From Dehalococcoidia bacterium (GTDB lineage Bacteria > Chloroflexota > Dehalococcoidia > GIF9 > UBA5629): a DNA stretch of 64,000 nt. Where the stretch lies: the NCBI GenBank assembly GCA_050011565.1, contig JBEKIW010000004.1:1-64000 (forward strand), in the 5' to 3' direction. Under the pieces are notes generated by a model. It had not been told where the DNA came from. It worked only from the letters and a program-made list of their open reading frames with translations, and searched no databases. This document shows, piece after piece, positions 1 to 64,000 of the stretch (positions within the stretch are counted from its first letter, which is position 1; every line of letters begins with the position of its first letter). The position numbers were made by a program, and so were the translations under genes.

Positions 1-725
1 TATTCGGAACCGCCTTCCGTCACGATCTCTTGATCCGTGGCAAACGGCATAATCATCTTCAGCGTGCTTTCGCCGGAATCATACGCGACGAGTGCACAGG
101 GGACCCCATCGACAACGCTGACCCCTTCCAGTTCTAATGTGACCTCGCCATTGCGGAAAACCGAACCTGGCTTAATCCCGGCACCCAGGTTGACCGGTGC
201 CGCGACAAAGGCCGCGGCATGGACAATTCTTTGACCGATAGCTTTGAGGTCCTGGATTCCCTTACCAAATCTCATCGGTCGTGCAAACACGTCATTGAAA
301 CTGTGGAAATCAATGAAATTATTATATATGGCATAACGAATCTCCACTGGAAGCATATTCCCCAGACTATCGGCGATATCCTCGAATTTACCGTGTGGAA
401 TGCCGAACATCGGTCCCCTCTCGTCCATCCCAGAAAGACTTGGATTGAACACGTAGGTCCAATCCCTGAGCGCAGGAATCGTCACGGCCGGTTCAGTATT
501 GATTTGCAACCCGAACTCCGGACATGTGTATTCATCTCCGTTTTTTCCCGACAGTGCCGCTGGAATGCAGCGGAGCTTGAGAATGTAAGTTTCGGTGCCG
601 GTACGCTTTCCATTGAAACCTATGTGGATGAACTGGGTTTCCATGTGGAAATGCTGGGACTCTGGTTTTCGCTCGGCGGAAAGGTCAAATGGACCTTTGA
701 GGTCTCGAATAAGGTGCTGCTTCAT
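1..725 (-). CDS. Hypothetical protein, truncated by the left window edge (not in ORF track)
   Basis: Minus-strand frame from ATG at 725 (MKQHLIRDLKGPFDLSAERKPESQHF...) has no stop before position 1; GAGG lies upstream. The + strand ORFs here are probably shadows. Confidence 0.7.
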   Translation of the reverse strand, partial: MKQHLIRDLKGPFDLSAERKPESQHFHMETQFIHIGFNGKRTGTETYILKLRCIPAALSGKNGDEYTCPEFGLQINTEPAVTIPALRDWTYVFNPSLSGMDERGPMFGIPHGKFEDIADSLGNMLPVEIRYAIYNNFIDFHSFNDVFARPMRFGKGIQDLKAIGQRIVHAAAFVAAPVNLGAGIKPGSVFRNGEVTLELEGVSVVDGVPCALVAYDSGESTLKMIMPFATDQEIVTEGGSE

Positions 726-944
726 TGCCCTCACTAATTTTTTATGTCTATTAAATTTGTCGTTGACGCCCTTGGCTATATTATATATCTTTCGCCAAGC
801 CCTCTACTACAATTACTGAATAGCGTAACAAAAGTCAGAATAGTGCAACGGGAATTCCGCGTACTGCACTAAACGGAAAAAGTGGAACAGACCACAAAAC
901 CAGAGGTTGAGGTATGGTGTGAGAATCAGTTAGGAGAGAAAACA

Positions 945-962
945 GTAGCCGGTGACGGCTAC
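945..962 (-). terminator. Probable intrinsic terminator of the 4-hydroxybutyryl-CoA dehydratase gene
   Basis: GTAGCCG-4nt-CGGCTAC hairpin followed on the minus strand by TGTTTTCT. Confidence 0.5.
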
Positions 963-982
963 GGCTCTAGTTTGGTAGCTCC

Positions 983-2431
983 TTAGTCCAGTCCAGCAAT
1001 TCTTCTGGCAAGTTTTTTCTTAAACTCCCAGTCAGTTTCGCGGTCAATCATTATCCGCTGGGCTTGAGGTGAGCCAGCACCATGGATAGACTCTAATAAT
1101 AAACACACTGACCCTGTTCCCATCGTCATGCTTTCCATGAGGCGTATCAGGCGAAAGCGGACTTCAGCGGGTATGCCAGCCACACCCTCTAAATACTTCT
1201 CCACATATCGCCCTACCTCGGGATGTTTAAACTCCCTTTCTGATGGCATAGTGCCCATAATACCACCAGCAATGTCCTGGGCTAAACGAACTATTTCAAA
1301 GGGAAAGCGAGTGACGTGGAGTTTACACACATTTGCCAGAAGCGAATCTACAGCGTAGCCACCGCTGGGGAGTTGATGACCTTCAGACGAACTGGCGATT
1401 CCAGCAGCGTAAAGCGTTTCATTGAGATGGATCATTTCAATTAACTTATCGCGAATGTGAGACGCAGTGTGTGTTCCTTGAATTTCAGCGACGAGGCCAG
1501 CGGCACCAATGAGGACATCTGCCACACCAGATTTACAGCCTCCGTAACTGGCTCGATGAAAGGCAGCAAATAATTCCACCAGACGGCGGCAGAACTGGTA
1601 TTCCCCGTTAAGAAAAACACGTTCCCAGGGGACAAAAACGTCATCAAAAATAATCAGAGCTTCTTGACCACCAAAATTGATATTGCCAACATCCGTAACA
1701 CTGGCCTCCAGTCGGCGTGTGTCTGATGGCTGACGCCCATAAATAAAGAATACCCCTTTAGTATCATTAGGAACGGCAAAGGAAACCGCATAATCTTTTT
1801 CCTCGGCTACCATAGCTCTGGTTGGGACTACCAATACCTCGTGAGAATTGACAGCGCCGGTAATATGTGCCTTGGCGCCACGAACAACTATGCCATTTTT
1901 CCCCTCCTCAACTATCCGTAGATACTGGTCGGGATTCTTTTGCTTGCTCGGCGGCAAACTTCGGTCCCCCTTAGGGTCGGTCATGGCTGCTGAGCAAACC
2001 AGGTCTTCATCCTGTAAATACTTGAGGAAGTCATTAAATCTCTGGTGATACTGGGTACCCACTGCCTTGTCCACCTCAAAAGTAACCGCTGACACGGTGT
2101 TTATGGCATCCAGTCCGGCGCATCGTTGGAAGCACGAAGCTGTTTTCTGCCCCACCACCCTCAGCATTTTAATTTTCCTTTTCAAATCATCCTGGCTCTG
2201 ATGGATATGGGTAAACCGATTGATAATTTTCCCGGTGATATGCGACATTGCCGTAAATAGCTCCATATAATCAGGCACGTGAGCCAGCTCATAGGTCATA
2301 GCTATAGAGTTGATAGAGGGTCGGATAATGGGGTGAGAGACCCAGTCCTTTACCTGGTCGCCAAAAAGATAAACCACTGTCCCCAGTCTCCTGAGACTTT
2401 CTATGTACTCTTCCTTAGTCTTGAGTGCCAT
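983..2431 (-). CDS. abfD: 4-hydroxybutyryl-CoA dehydratase / vinylacetyl-CoA isomerase (HpaB-like family)
   Basis: CFQRC cluster motif, AMTDPKGDRS, HRASYGGCK, and C-terminal ESIHGAGSPQAQ; 482 aa. Confidence 0.85.
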   Translation of the reverse strand: MALKTKEEYIESLRRLGTVVYLFGDQVKDWVSHPIIRPSINSIAMTYELAHVPDYMELFTAMSHITGKIINRFTHIHQSQDDLKRKIKMLRVVGQKTASCFQRCAGLDAINTVSAVTFEVDKAVGTQYHQRFNDFLKYLQDEDLVCSAAMTDPKGDRSLPPSKQKNPDQYLRIVEEGKNGIVVRGAKAHITGAVNSHEVLVVPTRAMVAEEKDYAVSFAVPNDTKGVFFIYGRQPSDTRRLEASVTDVGNINFGGQEALIIFDDVFVPWERVFLNGEYQFCRRLVELFAAFHRASYGGCKSGVADVLIGAAGLVAEIQGTHTASHIRDKLIEMIHLNETLYAAGIASSSEGHQLPSGGYAVDSLLANVCKLHVTRFPFEIVRLAQDIAGGIMGTMPSEREFKHPEVGRYVEKYLEGVAGIPAEVRFRLIRLMESMTMGTGSVCLLLESIHGAGSPQAQRIMIDRETDWEFKKKLARRIAGLD

Positions 2432-2659
2432 TTCTTAACCCTCCTCCGTTTTTCTGCGGTTAGTGCCTTCACATCGTTTGGACCAATATCAGTCCCACTT
2501 TGCCCCAGATATCCCAATACCCCCACAGAATAGCATATATCAAAATAAGAAGTCACAAAAAGCCAGATTGTATGCCCTTCACGGGAGGTGCTTCACACAA
2601 AGGTAAACGCAGCATTGAAAAATGAACCTTTGTTCAGGAAAAGGCATAAAGGTGAGATG

Positions 2660-2866
2660 CTACTTGGGTGGTGATATTTCTTTAAGTTTTTCTGAAGCCG
2701 GCTCACCGCCAATGCCCCAGTGCGTTTTGGGAATTTCATGAACGAGTACTTCTATAGCATGTTCTGGGACGCCCAAATCCGCGATAACTTTTGTTATACC
2801 CTGTATCATCGTTTTTACTTTCTCCTCTCCAACGCCCTCCCAGAAATTTACGTGAACAATAGGCAT
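2660..2866 (-). CDS. 4-oxalocrotonate tautomerase family protein
   Basis: N-terminal Pro (MPIVHV), HWGIGG, 68 aa, GAGG RBS. Confidence 0.9.
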   Translation of the reverse strand: MPIVHVNFWEGVGEEKVKTMIQGITKVIADLGVPEHAIEVLVHEIPKTHWGIGGEPASEKLKEISPPK

Positions 2867-3039
2867 TTTTTACCTCCTCATTAGATTTTTCTTTTGAGCT
2901 TAATGGTAAGTATAGCCATATCAAATGGAGAAATCATCCTGGATACAAAGGTGCAGCCCTTTCTACCCACATCACCTTCCATCGTAATGTTCAGTGAACA
3001 AAACGATGTATTGTGACCTAAAAGAATAGTCTATATGGG

Positions 3040-3258
3040 ATGTCCATCATTTTATTCAACTTTCTGCTGCATTTGCTCGTCTGGCAGGTGCTGGGGCCGA
3101 GGGAGGGGAGACCGCCTAGGAGACGCAGGAAGAGGGATGATAAGGTCAGGGAATTGCGGAGGAAGGGGGTGCCGGTTAGGCAACTGGCCGAGATGTGCAA
3201 GCTTGGCCGGCAGGCCGTCTACAAGATACTGCGGCGGGGGCGGCTTGACAGATTATAG
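3040..3258 (+). pseudogene. Resolvase-type C-terminal HTH fragment, or a small DNA-binding protein
   Basis: GRPP hook followed by Hin-like HTH (VRELRRKGVPVRQLAEMCKLGRQAVYKIL); no catalytic domain. Confidence 0.45.
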
Positions 3259-3299
3259 TAGGGATGTATACTTGCCTTAGCTACGAGCCGAGGGGGCGC

Positions 3300-4154
3300 A
3301 TGGAATTCATAGCTATTGATGTAGAAACAGCCAATGCTGACATGTCATCTATCTGCCAGGTTGGTATTGCGTACTACCAATCGGGGGTTCTTGAGGATGA
3401 GTGGAAATCATATATTAACCCAGAAGACTACTTTGATATTATCAATGTCTCTATTCACGGAATTGACGAATCGACAGTTGTCGGTGCTCCCAAACTTCCG
3501 GAGGTCAGAGACCAAATCCATAAATACCTAGACAAGCGTATCAGTGTATGCCACACGCATTTTGACCGTGTCGCTATTAGTCAAGCCTTCAACAAGTACA
3601 GTATGGTAACGCCTAACTGCACATGGCTAGATTCGGCTCGTGTAGTGCGCAGGACTTGGAAGGAATTCGCATGGAGTGGATATGGCCTCGACAATGTATG
3701 CGCATGCCTCGGTTACGAATTTAAGCATCATGATGCGCTAGAAGACGCCAAAGCCGCGGGTTACATCCTTATCTCAGCCGTCAGGAAGTCGGGAATCGAC
3801 CTAGAGGCATGGTTAAAGCGGGTTAACCAACCGATTGACCTCTCCACCCAGTCCATCAAGCGAGAAGGCAACCCAGAGGGCCCTCTCTATGGAGAAGTCC
3901 TAGTGTTTACCGGCGCGTTAAGCATACCTAGGCGAGAGGCGGCAAGTATGGCCGCAAAAATCGGCTGTCAGGTTATATCAAGCGTAAACAGAGAGACCAC
4001 CTTGCTAGTTGTTGGTGACCAGGACATCAGACGTTTGGCAGGTCATGAAAAAAGCTCCAAGCACAGGAAGGCGGAAGAGTTAATATCTGAGGGGCAGCCG
4101 ATACGTATATTAAGAGAGACCGATTTCAAAGAGCTGGTAAACCTGTCTAATTGA
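3300..4154 (+). CDS. DEDDh 3'-5' exonuclease (DNA pol III epsilon-like) with C-terminal BRCT domain
   Basis: AIDVETAN, HTHFD and HHDALED motifs; BRCT LVFTGAL...TTLLVVG; TTGACA-16-TATACT promoter at 3245-3272. Confidence 0.9.
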   Translation: MEFIAIDVETANADMSSICQVGIAYYQSGVLEDEWKSYINPEDYFDIINVSIHGIDESTVVGAPKLPEVRDQIHKYLDKRISVCHTHFDRVAISQAFNKYSMVTPNCTWLDSARVVRRTWKEFAWSGYGLDNVCACLGYEFKHHDALEDAKAAGYILISAVRKSGIDLEAWLKRVNQPIDLSTQSIKREGNPEGPLYGEVLVFTGALSIPRREAASMAAKIGCQVISSVNRETTLLVVGDQDIRRLAGHEKSSKHRKAEELISEGQPIRILRETDFKELVNLSN

Positions 4155-4243
4155 CGCGATACTAAACCGCAGACCTAAAGAGACCAAGAATTTCACCAAA
4201 AACTCCGTAGCTAAAGGAGCGTGTTAGGCTCATAAAGATAGAG

Positions 4244-4438
4244 TTACCTAGTCTTCCTTCTAATTTCCTCTTTGACTTGTTCTGTGATTTTTCTGTTGTT
4301 TTCTTGTACTGCATTTGCTACACCCTCGGCTATAAGAGTAGCTAGACTTCTTAGTTCAGGGTTGCGCGAAATACCACTTGAGCTAAGAATTCTCGACTCT
4401 ACTATATTTTTTACCTGTAATATATCCAAACCAAACAT
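4244..4438 (-). CDS. Small hypothetical protein
   Basis: GGAGG RBS before ATG 4438; 64-aa helical sequence. Confidence 0.5.
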   Translation of the reverse strand: MFGLDILQVKNIVESRILSSSGISRNPELRSLATLIAEGVANAVQENNRKITEQVKEEIRRKTR

Positions 4439-4711
4439 GAATAAGCCTCCCTGTGCAAGAATCTGCACGTAATATTGTACATATATCATACTGTGTCAAC
4501 CATCTGTTGTTTGGCTTCTAGTGACAGTATTACTTGCTTTACATAGAGGGATTGGACTAGATTTAGAGCGGTGGACTCGGCAGACCTCGGTGGGGGCATA
4601 CTTGCCCTAACTGCAGGTCAAAGGGACGATGGTCTTCTATTTTAGTCTGGGTGGGTGTATACTTTAGGAAGCAGCACACTCGCGACTGAGGTAAGCAGGA
4701 GGTGGAGCGAG

Positions 4712-5386
4712 ATGCAGCAGTGGTACCAGTGTCCCCAGTGCGGCAAGGACATTCTATACGGGGTCAACCCGTGTCCTTACTGTAAGTGTTCTTTGGCCTG
4801 GTCGCAGCAAGGACCAGTGCAATATATACCGCCAGCGGCACAACCAGAACCGGCGTACCAGCCACAACAGACTCCACAAGACCAGCAACAATACAAGGCT
4901 GAAACACCAAAGACGAAGCTCACTTTAGCGCACAAGATTACAGCAGGGATAGTTTTGCTAGGCCTAGGCATATTCGGTACTTGTGCTGTTTGTATCTGTA
5001 CTCAACCATCAACAACTACCCAGCCGCCGACACAACAACCTGCGGCACCAGCCAGCACCACGTCTCCCAGCACTGTATCTAGCGAACCCCAACTGATAAA
5101 TGAATGGACTGGTAGTGGCGATAAAAATACCGAAGTATTCAACATTTCTCAATCGCCCTGGTTGGTGGAATGGGAATTTATCAACCCCGAGAAATATAGC
5201 GATGGGACTTCAGCCGCGGGAATGGTTATATATGTTTACGATGTAAATAATTCAGATTATGCGGCCGAGATATTGGATTGTGGTGAGACGGATTCATCAA
5301 GTTATATTTATAGAGCCGGTACATTTTATCTAAAGATAACTCCGGCAAATACTAGTTGGAAAATTAAAGTAACAGGTGTCCCTTGA
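4712..5386 (+). CDS. Zinc-ribbon single-pass membrane protein
   Basis: CPQC...CPYC, Q/P linker, TM helix, T/P/S linker, beta-rich C-terminal domain; GGAGG RBS. Confidence 0.75.
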   Translation: MQQWYQCPQCGKDILYGVNPCPYCKCSLAWSQQGPVQYIPPAAQPEPAYQPQQTPQDQQQYKAETPKTKLTLAHKITAGIVLLGLGIFGTCAVCICTQPSTTTQPPTQQPAAPASTTSPSTVSSEPQLINEWTGSGDKNTEVFNISQSPWLVEWEFINPEKYSDGTSAAGMVIYVYDVNNSDYAAEILDCGETDSSSYIYRAGTFYLKITPANTSWKIKVTGVP

Positions 5387-5457
5387 GAACTCTGCCAACT
5401 CTACTCACCCCTTAACCAGATACATTAAAGATTTGGGGACATTTTAGGCTTGAAAAT

Positions 5458-5495
5458 TGGTAGCGGGGACTGGATTTGAACTAGCGACCTTCTGG
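5458..5495 (-). repeat. Orphan 3' fragment of an initiator-Met-like tRNA (att-site scar)
   Basis: Reverse complement CCAGAAGGTCGCTAGTTCAAATCCAGTCCCCGCTACCA gives T-arm, acceptor 3' strand and CCA; no 5' half. Confidence 0.7.
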
Positions 5496-5960
5496 TGGTA
5501 AGTTAGTTCCCAAGCTCAGCGTAGCATTCTCTTTTGCCATAACGTCCGCGAGTCCGTCCAGGTTCTCTGCCAGTTGCCAAGCTCGCTCAGCAAAGGTATC
5601 AATATCGGAATCTAGCAAGTTTGACCTCTCCAGTACTGTCTCTCCTATCAGACCTGAAAACAGAGCGTGAAGGTTGTGTGTTAGATAGTTCCGTTGGTCT
5701 CTCAAAAGCTCAAGAGAGGGTTGTACTTTTTTCATAAGACCGTGCTTTTTCAACAGGTTAATGAGATTGCCGAGAGTTGCGTGCTCCTTGTATTTTACCA
5801 AGTTGGCGTCTAAGTATAATTTCAGTTCAGTCTCAAGTCTTCCTGCGGCCAACATGGTGCGCCCTAGCCGCTCGCAAAATTCGCTATCAGCATATAGGAG
5901 GTCAAAGAACTCCCTACCAGCGACTGGTACGCCCTTTCGATTGACTTTAACTATGCGCAC
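5481..5960 (-). CDS. Hypothetical protein between two tRNA fragments
   Basis: 159-aa ORF with ATLG..LI and RNYLTH (R-x4-H, HEPN-like); its stop codon lies inside the tRNA-Met fragment. Confidence 0.6.
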   Translation of the reverse strand: MRIVKVNRKGVPVAGREFFDLLYADSEFCERLGRTMLAAGRLETELKLYLDANLVKYKEHATLGNLINLLKKHGLMKKVQPSLELLRDQRNYLTHNLHALFSGLIGETVLERSNLLDSDIDTFAERAWQLAENLDGLADVMAKENATLSLGTNLPPEGR

Positions 5961-6038
5961 GGGCGAAATATCCTTTTTAAGGTTAGTCGTATTCTAAGTT
6001 TGAAGGAGTAGAGTGTCAAATAAATGATAGGAAGATGT

Positions 6039-6085
6039 TGGCTCCCGAGGTAGGACTCGAACCTACGGCCAAGCGGTTAACAGCC
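6039..6085 (-). repeat. Orphan 3' half of tRNA-Asn(GTT) (att-site scar)
   Basis: Reverse complement GGCTGTTAACCGCTTGGCCGTAGGTTCGAGTCCTACCTCGGGAGCCA gives anticodon loop, T-arm and CCA; D-arm and 5' acceptor strand absent. Confidence 0.85.
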
Positions 6086-6321
6086 ACGCCCTTTTTTTAG
6101 GAAAAAAAGCAGAACATTTCTGACTAATGTGCAATCTTATTCCCAATTGACGCCAAGATACATTCCTTTAATTAAAATTCGACACAAGGTAACTTGATAA
6201 TAAGTTTGCTATAATTGTTCCGGCATATTGCTGAGGTGGGGCTGTGCCAATTGCTTCAATAGTGTTATGAGGCACTTGGTATTATACCCGCGAGGCAGAA
6301 CGCTCCACAAAAGAGAAAACT

Positions 6322-6678
6322 TTGAGAAGACAAGAGAAAATTTTGCGAAAACAGAGGTCTGGCCGCTGGAAGGCATATCTAATAGGCATAGGGCTAGTAT
6401 TTGGAGCCACTATTATTGGCGAACTATTGAAAACCATTCCTTATTTTGACCCCAGCAATATGGACATGCTCTATCTTTTGTGTGTTGTTATATCTGCCTT
6501 TTACCTGGGAATTGGTCCATCTATAATGGTGTTGATTCTCAGCGTGCCCGCTTTTGATTTCTTTTTCCTGCTTCCACTCTATACATTAGCGGTAGCGAAT
6601 GAACAAGGTGCTGTCAACGTACTTCTTTTGTTTTTGGTGAGTATCGCAATCATTTCGCTATCCCCCCGGATTCGATAA
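6322..6678 (+). CDS. Stand-alone KdpD-like transmembrane domain (DUF4118-type)
   Basis: 4 TM helices, MLYLLCVV and AFDFFFLLPLYTL motifs. Confidence 0.7.
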   Translation: MRRQEKILRKQRSGRWKAYLIGIGLVFGATIIGELLKTIPYFDPSNMDMLYLLCVVISAFYLGIGPSIMVLILSVPAFDFFFLLPLYTLAVANEQGAVNVLLLFLVSIAIISLSPRIR

Positions 6679-6838
6679 ATAGGCAGGCAATTCTGTCTTA
6701 ACTTATTGCACGATTTAGCGGAATGTTCAGTCCTCTAGTTGGACTATCCATATAGTATAGTACCGAACACCAAATAATATGTGGGTCTTGACAGTCGGTA
6801 TATAATATCGAGTGAACCAGGCCTGTAACTTTTATAAA

Positions 6839-6914
6839 TAAGTGGGGGCAAAGACACAGCGTCCGTGAGGGGGCACTTGGGCGCTGCAGAGCCAATAGTG
6901 AAACCGACCACTTA
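6839..6914 (+). ncRNA. c-di-GMP-II-class riboswitch aptamer, variant
   Basis: P1 TAAGTGG/CCACTTA; kink-turn GGC-AAA-GA...GA-GCC; P3 CAGCGTCC/GGGCGCTG; loop GGGCACTT; 3' AATAGTGAAACCGACC matches class-II architecture. Confidence 0.8.
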
Positions 6915-6929
6915 GGTGGTCGGTTTTTT
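6901..6929 (+). terminator. Riboswitch expression-platform terminator
   Basis: AAACCGACCAC-TTAG-GTGGTCGGTTT plus T-tract; overlaps the aptamer 3' strand. Confidence 0.9.
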
Positions 6930-6996
6930 ATTATTATCACCAGGAAGAGACGCCGATGATTGCGCAGTGAAACACAGAAAGGGAGGTTATTTCACT

Positions 6997-9900
6997 ATGA
7001 TTTCTAAAATGAGGAAGATCAATAAGCGTGAATTAGCCCCTGTATTTAAAAAGGTTATCATATCTCACCTGGGCGAATTGACTCGTGATACAAGAACTGT
7101 CGGCGATATGATTAAATATCGTATTTACTATCATAACTCGACGACATTTCCGGCTGACATCATTATTACAGACAGATTGCCAGATGGACTCTCTCATGTT
7201 ACCGTATTTAACAATGGTAAATATGATAGGACGAAACGTATTGTAACATGGCGGGTGAAAAAATTGTCGCCCATGCAGGGCTCATACGTTGAGGTACAGG
7301 CCAGGATTGACTCTGATGGAGTAATAAGTAATCAAGCTTTCCTCGATAGCTTTGGGGCGCCTCAGAGGAAAACGAATATCGTAAAGACGAGGGTCTTGGT
7401 GCCGCCAAAACTGGGCTGGGTTCCATTTACCAAGGATAGCAAACCAGGAGAACCTGCGCGCTCTTACATGAAGGACGAAACCACCACCGGATTAACGGTG
7501 AATTTTGATATCAACGGCATGCATGTCCGCAAAGAAATACTCGATGGTGTAGCGTATCACCATTTATCCATTCCGGGCAGAGCAACGATGTTAGAAGTCG
7601 GGAAGCCCCAATTACCGATAGTGGGCCAGATTATCGAAGTGCCACATGGTGTGGACATCAATCCCATCATTGTGAAGAAAGAACCCATTACATTAGAAGG
7701 TTATAATGTCTACCCCACGCAGAAGCCGGAATATCTTGCTGCCAGTAACGTCAAACGCGCTTTCAAAATTGATAAAGTGACATATCTATCTGCTGCCACG
7801 TATCCATCCACGCCGGTGGCAATACAGGCAAAAGACATTGGTGTGATCCGTGGCCACCGGCTGGTATTTCTGAAGGTGTGCCCCCTGCAATATAACTTTA
7901 CCACCAGGAAGATGACGGCTTTTTCAAATATCGAGGTACGATTGGAATACGACCATCCTGCCCAAATTGAGGGGGTCGACAGAAGAATCGCATCTGCCCC
8001 TTTTGAGGCGTTGTTGCAATCATCCGTAATTAACTACAAGGCACCTACACGTACCTATAGTTGCGGTATTCCTCCGCCAGAACCAAGTGAATTAACCGGC
8101 TGTCACTATCTGATCCTCACTCATCCCGATTTTTATAATAAGGACCCATTGGTAAAATTTGCAAACTGGAAGCGGCGAAAAGGTCTCATCACAAAAGTGG
8201 TGGATGTGAGTACGATTCCTGGCGGCAATACAGCCGATGCGATCAAAACCTATATACGGAATGCGTATCATACTTGGTATCCCGCGCCAGCATATGTCTT
8301 GTTGATAGGAGATTCTAATTACATTCCCCCAAACGACGGCCTTCCTCATCCACAACATCTTGATTCTAATGGTAATGCGACACCGATCGCGACCGATATC
8401 TATTACGCCACCGTAGACGGTAATGACTATTTCTCCGATATTTTCCTGGGCCGTTGGTCGGTTGATAATGTCGCCCAGCTAGGTCATGTAGTCGACAAGA
8501 TTATCTATTACGAGAATGAGGAAGTCCAGGACGCTAAATTTTATCATGACACATCCCTGGTAACCGTTTTTATTGATGACAACTCCGACGGTAAGGAAGA
8601 TGATGGCTATTACACAATCGAGTTTGCTGAGGCAATCCGGACTTATCTAATTGGCCAAGGTTATGACGTTCAGCGCATCTATTGTCATAGTGGTAGCGCT
8701 CCGAAAGGTCCATTATGGTATCAGGATGGTACAGATCTACCTGATGAGTTGAAGTTACCCGGTTTCCCGTGGAGCGGAGGGACACAAGACATCATACAGG
8801 CTATTAACACGGGAAATTTTCTCATGACCTACAAGGGACATGGAAAGTGGTTTGGGTGGTCGAGTCCTTGGTTCATGAATGGTGACTCCTTATCCAATGT
8901 CGGGAAATTACCGGTCATATTCTCGTTGGCGTGTGAGACCGGCTGGTTTGACAACGAAATAGATAGGGGGATTCAACAAGCTCCCGGAGCCAATGAGGAA
9001 TGTTTTTGCGAGTCTTTGCTCAGAAAAGAATGGGCCGGTGCTGTGGCCGTGATCGGTGCCACTCGTGATGCACCGACACCAGATGAATTCATGATACTAG
9101 GCATTTACAAGGCTATCTGGCCTGATTTCAATCCTACGCCACCATCAGTGCCGCTTCCGCCCATGGATATAGCACCATTACTCCGCATGGGCCAAATACT
9201 CAATTTTTGCAAGATTTATATTGCCAACCTTTTGGGTCCTGGCACCGGGATGCAATCAGTGCAATCACTCTTCGAATTGTATAACCTCTTCGGCGATCCA
9301 GAGATGCCGATTTGGACGCGAGCTCCGGTCAGGCTGGCTGTGTACCATCCTGAGTCAATTGGTTCAACTGGAAAGCAGGATTTCATGGTCTCGGTAACAG
9401 ATCCGTATTCCGGTACGCCGGTCCAAGGCGCGACGGTCACTCTCACTCGTACTTTAACACCAGTCAGTGGTGGCAGCATTCCTCCGGAAGAAATAATACA
9501 GGTTAGTTACACCGACCCCGGGGGCATCGCTCTTTTTGCGGTAGACACAATTACCGATACTGAAATCCAAATCACGGCCTCGGCTCTTAACTACCTTCCG
9601 TATAAGGATACAATCAAGGTAACCGCGGGGGGAGCTGTGCTAAATCGCCTCGACCCTGACAATGGCGCAAAAGGTCAGCCCTTCTTGCTTGGCGGCCAGA
9701 ATTTCAGCAAGGAGAATGTAGATATCTACTTTGAAATATCGGGACAGAAAATTCTAGTAAAAACAATTGAAGCATCTGGCGGAGATTTTGGCCAGGTTGG
9801 TGCAGATGTTGAAATCGAGGTACCCTGGTCCGATCCGCTTGGGCCAGCGAATCTAATTGCCGTAGGCCAGAAATCCGGCCGGTGCGCCGTTCGCGTCTTT

Positions 9901-10638
9901 CATGTACGCAGTAAGAAACTTGTCGACCTATGGATCTATAGTCAGTGGGACCCGAATACGTGGATACTGAACAGTGGAGATTGTAACCCGATCTGGAACA
10001 ACCCGGATATTCGATTGTTCGAAGGCAACAATGAGGTGGATTCGAATAACTTGACAGTGCTGACGAAATATACGGTTAAGGCCGCGATCCATAACGGCAC
10101 CGGGGTTCAAGCTGATAACGCAAAAGTTGTCTTCTCCTGGGCTGATTTCGGTATAGGTGGCCCCTGGACCGAGTTCTATAGTACTGGTCTGGATGTAGGT
10201 CCCGCGGGTGCCACTGCTGAGGCGCCATTTACGCCCGAAGCTACCGGCCATATATGCATCCTAGTCGAGATCTATCATGTGGAAGACATATCCCCTTCAA
10301 ACAATGTGGGGCAAGAGAACCTCCATGTTGGGCCTACTAGCTCAGCCGCCATGGTCGCTTTTTGGGTCTCGAATCCAACACAAAACCCGGCTGCGGTTTT
10401 TATTGAAGTAAGGCAGGTGTTTCGGCCTGGTCAGGAAGGCGAAAAGGAGAAGGGGCCGTGGGTCACCAAAGTTATGCATCCAGATCCACAGGTGATCAAG
10501 CCTGGGGACAGTGCACGGGCGTTCCTCGTAGTCGATCCGGGCAAGGTTGAAACTGAAACCCCAGCAGAGTTCGCAATAACGGGTTTCATTGAAGGCAAGA
10601 TGATTGGAGGTGTTAATTTAACTATAACCTCAACATAG
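6997..10638 (+). CDS. Gingipain-like peptidase C25 with DUF11 domain, C25 propeptide and Ig-like C-terminal domains
   Basis: GKPQLP propeptide, YVLLIGD, TDIYY, FLGRW, catalytic YKGHG and SLACETG, YNLFGDPE; GGGAGG RBS before ATG 6997. Confidence 0.9.
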   Translation: MISKMRKINKRELAPVFKKVIISHLGELTRDTRTVGDMIKYRIYYHNSTTFPADIIITDRLPDGLSHVTVFNNGKYDRTKRIVTWRVKKLSPMQGSYVEVQARIDSDGVISNQAFLDSFGAPQRKTNIVKTRVLVPPKLGWVPFTKDSKPGEPARSYMKDETTTGLTVNFDINGMHVRKEILDGVAYHHLSIPGRATMLEVGKPQLPIVGQIIEVPHGVDINPIIVKKEPITLEGYNVYPTQKPEYLAASNVKRAFKIDKVTYLSAATYPSTPVAIQAKDIGVIRGHRLVFLKVCPLQYNFTTRKMTAFSNIEVRLEYDHPAQIEGVDRRIASAPFEALLQSSVINYKAPTRTYSCGIPPPEPSELTGCHYLILTHPDFYNKDPLVKFANWKRRKGLITKVVDVSTIPGGNTADAIKTYIRNAYHTWYPAPAYVLLIGDSNYIPPNDGLPHPQHLDSNGNATPIATDIYYATVDGNDYFSDIFLGRWSVDNVAQLGHVVDKIIYYENEEVQDAKFYHDTSLVTVFIDDNSDGKEDDGYYTIEFAEAIRTYLIGQGYDVQRIYCHSGSAPKGPLWYQDGTDLPDELKLPGFPWSGGTQDIIQAINTGNFLMTYKGHGKWFGWSSPWFMNGDSLSNVGKLPVIFSLACETGWFDNEIDRGIQQAPGANEECFCESLLRKEWAGAVAVIGATRDAPTPDEFMILGIYKAIWPDFNPTPPSVPLPPMDIAPLLRMGQILNFCKIYIANLLGPGTGMQSVQSLFELYNLFGDPEMPIWTRAPVRLAVYHPESIGSTGKQDFMVSVTDPYSGTPVQGATVTLTRTLTPVSGGSIPPEEIIQVSYTDPGGIALFAVDTITDTEIQITASALNYLPYKDTIKVTAGGAVLNRLDPDNGAKGQPFLLGGQNFSKENVDIYFEISGQKILVKTIEASGGDFGQVGADVEIEVPWSDPLGPANLIAVGQKSGRCAVRVFHVRSKKLVDLWIYSQWDPNTWILNSGDCNPIWNNPDIRLFEGNNEVDSNNLTVLTKYTVKAAIHNGTGVQADNAKVVFSWADFGIGGPWTEFYSTGLDVGPAGATAEAPFTPEATGHICILVEIYHVEDISPSNNVGQENLHVGPTSSAAMVAFWVSNPTQNPAAVFIEVRQVFRPGQEGEKEKGPWVTKVMHPDPQVIKPGDSARAFLVVDPGKVETETPAEFAITGFIEGKMIGGVNLTITST

Positions 10639-10907
10639 GGTGCTATGCCGCCAGGATAGTGACAGATGTAGTAGCCTTTCGACCAAGAAAGTGGTAAATC
10701 AGAAGTCATTCCTACTGCTGATTTACCAGGAATTTATCAGATTATAGTCCAGAAAATCCTAGCAAGACGATGGCTGAGTCTACCGCGAGCAGCCGGTGAC
10801 AACAAAAGGGCGTTTTGTTATTTTAGTCTCTTGCCAGCACTACTTCCCCTTCCAAAGTTATGGTTACATTCCGCACGCACAAGGGTCCCTTTTTGCAGTC
10901 CGGGATA

Positions 10908-10936
10908 TTGACAACCACCATTGGCAGGAGTAGGCT
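10908..10936 (+). promoter_or_regulatory. Sigma70-type promoter
   Basis: TTGACA-17bp-TAGGCT. Confidence 0.55.
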
Positions 10937-11003
10937 AGATTAATCTGATACGAAAAAAGTCCAGGAACGATATAAGTCGGGTATAGGAGCTGGGGGATGG
11001 AAC

Positions 11004-11051
11004 AAGGGTACTGGAATCGCTGTTTGATAGCGATTATTGGTGCCCTTTTTT
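11004..11051 (+). terminator. Terminator upstream of the cyclase gene
   Basis: AAGGGTAC..AATCGCT/AGCGATT..GTGCCCTT plus T-tract. Confidence 0.7.
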
Positions 11052-11130
11052 ATTCAAGCTATATGGGATGGTATTGTGAATTACCCAGGCATTGTCTTTC
11101 ACGAAATCTTTGTAACAGAGGCTGTGTAAA

Positions 11131-14100
11131 ATGAAATGCCCAAAGTGCCAGGCCGAAAATCGTGAAGGGGTTAAGTTTTGTGAGCAGTGTGGGGACAAGA
11201 TGGAATCATTTTGTCCCAACTGCGGAGTGAATATCCCCTTGGGTAAGAAGTTCTGTGGCGACTGTGGCCACGACTTAGCCATTCCCACGACACCACCATC
11301 CAAAGCCATCTCCTTTGAAGAAAAGCTGGAGAAGCTCCAGCGCTACCTGCCTGGAGGACTGACCGAAAAGATACTGGCCCAGAGAGGAAAAATCGAAGGT
11401 GAGCACAGACAGGTCACCGTCATGTTCTGCGACCTGAAGGGATTCACCCCTCTTTCCGAGAAGCTAGGCGAGGAGAAAGTGTACTCCATAATGGATGAAC
11501 TCTTTGAGATGATGATTCATAAGGTACACGAGTATGGCGGCACGGTCAACAAGGGGACCGGTGACGGTATCATGGCTTTATTCGGGGCACCCATCGCCGT
11601 GGAGGATGCCCCGCAGCGGGCCATCCGTTCTGCCCTGGCCATTCAGCGGGAAATGGCCAAATTCAGCGGCACGCTAAAGGGAGAGACCGAGGTTCCTCCG
11701 CTAAAGATGCGTATAGGCATCAATACCGGCCCAGTTGTCGTTGGCACGCTGGGTAACGACCTCCGGGTGGAGTTCACGGCGATGGGGGACACGGTGAACC
11801 TGGCTTCCAGGATGGAAGGATTGGCGGAGCCGGGCACAGTCTATGTCACCGAAGATACCTTCAAGCTCACCGAGGGCTTCTTCCGGTTTGAGGCGCTGGG
11901 TGAGAGACAGGTCAAGGGTAAGGAACAACCGGTCAAGGCGTACCGTGTTATTGCTCCCAGCACCATGAGGACGAGGTTTGATGTCAGCGCCGAGCGGGGA
12001 CTGACTCCCTTTGTCGGCCGGCAGAGAGAGCTTGAGCTATTACTCGATGGCTTTGAGCGTGCCAGGGCAGGCAAGGGGCAAGCTTTCTCCATCATGGGCG
12101 AGGCCGGTGTAGGCAAATCACGGCTGCTATATGAGTTCAGGAAGGCAATCGGCAGCGAGAACGTGACCTTTCTGGAGGGCAAATGCCTGTCGTACATACG
12201 GGGTGTAGCCTATCATCCCATCATAGATATACTGAAGTCGAACTTTGGTATCAGGGAAGACGACGAGGACTACCAGGTCAGGGATAAGGTCAAGCAGGGC
12301 CTGAAGCAATTAAGGGTAGACGAAGCCTCCACTCTCCCTTACCTACTGGAGCTGCTGGGTGTCAAGGATAGCGGCATCGACAAGATACCCATGAGCCCGG
12401 AAGGCAAGAAAGACCGGATGATGGAGGCGGTAAAGCGAATCTGCCTTAAAGGTTCAGAGATACGGCCACTGATAATGGCCATTGAGGACCTGCACTGGAC
12501 GGACAAAAGCTCTGAGGAGGCGATGAAGTATCTGCTGGAGAGCATACCGGGGTCCAGGGTACTCCTGATATTCACCTACCGGCCCGAGTTCGTGCACACC
12601 TGGGGCACCAGGTCATACCACAGCCAGGTGACCCTGAACCGGCTGTCCAACCGGGAGAGCCTGGCCATGCTGGCCTATCTCCTGGGCACGGAGCAGGTAG
12701 AGACACAGCTTCAGGAGCTCGTATTGCAGAAGACGGAAGGTATTCCCTTTTTCATCGAGGAGTTCATAACGTCACTTAAAGACCTCAAGATAATTGATAA
12801 AAAGGACGGTCTCTACCATCTGACCAGAGATATTCACGATGTAACCATACCGAGCACTATTCAGGATGTCATCATGGCCAGGGTGGACTCCCTGCCCGAG
12901 GCCGCCAGGGGGGTGCTTCAGACAGGCTCAGCCATCGAGAGGGAGTTCAGCCACGAGCTGATACAGAGGGTGATGGGCATACCAGGGCAGGAATTGTTGT
13001 CTCACCTGTCGGCATTAAAGGACTCTGAGCTTCTGTACGAGAGGGGGATATATCCTCAGTCGACCTATATTTTCAGGCACGCACTGACACGCGAGGTAGT
13101 GTATGACTCGATACTGGAGGCGAGGAAGAAGAGGCTTCACTTAGAGATAGGCGATGCCATCGAGGACATATATAAAGAAAACCTGGATGAGCATTATGAG
13201 TTACTGGCTGAGCATTATGTTGCGGGCGAGGGCTACGAGAAAGGGGCTGAGTATTGCCGGCTCGCGGCAAGGAAGGTTGAGAAAGCCGGCTCTCTTAATG
13301 ATGCGATTGCGTATGGTGAGAAAAGAGTAGCCTGTCTTGAGAGACTACCCGCGACGGAGGAAGTGGACAAGAAGATAATCGACGCCAGAACGACCCTTGG
13401 GCTTTATTACCTTCAGCTAAGTTATCATGTTGAGGCCAAAGAGGCTGTTGAGCCGGTAGTTGAGCTGGCTTTGAAGCGTGGTTATAAAAGGAGGATTGCC
13501 CAGATATATACCATAATAGGGGCATATAGTCATACGGTTGAGGAGGATTACCCCGCGGCCTTCAAATACCTAGGGGAGGCTTTGCAGCTCTCGGAAGAGT
13601 TGAACGATCTTCCTTCCTTGTTTTTTTCAAGTTTCCGGTTGGGATGGGCCCTTGCTGACAACTGTGAATTTGAAAAAGGCCTTTATCATTCGGAAAGGGC
13701 TTTGGAGATCAATGTAGCGGCAAATACCCTCTGGGGTATATCAAGGGTCAAAAGCAATATAGCCATGCGTGTTTATCATTATCAGGGAAAGGTTGATCTT
13801 GGCTATCAGACCAGCGGTGAGGCGGTACGGCTAGCCGAAGAGAGCGGCGATACAGGGTCAAAGGCATTGGCGTACACCAGCCATGGTGCATTGTGTTTTT
13901 GCAAGGGGTTTTTGGATGAAGCCGAGGTACAGCTCTTGAAGGCGATCGATTTTTGTGATAGCATCAACTTCTTTTTGTGGCAGGCTTCGGCAAGTTCCTT
14001 TTTGGGCGAGACCTACTTTGAGAAGGGAAAATATCAAGAATTCCAGGACTGTTACAACAAAGCAATTTCGGTGTTGAAACGCGGAAGGGTTTTGCCCTCT

Positions 14101-14535
14101 TTCCTTAACTTATATAGAATGGGTTTGGCCAGGGCGAAAGTGATGAGTAACGAAAAGGACATAGACTTGAAGGATATATTCGAGTCTTACCATGAGAATA
14201 GGCAAAAGGTGTGTGGAGGGTTGATGGCAAGATATATCGGTGAGATACTACTCAATATTGATGACCGGCACATGAATGAGGCGGAGGAATGGGTCAAGAA
14301 GGCCATCGAAGCCGATAAGAGGAACAGCATGAGGTTCTACTTGGGAAGGGATTATGCCTCTTATGCCGAGCTGCTGAAACGAAAAGGCGACCCGCCCGGA
14401 GCTAAAGAGAAACTGAACAAGGCGATAGAAATCTACAAAGAATGCGGTGCCGACGGCTGGCTGAAAAAGGCCCAGGAGGACCTGGCAGCGATGGAAAAGC
14501 CTGGGCGGAAGCGACCTAAGCGGGCGAAAGGTTAG
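11131..14535 (+). CDS. Double zinc ribbon + class III adenylate/guanylate cyclase + STAND AAA ATPase + TPR protein
   Basis: 4x CxxC; VMFCDLKGFT, GDGIMALFG, GDTVNLASRME; Walker A GEAGVGKS; IEDLHW; C-terminal TPRs. Confidence 0.92.
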   Translation: MKCPKCQAENREGVKFCEQCGDKMESFCPNCGVNIPLGKKFCGDCGHDLAIPTTPPSKAISFEEKLEKLQRYLPGGLTEKILAQRGKIEGEHRQVTVMFCDLKGFTPLSEKLGEEKVYSIMDELFEMMIHKVHEYGGTVNKGTGDGIMALFGAPIAVEDAPQRAIRSALAIQREMAKFSGTLKGETEVPPLKMRIGINTGPVVVGTLGNDLRVEFTAMGDTVNLASRMEGLAEPGTVYVTEDTFKLTEGFFRFEALGERQVKGKEQPVKAYRVIAPSTMRTRFDVSAERGLTPFVGRQRELELLLDGFERARAGKGQAFSIMGEAGVGKSRLLYEFRKAIGSENVTFLEGKCLSYIRGVAYHPIIDILKSNFGIREDDEDYQVRDKVKQGLKQLRVDEASTLPYLLELLGVKDSGIDKIPMSPEGKKDRMMEAVKRICLKGSEIRPLIMAIEDLHWTDKSSEEAMKYLLESIPGSRVLLIFTYRPEFVHTWGTRSYHSQVTLNRLSNRESLAMLAYLLGTEQVETQLQELVLQKTEGIPFFIEEFITSLKDLKIIDKKDGLYHLTRDIHDVTIPSTIQDVIMARVDSLPEAARGVLQTGSAIEREFSHELIQRVMGIPGQELLSHLSALKDSELLYERGIYPQSTYIFRHALTREVVYDSILEARKKRLHLEIGDAIEDIYKENLDEHYELLAEHYVAGEGYEKGAEYCRLAARKVEKAGSLNDAIAYGEKRVACLERLPATEEVDKKIIDARTTLGLYYLQLSYHVEAKEAVEPVVELALKRGYKRRIAQIYTIIGAYSHTVEEDYPAAFKYLGEALQLSEELNDLPSLFFSSFRLGWALADNCEFEKGLYHSERALEINVAANTLWGISRVKSNIAMRVYHYQGKVDLGYQTSGEAVRLAEESGDTGSKALAYTSHGALCFCKGFLDEAEVQLLKAIDFCDSINFFLWQASASSFLGETYFEKGKYQEFQDCYNKAISVLKRGRVLPSFLNLYRMGLARAKVMSNEKDIDLKDIFESYHENRQKVCGGLMARYIGEILLNIDDRHMNEAEEWVKKAIEADKRNSMRFYLGRDYASYAELLKRKGDPPGAKEKLNKAIEIYKECGADGWLKKAQEDLAAMEKPGRKRPKRAKG

Positions 14536-14727
14536 AAGCATCACTAGACCTCAGCGCCCTCGAAGAGAAATTTTCAACAAGCTCGCCCATGTAACAATAG
14601 TCCATAATGTGACATACTAGGCGCTACTGGGAGGTGGCTTGAACTTTTGATAATGATTATTAACGTAGGGATAATAGCAGTTCGAGTCCTCACAGTTGGT
14701 ATTCAGAATAGTTCTTGTTCTATTGAC

Positions 14728-14787
14728 ACCGGCCATAAGGCCACTAATACCAGCACCGATAATGACCACATCAAAGTTGTTTTTCAC
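14728..14787 (-). pseudogene. 5' stub of a second FAD-dependent oxidoreductase
   Basis: GGAG RBS plus GTG overlapping the upstream gene end; MKNNFDVVIIGAGISGLMAG (GxGxxG), then unrelated sequence. Confidence 0.75.
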
Positions 14788-16303
14788 TTTGTTTCTCCTC
14801 CTGAGGCTTTGTGGTGGTAAACTTCCTATCGTCCCGCCTGCAGATAATCTGAATCGCGTTGCGTCCTGAGGCTGCTACAGCTGGTGTTCCTCCTCCTGGC
14901 TCCACCCACTGGCCAACCATATAGAAGTTGTTCAGACCGCGTAGCTCCTTACTCATTCGCGTCATGAAGATTTTGCTGGTAAGCAACCAGCCTTCCCAAG
15001 AACCCTGCCAGTTGCCAGTGTAGCGTTCCCAGGTAGCCGGCGTGGCCACATCACGCATTTCTATCTGCTTGGCAAGTCCTGGGAAGCGTGTATCGAGAAA
15101 AGCTATTATCTGGTCGGCGACTTTCTCCTTTTCCTGCTTGTACTGTTCCCGGTTCTCCTGCCTCAACTTCTGCCAGTAGTCGAAGTCAGCATAGAGAAAG
15201 GCCGCCAGCGCAGTCTTGCCAGGAGGGGCGAAGGTTGGGTCATAACTATAGATGTCCAAGCACATACGATCACAGGTTTTGTTTCCGATGGTAAGAGGTT
15301 CCTCCAGCATGTAGACAATCTCGTGTGGCTCAGGAGGAAAAGAACGGTCTACGCCCAGACCGACATAAATCAGGGGCGGAAATAGAGGTAATTTCGCATA
15401 ATATTCCTTAAGCTTGTCATTAAAGAACTTGCCGTCAAGCATGTTGAAGATGGTGGTATGGCCGTCAGCCGCTGAGATGACAATATCACTTCGGTATTCC
15501 GTTCCATCGAGCAGATGAACGCCTACTGCCCGGTTATCCTCGACGAGTATCTTGGCTACAGGGGAACGGTAATGAACTTGACCGCCGAGTCCAAGGTATC
15601 GCTTTTCTATGGCTTGTGCGAATTCCAGGGAGCCACCGATAGGGCATCCAGCTTGTTTAGTATGCTGGAACGCAAGTGTTCCTTGCCTAGCTAGCAGGGC
15701 AAAGTCTGCAAAGTCGCCAGCAAAGCTTGCGGTGAAAGCCCGACGCAAGAACGGATTCTTGAACCTCTGAGCATATTGTCCCGCGGAGGCTTTTCTGAAT
15801 TTCAGAAAAGTTGGCATGAAGGGCATCATGGAAAGCATCATCTTGAGGTTGTCAAACGGAGTATGCAGTTCAGGCGCTTTGTCCATCTTCCAGTTAAGAC
15901 GAGCCATGCCACGTGCTCCGCCAATGAAATCCCCGATAACCTTTGTATCCTCCGGAGCAAGCTCATTCATGTGCTCCTCCAAGCGGTCTAGGTCCGAATA
16001 GATGGTCCAAGCTTTGCCGTCTTTGTCTTCGACTCTACGGTATTCCTCGAAGTTGATGAACTGGCGGTTCTGAACAGCCCCCAGCTCTTCCCACATATGG
16101 TGATAGCTGGAATTCGGACTAGAGCCAAATACCCAGTGGAGACAGCCGTCAATGATATAGCCCTTCCGTTCCCAGGCAGTACACACGCCTCCAGGCTTGT
16201 CATGCATCTCGAATATTTGTGTCTTGTAACCATTCATCTGCCCGTAGCAGCCAGCAGATAAACCTGCTATTCCCGCCCCGATAATTATTATCGATTTTTC
16301 CAA
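14771..16303 (-). CDS. Phytoene dehydrogenase-like FAD-dependent oxidoreductase
   Basis: IIIGAGIAGL, EMHDKPGG, ATPATWERYT, GQWVEPGGG. Confidence 0.88.
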   Translation of the reverse strand: MEKSIIIIGAGIAGLSAGCYGQMNGYKTQIFEMHDKPGGVCTAWERKGYIIDGCLHWVFGSSPNSSYHHMWEELGAVQNRQFINFEEYRRVEDKDGKAWTIYSDLDRLEEHMNELAPEDTKVIGDFIGGARGMARLNWKMDKAPELHTPFDNLKMMLSMMPFMPTFLKFRKASAGQYAQRFKNPFLRRAFTASFAGDFADFALLARQGTLAFQHTKQAGCPIGGSLEFAQAIEKRYLGLGGQVHYRSPVAKILVEDNRAVGVHLLDGTEYRSDIVISAADGHTTIFNMLDGKFFNDKLKEYYAKLPLFPPLIYVGLGVDRSFPPEPHEIVYMLEEPLTIGNKTCDRMCLDIYSYDPTFAPPGKTALAAFLYADFDYWQKLRQENREQYKQEKEKVADQIIAFLDTRFPGLAKQIEMRDVATPATWERYTGNWQGSWEGWLLTSKIFMTRMSKELRGLNNFYMVGQWVEPGGGTPAVAASGRNAIQIICRRDDRKFTTTKPQEEKQSEKQL

Positions 16304-17274
16304 AAAACACCTCTCATTACGAGAAATAGAATTTTCATTTCAATAATAGGCGGCTGATGATATATATGTCAAAATTGGGAGTGGCTAGTCATCCCTTCAT
16401 ATCCATACTGTCCCTACGGTATGTTGAACAAACGCCTGATTTGTTCAATATCTTAACAATTGACCAAAATGTGTCCAACGCGGATTGTCAAAGCAAACGA
16501 TTCATCGTATTATTTTACCTACATTACAAAAAGGCAGTCGTACTTCTAGAATCATCCTCACTAAAAGCGGGATCGCCCGTCCTTTACACTATGCCTGCAG
16601 AGAAAATACTGGCGAACAGTTACCATTCTACCGTAATCATTACCTATACCTTATACCGTATACCGTATACGGTTAAGATAGACGGTAATGTAAAAAACTC
16701 AAGAGTCCTGTCAAGGGGATAGTAATAAGCTGGAGGAGAGCCAGCTCCGGGTCAACTCCAAAGGATGCCCTGCCAATCTTTTACCAAGTGTAAACGATGT
16801 AGTCTCAATTGGGACATCGTTAACAGGAAATGTTGAAAGCTTTGATGCCGGGGTATAAACGCCCTTAAATAAATAGGTTGAATTCATAGGGGTCCTATTA
16901 AAGCGAGTTTCATGAATCCTACAGAATCCATCACAGTTACTTTCGATAACCATAGAAAACCACGGCGAATTGATTTGCTTTCTCCTAATGGCTGGTCTAC
17001 AGTGGTATTGATCAGAGAATGCGAAGTGACTGAGCTATCGGATCCTATAGCTTGTTAGCGAAGGTGGTCTTTCTGTCCACCAGATACTCATCGTTCAAGT
17101 CGCATGTTATGAAGGGTATCGCCCCTCTTTTTTAGCTGGGGTCGTGGCGGAAGGAGGCCTGAGAGTGTGAACCATGCAAGGCAAGATGCTACTTGTGTTA
17201 CGGCATAAGCGACTCGTTGACCAGTCCTTGCCGCTCGATTCCCCTCCGTGGAATTACCTTGCCTTGCAACTGAC

Positions 17275-17313
17275 TTGACATCCTTGGTCTCGTTATATTA
17301 TAATTAAAACGAG
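17275..17313 (+). promoter_or_regulatory. Promoter of the integration module with a candidate operator
   Basis: TTGACA-18bp-TATAAT; inverted repeat CTCGTT/AACGAG brackets the -10. Confidence 0.65.
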
Positions 17314-17331
17314 CTGACAAAGGAGTTCGTT

Positions 17332-17763
17332 ATGATAACTACAGAGGAGTTGCTAAAGGAAACTGGTATTAGCTACCCTACTCTCACTAGATTAAAAGAT
17401 CTCGGCATTATCGCAAAACCTAGCAAGCAAGGCCTCGGGAATAGGCGAGGGGTAATTGGAGTCTTCCCGGACGAGGTCGTGAGTATTATTAACTGGGTGA
17501 AACAGCAACAAGCCTGCGGGCTTTCTTTGGTGGAGATCGCGGGGAAATGGCGGCAAGCAAAGATGGAGGAGGGAGAGTTGGTAACCCAAAAACCCAATAC
17601 TAGTGTCATTAACTGGGCCACCAATATTTTCGCGAAATTACATGCCCAGTATCCACATGACGATTTTGTCCCAGGGGAAATTGAGTGGCCGCTTGAAGAA
17701 AAGCCCGATGGAACGGTTATAGCAAGGTTTAGATTGAGAAGGGTTCCAAGGGAACACAAATAA
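17332..17763 (+). CDS. MerR-like winged-HTH DNA-binding protein (possible directionality factor or regulator)
   Basis: MITTEELLKETGISYPTLTRLKDLGII..P pattern; AAGGAG RBS. Confidence 0.7.
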   Translation: MITTEELLKETGISYPTLTRLKDLGIIAKPSKQGLGNRRGVIGVFPDEVVSIINWVKQQQACGLSLVEIAGKWRQAKMEEGELVTQKPNTSVINWATNIFAKLHAQYPHDDFVPGEIEWPLEEKPDGTVIARFRLRRVPREHK

Positions 17764-17779
17764 GCTTAAAGGAGGCGCC

Positions 17780-18109
17780 GTGGACAAGGTTACAGAGGAG
17801 TTGATTAGGAACTTGTTCCAGATACCGCAGGTTGAACTTTTGACAGTCTGGAGCTTCCCAGGTTGGCATGGCTGCCCCCTTGCTACGGCAGAGAGGGGTA
17901 TTACAAACTGCCCCTTGGCATTCGACCGCAGGGGGGTGCCGGCTGAGCCACAGCCCTGGATGAAGGGAGCATGTGAGGATGAATCCTGGCGAGAGCGATG
18001 GTGCCAGATCCTAGGGTTCTGCCGGCAATGCCAGGGAAAACCAGGGCCCTCAGAAGATGAGAGGAGTCGACTGGGGGAAATCCGGAGAGCGCTATTCAAA
18101 ACGAGGTAG
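17780..18109 (+). CDS. Cys/Trp-rich hypothetical protein
   Basis: GGAGG RBS, six Cys including CRQC; lies between the HTH and recombinase genes. Confidence 0.55.
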   Translation: MDKVTEELIRNLFQIPQVELLTVWSFPGWHGCPLATAERGITNCPLAFDRRGVPAEPQPWMKGACEDESWRERWCQILGFCRQCQGKPGPSEDERSRLGEIRRALFKTR

Positions 18110-18113
18110 ACAG

Positions 18114-19994
18114 ATGAATGAGACGAAGGAAGTGATAAGCCGGGAACAGCTATACCGTTACACGGAGGAGGCAGCAAAGGCAGCAGGTTACGAGGAGGGC
18201 TTCGGGCTGAAAGGCTGTGACCTTACCAAGCCTATCTGGTGGGCGGCTTACGTCCGGCAGAGTCTAGAGGAGCAGGCGCAAAACAATCGCATACCTGAGT
18301 ATCTGCTTACCTGCGCACGCATGGCGAAGCAGAGAGCCGTAACCGTGCCGCGGGAATATATTGTTGTTGACCATGAGAGCAGTGAATATCTTGGCCGGAA
18401 GAATATGATGTTCCTCAGGAAGGAGCTAATAGCCAAGCGCAAGATTCAGGGAGTGCTTATACCTTTGCAGGGACGGCTAACAATGGATCCGGGGCAGCAG
18501 ATCATCTTCGAGAGAGAATGCACGCACTACAACGTGGAATTTGTCTTCGGCGATGTGCCCAGCGGAGCGGATTGGGCCAGTAGCACCAGCCGACTGATTA
18601 TGGCTCAGGCCAATGCCCTCAGGGTCAAAACAAACAGAGACAGCGCCAGGGCGGGCAACATAGGAAGAGTACTCAAAGGCATGGTGCCGGCAAGCCGTGC
18701 CACTTACGGCTATCGCTACAAGGCGGACAGGGAGATAGCCTCTGGCGGCAAAGTCATCATCAAGCGGGCGTGGTGGGAACTTGACGAGTTTGATCCTGAT
18801 GGTCAACTCCTCTATGAGAGTCCAGCCTGGGTCGTGATTCAGATCTTTACCTGGGTTGGTACTGAAGGACGCAGCCTGTTCTGGGTAGCCAACAAACTGA
18901 ATAGCATGAGTATCAAAGCCCCAGATGGTGGCAAATGGTCGCCGGCCAGGGTTTCTGCCATCGTCCGTCATAACTGTTACACAGGGACTCACTATTATAA
19001 CGCCAATGCCAGGGTGCCAAACCCCGATAGACCTTTAGTTGACATAACTGCAGAGGTCAAAAGGACGCTTCTGAGGCCTAAACCTAAGGGCGAATGGGTA
19101 GAATTTAAGATTCCAGCCCTGATAAGTGAAGAATTATGGCAGAAAGCCAACGCTTATGTTGCTCGCAGGGGCAGGGGAAGAGGCAAGCAGGGGAAAACGA
19201 TCGAGGCGTTACTTCGCAATCGCATATATTGCCCCAGGTGTGGCAAGCCAATGGTGGTTAGGCGTGCGGGCCACCTGAATGGTGTCTACTACCACTGCTC
19301 CAGATACTTCAAGTCTTGGGTTGAGAACCCCTGCAATTACAGGAAATTCGTCCCTGGTGCCTGGGATCAGCTGGTTTGGCAGGATATTTGCTCGTGGCTT
19401 AGGACTGATTCCTGGGTTGAGCAACAGCTTTCCTCAGAGCAATTGCAGGACGAGAACATGGAAAAGCTAATCAGACTTCAGGTGCTGAAGATATCGCAGG
19501 CGGAGGCCAGAATTACTAAGGTTCAAGAGGGCTTCGAGGCTGGCCTTTACAACTTAGACGAAGCCAAGAGGCGGATTGACGAACACCGGGCAACCACAGC
19601 GAAAGCGCAAAGAGAGATTCAACGACTCAGAGAAAGAATGAAGGACTCGGTTTCTTGTACCACTGACCTTGAGGCGCTGAGAGAAGAATTGAAGGTACTA
19701 CGGGATAGGAATCTGGATGAGGCCACCTTTGAGGAGAAGCTAGACATCGTGTCCAAGCTAGGAATTGCGGTTCATCCTTCCGAAGAACTAGAGTCGATGA
19801 AAGTGATTTGCCAGCTGAACTTCGAGCATCTGCAAGCCAATGAGGGAACCGGGCGAATGGATTCAAGCGAAATACAAACTAACGGTGACAGTGAGTCGGC
19901 GACCGAGTGCCGAAAAATTATGTTTGGTAGGCCGTACAGGGATCGAACCTGTGACACCCTGATTAAAAGTCAGGTGCTCTACCAACTGAGCTAA
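18114..19994 (+). CDS. Large serine recombinase (integrase)
   Basis: Catalytic AYVRQS, YGY recombinase domain, PALISEELW, zinc ribbon CPRCG..YYHC..C, coiled coil; C-terminus encoded antisense to tRNA-Lys. Confidence 0.92.
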   Translation: MNETKEVISREQLYRYTEEAAKAAGYEEGFGLKGCDLTKPIWWAAYVRQSLEEQAQNNRIPEYLLTCARMAKQRAVTVPREYIVVDHESSEYLGRKNMMFLRKELIAKRKIQGVLIPLQGRLTMDPGQQIIFERECTHYNVEFVFGDVPSGADWASSTSRLIMAQANALRVKTNRDSARAGNIGRVLKGMVPASRATYGYRYKADREIASGGKVIIKRAWWELDEFDPDGQLLYESPAWVVIQIFTWVGTEGRSLFWVANKLNSMSIKAPDGGKWSPARVSAIVRHNCYTGTHYYNANARVPNPDRPLVDITAEVKRTLLRPKPKGEWVEFKIPALISEELWQKANAYVARRGRGRGKQGKTIEALLRNRIYCPRCGKPMVVRRAGHLNGVYYHCSRYFKSWVENPCNYRKFVPGAWDQLVWQDICSWLRTDSWVEQQLSSEQLQDENMEKLIRLQVLKISQAEARITKVQEGFEAGLYNLDEAKRRIDEHRATTAKAQREIQRLRERMKDSVSCTTDLEALREELKVLRDRNLDEATFEEKLDIVSKLGIAVHPSEELESMKVICQLNFEHLQANEGTGRMDSSEIQTNGDSESATECRKIMFGRPYRDRTCDTLIKSQVLYQLS

Positions 19995-20000
19995 CGGCCC
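19925..20000 (-). tRNA. tRNA-Lys(TTT)
   Basis: GGGCCGTTAGCTCAGTTGGTAGAGCACCTGAC-T-TTT-AATCAGGGTGTCACAGGTTCGATCCCTGTACGGCCTACCA, 76 nt. Confidence 0.97.
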
Positions 20001-20203
20001 ATTGGATTACATATTATATAGTCGCCAGAAGGGATATTCAACCAGGCTAAGTCGTACTCGCCGCCCAAGAAAGTATGCAAAATAGTATAAGTGTTCTACG
20101 AACGATTGTATAATCTATAGAGATATTGGTGCAGTGGGGGTCTACTTCTTGCCTGATTATTCGTATAATGGAGACGGGTTCTTTTGTGAAAAGGAGCAAT
20201 ACT

Positions 20204-20362
20204 ATGCCAAGCTGGAGAGATTTTATCACCAACATGTCGGTGCCCATGCCGTGGTATAGAAAGATTTATCTTTTGTCCCGTAACCTGTCCATAAGGATAT
20301 TGAGGAGGCGTAGCTGCTGCGGGCATGACGGCGAGCCTGGCTGCTGACAGGTGGCGAAATGA
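20204..20362 (+). CDS. Small Cys-rich protein, candidate selenopeptide (...SCCGHDGEPGC-U-QVAK); ends at 20347 if UGA is a stop
   Basis: AAGGAG RBS; TGA 20345-47 follows GC; SECIS-like hairpin at 20363-20379. Confidence 0.6.
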
Positions 20363-20520
20363 CCTCCTGGTTCGGGGGGGTACAGTCCCAGGTTGATGGC
20401 AATAGCGGACATAATATTTTTATTTTTTCCTGGTGAAATAGGTCGTTATGTATTGACTTTATAGAGGTTTAACCTATAATATCAGATACGGGACATTAAA
20501 ATTAGTCAAGGGAGGGGAAA

Positions 20521-20739
20521 ATGGCTAACAGCGTATACAAGGTTATCACACTGGTGGGAACGAGCCCTGAATCCTGGGAGAAGGCGGCCGCATCGGCTGT
20601 ACAGATGGCTTCGAAAACTCTGCGAGACCTACGTATTGCAGAAATCGAGGAGCTGGACCTGCAGATTGAAAATGGCAAGATTACCAACTACAGGGCGAGG
20701 GTGAGGGTCTCTTTCAAGTACGAAGGCAAAGAAAAATAA
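20521..20739 (+). CDS. Dodecin family protein
   Basis: VYKVITLVGTSPESWEKA...YRARVRVSFKY. Confidence 0.92.
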   Translation: MANSVYKVITLVGTSPESWEKAAASAVQMASKTLRDLRIAEIEELDLQIENGKITNYRARVRVSFKYEGKEK

Positions 20740-20801
20740 TCGCAGCCGGATAGTAATTATCTAGTAGTGTATCCTACGTGGCTTCATACCGCGGATAAAC
20801 C

Positions 20802-20877
20802 TGGAGCGGGTGAGCAGATTCGAACTGCCGACGTCTTGCTTGGGAAGCAAGCATTCTGACCACTGAATTACACCCGC
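20802..20877 (-). tRNA. tRNA-Gly(CCC)
   Basis: GCGGGTGTAATTCAGTGGTCAGAATGCTTGCTT-CCC-AAGCAAGACGTCGGCAGTTCGAATCTGCTCACCCGCTCCA. Confidence 0.96.
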
Positions 20878-20998
20878 AGTGGTAGTTATATTAGCGCTGC
20901 CATGAGCGGGTGTCAATAAGCCGGAGATACTTTACATAATAGTTGTTTTGTTAGCCAGGCGGGTATCTTCGGCGCCACTCTCCTTGCACCGCCCCCAT

Positions 20999-21075
20999 AG
21001 ATTGCCACGGCATTCTTCGACAAGCTCAGAATGAGCGGGGGAACCACGAATTCGTCGAAAGTACTGGCAATGACA
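20999..21075. repeat. REP-like intergenic element
   Basis: AGATTGCCACG...TTCGACAAGCTCAGAATGAGCG...GCAATGAC resembles dispersed palindromic repeats; single copy in this window. Confidence 0.4.
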
Positions 21076-21076
21076 G

Positions 21077-21514
21077 TTATTTAGTTAGCCAGCCGGGGGT
21101 CCTGGCTGCGATAGGGGAGTCGGCACCCGGTATATGCGGCTTGATATCTAAAACGGGAGTGCCGTCTATGGCATCGAGGCCGATGACTTTGAGAACATTG
21201 TCCCGGCATTCCAGAAGTTTAACGGTAGCTATACCAATGGGGTTGGGACGCGCCGGGCTGCGCGTGGCGAAGACGCCGACCAGAGGTAGATTCTGATTGC
21301 GTTTGGGATGCACCTTCATTACGGAGCGCTCTGCAGGAGACGTCCTGTGCATCCAGTAAATAACTATGATATGGGAGAATTCATCTATTCCGCTTAAAGC
21401 TTCCTTCAAATCTTCATTTACTATTATCTCAGAGGTAATCGTCTGCCAGTCCTCTCCTTTCGGTTCTGTGACGGCGTTTCTAACGAAGCCGATTGGCGTT
21501 AGATTTATTTCCAT
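21077..21514 (-). CDS. tsaA: tRNA m6t6A37 methyltransferase TrmO/TsaA
   Basis: PIGFV, GVFATRSPARPNPIG, LDAIDGTPVLDIKP. Confidence 0.92.
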   Translation of the reverse strand: MEINLTPIGFVRNAVTEPKGEDWQTITSEIIVNEDLKEALSGIDEFSHIIVIYWMHRTSPAERSVMKVHPKRNQNLPLVGVFATRSPARPNPIGIATVKLLECRDNVLKVIGLDAIDGTPVLDIKPHIPGADSPIAARTPGWLTK

Positions 21515-21557
21515 AAGTATTAACGGCAGGATAGTCTTATTTCAGGTCCGCGAGAAG

Positions 21558-22856
21558 CTATACCAGAGGCGTTAGTGTTAACAGTTTCCTGGCGATGTCG
21601 GGGTATTTAGCGATGAAAAGGAGCTCGTCCTCGACAAGCGGTTTCTGAGCGCAGACATTGGCATATCTTACCAGCTCCAGGACTTTCTCCGCTTCCTCGG
21701 CACTGGCAAACGAAATCTCGACCACATCTCCGACCTCCTCCTCAACCTTACCTCCGATTTTCTGCTCTATTTTCTTCATTAAGTGTCTGAAACCGGATAT
21801 GCCTCCATATTCGCCAGAGCATATTTCTCTGCCCGTCTCCACGGTAACGGGCTCACCTCTGCCCAGTTCGGCATAGTCGTACAGCTCGTAGTTCTGCGGG
21901 TCTTTCAATACACCGTCAGCATGGATTCCTGAGGCATGGGCAAAGGCATTGGCGCCAACACCCGGCTGGTTTATGGGAATTGGTACTCCGAAGGCATAGC
22001 TGGCGAAGTTGGCTATTTCCCATGACTTCGATAGGTCGATAGGCATGCCCAACTCGTATTTGCCGGTAAAACCCTTTGATTTGGTTATGGCCAGAACAGT
22101 GGCCACCAGGTCGGCGTTGCCGGCCCGCTCTCCAATGCCGTTTACCGTGGTGTTGATATAAGCATCCTGACCACCATCGATGGCGCCTTTAGCTCCAGCA
22201 ATCGATGTGGCTACAGCCATACCCAGGTCGCCGTGGCAGTGAATCTCAATAGGCATGGCGACGTTTTCAGCCAGTGCTTTCACCGTATCGTATATGGTGA
22301 AAGGGTCATTGTAACCAAGAGTATCACAATATCTAAACCTGTCGGCACCGTGCTGTTTGGCTGCTGAAGCAAATTTAATCAAGAAGTCGAGGTCTGTCCT
22401 GGAGGCGTCCTCGGCATTTACCCCGACGGACTCAGCACCCTGTGCGCGGGCAGCGTCAACGGCATTAACCATCATCTGCAAAATGTCATCTTTTGTCTTT
22501 CTTCCCTGAAACTTACCCACAATCATTTGTTCGGAGGTTGAGACTGAGAGGTTGAGGTGCCTTATTTTCGGGACAAGCTTGAAAGCTGTTTTTACATCTT
22601 CCACCTGTGCTCTTATCCAGCCGCCCAGGCGAATCGGATGCAGCACACCCATGTCAGCCAATTCCAGGTTTGCCTGGAGATAAAGCGATTCATGCCGGGT
22701 GGTAGGAAAGCCAAACTCGGACTGAAAAACACCCATCTGGTTCAGGTAAATATTCAACATCGTTTTTTCGAGCTTGGATAAGCCGAGCTTGGCTGTTTGA
22801 ACGCCGTCGCGGTTGGTTACGTCGACTATATAAATTTTTTTCATAATATGCTCCAC
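21558..22856 (-). CDS. DRE-TIM metallolyase, homocitrate synthase / Re-citrate synthase-like
   Basis: DVTNRDGVQ, HCHGDLG, GIGERAGNA, HASGIHADG; substrate not determinable by eye. Confidence 0.8.
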   Translation of the reverse strand: MEHIMKKIYIVDVTNRDGVQTAKLGLSKLEKTMLNIYLNQMGVFQSEFGFPTTRHESLYLQANLELADMGVLHPIRLGGWIRAQVEDVKTAFKLVPKIRHLNLSVSTSEQMIVGKFQGRKTKDDILQMMVNAVDAARAQGAESVGVNAEDASRTDLDFLIKFASAAKQHGADRFRYCDTLGYNDPFTIYDTVKALAENVAMPIEIHCHGDLGMAVATSIAGAKGAIDGGQDAYINTTVNGIGERAGNADLVATVLAITKSKGFTGKYELGMPIDLSKSWEIANFASYAFGVPIPINQPGVGANAFAHASGIHADGVLKDPQNYELYDYAELGRGEPVTVETGREICSGEYGGISGFRHLMKKIEQKIGGKVEEEVGDVVEISFASAEEAEKVLELVRYANVCAQKPLVEDELLFIAKYPDIARKLLTLTPLV

Positions 22857-23010
22857 AAGATTGTCTGCTAAATTACGAAGATGTTCGCTCTAGTCAAGGA
22901 TAGCCCAGAATGTGTCGAATTCTTCTGAAAAAGAATTATATCTTATTGAAAGTATTATATCCCAATCCGGTTCTGTTGCATAGGGCTGTTGACAATGCTA
23001 GAGTAGAGCT

Positions 23011-23817
23011 ATGCAGGGAAAAAGAGAATCCGCTCCACGAAAGGCTTTTAGGGACACAGAAAACTTTAGAAACTCTGCCAAATGGTTTTGGGGGGTTGAT
23101 GTGTTAGGGAGTGCTGTTTTGGCAAGTTTAACTGCCTGCTTAACCTTCAATAAAATCAGCAATTGGCAAGTTGGCTTACTAACATTTTTGGTCTTTGTTT
23201 TTGGTTTGTTTTTTATTTATGGGGTTATTTATGTTTGGAATTTATTTCGTGCTCCTTATAGGCAACGAAATGAGGCTATAGATAAAGTTGATGAACTTGT
23301 ACAAAAAATTGATGCTCTAGAGGAGAGAGATAATTATCAGCGCAATAATCCTACTCAATTTATGAGTACTACACTCGATTTGTTGGTGGTGAATAAGCAG
23401 AATACTTGGGTATCGGCTGATGTTGTTATTGCTTCGAGATTGCCTTTTCCGATAGATATAGGAACTGTTCATGCGGAATTATGGTTTTTGCGTGCAGATG
23501 GGAAAAGACGCAGATGCGATATGGAGACACGCAAAGGTCAAGTATGTGGTACTGTTTCTGGTGAAGCAGGAAAGCGAGATTTAACGGTTGGAGTTCATGT
23601 GGATGATAAGAAATTATCTGAATCGCTCCGAAAATCAGTTCACACTTGCGGGTATGGATGGGCAAATGTAGACGGGAAAATATATATCACGACAAGTGAC
23701 TCAAAAGAGCTTATATTAGGGCTTGGTGAAAAAGCTGTGCTTATTATTAACCCTAGCCTTAGTAGGTCATTCCTAGATAAAAAGTTATCTCCTGAGATAA
23801 AAAATGAACAAAATTGA
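23011..23817 (+). CDS. Passenger membrane protein (2 TM, coiled coil, beta domain)
   Basis: AT-rich 268-aa ORF inside the TIRs. Confidence 0.7.
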   Translation: MQGKRESAPRKAFRDTENFRNSAKWFWGVDVLGSAVLASLTACLTFNKISNWQVGLLTFLVFVFGLFFIYGVIYVWNLFRAPYRQRNEAIDKVDELVQKIDALEERDNYQRNNPTQFMSTTLDLLVVNKQNTWVSADVVIASRLPFPIDIGTVHAELWFLRADGKRRRCDMETRKGQVCGTVSGEAGKRDLTVGVHVDDKKLSESLRKSVHTCGYGWANVDGKIYITTSDSKELILGLGEKAVLIINPSLSRSFLDKKLSPEIKNEQN

Positions 23818-24727
23818 ATGGTGCACAGCCACAAAAAAACATCACTGCTATGACCCGACAACGTACTGCACCGAGCATCATTGTACTGAGCCTGAACCGA
23901 TAAGGTGTAAATGGTGCGGTTCTACCTATGTGATTAAGCATGGCATAGATAATGGCACTCAGAAATACCTTTGTTTGGAGTGTCGGAGGGAATTCTCTAC
24001 TCTTGATGCTCCCTATGGTATGCATACAACTGTGGAGCAAATCGGGGCTAGTCTGGCGATGTACTACACAGGGTTATCGCTTAGCGATATAGTTCAATTC
24101 CTGAAACAGGCTTATGACAATGAGGTTGAGCGTTCTACCGTCTATCGTTGGTTAATCAGGTTCACGAAGGATGCCATAGGCATATTTGAGGAATTCAAGC
24201 CTAAAGTATCCGATACTTGGATTGCAGATGAAACAGCTATTAAGTTTCAAGATAAGCTTTACTGGATATGGGACATAATTGACCGAGATACCCGATTCCT
24301 ACTTGCCAGCTATCTATCACCTAATCGTGGAGCTAAGCAAGCCCAGATACTGATGGAACGAGCTTCCAAGCGGGCTGACACCGTACCAAAGAATGTGATA
24401 ACGGATGGTCTTCTAGCGTACCTCGATGGCATCGAGCTTGCCTTTGGTGCGGATACCAAGCACATTCAAAGCACGCCATTTGCTGAAATTGATAGCACCA
24501 ATATAATTGAGAGATTTCAGGGAACGATTAAGGAACGAACGAAGGTAATATGGGGCTTCAAAACACCTGAGACAGCTAATATAATTCTTCAGGGCTTCTT
24601 AATACACTATAACTTCTTTAGACCACATCTAGCGCTTGAAAACCATACACCCGCTGAGGCAGCCAAGATTAAGTTACCATTTAAAAACTGGGCTGAGTTT
24701 GTAAGGAAAGCTGGTGGTATACTGTAG
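23804..24727 (+). CDS. IS6-family DDE transposase with N-terminal zinc finger
   Basis: CKWCGS..YLCLEC, STVYRW HTH, WIADET, ITDG, NIIERFQGTIKER. Confidence 0.92.
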   Translation: MNKIEWCTATKKHHCYDPTTYCTEHHCTEPEPIRCKWCGSTYVIKHGIDNGTQKYLCLECRREFSTLDAPYGMHTTVEQIGASLAMYYTGLSLSDIVQFLKQAYDNEVERSTVYRWLIRFTKDAIGIFEEFKPKVSDTWIADETAIKFQDKLYWIWDIIDRDTRFLLASYLSPNRGAKQAQILMERASKRADTVPKNVITDGLLAYLDGIELAFGADTKHIQSTPFAEIDSTNIIERFQGTIKERTKVIWGFKTPETANIILQGFLIHYNFFRPHLALENHTPAEAAKIKLPFKNWAEFVRKAGGIL

Positions 24728-24741
24728 TTAGGGGGTGAAAT

Positions 24742-25125
24742 ATGGCAACTGTGAGTATTATCTCATCAGCAGTAGTGGCAGTAGCGGCAATTATAGGTTT
24801 AGTGTGGTCTTATTTTAGGGAACTTGGTGACATTAAACAGAGATTAACGACACTTGAAACAAAAACCGAGCCTTTCTGGAAGTTTGTTAATGAATCTATT
24901 CCAGAAATGCTTATTAGGGGCAGAGGAAATCCTGAACCATATACAAGACGAGACGAATTGTTATTGAGATACCGAGACGGCACTATATTGCCACACGAAA
25001 GGGATGAACTGCTTAGGTTATTAGAAGCTGAAAGGGAAGAAGTTAAAAAGAAAAATGATATAGCTATGCTCATTCTATTGGGTCTTTTAATAGCAGCTTT
25101 GATAGCCGCATCAGCGAGTAAATGA
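24742..25125 (+). CDS. Passenger membrane protein (N- and C-terminal TM helices)
   Basis: GGGGGTG RBS, 127 aa, inside the right TIR. Confidence 0.7.
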   Translation: MATVSIISSAVVAVAAIIGLVWSYFRELGDIKQRLTTLETKTEPFWKFVNESIPEMLIRGRGNPEPYTRRDELLLRYRDGTILPHERDELLRLLEAEREEVKKKNDIAMLILLGLLIAALIAASASK

Positions 25126-25190
25126 TTTGTGGAACTAAGTGAAAAAATTTCTTAGCAGCCAGACGCAACAGAACCCCCAATCCTGGGGTC

Positions 25191-25219
25191 TTGACAAAAC
25201 GCTTAGAATGTGTTAGTGT
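25191..25219 (+). promoter_or_regulatory. Promoter for an orphan RNA
   Basis: TTGACA-17bp-TAGTGT with extended TG. Confidence 0.55.
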
Positions 25220-25222
25220 ATT

Positions 25223-25340
25223 AAAGTCCCAAGCAATCGAGCTACAACCGGGGAGGCAGGGTGCTGGTACGACGTAGGCGAAGGCCGAAAAGTGCCAGAG
25301 GATGTGGAACCGGAAAGGGCGAGGTTACTTGGGGCTTTTT
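25223..25340 (+). ncRNA. Putative structured ncRNA (rod-like, possibly a compact 6S-like RNA)
   Basis: Closing stem AAAGTCCCAAG.AATC/GGTT.CTTGGGGCTTT, CCGG/CCGG, CTGGTAC/GTGCCAG, GGC-GAAG-GCC, then T-tract; no ORF. Confidence 0.6.
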
Positions 25341-26790
25341 ATTTCTTGTGTTCTTCTTCAATCAGTTGCGGATTAAGCGCGCCGATAAAAGATAGATTTC
25401 TGTATTCCCCGTGGTAGTCCAGTCCATAACCTACTACGAACTCATCAGGAATTTCGAAGCCTATATAGTCGAGTGGGACATCGATGAGCCGGCGAACACG
25501 CTTATCCAACAGCGTGCAAACGCGTAAGCTAGCCGGGTTATGCGACGCCAAATGGTTAAGAACATAGTTTAATGTCATCCCGGTGTCCACGATATCTTCG
25601 ACCATCAGCACATCACGCCCGGCGATGCTGGTATCGAGGTCTTTGGTTATCTTTACTGCCGACTCATTGTTAGTGCCATAGTAGGAGATAGCCATAAAGT
25701 CGACGGCGAGGGGCAGGGGGATGTTTTGCATTAAGTCGGCCATAAAGCAGATGACGCCTCTGAGTATGCCGACCAGGACCAGTTTTCTACCGGAGTAGTC
25801 GCGAGTTATATGTTTGGCCAGGGCTTTAATCCGTCGCTGGATCTGGGTGTGACTGAGTAAGACATGGTCTATGCCTTCTATCTTCGTTTCTCCCAGAAGC
25901 CCGTAGCCATATTTGGCCAGCAGCCTGAGATAATCGTTCTTATTGAGAAGCTTTATATTGACCTCGGGATAGAGCTCCCTCAGGCGACGTAACTTGCGAT
26001 TCTTCTCCGTAATCAAGCTCTGTTTAAGCGTCGTCAGCTCAATGTAAATATCCAGCTCAGGCAGGTAAAAATCCGGCGTGAACATCTCCGCCACTTTGTT
26101 GTCCTGCCAGGCCAGTGGAAAAGAGCGAGGTTCATAGAGCCATTCAATACGATAGAAATCAAGCAATTTGGCGAATTCCTCTTCGCTGGGATGGCCGAAG
26201 CTGGATGGCCTAAGCGAAGAAGAAGGTAATTTAGGTATTCGCGTCAGTTTTCGGCGTGTAGCCACCGTTTCTTCATGTTCTGTTTTTAACAACTGATACA
26301 GTTCAGTCTTTTCCAGACTAACGGCGACTATATTAGCTACGGTGCCCACGAAGTCCTTATCGGCTGGCGAGAATTGTCTCGGTTCACGAGTGTAGATTCG
26401 TATTTCGCCGGTTACCTCGCCCTTTTGAATGATTGGCGAAGCGAGTACCGAGCTTATGCCCTCCGTTTCGGCAGCTTCCGGATACTGAGTCCGCTTGTCC
26501 TGTGTGGCATCGAAGATAGCTACTGTTTCCCCATTCAGTACTTCAGGGAGGCTCTCGCTGGCTTTTAATGCTCCCTTTCGAAGGTATAAATCGCTGAGGC
26601 CATAGGCGGCTACGATGTCAAAATGTGCCTTTTGAGGGTTCAGAAGCATTATGGAGCACCCGGCGGCTTTTAAGGCCTTAGAGGTGCTCTTGGCGGCCGA
26701 ATTGAGGACTTTATTCAGAGGCAGAAGTGAGTTACTGGCTCTGGCTATTTGCTTAAAGGCTTGAGAGTAGCTATGCTCTCGGCTATCCAC
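25339..26790 (-). CDS. hpt: GAF + PD-(D/E)xK-like domain + hypoxanthine phosphoribosyltransferase fusion
   Basis: N-terminal GAF; WLYEP..FTPDFYLPE..IELTT; HPRT VEDIVDTG and FVVGYGLDY. Confidence 0.85.
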   Translation of the reverse strand: MDSREHSYSQAFKQIARASNSLLPLNKVLNSAAKSTSKALKAAGCSIMLLNPQKAHFDIVAAYGLSDLYLRKGALKASESLPEVLNGETVAIFDATQDKRTQYPEAAETEGISSVLASPIIQKGEVTGEIRIYTREPRQFSPADKDFVGTVANIVAVSLEKTELYQLLKTEHEETVATRRKLTRIPKLPSSSLRPSSFGHPSEEEFAKLLDFYRIEWLYEPRSFPLAWQDNKVAEMFTPDFYLPELDIYIELTTLKQSLITEKNRKLRRLRELYPEVNIKLLNKNDYLRLLAKYGYGLLGETKIEGIDHVLLSHTQIQRRIKALAKHITRDYSGRKLVLVGILRGVICFMADLMQNIPLPLAVDFMAISYYGTNNESAVKITKDLDTSIAGRDVLMVEDIVDTGMTLNYVLNHLASHNPASLRVCTLLDKRVRRLIDVPLDYIGFEIPDEFVVGYGLDYHGEYRNLSFIGALNPQLIEEEHKK

Positions 26791-26822
26791 AACTTCTTCC
26801 CTTCACAATGTGATTCCGTCAC

Positions 26823-29393
26823 CTATCCGCACTTAGTATAGCCGCAACTGGGGCAAATATGGCAGCCCTCCTGGTAAATTAGCATGTTGCCACATTCCGG
26901 GCATTGTCCAGCCCAGTTCTTAGTTACTCCGTAGTCCTTTGAGGTGTCTGTCTCTTTGTCTTTGGTATATTTTTCCAGGACGCTGGCGATAGCATCGGCG
27001 CAGGAGAAGATAGCACGACCTTCTTCCCAGGCAACGGACGGGCAGTGAATACCACGCAGATGCTTGGCTACCGAGCTCAGGTCGATACCAGACCTCACGG
27101 CCAATGAAATGAGACGGCTGGTAGCTTCCAGCTGCGCTGCGGCGCAGCCGCCGGCTTTTCCCAGGCTGGAAAAAACTTCACAGATGCCCTTGTCATCAAA
27201 GTTTACCGTGACATATATATAGCCGCAACCTGTCGTTACCCGCTCAGTAACGCCTTTGGTAACTTTAGGTCTAGGCCTGGGTGTGAGCTTGGCTTCTGTT
27301 TTCTCCTCTGCATGGCTAATGTTCAGCACCTGGCTGTCGCGGCTTCGGTCCCGGTATATAGTTATTCCTTTCAATCCCAGCTTATAGGCCAGCATATATA
27401 CCTCAGCCACATTTTCTATCGTCGCTTCGTGAGGAAGGTTGACTGTTTTAGAGACGGCGCTGTCGGTAGACTTCTGGAAAGCAGCCTGCATTCTCACATG
27501 CCACTCCGGGGTTATATCATGCGAGGTGACGAAGGTGTCCTTTACCCACTCAGGTATGTCTTCCACCTCTCGCAGTCTTTTGCCCTCGGCCAGTTGTTGC
27601 ATTAGTTCGGTGGAATAGAAGCCTTCATTTTTGGCTGCTTCTTCAAAGTAGGGATTGACCTCTACCAGTTGTTGGCCGTCAAGTATATGTCTGGTATAGC
27701 TCAGAGCGAAGAGAGGCTCGATGCCGCTGGAGCAGCCGGCAATTATGCTTAAGGTGCCGGTAGGTGCGATAGTGGTCCTCGCAGAATTTCTGGGCTTCAA
27801 CCCACCGTCCGTATCGTAAATACTACCTTTGAAAGCGGGGAATAGTCCTCTTTCCTCTCCCAGTTTCACCGATTCCCGTGTCGCCTCTTCAGATATGAAG
27901 CGCATTACGTTTTCGGCTACTTCCAATGCTTTATCGGAGTTATAGGCGATACGGAGCTTGAGCAACATGTCGGCAAACCCCATAACGCCAAGTCCTATCT
28001 TTCTGGTGGCTTTGGTCATTTTCTCAATCTGGGGCAGCGGGAATTTGTTAACATCGATAACGTTATCGAGGAAACGGACACCCAGTTTAACAGTTTGACG
28101 CAGCTTGGCGTAGTCGATTTCAGGTTTGTGATTCTCGTTTTTGACCATTTTAGACAGGTTAATAGAGGCTAGATTGCAGGACTCGAAGGGTAACAAAGGC
28201 TGCTCACCGCAGGGGTTGGTGCTCTCTATTCTGCCAAGCTTTGGAGTGGGATTATTCTTGTTTATGTTATCGATGAAAACGATGCCCGGGTCACCGGTAC
28301 GCCAGGCCGTTTCTGTGATTTTGTTGAAGACTTCTCTGGCGTTGAGTTTATTCACTACCTCTTTGTTATGTGGATTTATCAGATTGTACTCTTTGCCCTT
28401 TTCCACGGCCTCCATAAACTCGTTGGTGACGGCGACCGATATGTTGAAGTTAGTAAGCGCCTTCGGGTCTTCTTTAGCGGCGATGAAATCAAGTATATCA
28501 GGATGGTCGACGTTTAGAATGGCCATGTTGGCGCCGCGGCGCATGCCGCCTTGCTTGATAACATCGGTAGCTGTGTCGAAGGCTCGCATAAAAGAAACCG
28601 GGCCGCTGGCAATTCCGCCGGTGGAACCGACCCTGTCTTTTTTAGGTCTGAGTCGGGAAAAAGAGAAGCCGGTGCCGCCACCGCTTTTGTGGATTAAAGC
28701 AGTGTATTTTACGGCGTCAAAGATGGATTCCATGGAATCATCAACAGGTATAACGAAACAGGCTGATAGCTGTCCCAATTCTCGTCCGGCATTCATTAGG
28801 GTCGGGGAATTGGGTAGAAATTCGAGGGAGGTCATTAGCCTGTAAAATTTCTCTTCCCACCCGGTGATATCTGCTTTTTGGTCGTAGATGAGTTCGGCTG
28901 AGGCAATGTGCCCGGCCACACGCCGGAACATCTCTTCCGGCGTTTCAACAACCTGTCCCTGGTTGTCCTTTTTCAGATACCTCTTTTCCAGGACTGTAAG
29001 AGCATTTTGAGTTAGTTCTATTCCCTGCTTAGCCTTGATCTTCATTTTAGATGCCGGTTTCTCAGCCAATTTACCTTTCTTAACCTCTGGCTCGGCTCCA
29101 GCTTTTTTCTCAGTTACTACAGGTTCTGCCAACCGGGTCTTCTCAGCCAGTATTTCCTTAACTGCCACTTCTATTTGGAAATCAGAAGGCACCTGTGTTT
29201 CCTGGACCGGTACAAGATGTTCCATCCCCGGCAAAATCGGGCTCGGCTCCAGCCTTTGAATTACCTGGCCTGTAAGTTCCTCAAGTAGTTTCCTGTCAGT
29301 TATACCCATGGACTCTGCGGCGGCAAAGATAGCGCGAGCTATACGGTGGTGATTATTCCCGCCGGTTCGATTTTTAGCTGAACGAGATGTCAT
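26823..29393 (-). CDS. nrdJ: Class II (B12-dependent) ribonucleotide reductase
   Basis: PNSPTLMNAG, LSACF, TNPCGEQ, TIAPTGT, C-terminal TSCPD-like and zinc-ribbon domains. Confidence 0.95.
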   Translation of the reverse strand: MTSRSAKNRTGGNNHHRIARAIFAAAESMGITDRKLLEELTGQVIQRLEPSPILPGMEHLVPVQETQVPSDFQIEVAVKEILAEKTRLAEPVVTEKKAGAEPEVKKGKLAEKPASKMKIKAKQGIELTQNALTVLEKRYLKKDNQGQVVETPEEMFRRVAGHIASAELIYDQKADITGWEEKFYRLMTSLEFLPNSPTLMNAGRELGQLSACFVIPVDDSMESIFDAVKYTALIHKSGGGTGFSFSRLRPKKDRVGSTGGIASGPVSFMRAFDTATDVIKQGGMRRGANMAILNVDHPDILDFIAAKEDPKALTNFNISVAVTNEFMEAVEKGKEYNLINPHNKEVVNKLNAREVFNKITETAWRTGDPGIVFIDNINKNNPTPKLGRIESTNPCGEQPLLPFESCNLASINLSKMVKNENHKPEIDYAKLRQTVKLGVRFLDNVIDVNKFPLPQIEKMTKATRKIGLGVMGFADMLLKLRIAYNSDKALEVAENVMRFISEEATRESVKLGEERGLFPAFKGSIYDTDGGLKPRNSARTTIAPTGTLSIIAGCSSGIEPLFALSYTRHILDGQQLVEVNPYFEEAAKNEGFYSTELMQQLAEGKRLREVEDIPEWVKDTFVTSHDITPEWHVRMQAAFQKSTDSAVSKTVNLPHEATIENVAEVYMLAYKLGLKGITIYRDRSRDSQVLNISHAEEKTEAKLTPRPRPKVTKGVTERVTTGCGYIYVTVNFDDKGICEVFSSLGKAGGCAAAQLEATSRLISLAVRSGIDLSSVAKHLRGIHCPSVAWEEGRAIFSCADAIASVLEKYTKDKETDTSKDYGVTKNWAGQCPECGNMLIYQEGCHICPSCGYTKCG

Positions 29394-29927
29394 CTATTTT
29401 CGTCTCCGATGCCGTGGCCCGAGGACGGTTAGTTCTTCCTGAGATAAAAGTGAAAGTTGGCCAGCCGGCGGTATTTGAGCTTCGGTATCCACCAGAGTAT
29501 CCACAGCCTGTTTTAATGCCGCAATATCGGTAAATTCGCGATAGACACTGGCAAAGCGAATATAAGCTATATGGTCCAGTTCCTGAAGCCTTTCTATAAC
29601 CATGTCGCCAATTACCGGGCTGGGAACTTCAGTTTTGCCGAGGCGATAAAGCTCAACTTCGATATTGTCTACCAGTTTATCGATGGTGCCGGTCGGCAGC
29701 GGACGTTTTTCACAGGCTTTACGGATGCCGGCCAGCAGCTTATCTCTATTGAATTCCTCTCGCCTGTTATCTTTTTTAATCACAAAAAGATTTCTGGACT
29801 GCAAGTGTTCGTAGGTGGTAAAGCGGGTTCCACAATGAAGACACTGCCGGCGACGCCTGATGCCATCCTCTATGTTTCTAGAGTCGATCACTTTAGACTC
29901 AGTATCACCGCAATAGGAACACTTCAT
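29394..29927 (-). CDS. nrdR: Transcriptional repressor NrdR
   Basis: MKCSYC..VIDSR..IRRRRQC..RFTTYE, ATP cone, AYIRFASVYR. Confidence 0.97.
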   Translation of the reverse strand: MKCSYCGDTESKVIDSRNIEDGIRRRRQCLHCGTRFTTYEHLQSRNLFVIKKDNRREEFNRDKLLAGIRKACEKRPLPTGTIDKLVDNIEVELYRLGKTEVPSPVIGDMVIERLQELDHIAYIRFASVYREFTDIAALKQAVDTLVDTEAQIPPAGQLSLLSQEELTVLGPRHRRRK

Positions 29928-29934
29928 AGGGGTA

Positions 29935-29988
29935 CCCCTACAGAATGTGGTGCGGGTATATTTTAGCCCAATATATAGAGGGTGTCAA
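29935..29988 (-). promoter_or_regulatory. nrdR-nrdJ promoter with tandem NrdR boxes
   Basis: TTGACA-17-TAAAAT on the minus strand; box GCCCAATATATAGAGG (29966-81) fills the spacer; weaker box at 29935-50, 31 bp away. Confidence 0.8.
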
Positions 29989-30012
29989 GTAGGCAATAGA
30001 CATAAAAAGGAG

Positions 30013-30048
30013 AAAAACAGAGCGGCAATTGGGGTTGCCGCTCTGTTT
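30013..30048 (-). terminator. ftsZ terminator
   Basis: AAACAGAGCGGCAA/TTGCCGCTCTGTTT hairpin plus T-tract on the minus strand. Confidence 0.85.
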
Positions 30049-30074
30049 GGGGAGGATGGAGGGTTAATGGAGGG

Positions 30075-31184
30075 TTAACGGGGTGATCGGGCCTGCGATG
30101 GGGGTACGGGTTGGGCGGGGTAATGTGATGATGACGACGTTCGACGTAGGAACGACGGAACGTCGAGGCTATCTTCAGCAACGCCACGCAGCAGCCGGCG
30201 CAATTCGGCTTCGGTTGGTACTCCAGCGCCATAGTGAGCTGTAAAACCGGTGGCGATAATGGTGATCTGAATTTCGCTCTCCATTTGAGGATTGAACACG
30301 ACGCCGAAGATAATGTTAGCATCGGGGTCAACCGCCTGAGCGATGACTTCGGCAGCTTCGTTGCATTCAAATAGGGTAAGGTCGCTGCCGCCGGTAACGT
30401 TGAATAATACGCCTTTGGAGCCGTTTATGGAGACGTCAAGCAGCGGGCTAGCCAGAGCAGCTCGAGCAGCTTCGACTGCGCGGTTCTGGCCGGAGCCACG
30501 GCCTACTGACATCCAAGCAGGTCCGGCGTTCTTCATGATTGACCTGATATCAGCGAAATCTAGGTTGATCAATCCAGGCACGGTCACTACTTCGGCAATA
30601 GCCTGAACTGCCAGCCTCAAAACATCGTCAGCTAGCCTGAAGGCGTTATCAACGGTTGTTTTAGCGTCACAAAGCTCGAGGAGGCGGTCATTGGGGATGA
30701 TAACCAATGTATCTACCTTGTCGCACAGCTGCAGGACGCCTTCTTCAGCTACTTTATTACGTCGAGTGCCTTCAAAACTGAAGGGCTTGGTTACTATACC
30801 AATCGTTAAAGCGCCGCTCTCTCGAGATATATCGGCGACAACAGGGACACCGCCAGTGCCGGTGCCACCGCCCATTCCAGCGGTGACGAAAATCATATCG
30901 GCACCAGATACGACTTCTTGAATCGTCTGTCGGCTCTCTTCAGCCGCACCGGCACCAACAGTATGGTCGCCGCCGGCGCCTAGCCCGCGTGTCAGCTTCT
31001 CGCCAAGCTGAACACGAACGGGGGCTTCGGACAGTGCTAGAGCCTGGGCATCGGTATTCATGGTTATGAATTCCACGCCCTTAATGCCTTCACGGACCAT
31101 CCGGGTAATAGCATTGGAACCACCGCCGCCGATGCCTATGGCCCTAATCCGGGCTGGTGCATTGGAAAATGTTGACTTTGCCAT
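30075..31184 (-). CDS. ftsZ: Cell division protein FtsZ
   Basis: GGGGSNA, GMGGGTGTG, INLDFAD, LDVPSFLRR. Confidence 0.98.
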   Translation of the reverse strand: MAKSTFSNAPARIRAIGIGGGGSNAITRMVREGIKGVEFITMNTDAQALALSEAPVRVQLGEKLTRGLGAGGDHTVGAGAAEESRQTIQEVVSGADMIFVTAGMGGGTGTGGVPVVADISRESGALTIGIVTKPFSFEGTRRNKVAEEGVLQLCDKVDTLVIIPNDRLLELCDAKTTVDNAFRLADDVLRLAVQAIAEVVTVPGLINLDFADIRSIMKNAGPAWMSVGRGSGQNRAVEAARAALASPLLDVSINGSKGVLFNVTGGSDLTLFECNEAAEVIAQAVDPDANIIFGVVFNPQMESEIQITIIATGFTAHYGAGVPTEAELRRLLRGVAEDSLDVPSFLRRTSSSSHYPAQPVPPSQARSPR

Positions 31185-31225
31185 TTTTTAAATTCCCTCC
31201 TTTATTATTCTTTCTTATCTATTAT

Positions 31226-32446
31226 TTAGACGCCGAAGAATTTTTTCAGTACAGTCACGAAACCATCTAAGACGCCATTCTTCTTCTGCGCTTCCCAGGC
31301 TGGTCGGCCATGGTTTCTGGTTCCCCACAGAAGAAGTCCGACTCCAGTTGAGTGAGCCGGGTCATGGAGGATATCGGTAATGCCGTATACTCCCATGGGC
31401 TCACCTATGCGCGTCTGGATACGAATTGTTTGTCGGGCCAGAGCTTCGAGACCGGCTAAGTTGGAGCAGCCTCCCGTGAGCACAAGGCCTGCCGGGGCTA
31501 AAGAAGCATAGTTGGAGTCCGGCATTTCCAGGAGAATGAGCCTTAATAATTCCTCCATGCGGACCTTGATGATATTGCACAGGTCACGGTAAGACACGCT
31601 GTGTCCGTCTTCGACAGTGAGCGTGGAGTCCTGGTTTTTGGCGAGTACTTCAGGATAGACGTTTCCGTACTTCTTTTTCATAGCTTCGGCTATTTCAAAA
31701 GGTAAGCCCAGGCCGATTGAGAGGTCGCTGGTAACCTGATAACCAGCCACCGGAATAATTGCAGTATGATAGATACTTCCATCCTTGAACACGGCTATGT
31801 CGGTGGTGCCGCCACCGATGTCAGCCAGGATGACTCCTATTTCTCTTTCCTCCGGTGTCAACACCGCTTCACCGCTGGCTAGCGGTTCCAGGATCAGGTC
31901 TTGGATTTCTACGCCACAGCTTCGTATGCACTTGACCAAATTCTGGACCGAGGATATAGCGGCGGTGATAATGTGGGTTTCCACGTCCAGCCTAAAGCCA
32001 TGCATACCAACCGGATTTTTAATTCTTTCCTGGCTATCCAGAGCGTAGTTGCGGGGGATGGCATGTAGTATCCTGCGGTCATCCGGCAGATTGACCTGCT
32101 GGGCGGACGAAAGCACTCGCTTCAAATCGTCGTGCCGAACCAGGCGGTCATTACGTGGTATGGCTACCACTCCGTGGCTGTTAATCGAACTTATATGTCT
32201 GCCGGTAACGCCTATATAAGCCGATTCGACTTTAAGACCGCTTGCTTGTTCAGCCCTCCTTATCGACTCACAGACTGCTTCTTTCGCCTCCTCAACGTTG
32301 ACCACCATACCTTTATGCATACCATGTGACGGCACGAGGCCTACTCCTAATACCTGCACGTTGCCTCCGGAATCAAGTGAGCCGATGATGGTGCATATTT
32401 TGGTTGTGCCAACGTCAATTGCTGAGATGAGTTTCTTCATGGCCAT
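31226..32446 (-). CDS. ftsA: Cell division protein FtsA
   Basis: DVGTTKI, DIGGGTTD, VLTGG, C-terminal amphipathic helix. Confidence 0.96.
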   Translation of the reverse strand: MAMKKLISAIDVGTTKICTIIGSLDSGGNVQVLGVGLVPSHGMHKGMVVNVEEAKEAVCESIRRAEQASGLKVESAYIGVTGRHISSINSHGVVAIPRNDRLVRHDDLKRVLSSAQQVNLPDDRRILHAIPRNYALDSQERIKNPVGMHGFRLDVETHIITAAISSVQNLVKCIRSCGVEIQDLILEPLASGEAVLTPEEREIGVILADIGGGTTDIAVFKDGSIYHTAIIPVAGYQVTSDLSIGLGLPFEIAEAMKKKYGNVYPEVLAKNQDSTLTVEDGHSVSYRDLCNIIKVRMEELLRLILLEMPDSNYASLAPAGLVLTGGCSNLAGLEALARQTIRIQTRIGEPMGVYGITDILHDPAHSTGVGLLLWGTRNHGRPAWEAQKKNGVLDGFVTVLKKFFGV

Positions 32447-32505
32447 TTTGTCCTCCTTTATTTTATTTAAGTGGAACTTCCTCCATTAATAATTTTTCTA
32501 TTTTA

Positions 32506-33441
32506 TTAAAGGCGCTCGGCTACTCTAAGCTTGGCGCTGCGACTGCGAGGATTGGATTTAATTTCGCCTAGAGATGGTGTGATTATCTTCTTGGTTATTA
32601 TTTTCAGGCTGGCCACGTGTCCACACTGACAGACAGGGATAGCCGGCGAGCAAATACATCCTTTGCTTTCTGTCAGCATAAATTGTTTGACGATTCGATC
32701 TTCCAGGGAGTGATAACTTATGACCGCCAGCCTGCCTCCGTGGTTAAGACAGTTTATGGTTTGTTTCAGCGCCGCCGAAAGGTTTTCGAGCTCGTGATTG
32801 ATATAGATGCGCAGCGCCATGAAAGTTCTGGTGGCCGGATGAATTTTACCGCGATAGCCGCCGGTAGCTTTTTCTATTGCATCGACTAATTGAAGCGTAT
32901 CGTTGATAGGCCGGCTGTTTACGATATGCCGGGCTATCCGTTTGCTATATCGCTCTTCACCGTAGGTCTTGATTATTTCGCTTAACCTTTCCTCGGGGAA
33001 AGTGTTTACCACATCGGCCGCAGTAAATTCCTGAGTTGAGTCGAAACGCATATCTAAAGGGCCATACTGCTGGAAGCTGAAACCACGTTCAGAATCGTCA
33101 AGCTGGGCGGATGATAGACCAAGGTCAAAGAGAATGCCCTGTACAGGTAAGAACCTGTTTTCTCTGCAAATTGCCTCCAGACTAAGAAAATTGCCGTTCA
33201 CCAGAATAGTATCCTCGATGTATTCGGCCATCCTGTCCTTAGCTGTCTCAATAGCTTTCGGGTCGGCATCTATGCCGAGGAGCTGTCCTCCAGGCAGAAT
33301 CCTTGTCAGAATGGCTGCAGCATGTCCTCCGTTTCCCAGGGTGCAGTCGACATATCTTTCTCCGGGGTGAGGACGCAGGGCTTCCACGACCTCATTAAGC
33401 AGCACCGGTTTATGAACAGGTATAGTCATGGTCAGGCTCAT
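32506..33441 (-). CDS. rsmH: 16S rRNA m4C1402 methyltransferase RsmH
   Basis: HKPVLL, DCTLGNGGH, HPATRTF, NPRSRSAKLR; ATG 33441 overlaps the mraZ stop. Confidence 0.96.
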   Translation of the reverse strand: MSLTMTIPVHKPVLLNEVVEALRPHPGERYVDCTLGNGGHAAAILTRILPGGQLLGIDADPKAIETAKDRMAEYIEDTILVNGNFLSLEAICRENRFLPVQGILFDLGLSSAQLDDSERGFSFQQYGPLDMRFDSTQEFTAADVVNTFPEERLSEIIKTYGEERYSKRIARHIVNSRPINDTLQLVDAIEKATGGYRGKIHPATRTFMALRIYINHELENLSAALKQTINCLNHGGRLAVISYHSLEDRIVKQFMLTESKGCICSPAIPVCQCGHVASLKIITKKIITPSLGEIKSNPRSRSAKLRVAERL

Positions 33442-33866
33442 CGTTGTTCCTCGAGGCTTTCTATGATTTGCCACAGTTGTTCTTCGGCTGCCGTTTTTTC
33501 GGTTTTCCATAAAGTAGGGTTCCATACTTCAACACAGTTGTTAGAACCGACTACAAAAGCGGTGTCGCCTATTTCAACGCGGCTTCGCAGAGTGGGAGGT
33601 AGAGCTACTCTACCCTGGCCATCCAGCGAAAGGCTGAAAGCAGTACCGAACATCGCCCGGTTCATGGTTCTTACTTTGCTGGACGGCAGGGCCTTAGCCG
33701 ACAAGGTGTCAGCTACTTTGTGCCACTCCTCGACAGGATAAATGACGATGCACTTTTCCAGCCCTTTAGTCAATACCAGTTCACCCATCAATTCCTGTCT
33801 GAATTTAGGGGGCAAAGGCAACCTGCCCTTATTATCGACTTTATATTCGTATTCGCCGAGAAACAT
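33438..33866 (-). CDS. mraZ: Transcriptional regulator MraZ
   Basis: MFLGEY..VDNKGRL, LDGQGRV. Confidence 0.96.
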   Translation of the reverse strand: MFLGEYEYKVDNKGRLPLPPKFRQELMGELVLTKGLEKCIVIYPVEEWHKVADTLSAKALPSSKVRTMNRAMFGTAFSLSLDGQGRVALPPTLRSRVEIGDTAFVVGSNNCVEVWNPTLWKTEKTAAEEQLWQIIESLEEQR

Positions 33867-33886
33867 ATCTGCCTAATCCCGGGTGT

Positions 33887-34252
33887 TTAAGCCAGTACGG
33901 GCTCCCCTTCAAGCTGCTTTTCTAAGATCCTGATTTCGTTCCAATCCAGTCTAGCCAGTTCTTCAATGTATTCCTGCGTCTGAGGATCGCTGGCCAGAGA
34001 GTAGGTGATGAGGCCGTTACCATCTTCTTGTTCCTGCAAGATGCCTTTTTCAATTAAAGTCCGGATGGCTTCCCTCAAGTTAATTCTGGCGGTGTCCAGA
34101 GCGTTAGCAATGGTATAAAGACTTAACTTCGTTCTGGGATGGCGCGCCCAAAAATGGATTAACTGGAGTTCAAGATTGGTACGGCTGTTCTCCTTTAAGA
34201 AATTGAACAGTCTACTATTGGCTAATCTATACTGAACACAATCAATGACCAT
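33887..34252 (-). CDS. Hypothetical winged-helix-like protein at the head of the division operon
   Basis: GGAGG RBS, 121 aa, ends 20 bp before mraZ. Confidence 0.7.
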   Translation of the reverse strand: MVIDCVQYRLANSRLFNFLKENSRTNLELQLIHFWARHPRTKLSLYTIANALDTARINLREAIRTLIEKGILQEQEDGNGLITYSLASDPQTQEYIEELARLDWNEIRILEKQLEGEPVLA

Positions 34253-34265
34253 TACATTCCTCCTT

Positions 34266-34332
34266 TACCACTTTTTACCACTTTTAACCATTATATTACA
34301 CATCTTACCCAATTTGTCAATACCTTTACCAC
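34266..34332 (-). promoter_or_regulatory. MraZ-binding direct repeats and promoter
   Basis: GTGGTA-like repeats with ~10-bp period (34266, 34276, 34286, 34306, 34327); TTGACA at 34315-20. Confidence 0.75.
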
Positions 34333-34524
34333 CGGATTTCGTATTATTTTTATGAAATTTTTCCACTTTGGTCCGTTGTTTGTCTTGCAATGCCCAATAA
34401 ATAGTAATTATGGCCCGACTTTCTCTATATCTAGTGATAGCGCTAAAGATAATCTCACCCTGAGGTAGTACTAAAGTATGGGTCGACTTTTCGGTTTTGA
34501 GCTTTAGGTATGGTATGGTAAAAT

Positions 34525-35028
34525 ATGCAAATGCGAGCCGGTATACTTGTCATTAGTGACAAGGGGTGGCGTGGTGAGCGACTCGACAAGAGTGGGCAGA
34601 CAGCTAAGGAAGTTATCAGTCAACTTAGCCTTGATATTTTGAAATACGAGGTTGTGCCGGATGAGGCGGATATAATTTCAAATAAGCTTAGAGAGTGGTG
34701 CGATGAGGGCGGCCTTGACCTGATACTGACCAGCGGTGGTACCGGATTATCGGATAGAGATGTCACGCCGGAGGCAACGTTAGCGGTTGTAGATAAGGTT
34801 GTTCCGGGTTTGACAGAGGCGATGAGAATGGAAACGATGAAGAGAAAGCCTGAGGCGATACTTAGTCGAGCTGTTGCCGGTAGTCGGGGCAGGTGTTTAA
34901 TTATTAATCTGCCGGGCAGCCCCAAGGCAGTGAAGGAATGCCTGGAGGTAATTCTGCCGGTTCTACCTCATGCACTGGATGTTCTCGGCGGGAGAGTGTC
35001 TGATTGTGGTCACGGTGGAGACAGCTAA
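34525..35028 (+). CDS. mog: Molybdopterin adenylyltransferase (MogA/MoaB family)
   Basis: DKSG, VVPDE, TSGGTG..RDVTPEAT, NLPGSPKA. Confidence 0.9.
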   Translation: MQMRAGILVISDKGWRGERLDKSGQTAKEVISQLSLDILKYEVVPDEADIISNKLREWCDEGGLDLILTSGGTGLSDRDVTPEATLAVVDKVVPGLTEAMRMETMKRKPEAILSRAVAGSRGRCLIINLPGSPKAVKECLEVILPVLPHALDVLGGRVSDCGHGGDS

Positions 35029-35769
35029 ATGCGAATTGATATTTTGACGTTATTTCCCCAGATGTTTGATGGCTTGTTGAATTGCAGCATTATCGCCAGA
35101 GCCAGAGAGCGTGGCCTGGTTGATATCAGACTTCACGATATTCGTGCTCACACTCATGATAAACATCATGTTGTGGATGATTATCCCTACGGTGGCGGAG
35201 CCGGAATGGTTCTCAAACCGGAGCCTATATTTGAAGCCGTGGAAGCCATTAAAGTAGAACTCGGGTTGTCAACGGTGCCGATTATTCTGCTAAGCCCTCA
35301 AGGTCGACTTTTCAATCAGACTGTTGCCCGGGATTTAGCAGGATATGAGCATCTTATTCTTATCTGCGGTCATTATGAAGGTGTTGATGAGAGAGTAGCC
35401 GAGCATTTGGCCACTGACGAGATCAGTATTGGCGACTATTTGCTCAGCGGCGGTGAAATAGCAGCTATGGCTGTGACAGACTGTATAGTAAGGTTATTGC
35501 CCGGTGTGCTTGGCTCCGAGGCATCACTTGCTGAAGAGTCGCACGTTGGAGGGCTGCTGGAATATCCGCAGTATACTCGCCCGGAGACATTTCGTGACTG
35601 GGCAGTACCGTCGATCTTACTGTCGGGGGACCATGGAGACGTTGCCCGATGGCGGCGTCAGCAAAGCTTAATACGAACAGCAAAGGGGCGCCCGGACCTG
35701 CTGGAGAAAGCTGAGCTTTCCACCGAGGATAAAAAGTTACTCAACGAAGCCTCTAAAATTAAGTCATAG
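35029..35769 (+). CDS. trmD: tRNA (guanine37-N1)-methyltransferase
   Basis: [37 protein letters not shown]. Confidence 0.98.
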
Positions 35770-35786
35770 AAGGGATGTAATTGTAA

Positions 35787-36245
35787 ATGAATATCAACTC
35801 CATCAGTAAAGTTAAGGTAAATCCTAAAATACCTCAAATCAGCCCGGGGGATACGGTAAAGGTTAGTTTTAAGGTTAAGGAAGCTAATAAAGAACGTGTT
35901 CAAACTTTGAGTGGCCTGGTAGTCAGGGCTAGAAAAGGAGCCAGCGGCGGTAACTTTACGGTCAGGCGCGTTACCTCCGGGATTGGTGTTGAGCACACCT
36001 TTCCCTTTGCCTCTCCGTCTTTGGAAAAAGTTGAGGTGGTACGGCACGGGAAGGTTCGCCGGGCCAAGCTATATTACATTCGCCGCCTGAGTGCTCGAGA
36101 GGCACGACTTAAGGAGAGACGCGAAAAGATGACGGAAAAAGCTACGGCTCTGGAAGCTACCGGTATAGAGGGTGAAATTGAAGAGCCTGTGGCGGAGCCG
36201 GAAGCGGCTGAAGAAGAGGTTGAAGAAGTCAAAGAAGCTGAATGA
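35787..36245 (+). CDS. rplS: 50S ribosomal protein L19
   Basis: PGDTVKV, GKVRRAKLYYIR, acidic tail. Confidence 0.97.
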   Translation: MNINSISKVKVNPKIPQISPGDTVKVSFKVKEANKERVQTLSGLVVRARKGASGGNFTVRRVTSGIGVEHTFPFASPSLEKVEVVRHGKVRRAKLYYIRRLSAREARLKERREKMTEKATALEATGIEGEIEEPVAEPEAAEEEVEEVKEAE

Positions 36246-38674
36246 ACTATGCGGAAGTTGCGGTCAACTCACCTATTGCTCAACGTCGTAGTTTTTGTTA
36301 CTCAATTCCCCCTGAGCTGAATATTGATATCGGGCAAGCCGTCTGGGTGCCTTTTGGTTCTAAAACCCTGCAGGGCATTGTCGTCAAGTTAAGCGATTAC
36401 CCCTCGTTCGAAGCCACTAGAGAAATCGACGATATCATTGCACCCCTTCCTCTACTGTCTTCAGTTCAAATTGAGATTGCCCTGTGGTTAAGCAAACATT
36501 ACCTTGCCCCTCTTTTTGATTCTGTGGCTTTGATGCTGCCTCCGGGGTTCGAACGGCGTCTGGTTACTTTTCTGCAGCTCCTGTCAGTTCCAGTCGATTC
36601 ACAGCTCAGCGCTGAGCAGGAACAATTTATTAATCTTCTTAAAGATAGGGATAAGGTCAGCTTAAAGGAAGTCGAGCGGAAGTTAGGCAAAAAGAAAACC
36701 GAGTCGGTTGCTCAGCAGCTTTTGCGGCGCGGGCTACTGGCGAAAAGTCAGCAGCTTGAGGAAGCCAGAATAAAGCCAAAGCTGGTCACTCATTTGAAAC
36801 TGCAGATTGATAGAAGCAGGGCTGAAACAGAAATCATGAGGCTGAAGGCAGCCAGGGCTAATAAGGAAGCGGCAGTGCTTGAATTGCTGCTTAATAGACC
36901 AGGATTGGTTCCGTTGCCTGAACTTAGAAAGTCTGCCGCTTTCTCGAAGGCAGCGATTGAGTCTTTGAAAAGCCGCGGTTTAGTAACGGTGGCCGAGGTT
37001 GCTATCAGGCGTGACCCTTTGGCTCACCTTAATATTGCTGCGTCATTACCACCGAAGCTTACATCATCACAGGAAATGGCATGGCAAAAGATACAAACTG
37101 GCATATCTCCAGAATACCGGGATAAAACGCGTCCTGTCTTTTTGCTTCATGGCGTTACCGGCAGCGGTAAGACCGAGATATATCTGCGAGCGTTGACTGA
37201 AGTTGTGGCTCGAGGTAAACGAGGTATCTGTCTTGTCCCTGAAATTGCACTTACTCCGCAGACGATAGAGCGTTTTGCTTCTCGATTCCAGGGCCGTGTC
37301 GCTGTCATTCACAGCGGGCTGTCATTAGGTGAGCAATTTGATGAGTGGTATCGGATAAAAGAAGGCGGCTGTGATGTTGTTATTGGTCCGCGTAGTGCCC
37401 TTTTTGCACCTCAGCCGGACCTGGGATTGATTGTTCTTGATGAAGAGCATGAATGGACGTATAAACAATCTGACAAGTCGCCGCGATATCATGCTCGAGA
37501 CGTGGCAATTAAACTGGCTAAACTCAGCGGTGCCGTGGTCATTCTGGGCAGTGCCACGCCTGACGTGGAGACTTACTATAGAGCACAGCGGGGAGATTAC
37601 CAGCTTATTGAGCTCAAAGAGCGCATTACGCCTTATGGCCCGTCTCCCTTACCTGAAGTTGATGTTGTGGATATGAAGGAAGAGCTTAAAGCCGGGAACC
37701 GCAGCCTTTTCAGTCGCTCTCTAATTAAGGAAATGACTGAAGCATTGGCTCATAATGAACAGGTGATTCTGTTTCTCAATCGGCGCGGCACGGCCACATT
37801 TGTTCAATGTCGGAAATGTGGATTCGTTTTCCGTTGTTCACACTGCACTGCGGCGCTAACTTATCACTCGGTAACCAAAAAGATGGTCTGCCATCACTGT
37901 AATTATTCCATTGCTGTGCCTGCGGATTGTCCACAATGTCTTAGCCAAGAGCTCAGGTTCCTGGGTGTCGGTACTCAAAGGATAGAAGAAGAAGTCAGGC
38001 AGCTTTTCCCCAATGTACGTGCTCTTCGTTGGGATAGTGATATGACTTCCAGGCGGCGGGCCCATGAGGAAATATTGACTAAGGTCCGAGCTCACGAGGC
38101 TGACGTACTTATCGGCACGCAGATGGTGGCCAAAGGATTGGACCTGCCTGAGGTAACACTGGCTGGCGTGATAAGTGCTGACACCAGTTTGAATTTGCCT
38201 GATTTTAGGGCTGGGGAACGTACTTTCCAACTTTTGTGCCAGGTAGCCGGTAGGGCGGGAAGAGGCTTTATGCCCGGTAGGGTTATTCTACAAACTTACT
38301 GTCCGGAGCATTATGCTGTTCAGGCAGCTTCAAGGCATGATTATTCAGCCTTTTATGCTAGAGAGTTGGAATATCGCCGTCAGTTTGGTTATCCTCCTTT
38401 CAGCCGATTAGCCTCTCTTACCTTTAGTCATACAAATGAAACAGCTTGTTTGCAAGAAGTTGAGAGGATGGGCCGCTTACTTACGGTCGAAAAAGATAGG
38501 CGGGGCGTCCCTGACTTAAGATTGATTGGGCCTATGCCAGCTTTTGTACCCCGGCTCAGAGGACATTATCGATGGCAGCTGGTCCTTTGTGGAACTGACC
38601 TGGATGACTTCCTGACAGACGTAGCCTTTCCTCGAGGCTGGGTTGTGGACATCGATCCGGTCGGTATGGTTTAA
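36242..38674 (+). CDS. priA: Primosomal protein N'
   Basis: GVTGSGKT, DEEH, LNRRG, four CxxC, QVAGRAGR. Confidence 0.97.
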   Translation: MNYAEVAVNSPIAQRRSFCYSIPPELNIDIGQAVWVPFGSKTLQGIVVKLSDYPSFEATREIDDIIAPLPLLSSVQIEIALWLSKHYLAPLFDSVALMLPPGFERRLVTFLQLLSVPVDSQLSAEQEQFINLLKDRDKVSLKEVERKLGKKKTESVAQQLLRRGLLAKSQQLEEARIKPKLVTHLKLQIDRSRAETEIMRLKAARANKEAAVLELLLNRPGLVPLPELRKSAAFSKAAIESLKSRGLVTVAEVAIRRDPLAHLNIAASLPPKLTSSQEMAWQKIQTGISPEYRDKTRPVFLLHGVTGSGKTEIYLRALTEVVARGKRGICLVPEIALTPQTIERFASRFQGRVAVIHSGLSLGEQFDEWYRIKEGGCDVVIGPRSALFAPQPDLGLIVLDEEHEWTYKQSDKSPRYHARDVAIKLAKLSGAVVILGSATPDVETYYRAQRGDYQLIELKERITPYGPSPLPEVDVVDMKEELKAGNRSLFSRSLIKEMTEALAHNEQVILFLNRRGTATFVQCRKCGFVFRCSHCTAALTYHSVTKKMVCHHCNYSIAVPADCPQCLSQELRFLGVGTQRIEEEVRQLFPNVRALRWDSDMTSRRRAHEEILTKVRAHEADVLIGTQMVAKGLDLPEVTLAGVISADTSLNLPDFRAGERTFQLLCQVAGRAGRGFMPGRVILQTYCPEHYAVQAASRHDYSAFYARELEYRRQFGYPPFSRLASLTFSHTNETACLQEVERMGRLLTVEKDRRGVPDLRLIGPMPAFVPRLRGHYRWQLVLCGTDLDDFLTDVAFPRGWVVDIDPVGMV

Positions 38675-38685
38675 TAGGTCGTTAA

Positions 38686-39177
38686 ATGAGCGTACGTGCT
38701 ATTCGGGTTTTACCAGACCCCGTACTCAGACAAAAAGCTAAAAAAGTATCCAAGATTGATAAGTCTGTTCAGCAGCTTATCGATGATATGATAGAGACCA
38801 TGAGGGCAGCCTCCGGGGTTGGTTTAGCAGCAAATCAAATCGGAGTACCGCTGAAAATAGCTGTGATTGAAATACCGGGCGAAGAAGTCACTGTATTGGT
38901 TAATCCTGAGATAATAAAAAGGGAAGGCGAGCGTACCATAGGGGAGGCTTGTTTAAGCGTTCCCGGCTATCAAGGGGAGATTAAGCGTTCAGTCTGTGTC
39001 AAAGTAAAAGCCAGGGATAAACAGGGGCATAATATACGTATCAAAGGGGAGGAACTCCTGGCTCAAGCGCTAGAGCATGAGATAGACCATCTTAACGGTA
39101 TATTGTATATCGACCGTGTGGAAGAGCCGGACAAGTTACATAAGGTGGAACCTGAAACAGGTCAAGAAGAGCTTTAG
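38686..39177 (+). CDS. def: Peptide deformylase
   Basis: GVGLAANQIG, EACLS, HEIDHLNG. Confidence 0.97.
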   Translation: MSVRAIRVLPDPVLRQKAKKVSKIDKSVQQLIDDMIETMRAASGVGLAANQIGVPLKIAVIEIPGEEVTVLVNPEIIKREGERTIGEACLSVPGYQGEIKRSVCVKVKARDKQGHNIRIKGEELLAQALEHEIDHLNGILYIDRVEEPDKLHKVEPETGQEEL

Positions 39178-39193
39178 TTATTCGGCAGTTGAG

Positions 39194-40315
39194 CTAGCTC
39201 TGCCATTCCATCTCGACAACGAATCTGCCAGTTAATCCCTCTAATTCCACATTGTAGAAACCCGGCGTAGTTTTGGCGATTTTGAATGATATTTTCCGAT
39301 TTTCACCCGGGCCGAGGTCTATCTCTTCGGTACTTTCAACGGCGCCCTTTAGTTTAAGCGCTGCGCTGTAAGTGCCGGGAAGTTCACCGTTGTTGCTTAC
39401 CATGGCACTAATAATAATGTTTTCTCCTTGCTTGGCGCGTTCAGGTGCTATGATTAAATTGCTTACTGTAAAATTTGCCGGATCCAGCGGTATGATAATG
39501 AAAATACCGCTCAGGCCGTCCACTTCGGCGTAATATTCACCCCCATCCTTGTTTACAGTGAATGTGGTGGCCTGAGTTGCCCCGGGTGATAGCATCAGGT
39601 CTATTATGTTCTCGACCATGCCGTTTATCCGCAATACTACGCTGTATGTGCCGGCTTCAGAGCCGTTATTGGATACTATGGCGCTAATGGTTACCGGATT
39701 CCCATATTTTACCTGGTTTGGCGTAATAGTCAGATTGCTCACCGAAAATATAGGTCTTCTAGCATATTGTGGGTATGGGGCTGCCATTGGACCTGGTGCT
39801 GGAAATGCTCCCGGCGCTTGAAATTGTTCCTGCATAGGGAACCCTCCCGGAGCTTGGGGTGGCATTGTGGTTCCGACGGGTTGATTGAAGGAGCCAGGGC
39901 CTGACATCGGAGTTGGGATTGGCATCGGTCCTTGCGGTCCCTGCATCCCTTGCATGCCAGGCATACCCTGCATACCACCAGGCATTCCCTGCGCACCTTT
40001 GATAGCTGCTGCACCTTGCTTCTTGCGTGATGGCACGGTCACAAGCACTATAATCATTATGAGCAATGCGCCGATTACGCCGCCGATAGTCCACCAGGCC
40101 CACCGGGGGAAAATAGACCAGAAAGACGTTCCCCCTAAAGCCGTGACGTTATCCCCTTCTCCAGCAGACGTGACATTATCTCCCGCTTGAGCTGGATATA
40201 GGCTAATCGTTGGATTTTCTATCTCAAGCTTAGCTGCTGAGCTGGTTGAAACATTAGCCAGTAAAGCGACAGCTAGTAATAAGATTACCGGCAGCATACG
40301 AAGCACTTTTCTCAT
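39194..40315 (-). CDS. Membrane protein with G/M/P/Q-rich linker and two CARDB-like Ig domains
   Basis: Signal peptide, TM helix, low-complexity linker, two FxVSNLxIxP...VSNNG repeats. Confidence 0.75.
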   Translation of the reverse strand: MRKVLRMLPVILLLAVALLANVSTSSAAKLEIENPTISLYPAQAGDNVTSAGEGDNVTALGGTSFWSIFPRWAWWTIGGVIGALLIMIIVLVTVPSRKKQGAAAIKGAQGMPGGMQGMPGMQGMQGPQGPMPIPTPMSGPGSFNQPVGTTMPPQAPGGFPMQEQFQAPGAFPAPGPMAAPYPQYARRPIFSVSNLTITPNQVKYGNPVTISAIVSNNGSEAGTYSVVLRINGMVENIIDLMLSPGATQATTFTVNKDGGEYYAEVDGLSGIFIIIPLDPANFTVSNLIIAPERAKQGENIIISAMVSNNGELPGTYSAALKLKGAVESTEEIDLGPGENRKISFKIAKTTPGFYNVELEGLTGRFVVEMEWQS

Positions 40316-40447
40316 GCTTGCCTCCTGTAGTCTTTCATAGTTCAGATGCTAATACTGTACGATAAAACGAGCTATAAATCAATAGGTGTGCTTTGGTAGT
40401 CGGTTTTCCGAGCAGTGATGAGTAGGAGACCGGACAATTTTTACAGT

Positions 40448-42877
40448 CTACCTATCATGGTTTAGCCACAGCCCCTTGCCATCGGTTATAAACTCGATAG
40501 TGCCATGAGTTGATGTTAGATAAATCCTGTCACTGCCCACCCGCGTGGTCAGTCTGTCCACTACCTCGGCACGAGGTAGTGCGAATCTATTGTCGGTGCC
40601 GACTGAAATTACGGCTATTTCGGGATTAACTGCAGCCAGGAATTGCTCGGAGGTTGAGGTCAGGCTGCCATGGTGGGCAACTTTTAGCACTGTGCTCTTA
40701 AGATTAGCTCGCTGGGCAATCAGGTACCATTCAGCTTCCTTACCGATGTCAGAAGTAAACAAGAAACTTACTCTATTCCAGCTAAGGCGCAGCGCTAAAC
40801 TATTATTGTTAACATCGTCCGAAGTGCCTTGAAGCAAAGGTGAAGGAGGGTGAAGCACGTCTACCTTTATTCCGTCCCCGAGTTCGATTTTTTGACTGGC
40901 ATGAGCAATCTTATGCCCGGCTTCCTCGCTTTTAACTAAGCTGAGCCACTGCTGATAGGTAGTTGAGTTTTCAGCTATGTCGGGCTCAAAGATTTGCTTT
41001 ACTTTGTAGTTACGGAGTACTTCTATAAGGCCTGTCATGTGGTCAGCTTGCGGTTCAGTCAAAATTACCAAATCGACGGTTCTATCCCAGAAAGGTAACT
41101 TTTTACTCAGCTCTAAATCTATGGCTCTAGGGCTCGGGCCACCGTCAATAAGGATGTTCTGGTGGCTCGGTGTTTGGATAAGGATGGCATCCCCCTGACC
41201 GACATCGAGTATGCTAACGTGAAGTTTATCGTCGGGCATATTCAAGATGGCAGCCCAAATAAAAATGGCGGCAATCAAAAGTGGCGATATGACCCACTTC
41301 TTTGGCACTTTAGAGGCTAAGACTGAACCTTTGCTTGCCTGGAGACTTATTTTGGAAGCGGTCAGATGGAGTAGGTCGATTAATTGATTGCGATAATATA
41401 TGGCTGTTGCGGTCACAGCCAACAGGACGTAGTAAAGCCATATTTGCCAGACCTCAATACTTTCCAGCCTAATTGATGAAAATGGCAGGACATCGAAAGC
41501 ACGTACTACAAGCATGAAATAACTAATGAAAAGCCAGGATATCCAACCTAGAATCAAGGCTAGTGAAGGTGCTAAAAGGCCCACACCGGCGACTAGCGCT
41601 GTCGTGATTATAATTCCTGGCAAGGCCAGCACAGAGAAGAATGTAGCCGGTAGGCCGACGAAAGAAACAACATGAAAATAATAGGCAATAATCGGCCAGG
41701 TGGCCAACAGGGCAGCCAGAGTAACGGCAAAGCTATCAGCAATAAAATTACCTAAAGATGCTGCCGTTCCCTTCTTGCCTGCAGCGGCCATTACTCCTTT
41801 CCTGGACCATGCCTGGAGATAGGGCGAAATGAAAATAAGGCCAGCCATCGCCAGAAAGCTCAGTTGAAAGCTGGCATCCCATAAAACCTGAGGCTCTATT
41901 CCTACCATTACTGCCGCAGCGAAGGTCAGAGCGATTAAGGCACTACTTTGCCTACCTAGAAATTCGGCTAGAAGGAAAAGGCTGCCCATTATGGCGCCGC
42001 GGACTACAGGAGGATTCATGCCGGTAAGGAGAGCGTAAAGCCAGATAATAAGAAGGGCCAGCCAAATATAAATGGAGTATCGCTTGCCGAAAAGCCAGAT
42101 TCCAGCAGCCAGAAGCATGCCTATGACGATGGTGATGTTTATACCGGAGATAGCCAGTACGTGGGCGGTTCCGGTTCTGGAGAACGCTTGATTCAGGGAA
42201 TATGGTATGTCGCCTCTCAAGCCAAGAAGAATACCTTGAGCCAGCGAGGCCTGCGGTTCTGGCAGAGCTAGTGAAAGACTTTGAGAAAGGCGATTTCTAA
42301 GTGAGTAAATCCAGGCCAAGGGCTTGAAACCTTTGCCAGTATCGAGTATTTCTGTTCTGGGATAATTTATGATTGAGTAAATCCCTTGCCTGGCTAGATA
42401 GTCCTTGTAATTGAAATCATCAGATTGTGAAGGTGTTTCCAACTTATCTGTTATTCTCAACACATCACCGTAATGATATTCGTGATATCTGAGGACGTTT
42501 ACCAGGGCCTTACCTGAAGCTTCCACATAGACGCCATTTACCTGTAATTTAGTAGCTGAAAGGCGGAAGACAGAAGTTGTGTTTCCGGGGTCGGGTTCAG
42601 TGGCTATAATCCCCTCGATTACAATAGTTCCCTTGTCGTTATAGAATTGAAGGTGGTGCTCATCAACCACAGGAAGGCTTGTTTGGAAGCGCAGACAGCC
42701 GCCGAATAAGGACAAAAGGCAGAAGCCAGCCAGGAGCAGTTGCCTTTTATAATTCAAGAGAAAAGGAATCAGACATAATGGAATAAGCCCGATAAAAACT
42801 ATACCCCAGGGCAAAGCAAATCTTGAACCCAGGTAAATACCTATTACCCAGGCGATACTGAGATAAACAAGTGCCAT
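40448..42877 (-). CDS. comEC: Competence protein ComEC/Rec2
   Basis: HVLAISG, SFQLSF, DVGQGDA, HHGS MBL domain. Confidence 0.95.
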   Translation of the reverse strand: MALVYLSIAWVIGIYLGSRFALPWGIVFIGLIPLCLIPFLLNYKRQLLLAGFCLLSLFGGCLRFQTSLPVVDEHHLQFYNDKGTIVIEGIIATEPDPGNTTSVFRLSATKLQVNGVYVEASGKALVNVLRYHEYHYGDVLRITDKLETPSQSDDFNYKDYLARQGIYSIINYPRTEILDTGKGFKPLAWIYSLRNRLSQSLSLALPEPQASLAQGILLGLRGDIPYSLNQAFSRTGTAHVLAISGINITIVIGMLLAAGIWLFGKRYSIYIWLALLIIWLYALLTGMNPPVVRGAIMGSLFLLAEFLGRQSSALIALTFAAAVMVGIEPQVLWDASFQLSFLAMAGLIFISPYLQAWSRKGVMAAAGKKGTAASLGNFIADSFAVTLAALLATWPIIAYYFHVVSFVGLPATFFSVLALPGIIITTALVAGVGLLAPSLALILGWISWLFISYFMLVVRAFDVLPFSSIRLESIEVWQIWLYYVLLAVTATAIYYRNQLIDLLHLTASKISLQASKGSVLASKVPKKWVISPLLIAAIFIWAAILNMPDDKLHVSILDVGQGDAILIQTPSHQNILIDGGPSPRAIDLELSKKLPFWDRTVDLVILTEPQADHMTGLIEVLRNYKVKQIFEPDIAENSTTYQQWLSLVKSEEAGHKIAHASQKIELGDGIKVDVLHPPSPLLQGTSDDVNNNSLALRLSWNRVSFLFTSDIGKEAEWYLIAQRANLKSTVLKVAHHGSLTSTSEQFLAAVNPEIAVISVGTDNRFALPRAEVVDRLTTRVGSDRIYLTSTHGTIEFITDGKGLWLNHDR

Positions 42878-42884
42878 TGGGAAT

Positions 42885-43394
42885 TCAATCCTCCACGGTT
42901 ATTAAATCTCTCATTCTGTCTAACGTTGATTCGCCGATACCCTCGACGTTCAATAGGTCCTCGATTCTGCGGAAAGGGCCGTTTTGACTGCGGTAGTCGA
43001 CAATGGCTTGAGCCCTGCCCGGCCCGATTCCGGGTAAGGCATCCAATAGCTAGGTTTCAGCCCGGTTTAAGTCTATCTTCTGGGGTTGAGAGAGTTCGCC
43101 GGTCTTAGGCACATAGATCTCGATTTTATCTGTGTCTGCATCCGGTATAAGGCCGGCAGTCTGAATAAGCGACTCAATGGTGTCATCTTGTCTTAAGGGA
43201 TATAGACCGGGATTAGCCACGGCGCCGCCGATATAAATATCTCCGTCATATTGAAGTGGTGCAGCCTGGGACAGGGAAATCTCTACGGGCTTGTGGCTGC
43301 TTTGCTTGATTGTCAAGATTATTCCTCCGGCAATAAGGCTGACCAGCAGAAAAGCGACAATAATTAACCAATATTTTTCCAGATGACTAGACAT
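42885..43394 (-). pseudogene. comEA: ComEA (TM-SLBB-HhH) interrupted by an in-frame TAG
   Basis: ...KIDLNRAET*LLDALPGIGPGRAQAIVDYR..GPF..LNVEGIG..; TAG at 43050-52, true stop at 42885-87. Confidence 0.88.
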
Positions 43395-43452
43395 AATAAA
43401 CTCCTTGTTTCTATCTTATTGGTTGTAATAGTGATAAAATTCCACATATATA

Positions 43453-43905
43453 ATGGACTCGAAAACGATAACTGTCAATCGAAAAGCGTATCACGATTAT
43501 CATATTCTGGAAAGCCTGGAAGCGGGCATTGTCCTCACCGGCAGCGAGATAAAATCAATTCGTGCCGGCCGGGTTAACATTCGTGATGCCTATGCCAGGC
43601 CGGAAAACGGCGAGCTGTGGCTGGTTAATGCACATATTGCTGCCTATGAAGCTGCCAGCCGCTTCGGTCACGAACCGAATCAGCCACGCAAGCTGCTGTT
43701 GCATCGCCGTCAGATAGATGAATTGACGGGCATGGTGGCTCAGAAAGGTTTGACTCTGGTGCCCTTAAAGTTATATATTAAGAAAGGGACTGCTAAATTA
43801 GAGATCGGGGTGGCTCGGGGCAAAAGGCTTCACGATAAGCGTGAAGCGATAGCGCGCCGCGAGACGGAGAGGGAGATAGAGCGGGCGATGAAGCGGAAGG
43901 GCTGA
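43453..43905 (+). CDS. smpB: SsrA-binding protein
   Basis: NRKAYHDY, EAGIVLTGSEIKSIR, RKLLLH, HDKRE. Confidence 0.98.
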   Translation: MDSKTITVNRKAYHDYHILESLEAGIVLTGSEIKSIRAGRVNIRDAYARPENGELWLVNAHIAAYEAASRFGHEPNQPRKLLLHRRQIDELTGMVAQKGLTLVPLKLYIKKGTAKLEIGVARGKRLHDKREAIARRETEREIERAMKRKG

Positions 43906-43928
43906 CGGCACATTAAAAATTAAACTAT

Positions 43929-44274
43929 GGGGGCGTGAGGCTTCGACAGTGGGAGGCCTACAGGATAGCAGGTCGAGGTGCCATCCACCTCGTTAAACAG
44001 GTGGCAAAAGACAACTGCCGAAGCAGTTCCAATTGCAGCCTAATTAGGTTGCACATTCAACCTGACCTCACCCCGATGGGTTGGGATTGGGTGACGAAAT
44101 GTCGGGGTGCTCCAACCTCGATGTCGATAGAGGTTGGCTAAGAATCATCGACTGGCCTGGCTATTATCGGTCAGCAGAGCCTAGCTAGGTGAGATAAATG
44201 AGCTGACTAAACCTGTAGTATGTTCTGGCAACCTTCTTCTGGACGGGGAGTTCAACCCTCCCCCGCCTCCACCA
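43929..44274 (+). ncRNA. ssrA: tmRNA; tag (A)AEAVPIAA at 44017-44043
   Basis: GGGGGCG..TTCGAC start, ACAACT-GCC resume codon, CGCCTCCACCA end, directly after smpB. Confidence 0.95.
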
Positions 44275-44283
44275 GAAATAAAT

Positions 44284-44312
44284 CGGGCTCTGACGCAAGT
44301 CAGAGCCCGTTT
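44284..44312 (+). terminator. ssrA terminator
   Basis: CGGGCTCTGAC-GCAA-GTCAGAGCCCG plus TTT. Confidence 0.85.
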
Positions 44313-44412
44313 AAATTAATAGATGTTTGGTGTAACACAAGCCTCCGACACGTGGGCTTTTCGCAGATTGGGTAATGGTGACGCCGCCTCTGGTCTTATC
44401 TAGACCTGACTA

Positions 44413-46770
44413 TCAAGTAGCACGCCGGAAGATTAGCAACAACGCTACAACAGTGGCGATAATCAGGGCCCCTATGATTAGAATGCCAATCATAAGGTCG
44501 CTGGCACTTGTGCCAGTGGTGCTGCTGCCGGTGCCCAGTATGGTGAAACTGCCTTTCTGTCCGCCGATATCTACTGTGTAAGTTCCCGGCTGAGCTCTGG
44601 TTACGGTGAACTTCACCGGTTGGGTGGCCTGCGGGCCAACGCTGACCGTCTTGGTTTGCTCCACCTGTCCGTTTATCTTGAGGGCGACATTAAGGTTGCC
44701 GGCCTCACCACCGGTATTGACCACATTGGTTGTGATGGTCACCGGCTGGTTGGCAGACGTCTGCTGCGGGTCTATGCTCAGGTATTGCACCGACATCTGG
44801 GCCGGTTTAAGCGACGACACCCGTCGTGGTGCTGGCATCACTGGTACTTGCACTGGTACTGGTACTGCCGGGCCGCCGGGGTCAGCGATCTTGCCGTCAG
44901 CTTGTCCATCAGCATCTCCCAGGCCGCCATCTTTGATGGTCAGGGTAAGTATATTATCGCCGTCGTTGTGTCCTAGCAGCGAAGTGCAGTTCACCCAGGC
45001 TCCGTTGATGCACTTCCAGTACTGGGTACCTGTGGGCATATTGGAAGGAAGAGTGATGGTTATGGTCACCGTTGAGCCAGTGGGAATATCAGTGACATTA
45101 AAAGAGAAGAAGCCCTGGGGGAAGCTGAAGCCTGAAAGGGTTCCGCATGGAGTAGAGATTGCTGCGGTTAGACCCGTAATAGAGCCGTTGCTGGTGGTAA
45201 ATGTGGCAGTGCCGGTGCCTGTAGCGGTGCTGACACTTTGGGTTGGTTGCAGCACGGTAAAGCCGTTAGGCAGGGTTCCTGTTCCCCCGGGTGTAGTGAC
45301 CGAGAGATCTCTGGTACCCGGTGTAGCACCAGCGGCGATGATGATATTGACGGTTATCTGTGTGGCGCTGTTCACGGTGAAGCTGTTGGTGGTGATGCCT
45401 GAGCCGAAGCTGACTACTGTAGCTCCGGTGAAGTTGCTACCGGTGATAATGACATTGTTCACCGTCTGCCCCTGGTTGCCCGAGTTGGGGCTCACCGAGG
45501 CGACTACCGGAGCTTGTATCAGCTGGAGTTCAAAGGATCCGATATCGCAATTTGTTCCCTGCGGCCTGGCCACACCACGCTGGTCGGTTGGTGGGGCTCC
45601 ATCGCAGGTGCCCCGGTTAAAGGCGGGGCTGCTGGCTGTGATGGCATGTGTTGAGGTAGGACCCCCGTTATTCTGCAGAGGACCAAGCTGCGGATCGACG
45701 CCATTCTGGTCTGTGGGCTGGTTAAAATAACGGCTGATTTCGACATTTTCGCTGTCTATGTTGTAGCCCTCTGAATGGACCCCGGTTGCAAGCATCTGAT
45801 ATCCATTATTATAGTTGCTGTCTCCAGCCGTATTATTGGCTACGATGCAATTTTTAAAGTACATCGAGCTAAGTGACCCATCGGAGTAACCGCCGCCAGC
45901 AGAGCCTGGACCAGTCGCGTGGTTATAGGCTATGGTTACGTTCAGCAGGTGCATTGTTGCGTCAGGGTCGCAGAAAATACCTCCTCCAGTCCCCCAGCTA
46001 TCTGTAACGGTATTACCGCTTATGGTGCAGTTGGTCAGCTCCACCAAACCGGAATCACCGCCGAAGGTTCTTTGGGTAAATATACCGCCGCCGCTAGCAG
46101 TGGCAGTGTTTCCGCTCACAGTGCACCGGTTCATATAGAGAGTACCGCCATCGTTGCACACGCCGCCACCATAAGTAGGCAAGGGACCAGACCCGCCGCC
46201 CTTGGTGTTATTTATGATGGCGCAGTCGTTAATGGTAACTATGTGCGCCTGTGAAATATAAATGCCGCCACCGGCGTCGGAGCCTGCCGGGGCGCCATTC
46301 CGGATAGTAAAACCGGATATGGTGTTCTGCTGGAAAGGCTGACTGGAAACCTCAATCACGAATCCATTATGGTTGGCGTCTATGATGGTGCTAAGGGCAC
46401 CGGCACCAATAAGGTTCATAGTCTCCGATAGGTGAAGTCCGTGTTCATGATAAGTGCCAGCGGCAACATTAACGGTGCCGTTGTCAGAAACAATACCTAT
46501 ACCGGCAGCTATGGTTTGCTTCGGACCGATGTTGCCCGAAGCAGGCACAGGTGAGCTGCCATCGTAAGTATCATCATTGCCCGTGGCGCCATTGACATAA
46601 ACAGTCTGGATGGATATGGAAAAGCTACCTATCCTGGAGCTTGTATCCGCCAGGCCGGGTCCAACGGCACCAGCTATGCCGGGTAACAAGGCCAGTCCTA
46701 TCAAAACCACTAGTAACAGCAGGGAAAATGCTGGTTTGATTTTGCCTTTGGTGCTATCGTTAACTCTCAT
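44413..46770 (-). CDS. Cell-surface protein: beta-helix, choice-of-anchor Q-like, IPT/TIG, choice-of-anchor U-like, CARDB, C-terminal TM
   Basis: GGG-repeat beta-helix, LGPLQNNGGPT..DQRG..CDIGSFE, DGGLGDADG..DPGGP. Confidence 0.8.
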   Translation of the reverse strand: MRVNDSTKGKIKPAFSLLLLVVLIGLALLPGIAGAVGPGLADTSSRIGSFSISIQTVYVNGATGNDDTYDGSSPVPASGNIGPKQTIAAGIGIVSDNGTVNVAAGTYHEHGLHLSETMNLIGAGALSTIIDANHNGFVIEVSSQPFQQNTISGFTIRNGAPAGSDAGGGIYISQAHIVTINDCAIINNTKGGGSGPLPTYGGGVCNDGGTLYMNRCTVSGNTATASGGGIFTQRTFGGDSGLVELTNCTISGNTVTDSWGTGGGIFCDPDATMHLLNVTIAYNHATGPGSAGGGYSDGSLSSMYFKNCIVANNTAGDSNYNNGYQMLATGVHSEGYNIDSENVEISRYFNQPTDQNGVDPQLGPLQNNGGPTSTHAITASSPAFNRGTCDGAPPTDQRGVARPQGTNCDIGSFELQLIQAPVVASVSPNSGNQGQTVNNVIITGSNFTGATVVSFGSGITTNSFTVNSATQITVNIIIAAGATPGTRDLSVTTPGGTGTLPNGFTVLQPTQSVSTATGTGTATFTTSNGSITGLTAAISTPCGTLSGFSFPQGFFSFNVTDIPTGSTVTITITLPSNMPTGTQYWKCINGAWVNCTSLLGHNDGDNILTLTIKDGGLGDADGQADGKIADPGGPAVPVPVQVPVMPAPRRVSSLKPAQMSVQYLSIDPQQTSANQPVTITTNVVNTGGEAGNLNVALKINGQVEQTKTVSVGPQATQPVKFTVTRAQPGTYTVDIGGQKGSFTILGTGSSTTGTSASDLMIGILIIGALIIATVVALLLIFRRAT

Positions 46771-46889
46771 ATCACGGGTTAAGGTGAAGAATTAATGAAA
46801 ACTCTCTGCTACTAAATCAACTTTGGAATTCATCATATTTTGGAATATTATATGGATGGTTATTCAACTTGTCAATAGATTGCTTATTT

Positions 46890-47939
46890 TCAAACAACAA
46901 GTATTTTGCCCTGCGGCTTACTAATTACTTCTCCGACAATAGCTGCCTCCGATATGCCGGCTTTTTTCAGCCTTTCTAGGAGTAGCTCAGCCTCTTCTGG
47001 GGCCAGGGAGATTAGCAGCCCGCCTGAGGTTTGAGGGTCGAAGAGAATATCCTGGATATAGTCGGGCACCTGCTTGGAGAACTCCACCATTTTGCCGTAG
47101 AACTCCCTGTTTCTTTTTAAACCACCGGGACAAAGACCTGCTTTGGCGAAATCTACTACTTCTGTGAAGACCGGAACCGAGCTCGAATGTACTTTCATGC
47201 CTACCTGGCTGTTTTGGGCCAGCTGGCAGGCGTGACCGAGAAGGCCGAAGCCGGTTATATCGGTGCAGGCATGAACTTCCAACTCTTGCATCAGTTCCGA
47301 GGCTTTTTTGTTTAGTGATGCCATATACTTCGTTATCTTGGCTACGGTTTCTTTGCTGGCTTTACCGGCTTTCAAGGCAGTGCTGATGATTCCGGTTCCA
47401 AGTGGCTTGGTGAGGACGAGTTTATCTCCTACCTTAGCTCCGGCATTAGTTATCATGCGTTTGGGATGAACGATACCGGTGACGGAAAGCCCGTATTTTA
47501 GCTCGGCATCGTCTATGCTGTGTCCGCCGACCAGTGTCACGCCGGCTTCCATCATTTTGTCTACCCCGCCCTTGAGGATTTCTTTGAGGATAGAGATGTC
47601 CAGCTTATTTATCGGGAAACAGACTACATTCATGGCGGTCAGAGGCTTGCCGCCCATAGCGTAAACGTCACTTAGCGCATTGGCGACAGCAATCTGGCCG
47701 AAATCGTATGGGTCGTCGACTATAGGCGTGAAGAAATCTATGGTCTGGATTATAGCCAGTTCATCGCTCAGCTTGTAAACGCCGGCATCATCCAGGCTTT
47801 CCATGCCCCGAATCACGTTCTTATCATGTATCATGGGCAAGCCGTACAGGGCTTTGTCTAGGTCTCCCGGACCTAACTTTGAAGCTCAGCCAGCTCCAGT
47901 GACGCTCTCGGTTAGACGGGGATGCATACTCTTATCCAT
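46890..47939 (-). CDS. selD: Selenophosphate synthetase, Sec-containing (U18)
   Basis: MDKSMHPRLTESVTGAG-U-ASKLGPGDL in frame with the tracked ORF; TGA 47886-88; hairpin TAGGTC/GACCTA at 47859-75; DFFTPIVDDP, TDITGFGL, DPQTSGGLL. Confidence 0.95.
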
Positions 47940-48033
47940 TTGTGGCGTATTGTAACATTGGCGATTAGGCGGAAGCAAAGGCTAGATGCCAGCTTTGAAA
48001 CTCGTTCCGAGTATAGTAGAATATCCCTGCACT

Positions 48034-49416
48034 ATGGTAACTGAACTTCGACGGCTTCCCAGCGTAGATAAGGTTATTTCTGATGAGCGAATAAAACAGC
48101 TCCGCGTTCATTATCCGCATGACCTGATTGTGGACCTGGTTCGACGGCATCTCGAGGAAGCTCGCCTCTCCATCACGCGCGGCAGCCCATCTCCTTCCCT
48201 GGATAAGATTGTGGACTTTATCCAGTCCGAATTGCAGGCACTGGAACAGCTCAGCCTGCGCCCGGTTATAAATGCCAGCGGAATAATACTTCATACCAAT
48301 TTAGGTCGTGCCCCGCTCAGTAAAGAGGCAAGGACAGCAATGGAGGTGATTGCCACAGGGTATTGCAACCTGGAGTTCGACCTTGACAGAGGAGCACGGG
48401 GTTCAAGAGATGTTCACATTGAAAAACTTCTATGCCAGTTGACCGGCGCTGAGTCAGCGATGGTGGTAAACAACAATGCCTCCGCAGTATTACTGGCTCT
48501 CACAGCCCTGGCTAAAAAGAAAGAAGTGATTGTTTCACGAGGCCAGGCCGTAGAAATAGGGGGTGGCTTTCGCATCCCTGATGTTATGCGACAGAGCGGG
48601 GCAAAGCTGATAGAGGTAGGCACCACTAACTGCACCTACATTAACGACTATGAGCAAGCGATTAGTCCACGAACAGCGGCTCTGCTACGTGTGCATGCCA
48701 GCAATTTCAGAGTCGAGGGTTTTACTCATTCGGTTGATATCGAGGAACTGGCGGCGCTGGGTAAGAAGCATGATATACCTGTGCTGGATGATTTAGGCAG
48801 CGGTTGTCTACTGGATACAACTACCTTCGGGCTTGCCGGAGAGCCCATGGTACAGCAGAGCGTTTCGCTTGGTGTTAAGCTGGCTTGTTTCTCCGGGGAC
48901 AAGCTCATTGGCGGACCTCAAGCCGGGATTATTGTGGGCAGGAAAGCCATGGTCGACAAGTTAAAAAGGCATGCGCTGGCCCGGGCAGTGCGAATTGACA
49001 AGATAAGGCTTGCCGGTCTGGCCGCAACATTAATTCACTACTTGAAGGGTGAAGCTCTGGAGAAAATTCCAATCTGGCGAATGATTTCGGCACCTCTTGA
49101 TGAAATCGATAGACGAGCCAGACTCTGGGCGAAAGCACTTGGTGATTTGGCACAGGTGGTGGAAGGTGAGACCATGGTTGGTGGCGGCAGCCTTCCTGGC
49201 AGCACGCTTCAAACCAGGCTGGTGGCTATCGGCGGTAAGCAAGGTGGCAGAACCACAGTCCTTTCTTTAGATCGAAAACTGAGGCACAATGTGCCACCGG
49301 TCATCGGCCGTATCAGCGACGATGTTCTACTCCTCGACCCAAGAACAGTTCTTGGCGAGGAGGATAATATTGTGTTGCAGGCGCTTAAAACAGCGACTAC
49401 CGGCCTGAATCGATGA
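48034..49416 (+). CDS. selA: L-seryl-tRNA(Sec) selenium transferase
   Basis: HTNLGRAPL, VNNNA, EIGGGFRIP, FSGDKLIGGPQAG. Confidence 0.97.
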   Translation: MVTELRRLPSVDKVISDERIKQLRVHYPHDLIVDLVRRHLEEARLSITRGSPSPSLDKIVDFIQSELQALEQLSLRPVINASGIILHTNLGRAPLSKEARTAMEVIATGYCNLEFDLDRGARGSRDVHIEKLLCQLTGAESAMVVNNNASAVLLALTALAKKKEVIVSRGQAVEIGGGFRIPDVMRQSGAKLIEVGTTNCTYINDYEQAISPRTAALLRVHASNFRVEGFTHSVDIEELAALGKKHDIPVLDDLGSGCLLDTTTFGLAGEPMVQQSVSLGVKLACFSGDKLIGGPQAGIIVGRKAMVDKLKRHALARAVRIDKIRLAGLAATLIHYLKGEALEKIPIWRMISAPLDEIDRRARLWAKALGDLAQVVEGETMVGGGSLPGSTLQTRLVAIGGKQGGRTTVLSLDRKLRHNVPPVIGRISDDVLLLDPRTVLGEEDNIVLQALKTATTGLNR

Positions 49417-49509
49417 TAGTGCAGGTCATCACTTTGGCTTTGCTGTCGGCTAAACCGTTATATTTTCATCTTACCTTCTGAGATTAGTTCACAGGGGAAG
49501 CAAAACAGA

Positions 49510-51357
49510 ATGTTTGTCGTAGGTACTGCCGGACATATAGACCACGGTAAATCGGTTCTGATAAAAGCCTTAACGGGGATAGACCCGGACCGGTTGCGCG
49601 AGGAAAAAGAACGGGGCATGACCATTGACCTCGGTTTTGCCTGGCTGAAATTACCCAGTGGGCAGGAAGTGGGAGTTGTTGATGTTCCGGGACACGAACG
49701 CTTTGTAAGAAACATGCTGGCTGGGGTAGGCGGCATAGATTTAGCTTTGCTTATCGTAGCAGCTGATGAGGGCGTGATGCCTCAGACCAGAGAGCATTTA
49801 GCCATACTCGATTTACTTGACATAACAAAAGGGATTGTAGTCATCACTAAAAAAGACCTGGTGGATGAGGAGTTGCTGAGCCTGGTCAAGCTGGAGATTG
49901 AAGAGGTAGTAAAGTCGACTAGCTTAGCCCGGTCGCCTATCGTCGCCGTATCGGCAGTCAGTGGTGAGGGGATGGCAGACCTTGTTTCCAGTATAGACCA
50001 TGTTCTAGCGTCCACTGAGCCGAGGAAGGACATCGGCAGGCCGAGGCTTATGATAGACCGCGCTTTCACCATAGCCGGCTCGGGCACGGTAGTAACCGGA
50101 ACATTAGTCGATGGCTCACTAACGGCAGGGCAGGAGGTGGAAATCCTGCCCTCGGGAATCAAAGCCAGGCTCCGGGGATTACAGACTCACAAGACTCGCA
50201 TTGATATGGCTAATCCGGGCAGTCGGGTGGCAGCTAACCTGACCGGAGTGGCAACTTCTCAATTGGAACGTGGTGACGTGCTCACTACGCCAGGGTGGTT
50301 GGTGACGACAACCAGGGTGGACGTAAGCCTTCGTATGCTTTCAAATCTTAAACATCCCTTACGTCATGGTACTCCGGTCGGTTTTTTTACAGGTGCTGCT
50401 GAGGTAATGGCCAAAGTTCACCTGCTGGAAAAAGAAAAGCTGGATTCTGGAGATATTTCCTGGGCCCAACTCACCCTGTCTAAGCCGGTGGCATTGGTTA
50501 AGAGTGACCACTTCATTATCCGCTCACCGATGGATACATTGGGAGGTGGTGTGATTGTGGAGTCGCACGCACTGAGACATCGCCGATTTCGACCGGATGT
50601 AATTCAAAACCTGAGGATAAGGGCAGAGGGAACCGTGGCTGACGTTGTAATTGCCACTCTGGAGGCGAACCAGCCCTCGGGACTAGAGGAGCTGGCAGTC
50701 CAGTGTGATTTGGGAACTGATGAAACTCATGAAGTCGTCAGTAAGCTTGTTAACGATGGAAAGGTGGTAATGGTGGGGCAGGGGAAACAAAGCCTTCTCT
50801 TTACCGGTTCGGGTTGGGAACAATTGGCTAAAAAAGCGGAAGATATCGTGAGGAATTATCATCGAAAATTACCCACCCGTGCCGGAATACCCAAGGGTGA
50901 GCTAAGCAGTAAGTTGAAACTATCGCCGACTTCTGCCGCATTGCAGAGACTTTTCGAATCTGGTGTTCTGGTTGAAGAGGGCGCGGCTGTTCATCTACCT
51001 TCTTATCGGATCCAACTTTCCCAGCGACAACAAGAAAAAGTAAATAACTTTCTCCGTGTCTTGAAGGAGAATCCTTATTCTCCACCCGGCGATATAACAT
51101 TGGAACCCGACCTGCTGAATTTGCTTATTGAGCAGCAACAGGCCGTGAAAGTAAGCGATGGAGTAGTCTTTTCCGCAGCTGCCTATGAGGAAATGGTGAA
51201 TAAAGTTACGGCTTATGCCAGGACAAAGGGTAAAGTGACCCTTGCTGAAGTCCGAGACATGCTAGGCACCAGCCGGAAATATGCCCAGGCACTTCTGGAA
51301 TATATGGACGAGAAAAAAATCACCCGCCGGGTTGGTGACGAGCGAATACTGAGATAA
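49510..51357 (+). CDS. selB: Sec-specific elongation factor
   Basis: [18 protein letters not shown]-terminal winged helix TSRKYA..LEYMD. Confidence 0.97.
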
Positions 51358-52065
51358 CTAATACTGTTTGATAAATTGGCCGTTGTCCTCGTAGAAATAC
51401 CAGGAGCCATTATCAGCTGAGTTTACCGGACAGGTTTTGATTACACTCCACATCCCGTTGCCTAGATATTGAGCAGTAAAAGTCGCTGCGGCGTCCTCAT
51501 ACTGAGGACAGCTGGCAGTACTTCAGCCGGTCCTCATGGTTTGTAACCGACAATCAGGGCTAAGCTGCTTGGCAGCGGCAATGACCTGGTCTATAGTGTA
51601 GGCAGGTGAATCGGAGACGGGTTTTGGTTTCTGTTGCCCGGTCGTGCCAGCCGTAACGGGTGGAGTTGTGGGAGGGGATTGGCCGCCGAAGTTATACCCG
51701 CCAAGCCAGTTAGATGAATCTCCCTGGCTGCTCGTACCAACAGCGTAGATGATTCCTACCAGGAAGAAAATGATGGCTACGACGATAAGATAGCGTCCAA
51801 TATGACCTATAGGCCTTTGTACCTTATATTCTACATCAGCCGCGTTTCTGTAATGGGTGTATTCAACTCCGCTGGCTGGGGGACTGGCATGCTGCGCCAG
51901 GTGGTACAGCTTTCCACCACAATTGGTGCAAAACCCGGATGAAGTTCCAACTGCGGTTCCACAGTGGCGACATCTGTATTCGAAGCGCTGGCCACATGTG
52001 TTGCAGAAATGCTGCCCCACGGGGATTTGAGCACCACACTTAGGACACGGAAACGATTGCTGCAA
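51358..52065 (-). CDS. Candidate selenoprotein: double zinc ribbon, TM helix, C-terminal U-x4-C domain (235 aa with UGA readthrough)
   Basis: TGA 51523-25 is followed by 54 sense codons to TAG 51358-60; SECIS-like hairpin at 51493-51509. Confidence 0.75.
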
Positions 52066-52388
52066 CTTGGACTCCGTTTCTTCTTATATACATGTTACTG
52101 CGCAATCTAAGCCGTATGCAAATCCGTCCGAAACCAGTTATATACCCGGCGGAAGCAAAGCAGGAAATCTCCATATTTTCGTCATCTTATAGTCCCCTTC
52201 CTTTTATTTAATAGAGGGCAGTTATTATGCAAATCGGGCACCTGGTACTTATGTCTGCATAATTCGTGGTACCTAAGTGTCTCGTGGAAACAGTACTAAT
52301 TCATCATGTTTTGTTTATTGCCCTATGTGAAAATAACAATGTAGATATCAAGCCAACTGATGACACGCTTTATGATAAGGAGGAAGAA

Positions 52389-52523
52389 ATGAGCAAAAGT
52401 AAGAAGTTCATGTCCATCATCGGAGGTGATAAGAAGCTGTTGGGTATGTTGAGTGGCATTGTTATTGATGTTACAGCTCTGGTAGCTATCCTAGTCATGG
52501 CCTGCGTCTGGTATTTGCCATAA
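52389..52523 (+). CDS. Small single-TM protein
   Basis: AAGGAGG RBS, 44 aa ending ..VMACVWYLP. Confidence 0.6.
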   Translation: MSKSKKFMSIIGGDKKLLGMLSGIVIDVTALVAILVMACVWYLP

Positions 52524-52554
52524 CTGCCAAAATACCGTTGGGTTTGGAACTCCG

Positions 52555-52638
52555 ATGGTAAGAGAACTTATCGGTGTCATTGGGGGCTTCGTATTTGTTG
52601 CTCTGCTTTTCTGGGCGTGGGCTTGGTATTTTTTGTGA
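52555..52638 (+). CDS. Small single-TM peptide (not in ORF track)
   Basis: MVRELIGVIGGFVFVALLFWAWAWYFL; weak RBS. Confidence 0.4.
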   Translation: MVRELIGVIGGFVFVALLFWAWAWYFL

Positions 52639-52854
52639 TATATATTCTTGCTGGTAATGCCAGCTACTTCTTTACGTGTCTTCCTCCAGACAAAAGCCGT
52701 ACTGAAACCACCTCCTAATTCTATCTGGAATCCCCGATTAAACTACTCAGGCCATCTTTAAAGCGCTTTGTCTGTGTTATTTCCTTTGGTTTGCAGTTAG
52801 CACGTAGGTCAATAAAACTGCAACCTACGCTTTCTTCAACAGCTGTCAAAAAGG

Positions 52855-52951
52855 TGGCGGGAGCGTATGGGGGTCGAACCCACCGGAGACACTATCAATG
52901 CCTCCCGACGGATTTGAAGTCCGCGAAGCCCACCGGGACTCAAACGCTCCC
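52855..52951 (-). tRNA. selC: tRNA-Sec(TCA)
   Basis: 8-bp acceptor GGGAGCGT/ACGCTCCC, GGACT-TCA-AATCC, long variable arm, GCCA end; 97 nt. Confidence 0.96.
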
Positions 52952-53103
52952 CCAAATATGGTCTTACTCAGGCGTATTCCAGGTCTCAGGACTGGCTCAG
53001 CTAACATAATACCAGATTCGTAAGAGTTATGAAATGACTCATATTCCCGTTAAAATCAAATTTGTTATAATTGCGCTGCATTTAATTTCATACGAGATTA
53101 GGA

Positions 53104-54429
53104 GTGAGCGAGATTTCTAATTCCTTACGCAGAACTGAACCCGGTGTATTAACTCGGTTACAGAAAGCGCGGCGTATACGAGCTATGAGAAAGGCATTTA
53201 GTGTAGTCAGGAAACGACAACAGGCGAATATTCGCCGCATACCTGATCTCGAAGGTCGAAAAAGAAGACTCAGGCAAGCTCGGAAGCGTGCCGTTGGCAG
53301 CGAGGCTCTTCTTAAACAGGCAGTTGAAAACCTGAGGCAAAACGGAATAAAGGTTTACATGGCCGACAGCCGGGAAGAAGCCGTATCGCTGGTTATTAGG
53401 GAAATAGCAGATAACAGGCTGGTAGTTAAGTCAAAGTCGAATTTGACCAAGGAAATCGCGCTAACTGAAGCCCTGGAAGCGGCCGGCACTAAGGTTATAG
53501 AGACCGATATCGGGGACAGGATAATCCAGCTTTGCGGGGATGTGCCATCACATCCAACAGGTCCGGCCAGCCATTTAACAAAGCATGACATAGCTGAAAT
53601 CCTATCTGCTCACCTGGGCAGGAAAGTGGAACCGAACGCTGAGACGCTGGTTCAGCTGATTAAGGAAGAGATATATACATATATTGGCGAGTCTACTATA
53701 GGAATAACGGGGGCCAATGCCATTGTTGCTGAGGATGGAGTTGTATTGCTGCTGCATAATGAGGGAAATATTCTGCAGGTGTCAACGAGGCCGGAAAAGC
53801 ATATTATCCTTGCCGGGATAGATAAAATATACCGGAATACGGAAGACGCCCTGAATATGGTGAAGCTCCAGACATTTTGCGCCACAGGCTCCCTGGCCAC
53901 TTCATTCGTAAATATAATCAGTAGCCCAAGCCAGACCGCTGACATTGAAAAGCAGTTAATCAAAGGTGTCCATGGGCCCAGGGAACTGTGTGTCATTCTG
54001 GTTGATAACAACAGAAGCAACATAGCGAAGAGCGAATATAAAGATTTACTCTACTGTATAGGTTGTGGTCAGTGTCTGCTGGTTTGTCCTGCCTACGGAG
54101 TCTATGGTAATAGATTTGGCATGGATAGCCAGCTTGGGGGAAGGGGATTAGTTTATTCTGCCTTGAGCAGCGAGACATCTGTTAATAGTATTAAAGGGCT
54201 GGACCTGTGTCTTGGCTGCCGGAAGTGCCAGCAGAACTGCCCTGTAGCCATAGATATTCCTTCTATGGTTACAAAGATGCGTTTAGAAAGGCAAAGTAAG
54301 ATTCTGGAACCACATCTGCAGACCGCGTATGATTTTATTCGCGCCCATGTAGAATGGATAGGCAGTGCTTTACGCCTCGAAATGCTGTTGCTGGCATTAA
54401 AATTGTCACCAAAGGCGGATAACGATTAA
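53104..54429 (+). CDS. LUD-domain 4Fe-4S protein (LutB-like)
   Basis: VKSKSN..EI, ETDIGD, GVHGP, CIGCGQCLLVCP, CLGCRKCQQNCP. Confidence 0.85.
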   Translation: MSEISNSLRRTEPGVLTRLQKARRIRAMRKAFSVVRKRQQANIRRIPDLEGRKRRLRQARKRAVGSEALLKQAVENLRQNGIKVYMADSREEAVSLVIREIADNRLVVKSKSNLTKEIALTEALEAAGTKVIETDIGDRIIQLCGDVPSHPTGPASHLTKHDIAEILSAHLGRKVEPNAETLVQLIKEEIYTYIGESTIGITGANAIVAEDGVVLLLHNEGNILQVSTRPEKHIILAGIDKIYRNTEDALNMVKLQTFCATGSLATSFVNIISSPSQTADIEKQLIKGVHGPRELCVILVDNNRSNIAKSEYKDLLYCIGCGQCLLVCPAYGVYGNRFGMDSQLGGRGLVYSALSSETSVNSIKGLDLCLGCRKCQQNCPVAIDIPSMVTKMRLERQSKILEPHLQTAYDFIRAHVEWIGSALRLEMLLLALKLSPKADND

Positions 54430-54699
54430 CGGCCCACTAACCTTAAGCAACTATTACTGACTTATGGGCAGTTCTACCACGAATATAGCTCCTTTGTTTG
54501 GTTCGCTCCTTGATTTCAAAGTGCATCCGCAAGTAGACTTTATCATTGCGTGTATACTGGCCCCCTTTACTTAAGGCTATTATGCCGCTAAAATAATGGG
54601 CGAGGTTCTCAGGCTAAAGTTACCGCGATAGCAGCGAGTTTCATAAGCTTTCCGAGTCTATTTGTTTCACATCAGTATTACATCTTCGGGAGGAATAAA

Positions 54700-55452
54700 T
54701 TGGCAGATTTTACAGGTAAAGTTATAATAGTCACCGGCGGCAGCTCAGGCATCGGCCGTGCTGCTGCTATTTTGTTCGGTAAGCGTGGTGGCAAGGTTGT
54801 AGTTGCCGCCCGGCGCATCAATAAAGGCGAGGAAACCGTACAAATGATAAAAGAGGCTGGCGGCGAGGGCATGTTTGTGCAAACGGATGTCAGAATTGCT
54901 GCACAGGTAGAAAACATGGTCAAGAAAACGGTTGATACTTACGGCAGGCTTGATATTGCTTTCAATAATGCCGGTAAGGCCGGCATTTTTCAAAGTCTGG
55001 TCGAGGAGACGGAGGAAGCATTCTACGAGCAGATAGATACTAACCTCAAGGGCGTCTGGCTGTGTATGAAGTACGAGATTCCTGAGATGCTCAAACAGGG
55101 CGGTGGCGCCATAGTCAATAATTCTTCCATCACCGGCCTCAGGGCTTTGCGCAAGATCGCCGCTTACAGCGCCAGCAAGCACGCTGTGGTCGGGCTGACC
55201 AATGCGGCGGCAAAGGAATTTGCTCCCTACAATATCCGTATCGTAGCCATATGCCCGGCCTGGACCATGACGGAAATGACTAAGGAATTCACCATCGACC
55301 CGAAGCGCAAAGTCAAAACTGAGGGTACCATCCCGCTGCGCAGAATAGCCCAGCCCGAGGAGATTGCCGAACTGGCGTGCTTCCTGGCGTCGGATAAGGC
55401 GTCTTTTATCGCGGGAGGCGCCATCGCCATCTCCGGCGGGCTGGATATCTAA
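54700..55452 (+). CDS. Short-chain dehydrogenase/reductase
   Basis: TGGSSGIG, NNAG, YSASK. Confidence 0.92.
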   Translation: MADFTGKVIIVTGGSSGIGRAAAILFGKRGGKVVVAARRINKGEETVQMIKEAGGEGMFVQTDVRIAAQVENMVKKTVDTYGRLDIAFNNAGKAGIFQSLVEETEEAFYEQIDTNLKGVWLCMKYEIPEMLKQGGGAIVNNSSITGLRALRKIAAYSASKHAVVGLTNAAAKEFAPYNIRIVAICPAWTMTEMTKEFTIDPKRKVKTEGTIPLRRIAQPEEIAELACFLASDKASFIAGGAIAISGGLDI

Positions 55453-55513
55453 CTCAGGCCCTCTGTCGTTGCGTTCACGAATTGATGAAACATAGATATC
55501 CCTGCGATATCAA

Positions 55514-57421
55514 CTATTCCCTACTTATGGGAAGCTCTACTATAAAAGTTGCTCCCTTCCCAGGTTCACTTTCGACGTATATGTTGCCACCATGTTCTGT
55601 CACTATGCTGTGACAGATGCTCAAACCCAGCCCAATGCCCTGGCCTACTTCTTTGGTGGTGAAAAAGGGGTTGAATATCTGCCCAAGGTTTTCGGGTGGT
55701 ATGCCGGGACCATCATCGGCAAATGAGGCTCTGATGACATCTCCTTTGCTCTCGGTGGTAATGGTCAGCGTGCCTTTTTTGTGTGCCTGGAACATAAAAT
55801 ATTCGGCATCGATGATGATATTCAGGAAAACCTGCCGCATTTGAGTTGGGCCAACCATAACCAGCGGTAGCTCGGGATCGAAGTTGGTCTTCACCTTGAT
55901 GTTTGTGTTCTTCTGTTCATATTGCCGCAGTTTAAGCACATCTTTGATAAAGCTGTTTATGTCAGAGAGTTGCATTTGCAGCGGCCGCTTGAGAGCGAAG
56001 ACCATAAAGTTCTTAATAACTTCAGAGGCACGCTGGGCTTCTTCATAAATGCCTGTCAGGTCGGTCCTGACATCTTCAGACAGGTCTTTTCTATCCAATA
56101 GCAGCTGGGCATAGCCGATGACGCCGGTCAATGGGTTATTAAGCTCATGGGCGAAGCCTCCTGCCATATTGCCGAGGGCAGCCAACCGGTCGGTGACAGT
56201 CAGGCTGTCCAGCGTTTTCTTTTGCTCGGTGATGTCAGATAAGACACCGGTGATACCTATTACCTGCCCGTGTTGCATCCGTTGGCGGCTGTTGGTGCGC
56301 GTGTAGCGAATGCTACCGTCTTTGTCTAAAACCCGAAACTCAAAAGGCTTAAGTATGCCAGCCAGGACACGTTGGAAGCTGGATATTAAACCGGGCATGT
56401 CATCCGGGTGGACAAAACGACTGAAATTCTGACCTTTCAATTCGTCCGCCTTGTATTTACCAATCCGTTCTATAGCCGGGCTGATGTAGGTTATGTTGCC
56501 CTCTGTATCCACTTCGAATATGACGTCGTTAATATTTTCAACCAGATTCTGATATCTCTCCTGGGATTGCTGCAGTGTTTCCTCGGCCAGCTTGCGCTCG
56601 GTGATGTCCTGCACAATACCGAATAGTTTGACGACCCGACCGTAAGCATCCTTAATAGGTTGCATTGTCGCTGAATAGAAAACATGTCGCCCGCTTGGTA
56701 AGTCAGCTTCCAAGTCGTATTTAAAATCTTTACCTTCCTCGATAGCACAGCGTGCATATTCGCGCAATTTTAGGCCTTGCTCTTGAGAGTAATAGGAAGC
56801 TTCTTCCTCAGCAGTGGGTGGACCCAAAGCAGGGTCGCGATCGTAGATCTTGTATGTGTTGTCAGACCACGTGATTTTTTGGCTTTCGACATCAAATTCC
56901 CAGCTTCCAATCCGTCCCGATATTTGGGCCTCCTTTAACTTTGCCTCACTCTGCCGCAGTGCTTCTTCGGCCTGCTTGCGCTCGGATATATCACGGATAA
57001 CGGCTGTAAAAAAGACTCCTTCTCCCGTCTTCCATTTTGCCATAGAAAGCTCCAGCGGAAATTGGCTCTTGTTTTTTCTGAGTCCAATCACCTCAACGGT
57101 TTTACTGATGATTCTTGGCTTGCCACCTGACGTTATACTCTTTAGTCTGCTTATGTGGGTGTCTTGGAATCGCTCGGGCATGATGATGGTAAGTGATTTC
57201 CCCACCATTTCTTTTGCAGTATATCCAAATATTTTTTCGGCGGCGCGATTCCAGAGAACTACTTTCCCCTGTGAGTCAATAGTGACCATACCATCCGGTA
57301 TACTTTCTGCTATAGAGCGGTAACGTTGTTCTCTATATTCTAATTCTTTAAGGGTCTGTGACCGTTCAGGATGTGTGGGCGTCTTTCTAGGTTTCCGCGT
57401 TTTTGACTTTGCAACCTTCAT
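55514..57421 (-). CDS. Cytoplasmic triple-PAS histidine kinase
   Basis: 3 PAS/PAC (DISERK, DITERK, DITEQK), AHELNNPL, DDGPG, FFTTK, GLGL; no adjacent response regulator. Confidence 0.92.
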   Translation of the reverse strand: MKVAKSKTRKPRKTPTHPERSQTLKELEYREQRYRSIAESIPDGMVTIDSQGKVVLWNRAAEKIFGYTAKEMVGKSLTIIMPERFQDTHISRLKSITSGGKPRIISKTVEVIGLRKNKSQFPLELSMAKWKTGEGVFFTAVIRDISERKQAEEALRQSEAKLKEAQISGRIGSWEFDVESQKITWSDNTYKIYDRDPALGPPTAEEEASYYSQEQGLKLREYARCAIEEGKDFKYDLEADLPSGRHVFYSATMQPIKDAYGRVVKLFGIVQDITERKLAEETLQQSQERYQNLVENINDVIFEVDTEGNITYISPAIERIGKYKADELKGQNFSRFVHPDDMPGLISSFQRVLAGILKPFEFRVLDKDGSIRYTRTNSRQRMQHGQVIGITGVLSDITEQKKTLDSLTVTDRLAALGNMAGGFAHELNNPLTGVIGYAQLLLDRKDLSEDVRTDLTGIYEEAQRASEVIKNFMVFALKRPLQMQLSDINSFIKDVLKLRQYEQKNTNIKVKTNFDPELPLVMVGPTQMRQVFLNIIIDAEYFMFQAHKKGTLTITTESKGDVIRASFADDGPGIPPENLGQIFNPFFTTKEVGQGIGLGLSICHSIVTEHGGNIYVESEPGKGATFIVELPISRE

Positions 57422-57633
57422 ATTATGTTCTCTGTCTCCGACGGTGCTATATGTCTGGAATACCCCAGCATAAATTTACTTGGCTTCCTTTATATTATAT
57501 ATATTTGCTGATAAGGCTTATATTTGTCAAGTTTGTTCTGATGTGAACTGACTAGCGGAATACGTTACAGTGACATAGTTTTACGGTTGTTGTAAAATCA
57601 AGCTTAGGTGAAGAGATAGAAGGAGTCGGGTGA

Positions 57634-57867
57634 ATGGAGCTATACGTCTTGACTCAATCCGGTAGAAAGGCAATATCGGTGCTCAGGAAGGCGGGTGATG
57701 AGCTGGACGCAAACCTGCTTGAATACCTGGGCATGGCCGAAGGTGCCACGGTGGAACAATTTGCTGATGCCATGAAATTGGATGAGAAGATGGCGTATGA
57801 TAAGCTGAGGTCGTTCAGCGCTAAAAGATGGGCCTGGCGCAAGATGACCAAGCTGGCGAGATTCTAA
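57634..57867 (+). CDS. Small HTH-like hypothetical protein
   Basis: AAGGAG RBS, 77 aa. Confidence 0.6.
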   Translation: MELYVLTQSGRKAISVLRKAGDELDANLLEYLGMAEGATVEQFADAMKLDEKMAYDKLRSFSAKRWAWRKMTKLARF

Positions 57868-57925
57868 TTTTGCAGGAGAATCAGTTTTTCCTTCTTAGAC
57901 AGATTGTGATTTAAGGAATACGCGA

Positions 57926-58156
57926 ATGATGCTGCGAAAGCGTTGCGCTTACTGCCGTGGACAGGGTTCGGTATCTGGCTCTGAAGGGCCTTCCGCTCCG
58001 CCTGAGCCATGCCCGGTTTGTAATCAACGGGGCTATAATCTGGTGCCGGGCGGCGCTGCACTATGCGGTTTATGTCAGGGTAGCGGGCGAGTACCTGCTG
58101 GAGGTGGAAGTTGGAGGCCCTGTCCTGACTGTAATGGTATTGGCTTCAAATGGTGA
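57926..58156 (+). CDS. DnaJ-type zinc-finger small protein
   Basis: Four CxxCxGxG-like repeats. Confidence 0.75.
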   Translation: MMLRKRCAYCRGQGSVSGSEGPSAPPEPCPVCNQRGYNLVPGGAALCGLCQGSGRVPAGGGSWRPCPDCNGIGFKW

Positions 58157-58181
58157 TGACGCTCAATTAACCGGTTGATGG

Positions 58182-58964
58182 ATGATAGACATGGCCGAGA
58201 TTGAGATACTGTGCTGGAATGTTAATGGTATCCGGGCGCTAAGGGGTAGGGGCTTTCTGGATTGGCTGCAGAAAGAATCTCCGGATATTCTTTGTCTTCA
58301 GGAAACGAAAGCACATCTTGACCAGCTTGATAATGATTTGCGTGAGCCGCCGAGCTATAAAACTTACTGGAATTATCCCGAAAGAAAAGGCTATGGGGGA
58401 GTTGCCACTTTTACCAAGACGGAGCCTGTCGCCGTGAAGTACGATCTTGAGCGTGTGGGGTTGGACCTAGAGGGGAGAGTCATAATAACTGAATATACTG
58501 ATTTCATTTTAATGAATATATATTTCCCAAACGGGAAAATGGGTGATGAGCGATTAAAATACAAGATGGATTTCTATGACGCTTTTCTTGATTTTACTGA
58601 TTCCCTGAAAGCAAAAGGAAGAAAGCTGATTATATGTGGCGATTTTAACACTGCCCATAAGGAGATAGACATAGCCAGACCGAAAGAGAATGAACGTGTC
58701 TCCGGATTCTTGCCCATGGAGAGAGCCTGGATGGACAAGTTTGTATCCCATGGTTATGTTGATACATTTCGCAATTTCAACAAAGAGCCGAATCAATATA
58801 CCTGGTGGGATATGAAGACAAGAGCCCGAGAGAGAAATGTGGGTTGGAGAATTGACTATTTTTTCGTAACTGAAAACCTGCTGCCGGCGGTTTCAAAGGC
58901 GTTTATTATGACCGAGGTGACAGGTTCTGACCATTGCCCCGCTGGAATAATATTGAAGCTATAA
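58182..58964 (+). CDS. xth: Exodeoxyribonuclease III
   Basis: WNVNGIRA, LQETK, GDFNTAH, GWRIDY, SDHCP. Confidence 0.96.
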   Translation: MIDMAEIEILCWNVNGIRALRGRGFLDWLQKESPDILCLQETKAHLDQLDNDLREPPSYKTYWNYPERKGYGGVATFTKTEPVAVKYDLERVGLDLEGRVIITEYTDFILMNIYFPNGKMGDERLKYKMDFYDAFLDFTDSLKAKGRKLIICGDFNTAHKEIDIARPKENERVSGFLPMERAWMDKFVSHGYVDTFRNFNKEPNQYTWWDMKTRARERNVGWRIDYFFVTENLLPAVSKAFIMTEVTGSDHCPAGIILKL

Positions 58965-59062
58965 GCTAAGGGGAGCAGCGCTACGACCTTCACCAATGTT
59001 GTGGCTGCGCCCGTCATCATAATATCCACCTGAGAAATAGCGGCACAAGTGATTGGACTCGC

Positions 59063-59830
59063 TTAAGTCGTCAATGTTCCGCCATCGACAACTATGGTTG
59101 TTCCGGTTACGTATCTGGAGGCATCAGAAGCCAGATAAATCATAGCGCCGACGATTTCATCAGGGTCGCCGATACGTCTCATCGGTACTCTCTCTAAAAA
59201 TACTTTTTTATAATCCGGCATTGCCTCGAAGATAGAATCACCGAGGCGTGTATGTATGTGACCGGGGGCTATGGCATTTACCCTTATATTATATTTAGCC
59301 CATTCCTCGGCCATAATTTTGGTCGCCTGTACTACAGCGGCCTTGCTGATTGAATACACACCGATATTAGGTTCGTGCATATAGCCATCTACTGAGGCAA
59401 CGTTGATAATAGTGCCGCCATGCTCCTTCATTATCTTGGCTACAGCCTGACTGAGGAATACCAGGCCCTTCAGATTTAGATTCATGATTGAATCCCATAG
59501 CCGTTCCTCTATGTCGAGCATCCCACTTAAGGCTGGGCTGGTGCCGGCATCATTTACCAATATATCAATTCTGCCGAACTCCTTGTGAACCGTCTGTACC
59601 AGGTTCTTTATCTGTTCCAGCTTGCCTACATGTGCTGCTACCGGAAGGGCTTTTCTCCCCAAGCCCCTTATCTCATCGGCTACTATTTCCAGGTCAGGAA
59701 GCGTTCGGCTGGCAATGGCAACATCGGCACCGGCTCTGGCAAAGCCGAGAGCAGTGGCTTTACCGATACCGCGACTGCCGCCGGTTATAAGAGCTACCTT
59801 CCCATCCAAAGAGAAGTCTGGTTGTGTCAT
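59063..59830 (-). CDS. Short-chain dehydrogenase/reductase
   Basis: TGGSRGIG, YSISK, IRVNAIAPG, VDGG. Confidence 0.92.
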   Translation of the reverse strand: MTQPDFSLDGKVALITGGSRGIGKATALGFARAGADVAIASRTLPDLEIVADEIRGLGRKALPVAAHVGKLEQIKNLVQTVHKEFGRIDILVNDAGTSPALSGMLDIEERLWDSIMNLNLKGLVFLSQAVAKIMKEHGGTIINVASVDGYMHEPNIGVYSISKAAVVQATKIMAEEWAKYNIRVNAIAPGHIHTRLGDSIFEAMPDYKKVFLERVPMRRIGDPDEIVGAMIYLASDASRYVTGTTIVVDGGTLTT

Positions 59831-60021
59831 TTCCTCACCTCATTGGAATATTTGATGTTTTCGATTTGATGCTCTCATGGAAAAACGAATAGCGGCCGTA
59901 ATATGTACATTATATTAAGTGCAGGTCAAGCAGCTAATTAAACTACGGGTTCTCTGAGATACCCGGTCAGCACTTTGCACAGAGCCTAAACCTTACTCAG
60001 CTAGCTTATATAAGGCCAAAT

Positions 60022-60447
60022 TTAATTGACGGTGATGGTGAGATTGAAAGTCCAAACGCCCTTCTCACCGCCTTCCCAGGGACGGCCGTATTCCATAGTT
60101 ATGGTACTGGTGCCCTTCTTAAGCGCTTTGAATGTCCAGACTTCATTGCCCGGGGCTCCTACGACGCCTGTTTTTTCCGGGGAAACGAACTCATGGCCTG
60201 TTTGCTGTACCACCGTTTGGTCGCTTATCTGTGCCGACTCGGACCACTGGAAGCCTGTTGTAGCGTTGGAGCACAGGGTTACTGTAAATGTATTGCCGGT
60301 AGCGACTGTCATCTGTTTGCTGACATGCGGTTGACTCTGAAGGTCGTCGCAAGAAACAGTCACCGATGTTCCTGTGGGTGGAGTACAGGCTGCCAGCCAC
60401 AACGATAGGATGAGCATTGCTAATACAGGTATCATTCTTAGCTTCAT
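60022..60447 (-). CDS. Chagasin-family (I42) protease inhibitor lipoprotein
   Basis: Lipobox LAAC, SNATTGFQW, VGAPG, YGRPWE; GGAGG RBS. Confidence 0.88.
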   Translation of the reverse strand: MKLRMIPVLAMLILSLWLAACTPPTGTSVTVSCDDLQSQPHVSKQMTVATGNTFTVTLCSNATTGFQWSESAQISDQTVVQQTGHEFVSPEKTGVVGAPGNEVWTFKALKKGTSTITMEYGRPWEGGEKGVWTFNLTITVN

Positions 60448-60648
60448 TTTGCTTACCTCCATGCTTTCATTGGCCTTTTTACACTCCATAATATTATAAC
60501 CTAGATAGACCAATTTTGCTTAGCGACGATATCCGGGCAGTGAAGTCTGGGGATAGACAAACGACCAAGCTAGCCGTTCTGGAGTTGGGTGTACAATTCT
60601 GGTTCTAAACGCGCAAATTTCTAGCAGATGGTGCAGAGGTATACTGGC

Positions 60649-60885
60649 TCAGCTAAGTTCCAGTACCGAATCTGGACTATTGAATGGTTCGCCGGTTGCT
60701 TGACTGTGTCCTATTGACCAAGGTGCTACTGTTTCACCGCAATACGGGCAACTTCTCATAGCGGGGTCAACATCAACATGGCAATGAACACATTTATGTG
60801 CCAAGCTCTCACCACAAAACCGGCAAAATAGCTGACCCCATCTGTTGGCTCCGCCGCATTTTGGACAAGCTAATATATGTTCCAT
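60649..60885 (-). CDS. Double zinc ribbon protein
   Basis: CPKC, CRFC, CVHC, CPYC. Confidence 0.7.
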   Translation of the reverse strand: MEHILACPKCGGANRWGQLFCRFCGESLAHKCVHCHVDVDPAMRSCPYCGETVAPWSIGHSQATGEPFNSPDSVLELS

Positions 60886-61181
60886 GCTCTTTTTCGTTCC
60901 CCGTTTGCCAATCTAATCAGCTACGCATTTTCCGACGCCAATTGGGTACGCGATTCGCACTAGCTGATTTACCCCGTTTTTGGCTTCTTCTATATACAAT
61001 AACGTGAATCAAAGCATTTTGGTTTAGGGACGATACTAATCACATTTATTGTTCACTTCGGTAAAAAAAGAGTATGAATTAGTTGGACAGTATTTTCCCG
61101 CAAAGAAAGAGTTAAATAAAAGCAATCGCAAAACAGGCAAAATGCTTTACGGCATGTTAAAATGTTAATCAGTTCAAGTTT

Positions 61182-61263
61182 GGGGAAGTGTCGGAACTGG
61201 CAGACGAGCATGACCTAGGATCATGTGCCGCAAGGCGTAGGGGTTCGAGTCCCCTCTTCCCCA
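61182..61263 (+). tRNA. tRNA-Leu(TAG); CCA not encoded
   Basis: GGGGAAG/CTTCCCC acceptor, CATGA-CCTAGGA-TCATG anticodon arm, variable arm GCCGCAAGGC, GTTCGAGTC. Confidence 0.9.
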
Positions 61264-61356
61264 GAATTGGATACAGTCCTACATATTTCTGTGCATCTGA
61301 TTTTTTACTGTGTATAAACTGAGTCGAGCAACAGTTAAAATTGGAAGGAGAAAGAA

Positions 61357-62115
61357 ATGGCTTATGAGAATCTGATATATGAAAAAAAGGATAGTGTGGC
61401 TAGGATAACTATCAATCGTCCCAGCGTGATGAATGCTATAACGCCGACGCTCTTAGCGGAAATGAAGGCGGCGGTGCTGGAAGCTGGGAAGGACAGCGAG
61501 ATAAAGGTGATAGTGCTCACCGGAGCCGGCCGTGCCTTTTCCGCGGGAGTGGATTTAATAGCTCTGGGAGACCGCAAACTGGAAAGAGGAAAGGTGGGGC
61601 CTATATTGGATGACCCGGCTAGAGCTCTTATAGACACCATACAGGAGGTTCCGAAGGTTGTCATAGCTATGGTCAACGGATTTTGCATAACTGGGGCCAT
61701 GGAAATCGTATTGGGCTGCGACCTGGTTGTGGCCGCGGAAGAAGCGAAATTCGGAGACACTCATGCCCGCTGGGGACTGCGACCTACCTGGGGCATGAGC
61801 CAGCGTTTGCCTCGCGCTATCGGAATGTTGAAGGCTAAAGAGCTATCATTCACGGCTGATTTGATTACAGGAAAGGAAGCACAGCAATTAGGCCTGGTAA
61901 ATATGGCAGTTCCGGCAGACAAACTGGAAGAGACTGTGCAAGAGCTGGTAAAGAAGTTGATGGCGAATAGCATGGCATCTCTGGCCGCTTACAAGTATCT
62001 TTACAATCAAGGCGCGAAAGATACACTGAAAAAGGGCCTGGAACTTGAAGCCAAGAGCGAGTTCGATATTAAGGATACAGAGGAGAGGCTGGCGAAGTTC
62101 AGGAAGAAAGACTAG
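61357..62115 (+). CDS. Enoyl-CoA hydratase/isomerase family protein
   Basis: INRP..MNA, AFSAGVDL, IAMVNG, KFGDTH. Confidence 0.92.
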   Translation: MAYENLIYEKKDSVARITINRPSVMNAITPTLLAEMKAAVLEAGKDSEIKVIVLTGAGRAFSAGVDLIALGDRKLERGKVGPILDDPARALIDTIQEVPKVVIAMVNGFCITGAMEIVLGCDLVVAAEEAKFGDTHARWGLRPTWGMSQRLPRAIGMLKAKELSFTADLITGKEAQQLGLVNMAVPADKLEETVQELVKKLMANSMASLAAYKYLYNQGAKDTLKKGLELEAKSEFDIKDTEERLAKFRKKD

Positions 62116-62163
62116 GCCTTAGCGCTGGCTTCGACATAGACCTGGTGCAATTAGCGTAAGGAA

Positions 62164-62907
62164 TCAAAACACAACCTGGCAATTAACGCCCTGTTTTTTA
62201 AAGGCTGAGGCAAGCTCTTTACCTGTCAGAGAAAAGAAATCATCGTTCATTGCACCCTCTAACTTACATTTCCGATATACCCAGTCGCTGTAGTGATAGT
62301 TCATTCTGTCAATCAATACGTAATCCACCTTTCCCGATAGTAAGGCAGACAGTTCCTCGGCATGGGGAAGCATCGGCGCAATCATGGCAAAAGTCCTGAT
62401 TCCCGCCTGATGTAGCTCATTCAGCGCGTTTATTCTTTCCTTAATCGGCGGCGTGTTTGGTTCGAAAAGTCGCCTTATATTATCATCTGCCGTAGTAACC
62501 GTTAGTCCAACTTCAATATCGCTAGCTTTTATAATCAATTCCTTATCACGTAAGACAAGCGGCGACTTGGTCTGGATGGTGATTGGCCAATCGTGTGCAA
62601 CCAAGATTTCAAGGCACTTTCTTGTCAGTTCATATTTTGCTTCTATCGGCTGATAGGCATCGCAGACTCCGCTTATCCACACCCTACCGCGTGGCTTCTT
62701 GTTTATCTCTTTCTGCAGCAGTTCCGGCGCATTAATCTTAACATCAACGAATTCGCCCCAAGGTTCAATGTGACCGGTGGTCCTTTTCATAAACCGGGCA
62801 TAGCAGTAAGTACAAGCATGCTGGCAGCCGGTATAGGCGTTGATGGTATAGTCGTAAACTTTTGATTTAGACAGGATACTTTTAGCGTAAATTTCTCGTA
62901 CAATCAT
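62164..62907 (-). CDS. Radical SAM protein (SPL-like / Rv2578c-type)
   Basis: YTGCQHACTYCYA, VKIN, DAYQPIE, FEP. Confidence 0.88.
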   Translation of the reverse strand: MIVREIYAKSILSKSKVYDYTINAYTGCQHACTYCYARFMKRTTGHIEPWGEFVDVKINAPELLQKEINKKPRGRVWISGVCDAYQPIEAKYELTRKCLEILVAHDWPITIQTKSPLVLRDKELIIKASDIEVGLTVTTADDNIRRLFEPNTPPIKERINALNELHQAGIRTFAMIAPMLPHAEELSALLSGKVDYVLIDRMNYHYSDWVYRKCKLEGAMNDDFFSLTGKELASAFKKQGVNCQVVF

Positions 62908-62978
62908 GGATACAGAACTTTCAACGATGAATATTGTTTGGCCTATTAATAGGTGTGTATGTGGGTGGTATGGTAAAG

Positions 62979-64000
62979 CTATACTTTACCGAATTGGATA
63001 CCGCATTTATATAGAATGAAAAGGGCTTTGATCGAGTCTCTTAGTGTAGGATATACCGGAAATCGCTCGTCCTCGAAAGCCTTTTTTACCATCAGATGAT
63101 ATCTTCTATCCTCTTCGTCCTCTGAATAGGCCTCCAGCGAAATGCATATCATCACGGGTTTGCCGATTTCATCCCGGGCATAGCGGCAGCCATTAACCAG
63201 GAGTTCAACAAGCTCCTTAAAGTGTGCTTCAAAAGCTCCACCCAGTACATGCCTGAGATAGTTAATCTCATCGAGGTGCAGTACTATTGAATGTATTTTG
63301 CTATCCTGAGCCAGGATTTTTATGACGTCGGCAAGATTACCTGATGTCCCCGACAAATTGTAGAATATAGGCCAGGCATCCAGGGGATTCCCGATGCTGG
63401 TTCCGGCTATCGGCACTATCTTCCTAAGTTCGGCTAATGTTTCTTTCTGGAATTGGGGAACTTCCAGTCCGGCCTTTACACACACGTCGGTTTCGAGCAC
63501 ACTGAAACCACCGGAGTTCGTAATAATAGTGGTGCCTTTTCCGGTAGGAAAGGGTGAAGAGGTGAGTGCTAAGGTACCGTTTAGTAATTCGTCGAAGTCC
63601 TCGACTTGGGTTACGCCGGTCTGTTTGAAAATCGAGCTCCAGATTTCCGGCGAACCGGCAAGTGAACCTGTATGAGAGGACGCAGCCCGGCTACCGTGCT
63701 CGGTTACACCGCCTTTTAAGGCCAGGATCGGTTTTTTCCTGGCAGCTTCAGCCAAAGCCGATTTGAGTCGCTTACCGTTTCTCGTACCTTCCATGTATAA
63801 AGCTATGACTTTAGTGTCGGGGTCGTCTGCAAGATATTCCAGAAAATCGGGACAGTCAAGGTCTACGGCATTACCGTAGCTGATTACCTTACTAAACTTC
63901 AGGTTTCTTATCTTCCCGAGGTTCAGGAATTCTACCCCAAAGGTGCCGCTTTGCGAAATGACTCCTATCGAACCTTCTTCAAACGAGGCATTGAAAGTGA
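62979..64000 (-). CDS. NDP-forming acyl-CoA synthetase alpha-like subunit, 5' end outside the window
   Basis: Frame is open to the edge: GVISQSG, SYGNAVD, YMEG, ASSHTGSLAG, NSGG, GNPLD. Confidence 0.88.
   Translation of the reverse strand, partial: TFNASFEEGSIGVISQSGTFGVEFLNLGKIRNLKFSKVISYGNAVDLDCPDFLEYLADDPDTKVIALYMEGTRNGKRLKSALAEAARKKPILALKGGVTEHGSRAASSHTGSLAGSPEIWSSIFKQTGVTQVEDFDELLNGTLALTSSPFPTGKGTTIITNSGGFSVLETDVCVKAGLEVPQFQKETLAELRKIVPIAGTSIGNPLDAWPIFYNLSGTSGNLADVIKILAQDSKIHSIVLHLDEINYLRHVLGGAFEAHFKELVELLVNGCRYARDEIGKPVMICISLEAYSEDEEDRRYHLMVKKAFEDERFPVYPTLRDSIKALFILYKCGIQFGKV

Follow-up and report, generated by a model that had tools for sequence, protein, structure and literature searches.

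We found that a C25 (gingipain-like) cysteine peptidase gene of a Dehalococcoidia bacterium is preceded by an aptamer of the c-di-GMP-II class, and this arrangement probably (we put it at about 0.8) constitutes a transcriptional ON riboswitch through which the peptidase would be made only at high c-di-GMP. The riboswitch class is known and the gene association is new; a literature search for an association between c-di-GMP-II and a C25 peptidase did not find it. The identity of the ligand and the in vivo direction of regulation are inferred. All coordinates refer to the window, the whole 64,000-nucleotide stretch of DNA that was analysed, and are collected in Table 1.

Table 1. Elements of the riboswitch leader and the gene behind it, with RF01786 model positions in parentheses
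Feature	Coordinates	Strand	Basis or remark
c-di-GMP-II aptamer (RF01786, positions 1-84)	6835..6918	+	Rfam match; one of six genome copies
P1 5′ strand (5-11)	6839..6845	+	pairs with 6908-6914
G12, junction purine, pocket floor (A13 in 3Q3Z)	6846	+	consensus A
P2 5′ strand (13-15)	6847..6849	+	pairs with 6891-6893
P2 5′ strand (13-15) and kink-turn bulge (16-21, including G19, A20)	6847..6855	+	partners 6888-6893
P3 hairpin bearing the pseudoknot loop (23-29 with 46-52)	6857..6886	+	RF01786 alignment
G36, replacing conserved U36 (U37 in 3Q3Z, pocket base)	6870	+	75-aptamer alignment
Pseudoknot 5′ strand, G37 G38 G39 C40 A41 C42 U43	6871..6877	+	covariation
3′ pocket strand, A60, A61, U62, A63 G64 U65 G66 (pseudoknot), A67, A68, A69, C70 C71, G72, A73	6894..6907	+	
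Intrinsic terminator	6900..6929	+	5′ arm 6900-6911, loop 6912-6915, 3′ arm 6916-6927, U run 6924-6929
Ribosome-binding site GGGAGG	6981..6986	+	10 nt before ATG, from sequence
C25 (gingipain-like) cysteine peptidase gene, 1213 aa	6997..10638	+	Pfam domains, catalytic pair

A whole-window Rfam scan matched the aptamer to RF01786 with 56.8 bits against a gathering score of 53.5 (E = 6.3e-10), covering all model positions without gaps, and a rescan of the 351 nt around it gave E = 3.4e-12. The margin over the cut-off is only 3.3 bits; a chance match was rejected because of the E-value and because the aptamer belongs to a family of copies. Positions are given in the RF01786 model (window base = 6834 + model position), which run one lower than the numbers of 3Q3Z, the c-di-GMP-II RNA of Clostridium acetobutylicum. 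Roles of the pocket bases were taken from secondary sources (PMC13715770 and the excerpted text of PMC7288161) and mapped onto Rfam positions.

The window aptamer has the same P1, P2, kink-turn, P3, pseudoknot and ligand-reading bases as 3Q3Z. The original prediction of a class II aptamer in the 5′ UTR of the peptidase held for every element at its predicted place. For comparison we used a set of 75 aptamers found in 32 genomes of the bacterium's order (86 rows minus 11 rows scoring under 40 bits); c-di-GMP-II matches occurred in 35 of the order's 61 genomes. Across this set the P2, P3 and pseudoknot pairs were 87 to 100% standard with compensatory changes: P2 pairs in 70 to 75 of the 75, with compensatory pair types, and P3 pairs in 65 to 74 of the 75, with three to five pair types each. 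The inner P1 pairs (8-77 to 11-74) were standard in 53 to 74 of 73 to 75 aptamers, with several pair types. Pseudoknot pairs 40-66, 41-65, 42-64 and 43-63 covary (AU to GC at 41-65, CG to UA at 40-66 and UA to CG at 43-63 in relatives), and 37-71 and 38-70 are invariant G-C pairs in 75/75. All six are standard pairs in the window aptamer, in which the GGGCAC loop and the 3′ GUGAAACCGACC are both present and the kink-turn tandem G.A pairs G19.A56 and A20.G55 are kept; one mismatch, A22-C53, lies at the base of P3.

The switch logic follows from the terminator. Its 5′ arm is built from positions 66-73 of the pocket and 74-77 of P1, and the 6900-6927 stem (12 bp with 6 G-C pairs, a loop of 4 and six U) has a predicted energy of -19.3 kcal/mol versus -6.2 for P1 alone; the minimum free energy fold of the full leader (103 nt, -40.0) contains the terminator and not P1. 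Because the terminator reuses the pocket and P1 bases, bound ligand should block it, giving an ON switch, and the proposed mutual exclusion of the aptamer's 3′ strand with a strong terminator was supported. The same overlap design was seen in 65 of the 75 related aptamers. In the proposed mechanism, leader bases 66-77 would pair with 6916-6927 when no ligand is present, and the resulting terminator and U run would stop transcription before the gene. With c-di-GMP bound, bases 66-77 would instead be engaged in the pocket, where A68 would read one guanine, A69 would intercalate and G72 would read the other, and also in the pseudoknot and P1; the terminator would then be blocked and RNA polymerase would enter the peptidase gene. 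No convincing sigma-70 promoter was found in 6679-6835; a TTGACA at 6788-6793 lies only 7 nt from a TATAAT at 6801-6806. The datasets listed as containing the sequence included no RNA dataset, and the DNA datasets were peat metagenomes.

The original prediction had singled out three substitutions, and relative to the Rfam consensus all three are real: A to G at position 12 (6846), G to A at 61 (6895) and C to A at 67 (6901). It had also placed the junction adenine in the ligand pocket, which agrees with A13 of 3Q3Z (PMC13715770; excerpt of PMC7288161). What was not supported was the suggestion that these changes set this copy apart as a variant for a different ligand. Within the order, G12 occurs in 56/75, A61 in 50/75 and A67 in 75/75 aptamers, and the genome's own six copies all carry G12 and A67; in the rest of the phylum, position 12 is A in 27/30. 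By the alignment, the lineage normally carries these odd bases, G12, A61 and A67, and also A73. The ligand-reading and ligand-stacking bases (A61, A69, A70 and G73 of 3Q3Z) are unchanged in the window as A60, A68, A69 and G72, with A60 as ceiling, A68 reading G-alpha, A69 intercalating and G72 reading G-beta (PMC13715770; PMC7288161, in excerpt); in the order they are present in 74/75, 74/75, 75/75 and 75/75, respectively. Since the odd bases are mostly normal for the lineage, a new ligand is unlikely, and we regard an altered ligand for the window aptamer as quite improbable. We rejected two simple accounts of the substitutions. Compensation between 39 and 67 does not apply: opposite an invariant A67, position 39 varies (63 U, 7 G, 4 C, 1 A). 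A U-A pair, although present in most copies, is not maintained, and the window has G opposite A. Strict covariation of 12 with 73 does not apply either (G/A 52, A/A 9, A/G 8, G/G 4), there being a tendency only, among relatives that are not independent.

The GAG and GCG variant classes invoked in the original prediction do exist in Rfam (RF03169 and RF03170; clan CL00127); they share the scaffold, and A67 is common to the window and the apparent GAG type. PMC5737381 gives no description of them in its main text. That the window aptamer belongs to one of these families seems hardly credible. With 49.4 bits it clears the GAG cut-off of 40, as do nearly all canonical aptamers of the order, but scores 7.4 bits below its canonical score there, and on the GCG model it reaches 41.0 bits, under the cut-off of 47.9. 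The sole aptamer of the order with G68, GUGAGACCG (G036), scores about equally on the GAG and canonical models (64.8 against 64.9), and a GAG score about equal to or above the canonical one was found at only three sites, this one and two in genome G058. The two G058 sites keep A68, so the higher GAG score there has another cause. From the scores and the one G036 sequence, the GAG type would appear to be defined by a G at the position of A68. The window aptamer, by comparison, keeps A68 and scores best on the canonical model, on which grounds membership was rejected.

A deviation that the original prediction did not flag, and which is rarer than the three it did, is the replacement of U36 by a purine. 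The excerpt of PMC7288161 lists 13 ligand-binding bases for 3Q3Z, and 3 of these 13 differ in the window: A13, U37 and C68 of 3Q3Z are replaced by G12, G36 and A67. Neither G36 and A68 nor G39 and A67 make a standard pair, and both juxtapositions adjoin the G-alpha site. Position 36 is U in 63/75 aptamers of the order (with A six times, G five times and C once) and in 29/30 of the rest of the phylum. The 11 purine-36 aptamers, the window's and 10 relatives, all lie in the window's genus; ten have the window's P1 and P3 sequences, and one in G007 is more divergent. U36 is likely the partner of the guanine-reading A68: the sole C36 among the 75 co-occurs with the sole G68, a coincidence that fits a 36-68 pair presenting the guanine-reading adenine. 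G36 marks a genus-level subtype and may tune affinity. Genes behind the subtype (EEP nucleases, Abhydrolase_10 hydrolases, small lipoproteins and the C25 protease) differ from those behind U36 copies. We looked for and rejected an orthologous locus for the window's subtype, as eight related aptamers sit in different contexts before different genes.

These observations bear on whether the purine-36 subtype has changed specificity, responding to another guanine-containing nucleotide (3′3′-cGAMP, pGpG or one not yet known) or only to much higher c-di-GMP. There would then be two tiers of class II switches, the second serving secreted hydrolases (nuclease, esterase, C25 protease) apart from the adhesin-like proteins of U36 copies. 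Besides the confinement to one genus, the listing of U37 of 3Q3Z among the ligand-binding bases (PMC7288161, excerpt), the C36/G68 coincidence and the separate gene set, this possibility draws on reports that one deletion in the class II pocket gives 2′3′-cGAMP binding and that replacing A-U by G-C in P2 alters the preference between cGAMP isomers about tenfold (PMC13715770). Against it, A60, A68, A69 and G72 are all unchanged, the 36-68 covariation rests on one sequence, and the canonical model gives the best score (56.8 bits versus 49.4 for GAG and 41.0 for GCG).

The genome's enzymes argue in the same direction. Five GGDEF domains (145 to 183 bits) each have the GGDEF and GH..GD motifs, and the Asp in the GH..GD position is one that we take to mark canonical, non-Hypr enzymes; four HD-GYP proteins are also encoded. 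EAL, DAC and SMODS had no match in the genome (99.2% complete), so that of the GGDEF, DAC and CD-NTase genes considered in the original prediction the first were found and no DAC or SMODS match was, and no synthase for another cyclic dinucleotide was seen. We consider a purine-36 subclass with changed ligand preference or a much higher threshold unlikely. The check for other copies of the motif gave a total of six c-di-GMP-II copies in this 2.0-Mb genome, five of them above the cut-off; apart from the window's, they lie in front of genes for large CARDB, PKD, invasin-D3 and ice-binding/beta-helix proteins. A c-di-GMP-I search of the genome gave no match, as did the search's control.

The peptidase itself was supported as a clan CD protease, as had been proposed. 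Peptidase_C25 (PF01364) matched with E = 2.8e-61 and 208 bits and the propeptide (PF08126) with 45.7 bits, in the order DUF11 (31-118), Propeptide_C25 (167-326), Peptidase_C25 (371-771) and CarboxypepD_reg-like (799-880), followed by a conserved C-terminal region of unassigned family. H615 and C646 are invariant in 13/13 aligned sequences and align to the GHG and AC motifs of RgpB. The start codon is likely the ATG at 6997, not the GTG at 6916 of the program's open reading frame list. The protease may act outside the cell, although a signal peptide could not be recognised in it, nor in 8 of its 12 aligned homologues, which counts against that role. In line with the accessory region of the original prediction, no close homologue (E <= 1e-20) was found in 60 relatives, of which 4 have a more distant C25 domain, and the best homologues, 46 to 60% identical, are patchy across bacterial and archaeal MAGs. 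No foreign composition of the gene was seen (GC 0.43-0.50 versus 0.40-0.54 nearby). Homologue loci were obtained with an alignment query, a single-protein query having given none. An Rfam scan covering 40 of the 80 fetched C25 loci found c-di-GMP-II before 0/40, making the association a single case; in the other 40, mostly Bacteroidales, a regular expression for the GUGNAACCG motif alone was applied and no aptamer-like context was seen.

With no close homologue found in relatives, the protease gene could be a later arrival behind an older leader, and this is one reason to ask whether the aptamer is a decaying relic, with the terminator acting as a simple attenuator or belonging to the upstream DUF4118 ORF, and the protease escaping ligand control. 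The score close to the cut-off, the two non-standard juxtapositions beside the pocket and the A22/C53 mismatch would also fit decay. We nevertheless consider a relic very unlikely: 9 genomes of the genus retain the subtype and show compensatory P3 changes (such as G25-C50 to A-U, or A24-U51 to G-C), the ligand-reading bases and pseudoknot are all intact, and the overlap of the terminator with the pocket strand is exact.

Read as a c-di-GMP-responsive ON switch, the leader resembles several known systems. According to the excerpted text of PMC11477304, class II switches of C. difficile (CD2831, CD3246, cmrRST and the pilin operon) share a cell-surface gene theme, with adhesin and pilus genes under c-di-GMP-II, which matches the regulon of the window's genome; unlike in these switches, the gene regulated in the window is a C25 peptidase. 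The same excerpt describes a protease gene, PPEP-1/ZmpI, directly under a c-di-GMP riboswitch and near riboswitch-controlled adhesins. That system has a class I aptamer, OFF logic and a metalloprotease, whereas the window has a class II aptamer, predicted ON logic and a cysteine peptidase; given its OFF logic, PPEP-1/ZmpI is made at low c-di-GMP and releases adhesins. The gingipains RgpB and Kgp of Porphyromonas gingivalis have the Propeptide_C25 and Peptidase_C25 domains in common with the window peptidase, and H615/C646 align with the RgpB His/Cys pair, but the sequence similarity is weak and covers only part of the protein (E = 4e-18 over residues 372-564). The window peptidase also differs in its N-terminal DUF11, in its lack of a signal peptide, in that a search found no T9SS sorting domain, and in its environmental host genome. 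A parallel in arrangement is a Planctomycetia MAG locus (L064), in which a c-di-GMP-I-GGC riboswitch (1754-1827) lies directly upstream, 30 nt before a C25 ORF (1857-5162). There the aptamer is a GEMM-I variant (67.7 bits) and the protein is 33% identical; it is an independent parallel of a C25 gene behind a c-di-GMP-type riboswitch.

Taken together, a gingipain-family cysteine peptidase joins the genes directly under predicted c-di-GMP riboswitch control, with a parallel in another phylum, and a small peat-dwelling genome has six class II switches for surface and secreted proteins. The lineage provides natural mutants at three pocket positions, with a mostly-G pocket floor, a pseudoknot end pair that is U-A or unpaired and a subgroup lacking U36, and these could serve to test what determines affinity and selectivity in class II aptamers. 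A different ligand or threshold in the subgroup, if real, would mean that nature uses this one fold for tiered second-messenger control.

A scan of the 64-kb window against Rfam returned a single riboswitch, a match to the class II c-di-GMP aptamer model RF01786 that at 56.8 bits exceeded the gathering score of 53.5 (E 6.3e-10), as expected from the original prediction of a class II aptamer. Because all 84 of the 84 model positions aligned without gaps, each window base is 6834 plus the model position, and model positions are used hereafter. The same prediction proposed an ON switch in which the 3′ strand of the aptamer is exclusive with a strong terminator. The terminator 5′ arm starts at the final pseudoknot base and continues through A67, A68, A69, C70, C71, G72, and A73, of which A68 and G72 read the guanines and A69 intercalates, into the P1 3′ strand, taking its first four bases; since it is built of pocket, pseudoknot, and P1 bases, the aptamer and terminator folds are mutually exclusive. 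Energy computation gave -19.3 kcal/mol for the terminator hairpin, -6.2 for P1 alone, -15.8 for the nested aptamer fold, and -40.0 for the minimum free energy of the 103-nt leader, terminator included. The overlap and these energies support the ON logic: without ligand, termination would be the expected default state, and read-through would require tertiary structure stabilized by ligand. To search relatives for this design, we looked for a sequence complementary in reverse to the ACCGNC pocket strand, with no more than one mismatch, and a T run after it; 65 of the 75 related aptamers had the design downstream, and several of the other 10 missed it narrowly. Inspection of the sequence upstream of the aptamer pinned down no promoter. 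The sequence datasets with this DNA are peat metagenomes, and no RNA run is among them.

Features of the riboswitch, the protease gene, and other loci in the window
Feature	Position	Strand	Details	Source
DUF4118 ORF	6322-6678	+	118 aa	
c-di-GMP-II aptamer	6835-6918	+	RF01786	Rfam scan
P1	model 5-11 with 74-80	+		Rfam alignment
Junction base	model 12	+		Rfam alignment
P2	model 13-15 with 57-59	+		Rfam alignment
Kink-turn	G19.A56 and A20.G55	+		Rfam alignment
P3	model 23-29 with 46-52	+		Rfam alignment
P3 loop		+	GGGCAC	Rfam alignment
Aptamer 3′ strand		+	AAUAGUGAAACCGACC	Rfam alignment
Intrinsic terminator, overlaps aptamer	stem 6900-6927	+	12 pairs (6 G-C), loop of 4, six U	
Terminator 5′ arm	6900-6911	+	model 66-77	
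Ribosome-binding site	6981-6986	+	GGGAGG	Read from sequence
C25 peptidase ORF (P0001)	ATG 6997 to 10638	+	1213 aa	Pfam
P0001 C-terminal motif	~10234-10326	+	residues ~1080-1110	
Cyclase-domain ORF	11131-14535	+		
Large serine recombinase ORF	18057-19994	+		
tRNA	19928-20000	-		
tRNA	20805-20877	-		
tmRNA	43929-44274	+	148.9 bits	
Selenocysteine tRNA	52859-52951	-	72.1 bits	

We compared the pocket with that of the crystallized class II aptamer, 3Q3Z. There, A61 is the pocket ceiling, the sugar edge of A69 reads G-alpha, A70 intercalates, G73 reads G-beta, and A14-U60, the first P2 pair, stacks against the backbone of the ligand; P1 is closed by a non-canonical purine pair that serves as the floor, with A13 in 3Q3Z and A.G in the B. 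halodurans RNA (PMC13715770). PMC7288161 names A13, A14, U37, G39, U60, A61, C68, A69, A70, C71, C72, G73, and A74 as binding bases. The run A69 A70 C71 C72 G73 sets the 3Q3Z number at the Rfam position plus one. On this numbering, the window matches 3Q3Z at positions 38, 60, 68, 69, 70, 71, 72, and 73 but has G at 12, G at 36, and A at 67 as differences, while at 13-59 a compensated G-C replaces A-U, as in the Rfam consensus. The window pocket floor is still a purine pair, G12 with A73.

The three odd bases on which a possible other ligand had been suggested (A to G at 12, G to A at 61, and C to A at 67, relative to the consensus) are real, but they are typical of the lineage and not special to the window copy. 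The window organism's genome (2.0 Mb, 99.2% complete) holds other copies of the motif, with six RF01786 matches in total, five over the cut-off, and all six carry G12, A67, and A73. Matches occurred in 35 of 61 genomes (this one and 60 relatives in its order), and we fetched, aligned, and counted the 75 aptamers of at least 40 bits among the 86 listed, from 32 genomes. Position 12 was G in 56, A in 18, and U in 1; position 61 was A in 50 and G in 23; position 73 was A in 62, G in 12, and C in 1; and A67, A69, C70, C71, G72, G37, and G38 were each present in all 75, with A60 and A68 in 74 each, counts that describe the lineage and do not test it, as the relatives are not independent. A phylum sample from outside the order (30 aptamers within the fetched loci of 27 genomes, G203 left out) had A at position 12 in 27, G in 2, and C in 1, and at position 67 C in 17 and A in 13. 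Compared with this sample, G12 is a trait of the order, whereas A67 is common more widely. The 39-67 pair, G-C in canonical RNAs, is U-A in 63 of the 75; position 39 is otherwise G in 7 (the window among them), C in 4, and A in 1, so this end pair is not strictly kept in the lineage. Six of the 30 phylum-sample aptamers read GUGAACCCGAUC, with C for the intercalating adenine at 69 plus C39 and A67, a pocket change more radical than any in the window (examples are G133:C10:54422-54505, G177:C11:10413-10496, G076:C124:14692-14773, G088:C23:4377-4460, and G150:C3:295437-295520).

The original prediction missed G36, a further pocket deviation that marks a small subtype. Position 36 was U in 63 of the 75 aptamers of the order and 29 of 30 in the phylum sample. 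Of the 75, 11 have a purine there; ten of these 11, the window included, share the window P1 (AGUGG with CCACU) and P3 sequences and are spread over nine genomes of the window organism's genus; the eleventh, in G007, is more divergent (48.7 bits). Compensatory P3 changes within the subgroup show that it is under selection. The only C36 and the only G68 among the 75 occur together in one aptamer, G036:C3:120732-120816, which reads GUGAGACCG; their joint presence would fit a 36-68 pair. A review lists a base triple 'c-di-GMP.A-U' for 3Q3Z (PMC7583470).

We also asked about the variant families GAG (RF03169) and GCG (RF03170), whose models scored the window at 49.4 (cut-off 40) and 41.0 bits (cut-off 47.9). 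Membership in either was rejected, as the canonical score is the highest, the GCG score is below its cut-off, and the window has A68; by Rfam's own rule, the window aptamer is canonical. The GAG model about equaled or beat the canonical one at only three sites. One is the G036 aptamer (64.8 versus 64.9 bits), and the other two, in G058, keep A68, so something other than G68 accounts for the higher GAG score there. From the scores and G68 of this one G036 sequence we infer that G at 68 probably defines the GAG family, a definition absent from the main text of PMC5737381. Within this family of organisms, the G036 aptamer seems to be a GAG-type switch.

Domain searches of the window organism's genome found five strong GGDEF domains (145-183 bits), all with the GGDEF motif and GH..GD, and HD-GYP-type HD_5 domains in four proteins. 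The Asp in GH..GD would mark an ordinary diguanylate cyclase, as opposed to the cGAMP-making Hypr enzymes. EAL, DAC, and SMODS gave no match in this 99.2% complete genome, and the DAC search matched in 11 of 14 control genomes. Given five GGDEF domains and no DAC or SMODS, no cyclic dinucleotide other than c-di-GMP has a synthase in view. A c-di-GMP-I search of the genome gave no match, and its control likewise matched nowhere. A weak 'GGDEF' match came from the ORF next after the protease gene, which combines a double zinc ribbon, a class III adenylate/guanylate cyclase domain, an AAA_16 ATPase, and TPR repeats; we saw no sign linking this ORF to the riboswitch.

The gene behind the aptamer does encode a C25 peptidase, as first read. 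Pfam assigned DUF11, Propeptide_C25, Peptidase_C25 (E 2.8e-61), and, weakly, a CarboxypepD_reg-like domain. In an alignment of 13 family members, all 13 have H615 and C646, the residues that correspond to the GHG and AC motifs in gingipain R (4ief). Like 8 of 12 aligned homologues, P0001 is without a signal peptide; of the other four, three carry one and the last has a truncated N-terminus. Its C-terminal motif (T1083 G1084 H1085, C1087, H1094, E1096 D1097, N1103, G1105 Q1106 E1107 N1108, H1110), invariant in 13 homologues and matched by no Pfam family, may bind a metal or form a second active site. The best homologues are 46-60% identical and scattered across bacterial and archaeal metagenome bins. 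P0001 had no match at E <= 1e-20 in the 60 relatives; the C25 family model detected divergent domains in four of these, none on a contig with an RF01786 match. GC content does not mark the protease gene as foreign.

Other loci in the window were recorded separately. The ORF directly upstream of the riboswitch has a DUF4118 membrane domain only; DUF4118 usually heads sensor kinases, so this ORF may be a remnant. The end of the large serine recombinase ORF lies within a tRNA gene on the opposite strand, with a second tRNA beyond the overlap, and this region may be the edge of an integrated element. A tmRNA and a selenocysteine tRNA were also found.

Four of the genome's five other copies lie about 4 kb apart (contig C1, 276-289 kb; locus C1:271500-289500), each ahead of a large CARDB, PKD, or invasin-D3 protein or a small operon. 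The fifth, at 610 kb (C1:605500-611000), is sub-threshold (40.5 bits), is without a clear terminator, and precedes an ice-binding-like/beta-helix protein of at least 1496 aa; the other ORFs are of 1150, 341 (then 399 and 482), 1056, and 1177 aa, and domains across the five comprise CARDB, PKD, invasin-D3, fn3, and ice-binding/beta-helix. Eight subgroup relatives in other genomes of the genus, in mutually unrelated contexts, precede two EEP nucleases, two Abhydrolase_10 proteins, a CARDB lipoprotein, an Ig-like lipoprotein, and small unknown proteins. These genes follow the usual c-di-GMP theme, surface and secreted proteins. In C. difficile, according to PMC11477304, CD2831, CD3246, and pili are under class II switches and the PPEP-1 protease is under class I.

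Rfam scans found no c-di-GMP-II aptamer at the 40 most similar C25 loci from species representatives. On a contig of a Planctomycetia metagenome bin (L064), a C25 ORF (1857-5162) begins 30 nt past a c-di-GMP-I-GGC aptamer (1754-1827, 67.7 bits), so that a C25 gene is shared with the window but the cyclic-dinucleotide aptamer class is another. In the literature searched, we found no published riboswitch-gated C25 peptidase, and the papers listed there for riboswitches together with gingipains concerned P. gingivalis signaling only. L064 is an independent link from c-di-GMP riboswitch signaling to C25 peptidases, and the window element is predicted to be a genuine class II c-di-GMP ON riboswitch whose gene association is new.

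Follow-up and report, generated by a model that had tools for sequence, protein, structure and literature searches.

An in-frame UGA beside selB points to a new family of surface selenoproteins from uncultured Dehalococcoidia

RESULTS

The locus and its features

The stretch of Dehalococcoidia DNA analyzed here, 64,000 nucleotides in full and called the window below, carries on its minus strand a TTG-started open reading frame (ORF; 52065 to 51523) of 180 amino acids that stops at a TGA. With that TGA read as selenocysteine (Sec, U), the frame stays open for 54 further sense codons to a TAG, giving a product of 235 amino acids with Sec at position 181 (Table 1). The TTG start is common to 14 of 16 orthologs that share the zinc-ribbon and transmembrane (ZnR-TM) architecture, the exceptions being L014 (GTG) and L016 (ATG). 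A sequence-only reading of this locus had described the 180-residue ORF halting at the TGA, the 54 codons behind it, a TAG abutting the selB stop, and selA, selB, selC, and selD within 5 kb, and each of these features was found. The TGA is not an assembly error, since covering contigs from four other public metagenome runs are invariant at that codon; they are invariant also in the core of the hairpin that follows it, and the variants in those runs, at 51486, 51488, and 51490, fall in the outer stem only. A terminator-like site past the TAG is weakly kept among the orthologs and is therefore given little weight.

The gene stands tail to tail with selB wherever a ZnR-TM ortholog and selB both lie in the locus (e.g., L002 to L012, L014, and L035). 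The association was seen in genus g1 and close genera only and in none of the more distant ZnR-TM loci L015, L016, and L018; it could be inherited synteny.

TABLE 1 Features at the locus and their evidence (positions in the window)
Feature	Position	Strand	Details
selD	46890..47936	-	Itself a selenoprotein gene (GAGU-ASK, TGA 47888-47886); 7-bp hairpin, loop covers +20 to +24
selA	47986..49416	+	TIGR00474, E 9e-172
selB	49510..51357	+	TIGR00475, E 7e-110; convergent with the selenoprotein gene, stops abut
Terminator-like hairpin and T-run	51320..51345	-	13 nt past the TAG, within the selB 3' end; consensus match only
Predicted full selenoprotein CDS	51358..52065	-	From TTG 52065-52063 to TAG 51360-51358, with TGA as Sec codon; 235 aa
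Predicted extracytoplasmic domain with Sec, aa 146-235	51361..51630	-	Alignment A1, 50 distinct copies
SECIS-like hairpin	51486..51518	-	Core stem-loop 51509-51493 (GUCCUCA GUA UGAGGAC), bulged U 51510, GC/GC flanks, outer CUGC/GCAG stem
UGA, predicted Sec codon (U181)	51523..51525	-	TGA column in 50/50 copies; TGC in Cys homolog L137
Single hydrophobic helix YLIVVAIIFFLVGIIYAVG, aa 92-110	51736..51792	-	Read from translation, conserved in orthologs
Double zinc ribbon, aa 7-53, predicted cytoplasmic	51907..52047	-	PF12773, E 4e-10 (aa 7-50); PF13240, E 2e-10
Shine-Dalgarno-like motif GGAG	52072..52075	-	6 nt upstream of the TTG start, read from sequence
tRNA-Sec (selC), anticodon TCA	52855..52951	-	72.1 bits

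Conservation of the TGA and of the codons behind it

All 16 full-length matches in relatives (42 to 100% identity) contain exactly one TGA, and in all 16 the frame stays open without frame-breaking indels. Family-wide, 64 of 66 matches spanning the Sec position have the TGA, and the 50 distinct domain copies that were aligned, all from the same bacterial family, share a single TGA column; because these genomes are closely related, the counts make the copies look more independent than they are. The alignment derives from 52 recovered copies, from which L050, which looks frameshifted, and L051, a divergent non-Sec homolog, were left out. Two further candidates were set aside: G012:C5, considered as a possible Cys form, turned out to have its upstream part in another frame, and the apparently truncated ortholog in G003 is interrupted by a scaffold gap of 100 N.

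Against 13 orthologs, dN/dS is 0.10 to 0.30 after the TGA and 0.12 to 0.31 before it, and the differences downstream of the TGA fall at codon positions 1, 2, and 3 in the numbers 139, 94, and 229. selB lies outside the region after the TGA and therefore cannot account for this conservation. Comparison among relatives thus shows that the 54 codons after the putative Sec codon are, as judged from substitution patterns, under purifying selection. The sequence-only reading had proposed looking for homologs with TGA or Cys at this position and for conservation on both sides of it; the TGA is kept and rarely replaced by Cys, and the constraint is similar before and after it. It had also named outcomes that would count against a selenoprotein, and here no homolog stops at the TGA, and the codons past it are conserved and in frame.

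These data bear on the alternative that the TGA is a true stop, which would leave a 180-residue ZnR-TM protein, make the 165 nt up to selB a spacer, and cast the hairpin as a terminator or an RNA-stability element. It has in its favor that every one of the 96 public protein entries stops at this codon, that TGA is a frequent stop codon in this genome, and that a terminator hairpin is often common to convergent genes. A 54-codon open run would, moreover, arise by chance about 7% of the time, an estimate from which the sequence-only reading concluded that its case lay in the hairpin and in the exact fit of the frame into the gap; the comparative tests proved decisive. The unbroken frame, the low downstream dN/dS, and the excess of third-position changes all stand against a true stop, as does the presence of the same domain with the same TGA in lipoprotein paralogs at unrelated loci. 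Homologs with Cys continue straight through the position, a product of 180 residues would cut a conserved domain in two, and no T-run comes after the hairpin, the terminator-like site lying instead past the TAG. We consider a true stop extremely improbable.

A SECIS-like hairpin that doubles as coding sequence

The hairpin starts 13 nt after the UGA; with the U of the UGA as base 1, its loop G is base 24. In the window it folds with a minimum free energy of -22.8 kcal/mol, which 2 of 200 shuffles match, and a modest z-score of -2.45. The alignment is more informative. Its pairing holds in 83.0% of 441 cells, versus 44 to 54% when the partners are slid, and the observed pairing or covariation score was reached by none of 500 shuffles. 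Changes on both sides that compensate each other occur in six of nine pairs; pair 20-36, for example, is CG in 25 copies, GC in 16, and GU in 5. RNAalifold alone returned only the four central pairs. The apical-loop G is invariant in 50 of 50 copies, at +21 in 15, +24 in 33, and +27 in 2, and the loop sequence is GUA in 42 of the 50. The sequence-only reading had drawn attention to a G early in the apical loop, which this bears out, and to a perfect stem with a bulged U and an outer CUGC/GCAG stem; all these elements are present in the sequence, but only the 7-bp core and its neighbors are conserved among orthologs, and the outer stem is not.

A covariance model built on the hairpin gave one match each in 12 of 12 metagenome Sec loci and none in 14 loci of the non-Sec or Cys kind, and nothing further turned up in 290 kb, although the model also scores the coding sequence of a peptide motif. 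The hairpin core encodes C186-P-Q-Y-E-D191 and so overlaps a conserved peptide motif, which means that part of the hairpin conservation could reflect the protein. Base pairing ties substitutions in the peptide to one another, P-to-S going with E-to-K and C/T/A with D/E. Locus L152 is without the PxYEE motif, yet a hairpin of its own, different from the others, also places the loop G at +24. Rfam covariance models had no match at 51486 to 51525 at E values up to 10. Coverage of short bacterial SECIS elements in Rfam is poor, so the missing match says little.

By analogy with established bacterial Sec decoding, SelB-GTP-Sec-tRNA(Sec) would bind the hairpin, whose loop G/U lies at +24/+25, and insert Sec when the ribosome arrives at the UGA. 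The hairpin would then be codon locked, the same RNA encoding C186-P-Q-Y-E-D191, and the family would offer a clean natural example of mutual constraint between a SECIS hairpin and a peptide motif.

Co-occurrence with the Sec machinery

Among 77 genomes of the family, 31 have both the domain and selA, 7 the domain only, 7 selA only, and 32 neither; the 7 domain-only genomes are all under 90% complete. The domain is missing from the genera that lack selA (0 of 17 genomes in g38, 0 of 6 in g14, and 0 of 3 in g23). The domain thus tracks selA across the 77 genomes.

This distribution speaks to whether the UGA might be read through without Sec, either by a near-cognate tRNA (Trp, Cys, or Arg) aided by the hairpin or through a reassignment of TGA in the lineage. 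Hairpins past stop codons can promote read-through, and gene callers put W at the codon in six representatives. Reassignment, however, is excluded because TGA ends 241 of the 836 ORFs of at least 300 amino acids in the genome, as a normal stop, and translation under table 11 gives SelA and SelB in full length. The in-frame TGA is restricted to one column, and the loop G is fixed at +21 to +27, as in the hairpin at the genome's own selD Sec codon. The natural replacement is Cys, the usual counterpart of Sec, and the domain occurs with selA. Read-through of a non-Sec kind is accordingly very unlikely, if a shade less so than a true stop.

Protein architecture and membership of the family

The N terminus holds two CxxC...CxxC ribbons and gives the only Pfam match in the whole protein, the double zinc ribbon. 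The hydrophobic helix is followed by a linker rich in G, S, P, and T (amino acids 111 to 150). In the C-terminal domain, C172, U181, W206, K210, C212, W222, and F224 are invariant in the 50 copies of alignment A1. Most family members are plain lipoproteins without a cytoplasmic part, and 22 of 28 short paralogs have a hydrophobic start and a lipobox-like [GAS]-C site, by reading of the translations; the genome encodes Lgt (two copies) and LspA. A putative signal peptide with a lipobox Cys is a trait of the short paralogs, not of the window gene. We infer that the domain is extracytoplasmic, anchored by the zinc ribbon and transmembrane helix in the window gene and by a lipid in the paralogs, one of which is in the same genome; the helix and lipobox calls behind this are readings of translations, and the topology follows from sequence.

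In this arrangement the zinc ribbon would stay in the cytoplasm, one helix would cross the membrane, and the Pro/Thr/Gly-rich linker would display an alpha-plus-beta domain of about 85 residues on the outer face. A structural disulfide probably links C172 to C212, and U181, in a loop inserted after C172, may make a reactive selenol/thiol pair with a nearby Cys, here C186. The sequence-only reading had proposed the same layout, a cytoplasmic zinc ribbon, a transmembrane helix, and an outward C...U-x4-C...C domain, and it agrees with the PF12773 match and the lipoprotein paralogs as a predicted topology.

The reading had also recognized no known selenoprotein family in the protein, and our searches concur. 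Searches of the whole protein against Pfam and NCBIfam returned no match to the C-terminal domain; 10 members of the domain had no match in NCBIfam release 20.0 or Pfam-A at E values up to 1; and profile searches of PDB with A1 and A6 gave nothing better than an E value of about 1. The Pfam and NCBIfam searches thus gave no match to the model of any curated family, including the 119 prokaryotic selenoprotein families in Table 1 of a 2026 AEM review (PMC13188914). Single-sequence queries across the class found the domain in 0 of the 294 genomes searched outside family f1, and a search of 401 genomes of the phylum gave one marginal match outside f1 (E 0.007). Genomes that have the domain hold one to three copies. 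The public entries that end at the TGA are named zinc-ribbon or hypothetical proteins, and since all of them end there, annotations of these peat and freshwater-sediment Dehalococcoidia miss a conserved surface domain.

Cys stands in the Sec column of P0004, P0009, and P0013, and L137 has TGC at the position in its DNA and is without the hairpin. Such counterparts are few, 3 among the 59 sequences in the tree that bear the loop. A second, likewise unnamed small lipoprotein domain without Sec ('DIPRYTADQVI...W.VEY.G.G.W.V.K.C...W.F.E.TG'; 25 near-full-length representatives among 71 matches) has the same helix-plus-strands core, the conserved W, K-x-C, and W-x-F, and lipoprotein or transmembrane anchoring, and it too is without a Pfam or NCBIfam family. 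It differs in being without the loop of 15 to 20 amino acids that bears G-U and the hairpin. A Trp near the Sec column in homologs of the P0010/14/16/17 type was considered as a TGA read as W and rejected, the codon being a real TGG in L117 and L118. Sec appears to have been acquired by insertion of a loop, with very few Cys counterparts.

DISCUSSION

A conserved in-frame UGA, conservation downstream of it, a covarying 3' hairpin with compensatory changes, Cys homologs, and a full set of selA, selB, selC, and selD all point the same way. We put at roughly 0.88 the probability that the gene at 52065 to 51358 on the minus strand encodes a 235-residue selenoprotein with UGA181 as Sec and the topology given above, as the sequence-only reading had proposed; this figure does not extend to its role. 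There is also good support for placing the protein in a family of cell-surface selenoproteins, from uncultured Dehalococcoidia, that had not been described before and that would add to the roughly 119 prokaryotic ones now listed.

What the Sec loop does is less certain. A Cys lies within positions -3 to +5 of the Sec in 47 of the 50 copies (Ux4C in 22, UC in 10, CxU in 8, UxC in 6, and CxxU in 1) and is absent there in 3; in the window protein, C186 gives U-x4-C. The Cys form of the domain is fused to an AhpC/TSA-Redoxin (TlpA-like, CPSC) domain in P0009 and L137, a fusion known from one cluster representative and one metagenome contig. In members L059, L063, and L068 the Sec domain is joined to a second one with homology (BLASTP E 1e-17) to a Cys-rich lipoprotein, which the same genome encodes separately, at L143:9542-10270 on its contig C2, as a neighbor of a short paralog. 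This partner concerns the lipoprotein paralogs, not the window gene. CcdA adjoins five TlpA-like genes in the genome. Because of the fusions to a TlpA-like redoxin and to the Cys-rich lipoprotein, we favor a surface loop that would serve in selenol/thiol redox or ligand capture. The most likely single role, at somewhat less than even odds, is an extracytoplasmic redox-active selenenylsulfide site that a CcdA/TlpA-type reducing pathway would service, with the Cys-rich lipoprotein as partner.

The next best reading is a chalcogen-based capture of metal or metalloid, the Sec loop forming a soft site at the cell surface (for Cu, Hg, As, Se species, or similar) for capture, chaperoning, or detoxification rather than for redox relay. 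TlpA-type reductases prepare the metal-binding cysteines of Sco-type chaperones, which would fit such a site, and the fused or neighboring lipoprotein carries CxxC-like motifs. The UC, CxU, and UxC arrangements, flexibly spaced around an invariant Sec, resemble the CU and CC motifs in which Haft and Gwadz (bioRxiv 10.1101/2022.07.06.499078) see ligands for metal. However, no transporter, efflux pump, or resistance gene was found in the conserved neighborhoods examined, and no metal-binding family in Pfam or NCBIfam matches the domain, which leaves this possible but doubtful. The same neighborhoods contain PKD, lamin-tail, and FN3-like surface proteins.

The sequence-only reading had suggested a trans-membrane redox or metal sensor. 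In such a sensor, redox state or a metal would be perceived by the outer Sec domain and relayed inward by the cytoplasmic zinc ribbon; in a variant, since full-length synthesis needs Sec-tRNA, the gene would report selenium supply. A zinc ribbon, a single helix, and an outer domain in one chain would suit a sensor, and so would the position tail to tail with selB in g1 and its neighbors. The ZnR-TM module, however, heads many unrelated surface proteins in these genomes (dozens of matches cover amino acids 1 to 60 only, and one protein so headed bears an FN3-like domain), and most copies of the Sec domain are lipoproteins with nothing in the cytoplasm. No kinase, DNA-binding, or other output domain was found with Pfam, and the more distant ZnR-TM members lie away from selB. 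We think a sensor unlikely; of the original suggestion, the redox or metal role of the Sec loop survives as the best guess.

A fuller account can be offered tentatively, as a scenario that we would not expect to hold in every part. The family would be a lineage-restricted one of surface selenoproteins with an uncatalogued fold, whose Sec came as the 15- to 20-residue loop, with its own SECIS locked into the P-x-Y-E-E codons, inserted into the older non-Sec lipoprotein domain. It would be almost obligately Sec, disappearing along with the Sec machinery instead of switching to Cys. The domain would act as an outward selenol module for redox relay or chalcogen/metal capture, with the Cys-rich lipoprotein partner and TlpA-type reductases, and the copy tail to tail with selB might also tie its own synthesis to the supply of selenium. 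For a lineage of strict anaerobes, an outward-facing Sec points to selenium-dependent chemistry at the cell surface.

Comparison with known systems

The SECIS element of Escherichia coli fdhF has a bulged U17 and loop G23/U24. The window hairpin is like it in beginning 13 nt after the UGA, in its bulged U below the upper stem, in a loop that starts with GU at +24/+25, and in lying within coding sequence. It differs in that its sequence is unrelated and matches no Rfam model and in that its stem is tied to the conserved P-x-Y-E-[ED] peptide.

Among the entries in Table 1 of the 2026 AEM review (PMC13188914) are TlpA/ResA-like ('UGC-containing TlpA') and DsbA/DsbG-like extracytoplasmic thiol:disulfide oxidoreductase selenoproteins. 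As listed there, these resemble the window family in facing outward as membrane-anchored proteins or lipoproteins, in pairing one Sec with a nearby Cys, and in being cut short in ordinary annotation, and a Cys-form member of the window family is physically fused to a TlpA-like redoxin. The window domain, about 85 residues with one helix and then strands, differs from them in having no match to a thioredoxin-fold HMM or thioredoxin family in Pfam, the redoxin in the family being the fused partner in P0009 and L137 only, and its Sec-Cys spacing varies (Ux4C, UC, CxU, UxC), whereas theirs, going by the table, is a fixed UxxC or CxxU.

SaoB and SaoX, CU-motif lipoprotein selenoproteins proposed to bind metal (Haft and Gwadz, bioRxiv 10.1101/2022.07.06.499078), are likewise lipoproteins or substrate-binding-type surface proteins with Sec beside Cys, and in that account they too were discovered through truncation at a TGA. 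There is no sequence relationship to the window family, whose members had no match to NF040727 or NF040735 in the NCBIfam library scanned. The Sao proteins as described there come from a different phylum, and no ABC transporter or SAO locus lies in the neighborhoods examined for the window family.

A TGA-spanning reading frame that adjoins selB

When the TGA at the end of the annotated ORF is read as selenocysteine (U181), translation continues through 54 further sense codons to a TAG at 51360-51358, which abuts the last base of selB, giving a protein of 235 aa. The sequence-only reading had reported this ORF, its extension, the abutting TAG, a hairpin after the UGA, and the nearby Sec genes, and its description was accurate in every detail checked. 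The sole Pfam match of the 235-aa protein was a double zinc ribbon at aa 7 to 53, and the translation shows a single hydrophobic helix (aa 92 to 110) and a Gly/Ser/Pro/Thr-rich linker; we refer to aa 146 to 235 as the Sec domain. A terminator-like hairpin with a T-run lies within the final selB codons, and given this site the convergent transcripts of the two genes would overlap. Between the selenoprotein gene and tRNA-Sec is a conserved small ORF without a family match, of which only the C-terminal 35 to 44 aa (MSKSKKF...VWYLP, one hydrophobic helix) are kept, in all orthologous loci.

Features of the window and of related loci (L143, locus of the short paralog; C2 and C3, other contigs of the same genome)
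Feature	Position	Strand	Remark
Selenoprotein gene, annotated part	52065-51523	-	TTG start, 180 aa, ends at TGA 51525-51523
selD	46890-47936	-	Sec gene <5 kb from selenoprotein gene; own Sec codon TGA 47888-47886
selA	47986-49416	+	Sec gene <5 kb from selenoprotein gene
selB	49510-51357	+	Sec gene <5 kb from selenoprotein gene
tRNA-Sec	52855-52951	-	Sec gene <5 kb from selenoprotein gene
Conserved small ORF	52266-52523	+	
Terminator-like hairpin and T-run	51320-51345	-	
tmRNA gene	43929-44274	+	Tag peptide AEAVPIAA
Short paralog	C2:176635-176982 (L143:7635-7982)	+	115-aa lipoprotein, HTUGC
Conserved 106-aa protein	L143:8022-8342	+	C-x2-C-x6-C...C, no signal peptide
Cys-rich lipoprotein	L143:9542-10270 (on C2)	+	242 aa, no known family
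TlpA-like redoxin match	C2:194199-194513	+	One in-frame TGA
CcdA/DsbD_TM, then five tandem TlpA-like redoxin genes	C3:95520-100711		

When 61 related genomes were searched in six frames, 16 full-length matches (42 to 100% identity) emerged, every one with exactly one TGA. Searching with the C-terminal 90 aa located the domain in 38 of 77 genomes from its taxonomic family, and 64 of the 66 matches spanning the Sec position had TGA there; the exceptions were a copy that is out of frame upstream (G012:C5) and a divergent homolog without the Sec loop (G373:C2). These two were left out of the 52 distinct domain sequences recovered, and in the other 50, once aligned, TGA fell in a single column throughout, with C27, W61, K65, C67, W77, and F79 also invariant (numbered within the domain; whole-protein positions are 145 higher). 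The expectation that homologs would carry TGA or Cys at this position was thus borne out, the Cys replacements being rare, as was that of conservation on both sides of the UGA: against 13 orthologs, dN/dS was 0.10 to 0.30 downstream and 0.12 to 0.31 upstream. Third-position changes dominated downstream (139, 94, and 229 at codon positions 1, 2, and 3), and this constraint is unexplained by another gene, because these codons occupy the gap that separates the TGA from the selB end. TGA is not reassigned in this genome: it terminates 241 of the 836 ORFs of at least 300 aa, and table 11 yields both selA and selB at full length. In four further public metagenome runs, contigs carried no variant at the TGA or in the core hairpin. 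We infer that 52065-51358 (minus strand) is a real, previously unannotated selenoprotein gene.

A hairpin after the UGA

The hairpin GUCCUCA-GUA-UGAGGAC begins 13 nt after the UGA and has a bulged U and flanking pairs; the window's copy folds at -22.8 kcal/mol (z = -2.45). Its core RNA also encodes a conserved peptide, P-x-Y-E-[ED] (CCU CAG UAU GAG GA). In a codon-anchored alignment of the 50 copies, 83.0% of the 441 cells of the nine-pair structure were paired, versus 44 to 54% with partners slid by one to three columns, and none of 500 shuffles matched the observed pairing or covariation score. Both sides changed in six of the nine pairs. In the zinc-ribbon group pair 20-36 reads G-C (codons UGU...GAC), and the lipoprotein group has C-G there (ACU or GCU...GAG); two loci (L019 and L057) have CCUCG-GUA-CGAGG in place of CCUCA-GUA-UGAGG, and two others (L042 and L044) have CUUCUC...GAGAAG, with P-to-S and E-to-K changing jointly. 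RNAalifold alone predicted only the four central pairs. The loop is GUA in 42 of the 50 copies, and its G is invariant, at +21 (15 copies), +24 (33 copies), or +27 (2 copies), counted from the U of UGA. One divergent locus, L152, has lost the peptide motif and carries a different hairpin, AGC-A-UCCA GGC UGGA-G-GCU, with the loop G again at +24. The selD gene, itself encoding a selenoprotein (GAGU-ASK), serves as an internal control for the SECIS geometry of the same organism, its Sec codon being followed by a 7-bp hairpin whose loop spans +20 to +24; its table-11 ORF begins only at model position 34, and its true stop is likewise TGA. The proposal of a SECIS-like hairpin therefore stands for the core, which covaries around an invariant loop G, but not for the outer CUGC/GCAG stem of the window's copy, which is not conserved among relatives.

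A covariance model built from this alignment, which also scores the coding motif and so is not a pure test of structure, gave one match in each of 12 Sec-bearing metagenome contigs outside the training set, one in the window, and matches in 9 of 10 larger paralog loci, which hold training sequences. The model had no match in 14 non-Sec or Cys contigs or elsewhere in the 290 kb searched. No Rfam family matched the hairpin.

Distribution and architecture

The domain was not found in any of the 294 other genomes of the class in a single-sequence search, and a profile search of 401 genomes of the phylum gave only one marginal match (E = 0.007). A pattern scan of one genome per species, across 185,579 species, returned 31 loci, all in MAGs titled Dehalococcoidia, Dehalococcoidales, Chloroflexi, Chloroflexota, or Chloroflexia; DNA matching the window's stretch occurs in peat and freshwater-sediment metagenomes. 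Among the 77 family genomes, which are kin and do not represent independent events, the domain and selA were both present in 31 and both absent in 32, with selA alone in 7 and the domain alone in 7, all of the latter <90% complete. Three selA-lacking genera had no domain copy (g38, 0/17; g14, 0/6; g23, 0/3).

Two main forms were found. The window's gene belongs to the first, in which zinc ribbon, transmembrane helix, and linker precede the domain, and which lies tail-to-tail with selB in genus g1 and near genera and not in the more distant loci L015, L016, and L018. The second comprises short proteins of 115 to 140 aa; read by eye, 22 of 28 pair a hydrophobic N-terminal segment with a [GAS]-C lipobox-like site, and in the other six the N terminus is hydrophobic but lacks this Cys. 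The genome encodes LspA and two copies of Lgt, and also a short paralog, which lies in a conserved same-strand cluster with PKD, lamin-tail (two), zinc-ribbon-TM-FN3-like, and small Cys-rich proteins. Many unrelated proteins of related genomes, including one with an FN3-like domain, begin with the zinc-ribbon-TM module, and so we read it as a probable anchor rather than a signaling device, which speaks against the earlier idea of a transmembrane sensor. Together with the lipobox-like N termini and Lgt/LspA, this suggests an outward-facing domain.

Among 1.84 billion representative proteins, a profile search gave 71 matches at E ≤ 0.001. Six show W in the Sec column, where gene callers had read TGA as Trp, and three JGI-called proteins (P0004, P0009, and P0013) have Cys. 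In metagenome contig L137, the Cys codon is TGC, and the peptide motif and hairpin are absent; in L117 and L118, a Trp near the Sec position is encoded by TGG. Another 25, near full length, belong to an older and unnamed non-Sec domain family that shares the helix and strands of the Sec form and lacks the 15- to 20-aa loop holding G-U and the hairpin. In a quick, poorly resolved tree (84 rows, 93 columns), the 59 loop-bearing sequences lay to one side of a single branch (SH-aLRT 89), the 22 zinc-ribbon forms made one clade (SH-aLRT 92), and the Cys forms fell among Sec lipoproteins. A non-Sec-type homolog on metagenome contig L124 has a TGA within the G-x-W-x-V strand (VW-U-VEK), for which an error, a pseudogene, and an independent Sec site are all conceivable. 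In two lipoprotein forms of genus g24 (L022 and L023), the C termini read ...GGGCQ-TGA and ...DSGCK-TGA, and about 10 further codons stay open beyond them; this TGA is either the real stop or part of a second C-x-U site at the C terminus.

Clues to function

A Cys lies within -3 to +5 of Sec in 47 of the 50 copies, in varying position (Ux4C, 22; UC, 10; CxU, 8; UxC, 6; CxxU, 1; none, 3), the pattern usual for a resolving Cys or a bidentate ligand. We favor, at a probability of about 0.4, a redox-active selenenylsulfide site in the Sec loop over a site for metal or metalloid capture, which is the next most likely reading. C27 and C67, invariant in the Sec group, are jointly missing from three non-Sec relatives (P0066, P0067, and P0070), which suggests a structural disulfide between them; P0042 and P0048 are exceptions to the joint pattern. 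The Cys form P0009/L137, a lipoprotein, joins the domain to AhpC/TSA-Redoxin in a fusion (TlpA-like, CPSC; E = 7e-27). The genome that contains the window has a CcdA/DsbD_TM gene followed by five TlpA-like redoxin genes, and its separate redoxin match with an in-frame TGA probably represents a further selenoprotein, one of the familiar TlpA/Prx-like type.

Family members at three loci (L059, L063, and L068) have a C-terminal extension of about 220 aa, homologous to the separate Cys-rich lipoprotein (BLASTP E = 1e-17), and because of this fusion the latter is a likely partner of the Sec-domain lipoprotein. It is encoded about 1.5 kb from the short paralog, recurs in 8 of 10 related loci examined (fused forms counted), and is surrounded by PKD, lamin-tail, and FN3-like surface proteins. 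In 5 of 10 loci, the gene directly downstream of that for the Sec lipoprotein encodes the conserved 106-aa protein, which has no family match.

Comparison with known families

The view that the protein belongs to no recognized selenoprotein family was upheld, as ten members of the domain had no Pfam-A or NCBIfam (June 2026) match at E ≤ 1. A 2026 review (PMC13188914, Table 1) tabulates 119 prokaryotic selenoprotein families, nearly all with Pfam/NCBIfam model ids, and none of the families in the parts consulted fits. The main texts searched, on selenoproteins of Chloroflexi/Dehalococcoidia/Chloroflexota or on novel bacterial selenoproteins, contain no description of the domain. All 96 public entries found for the 235-aa protein stop at the TGA and so span no more than 77% of its length, under hypothetical, zinc-ribbon, or RpoP-like names. 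The decoding mechanism is ordinary bacterial Sec decoding; what is new is the protein family, a lineage-restricted group of probable surface selenoproteins for which the window's gene is the founding example.
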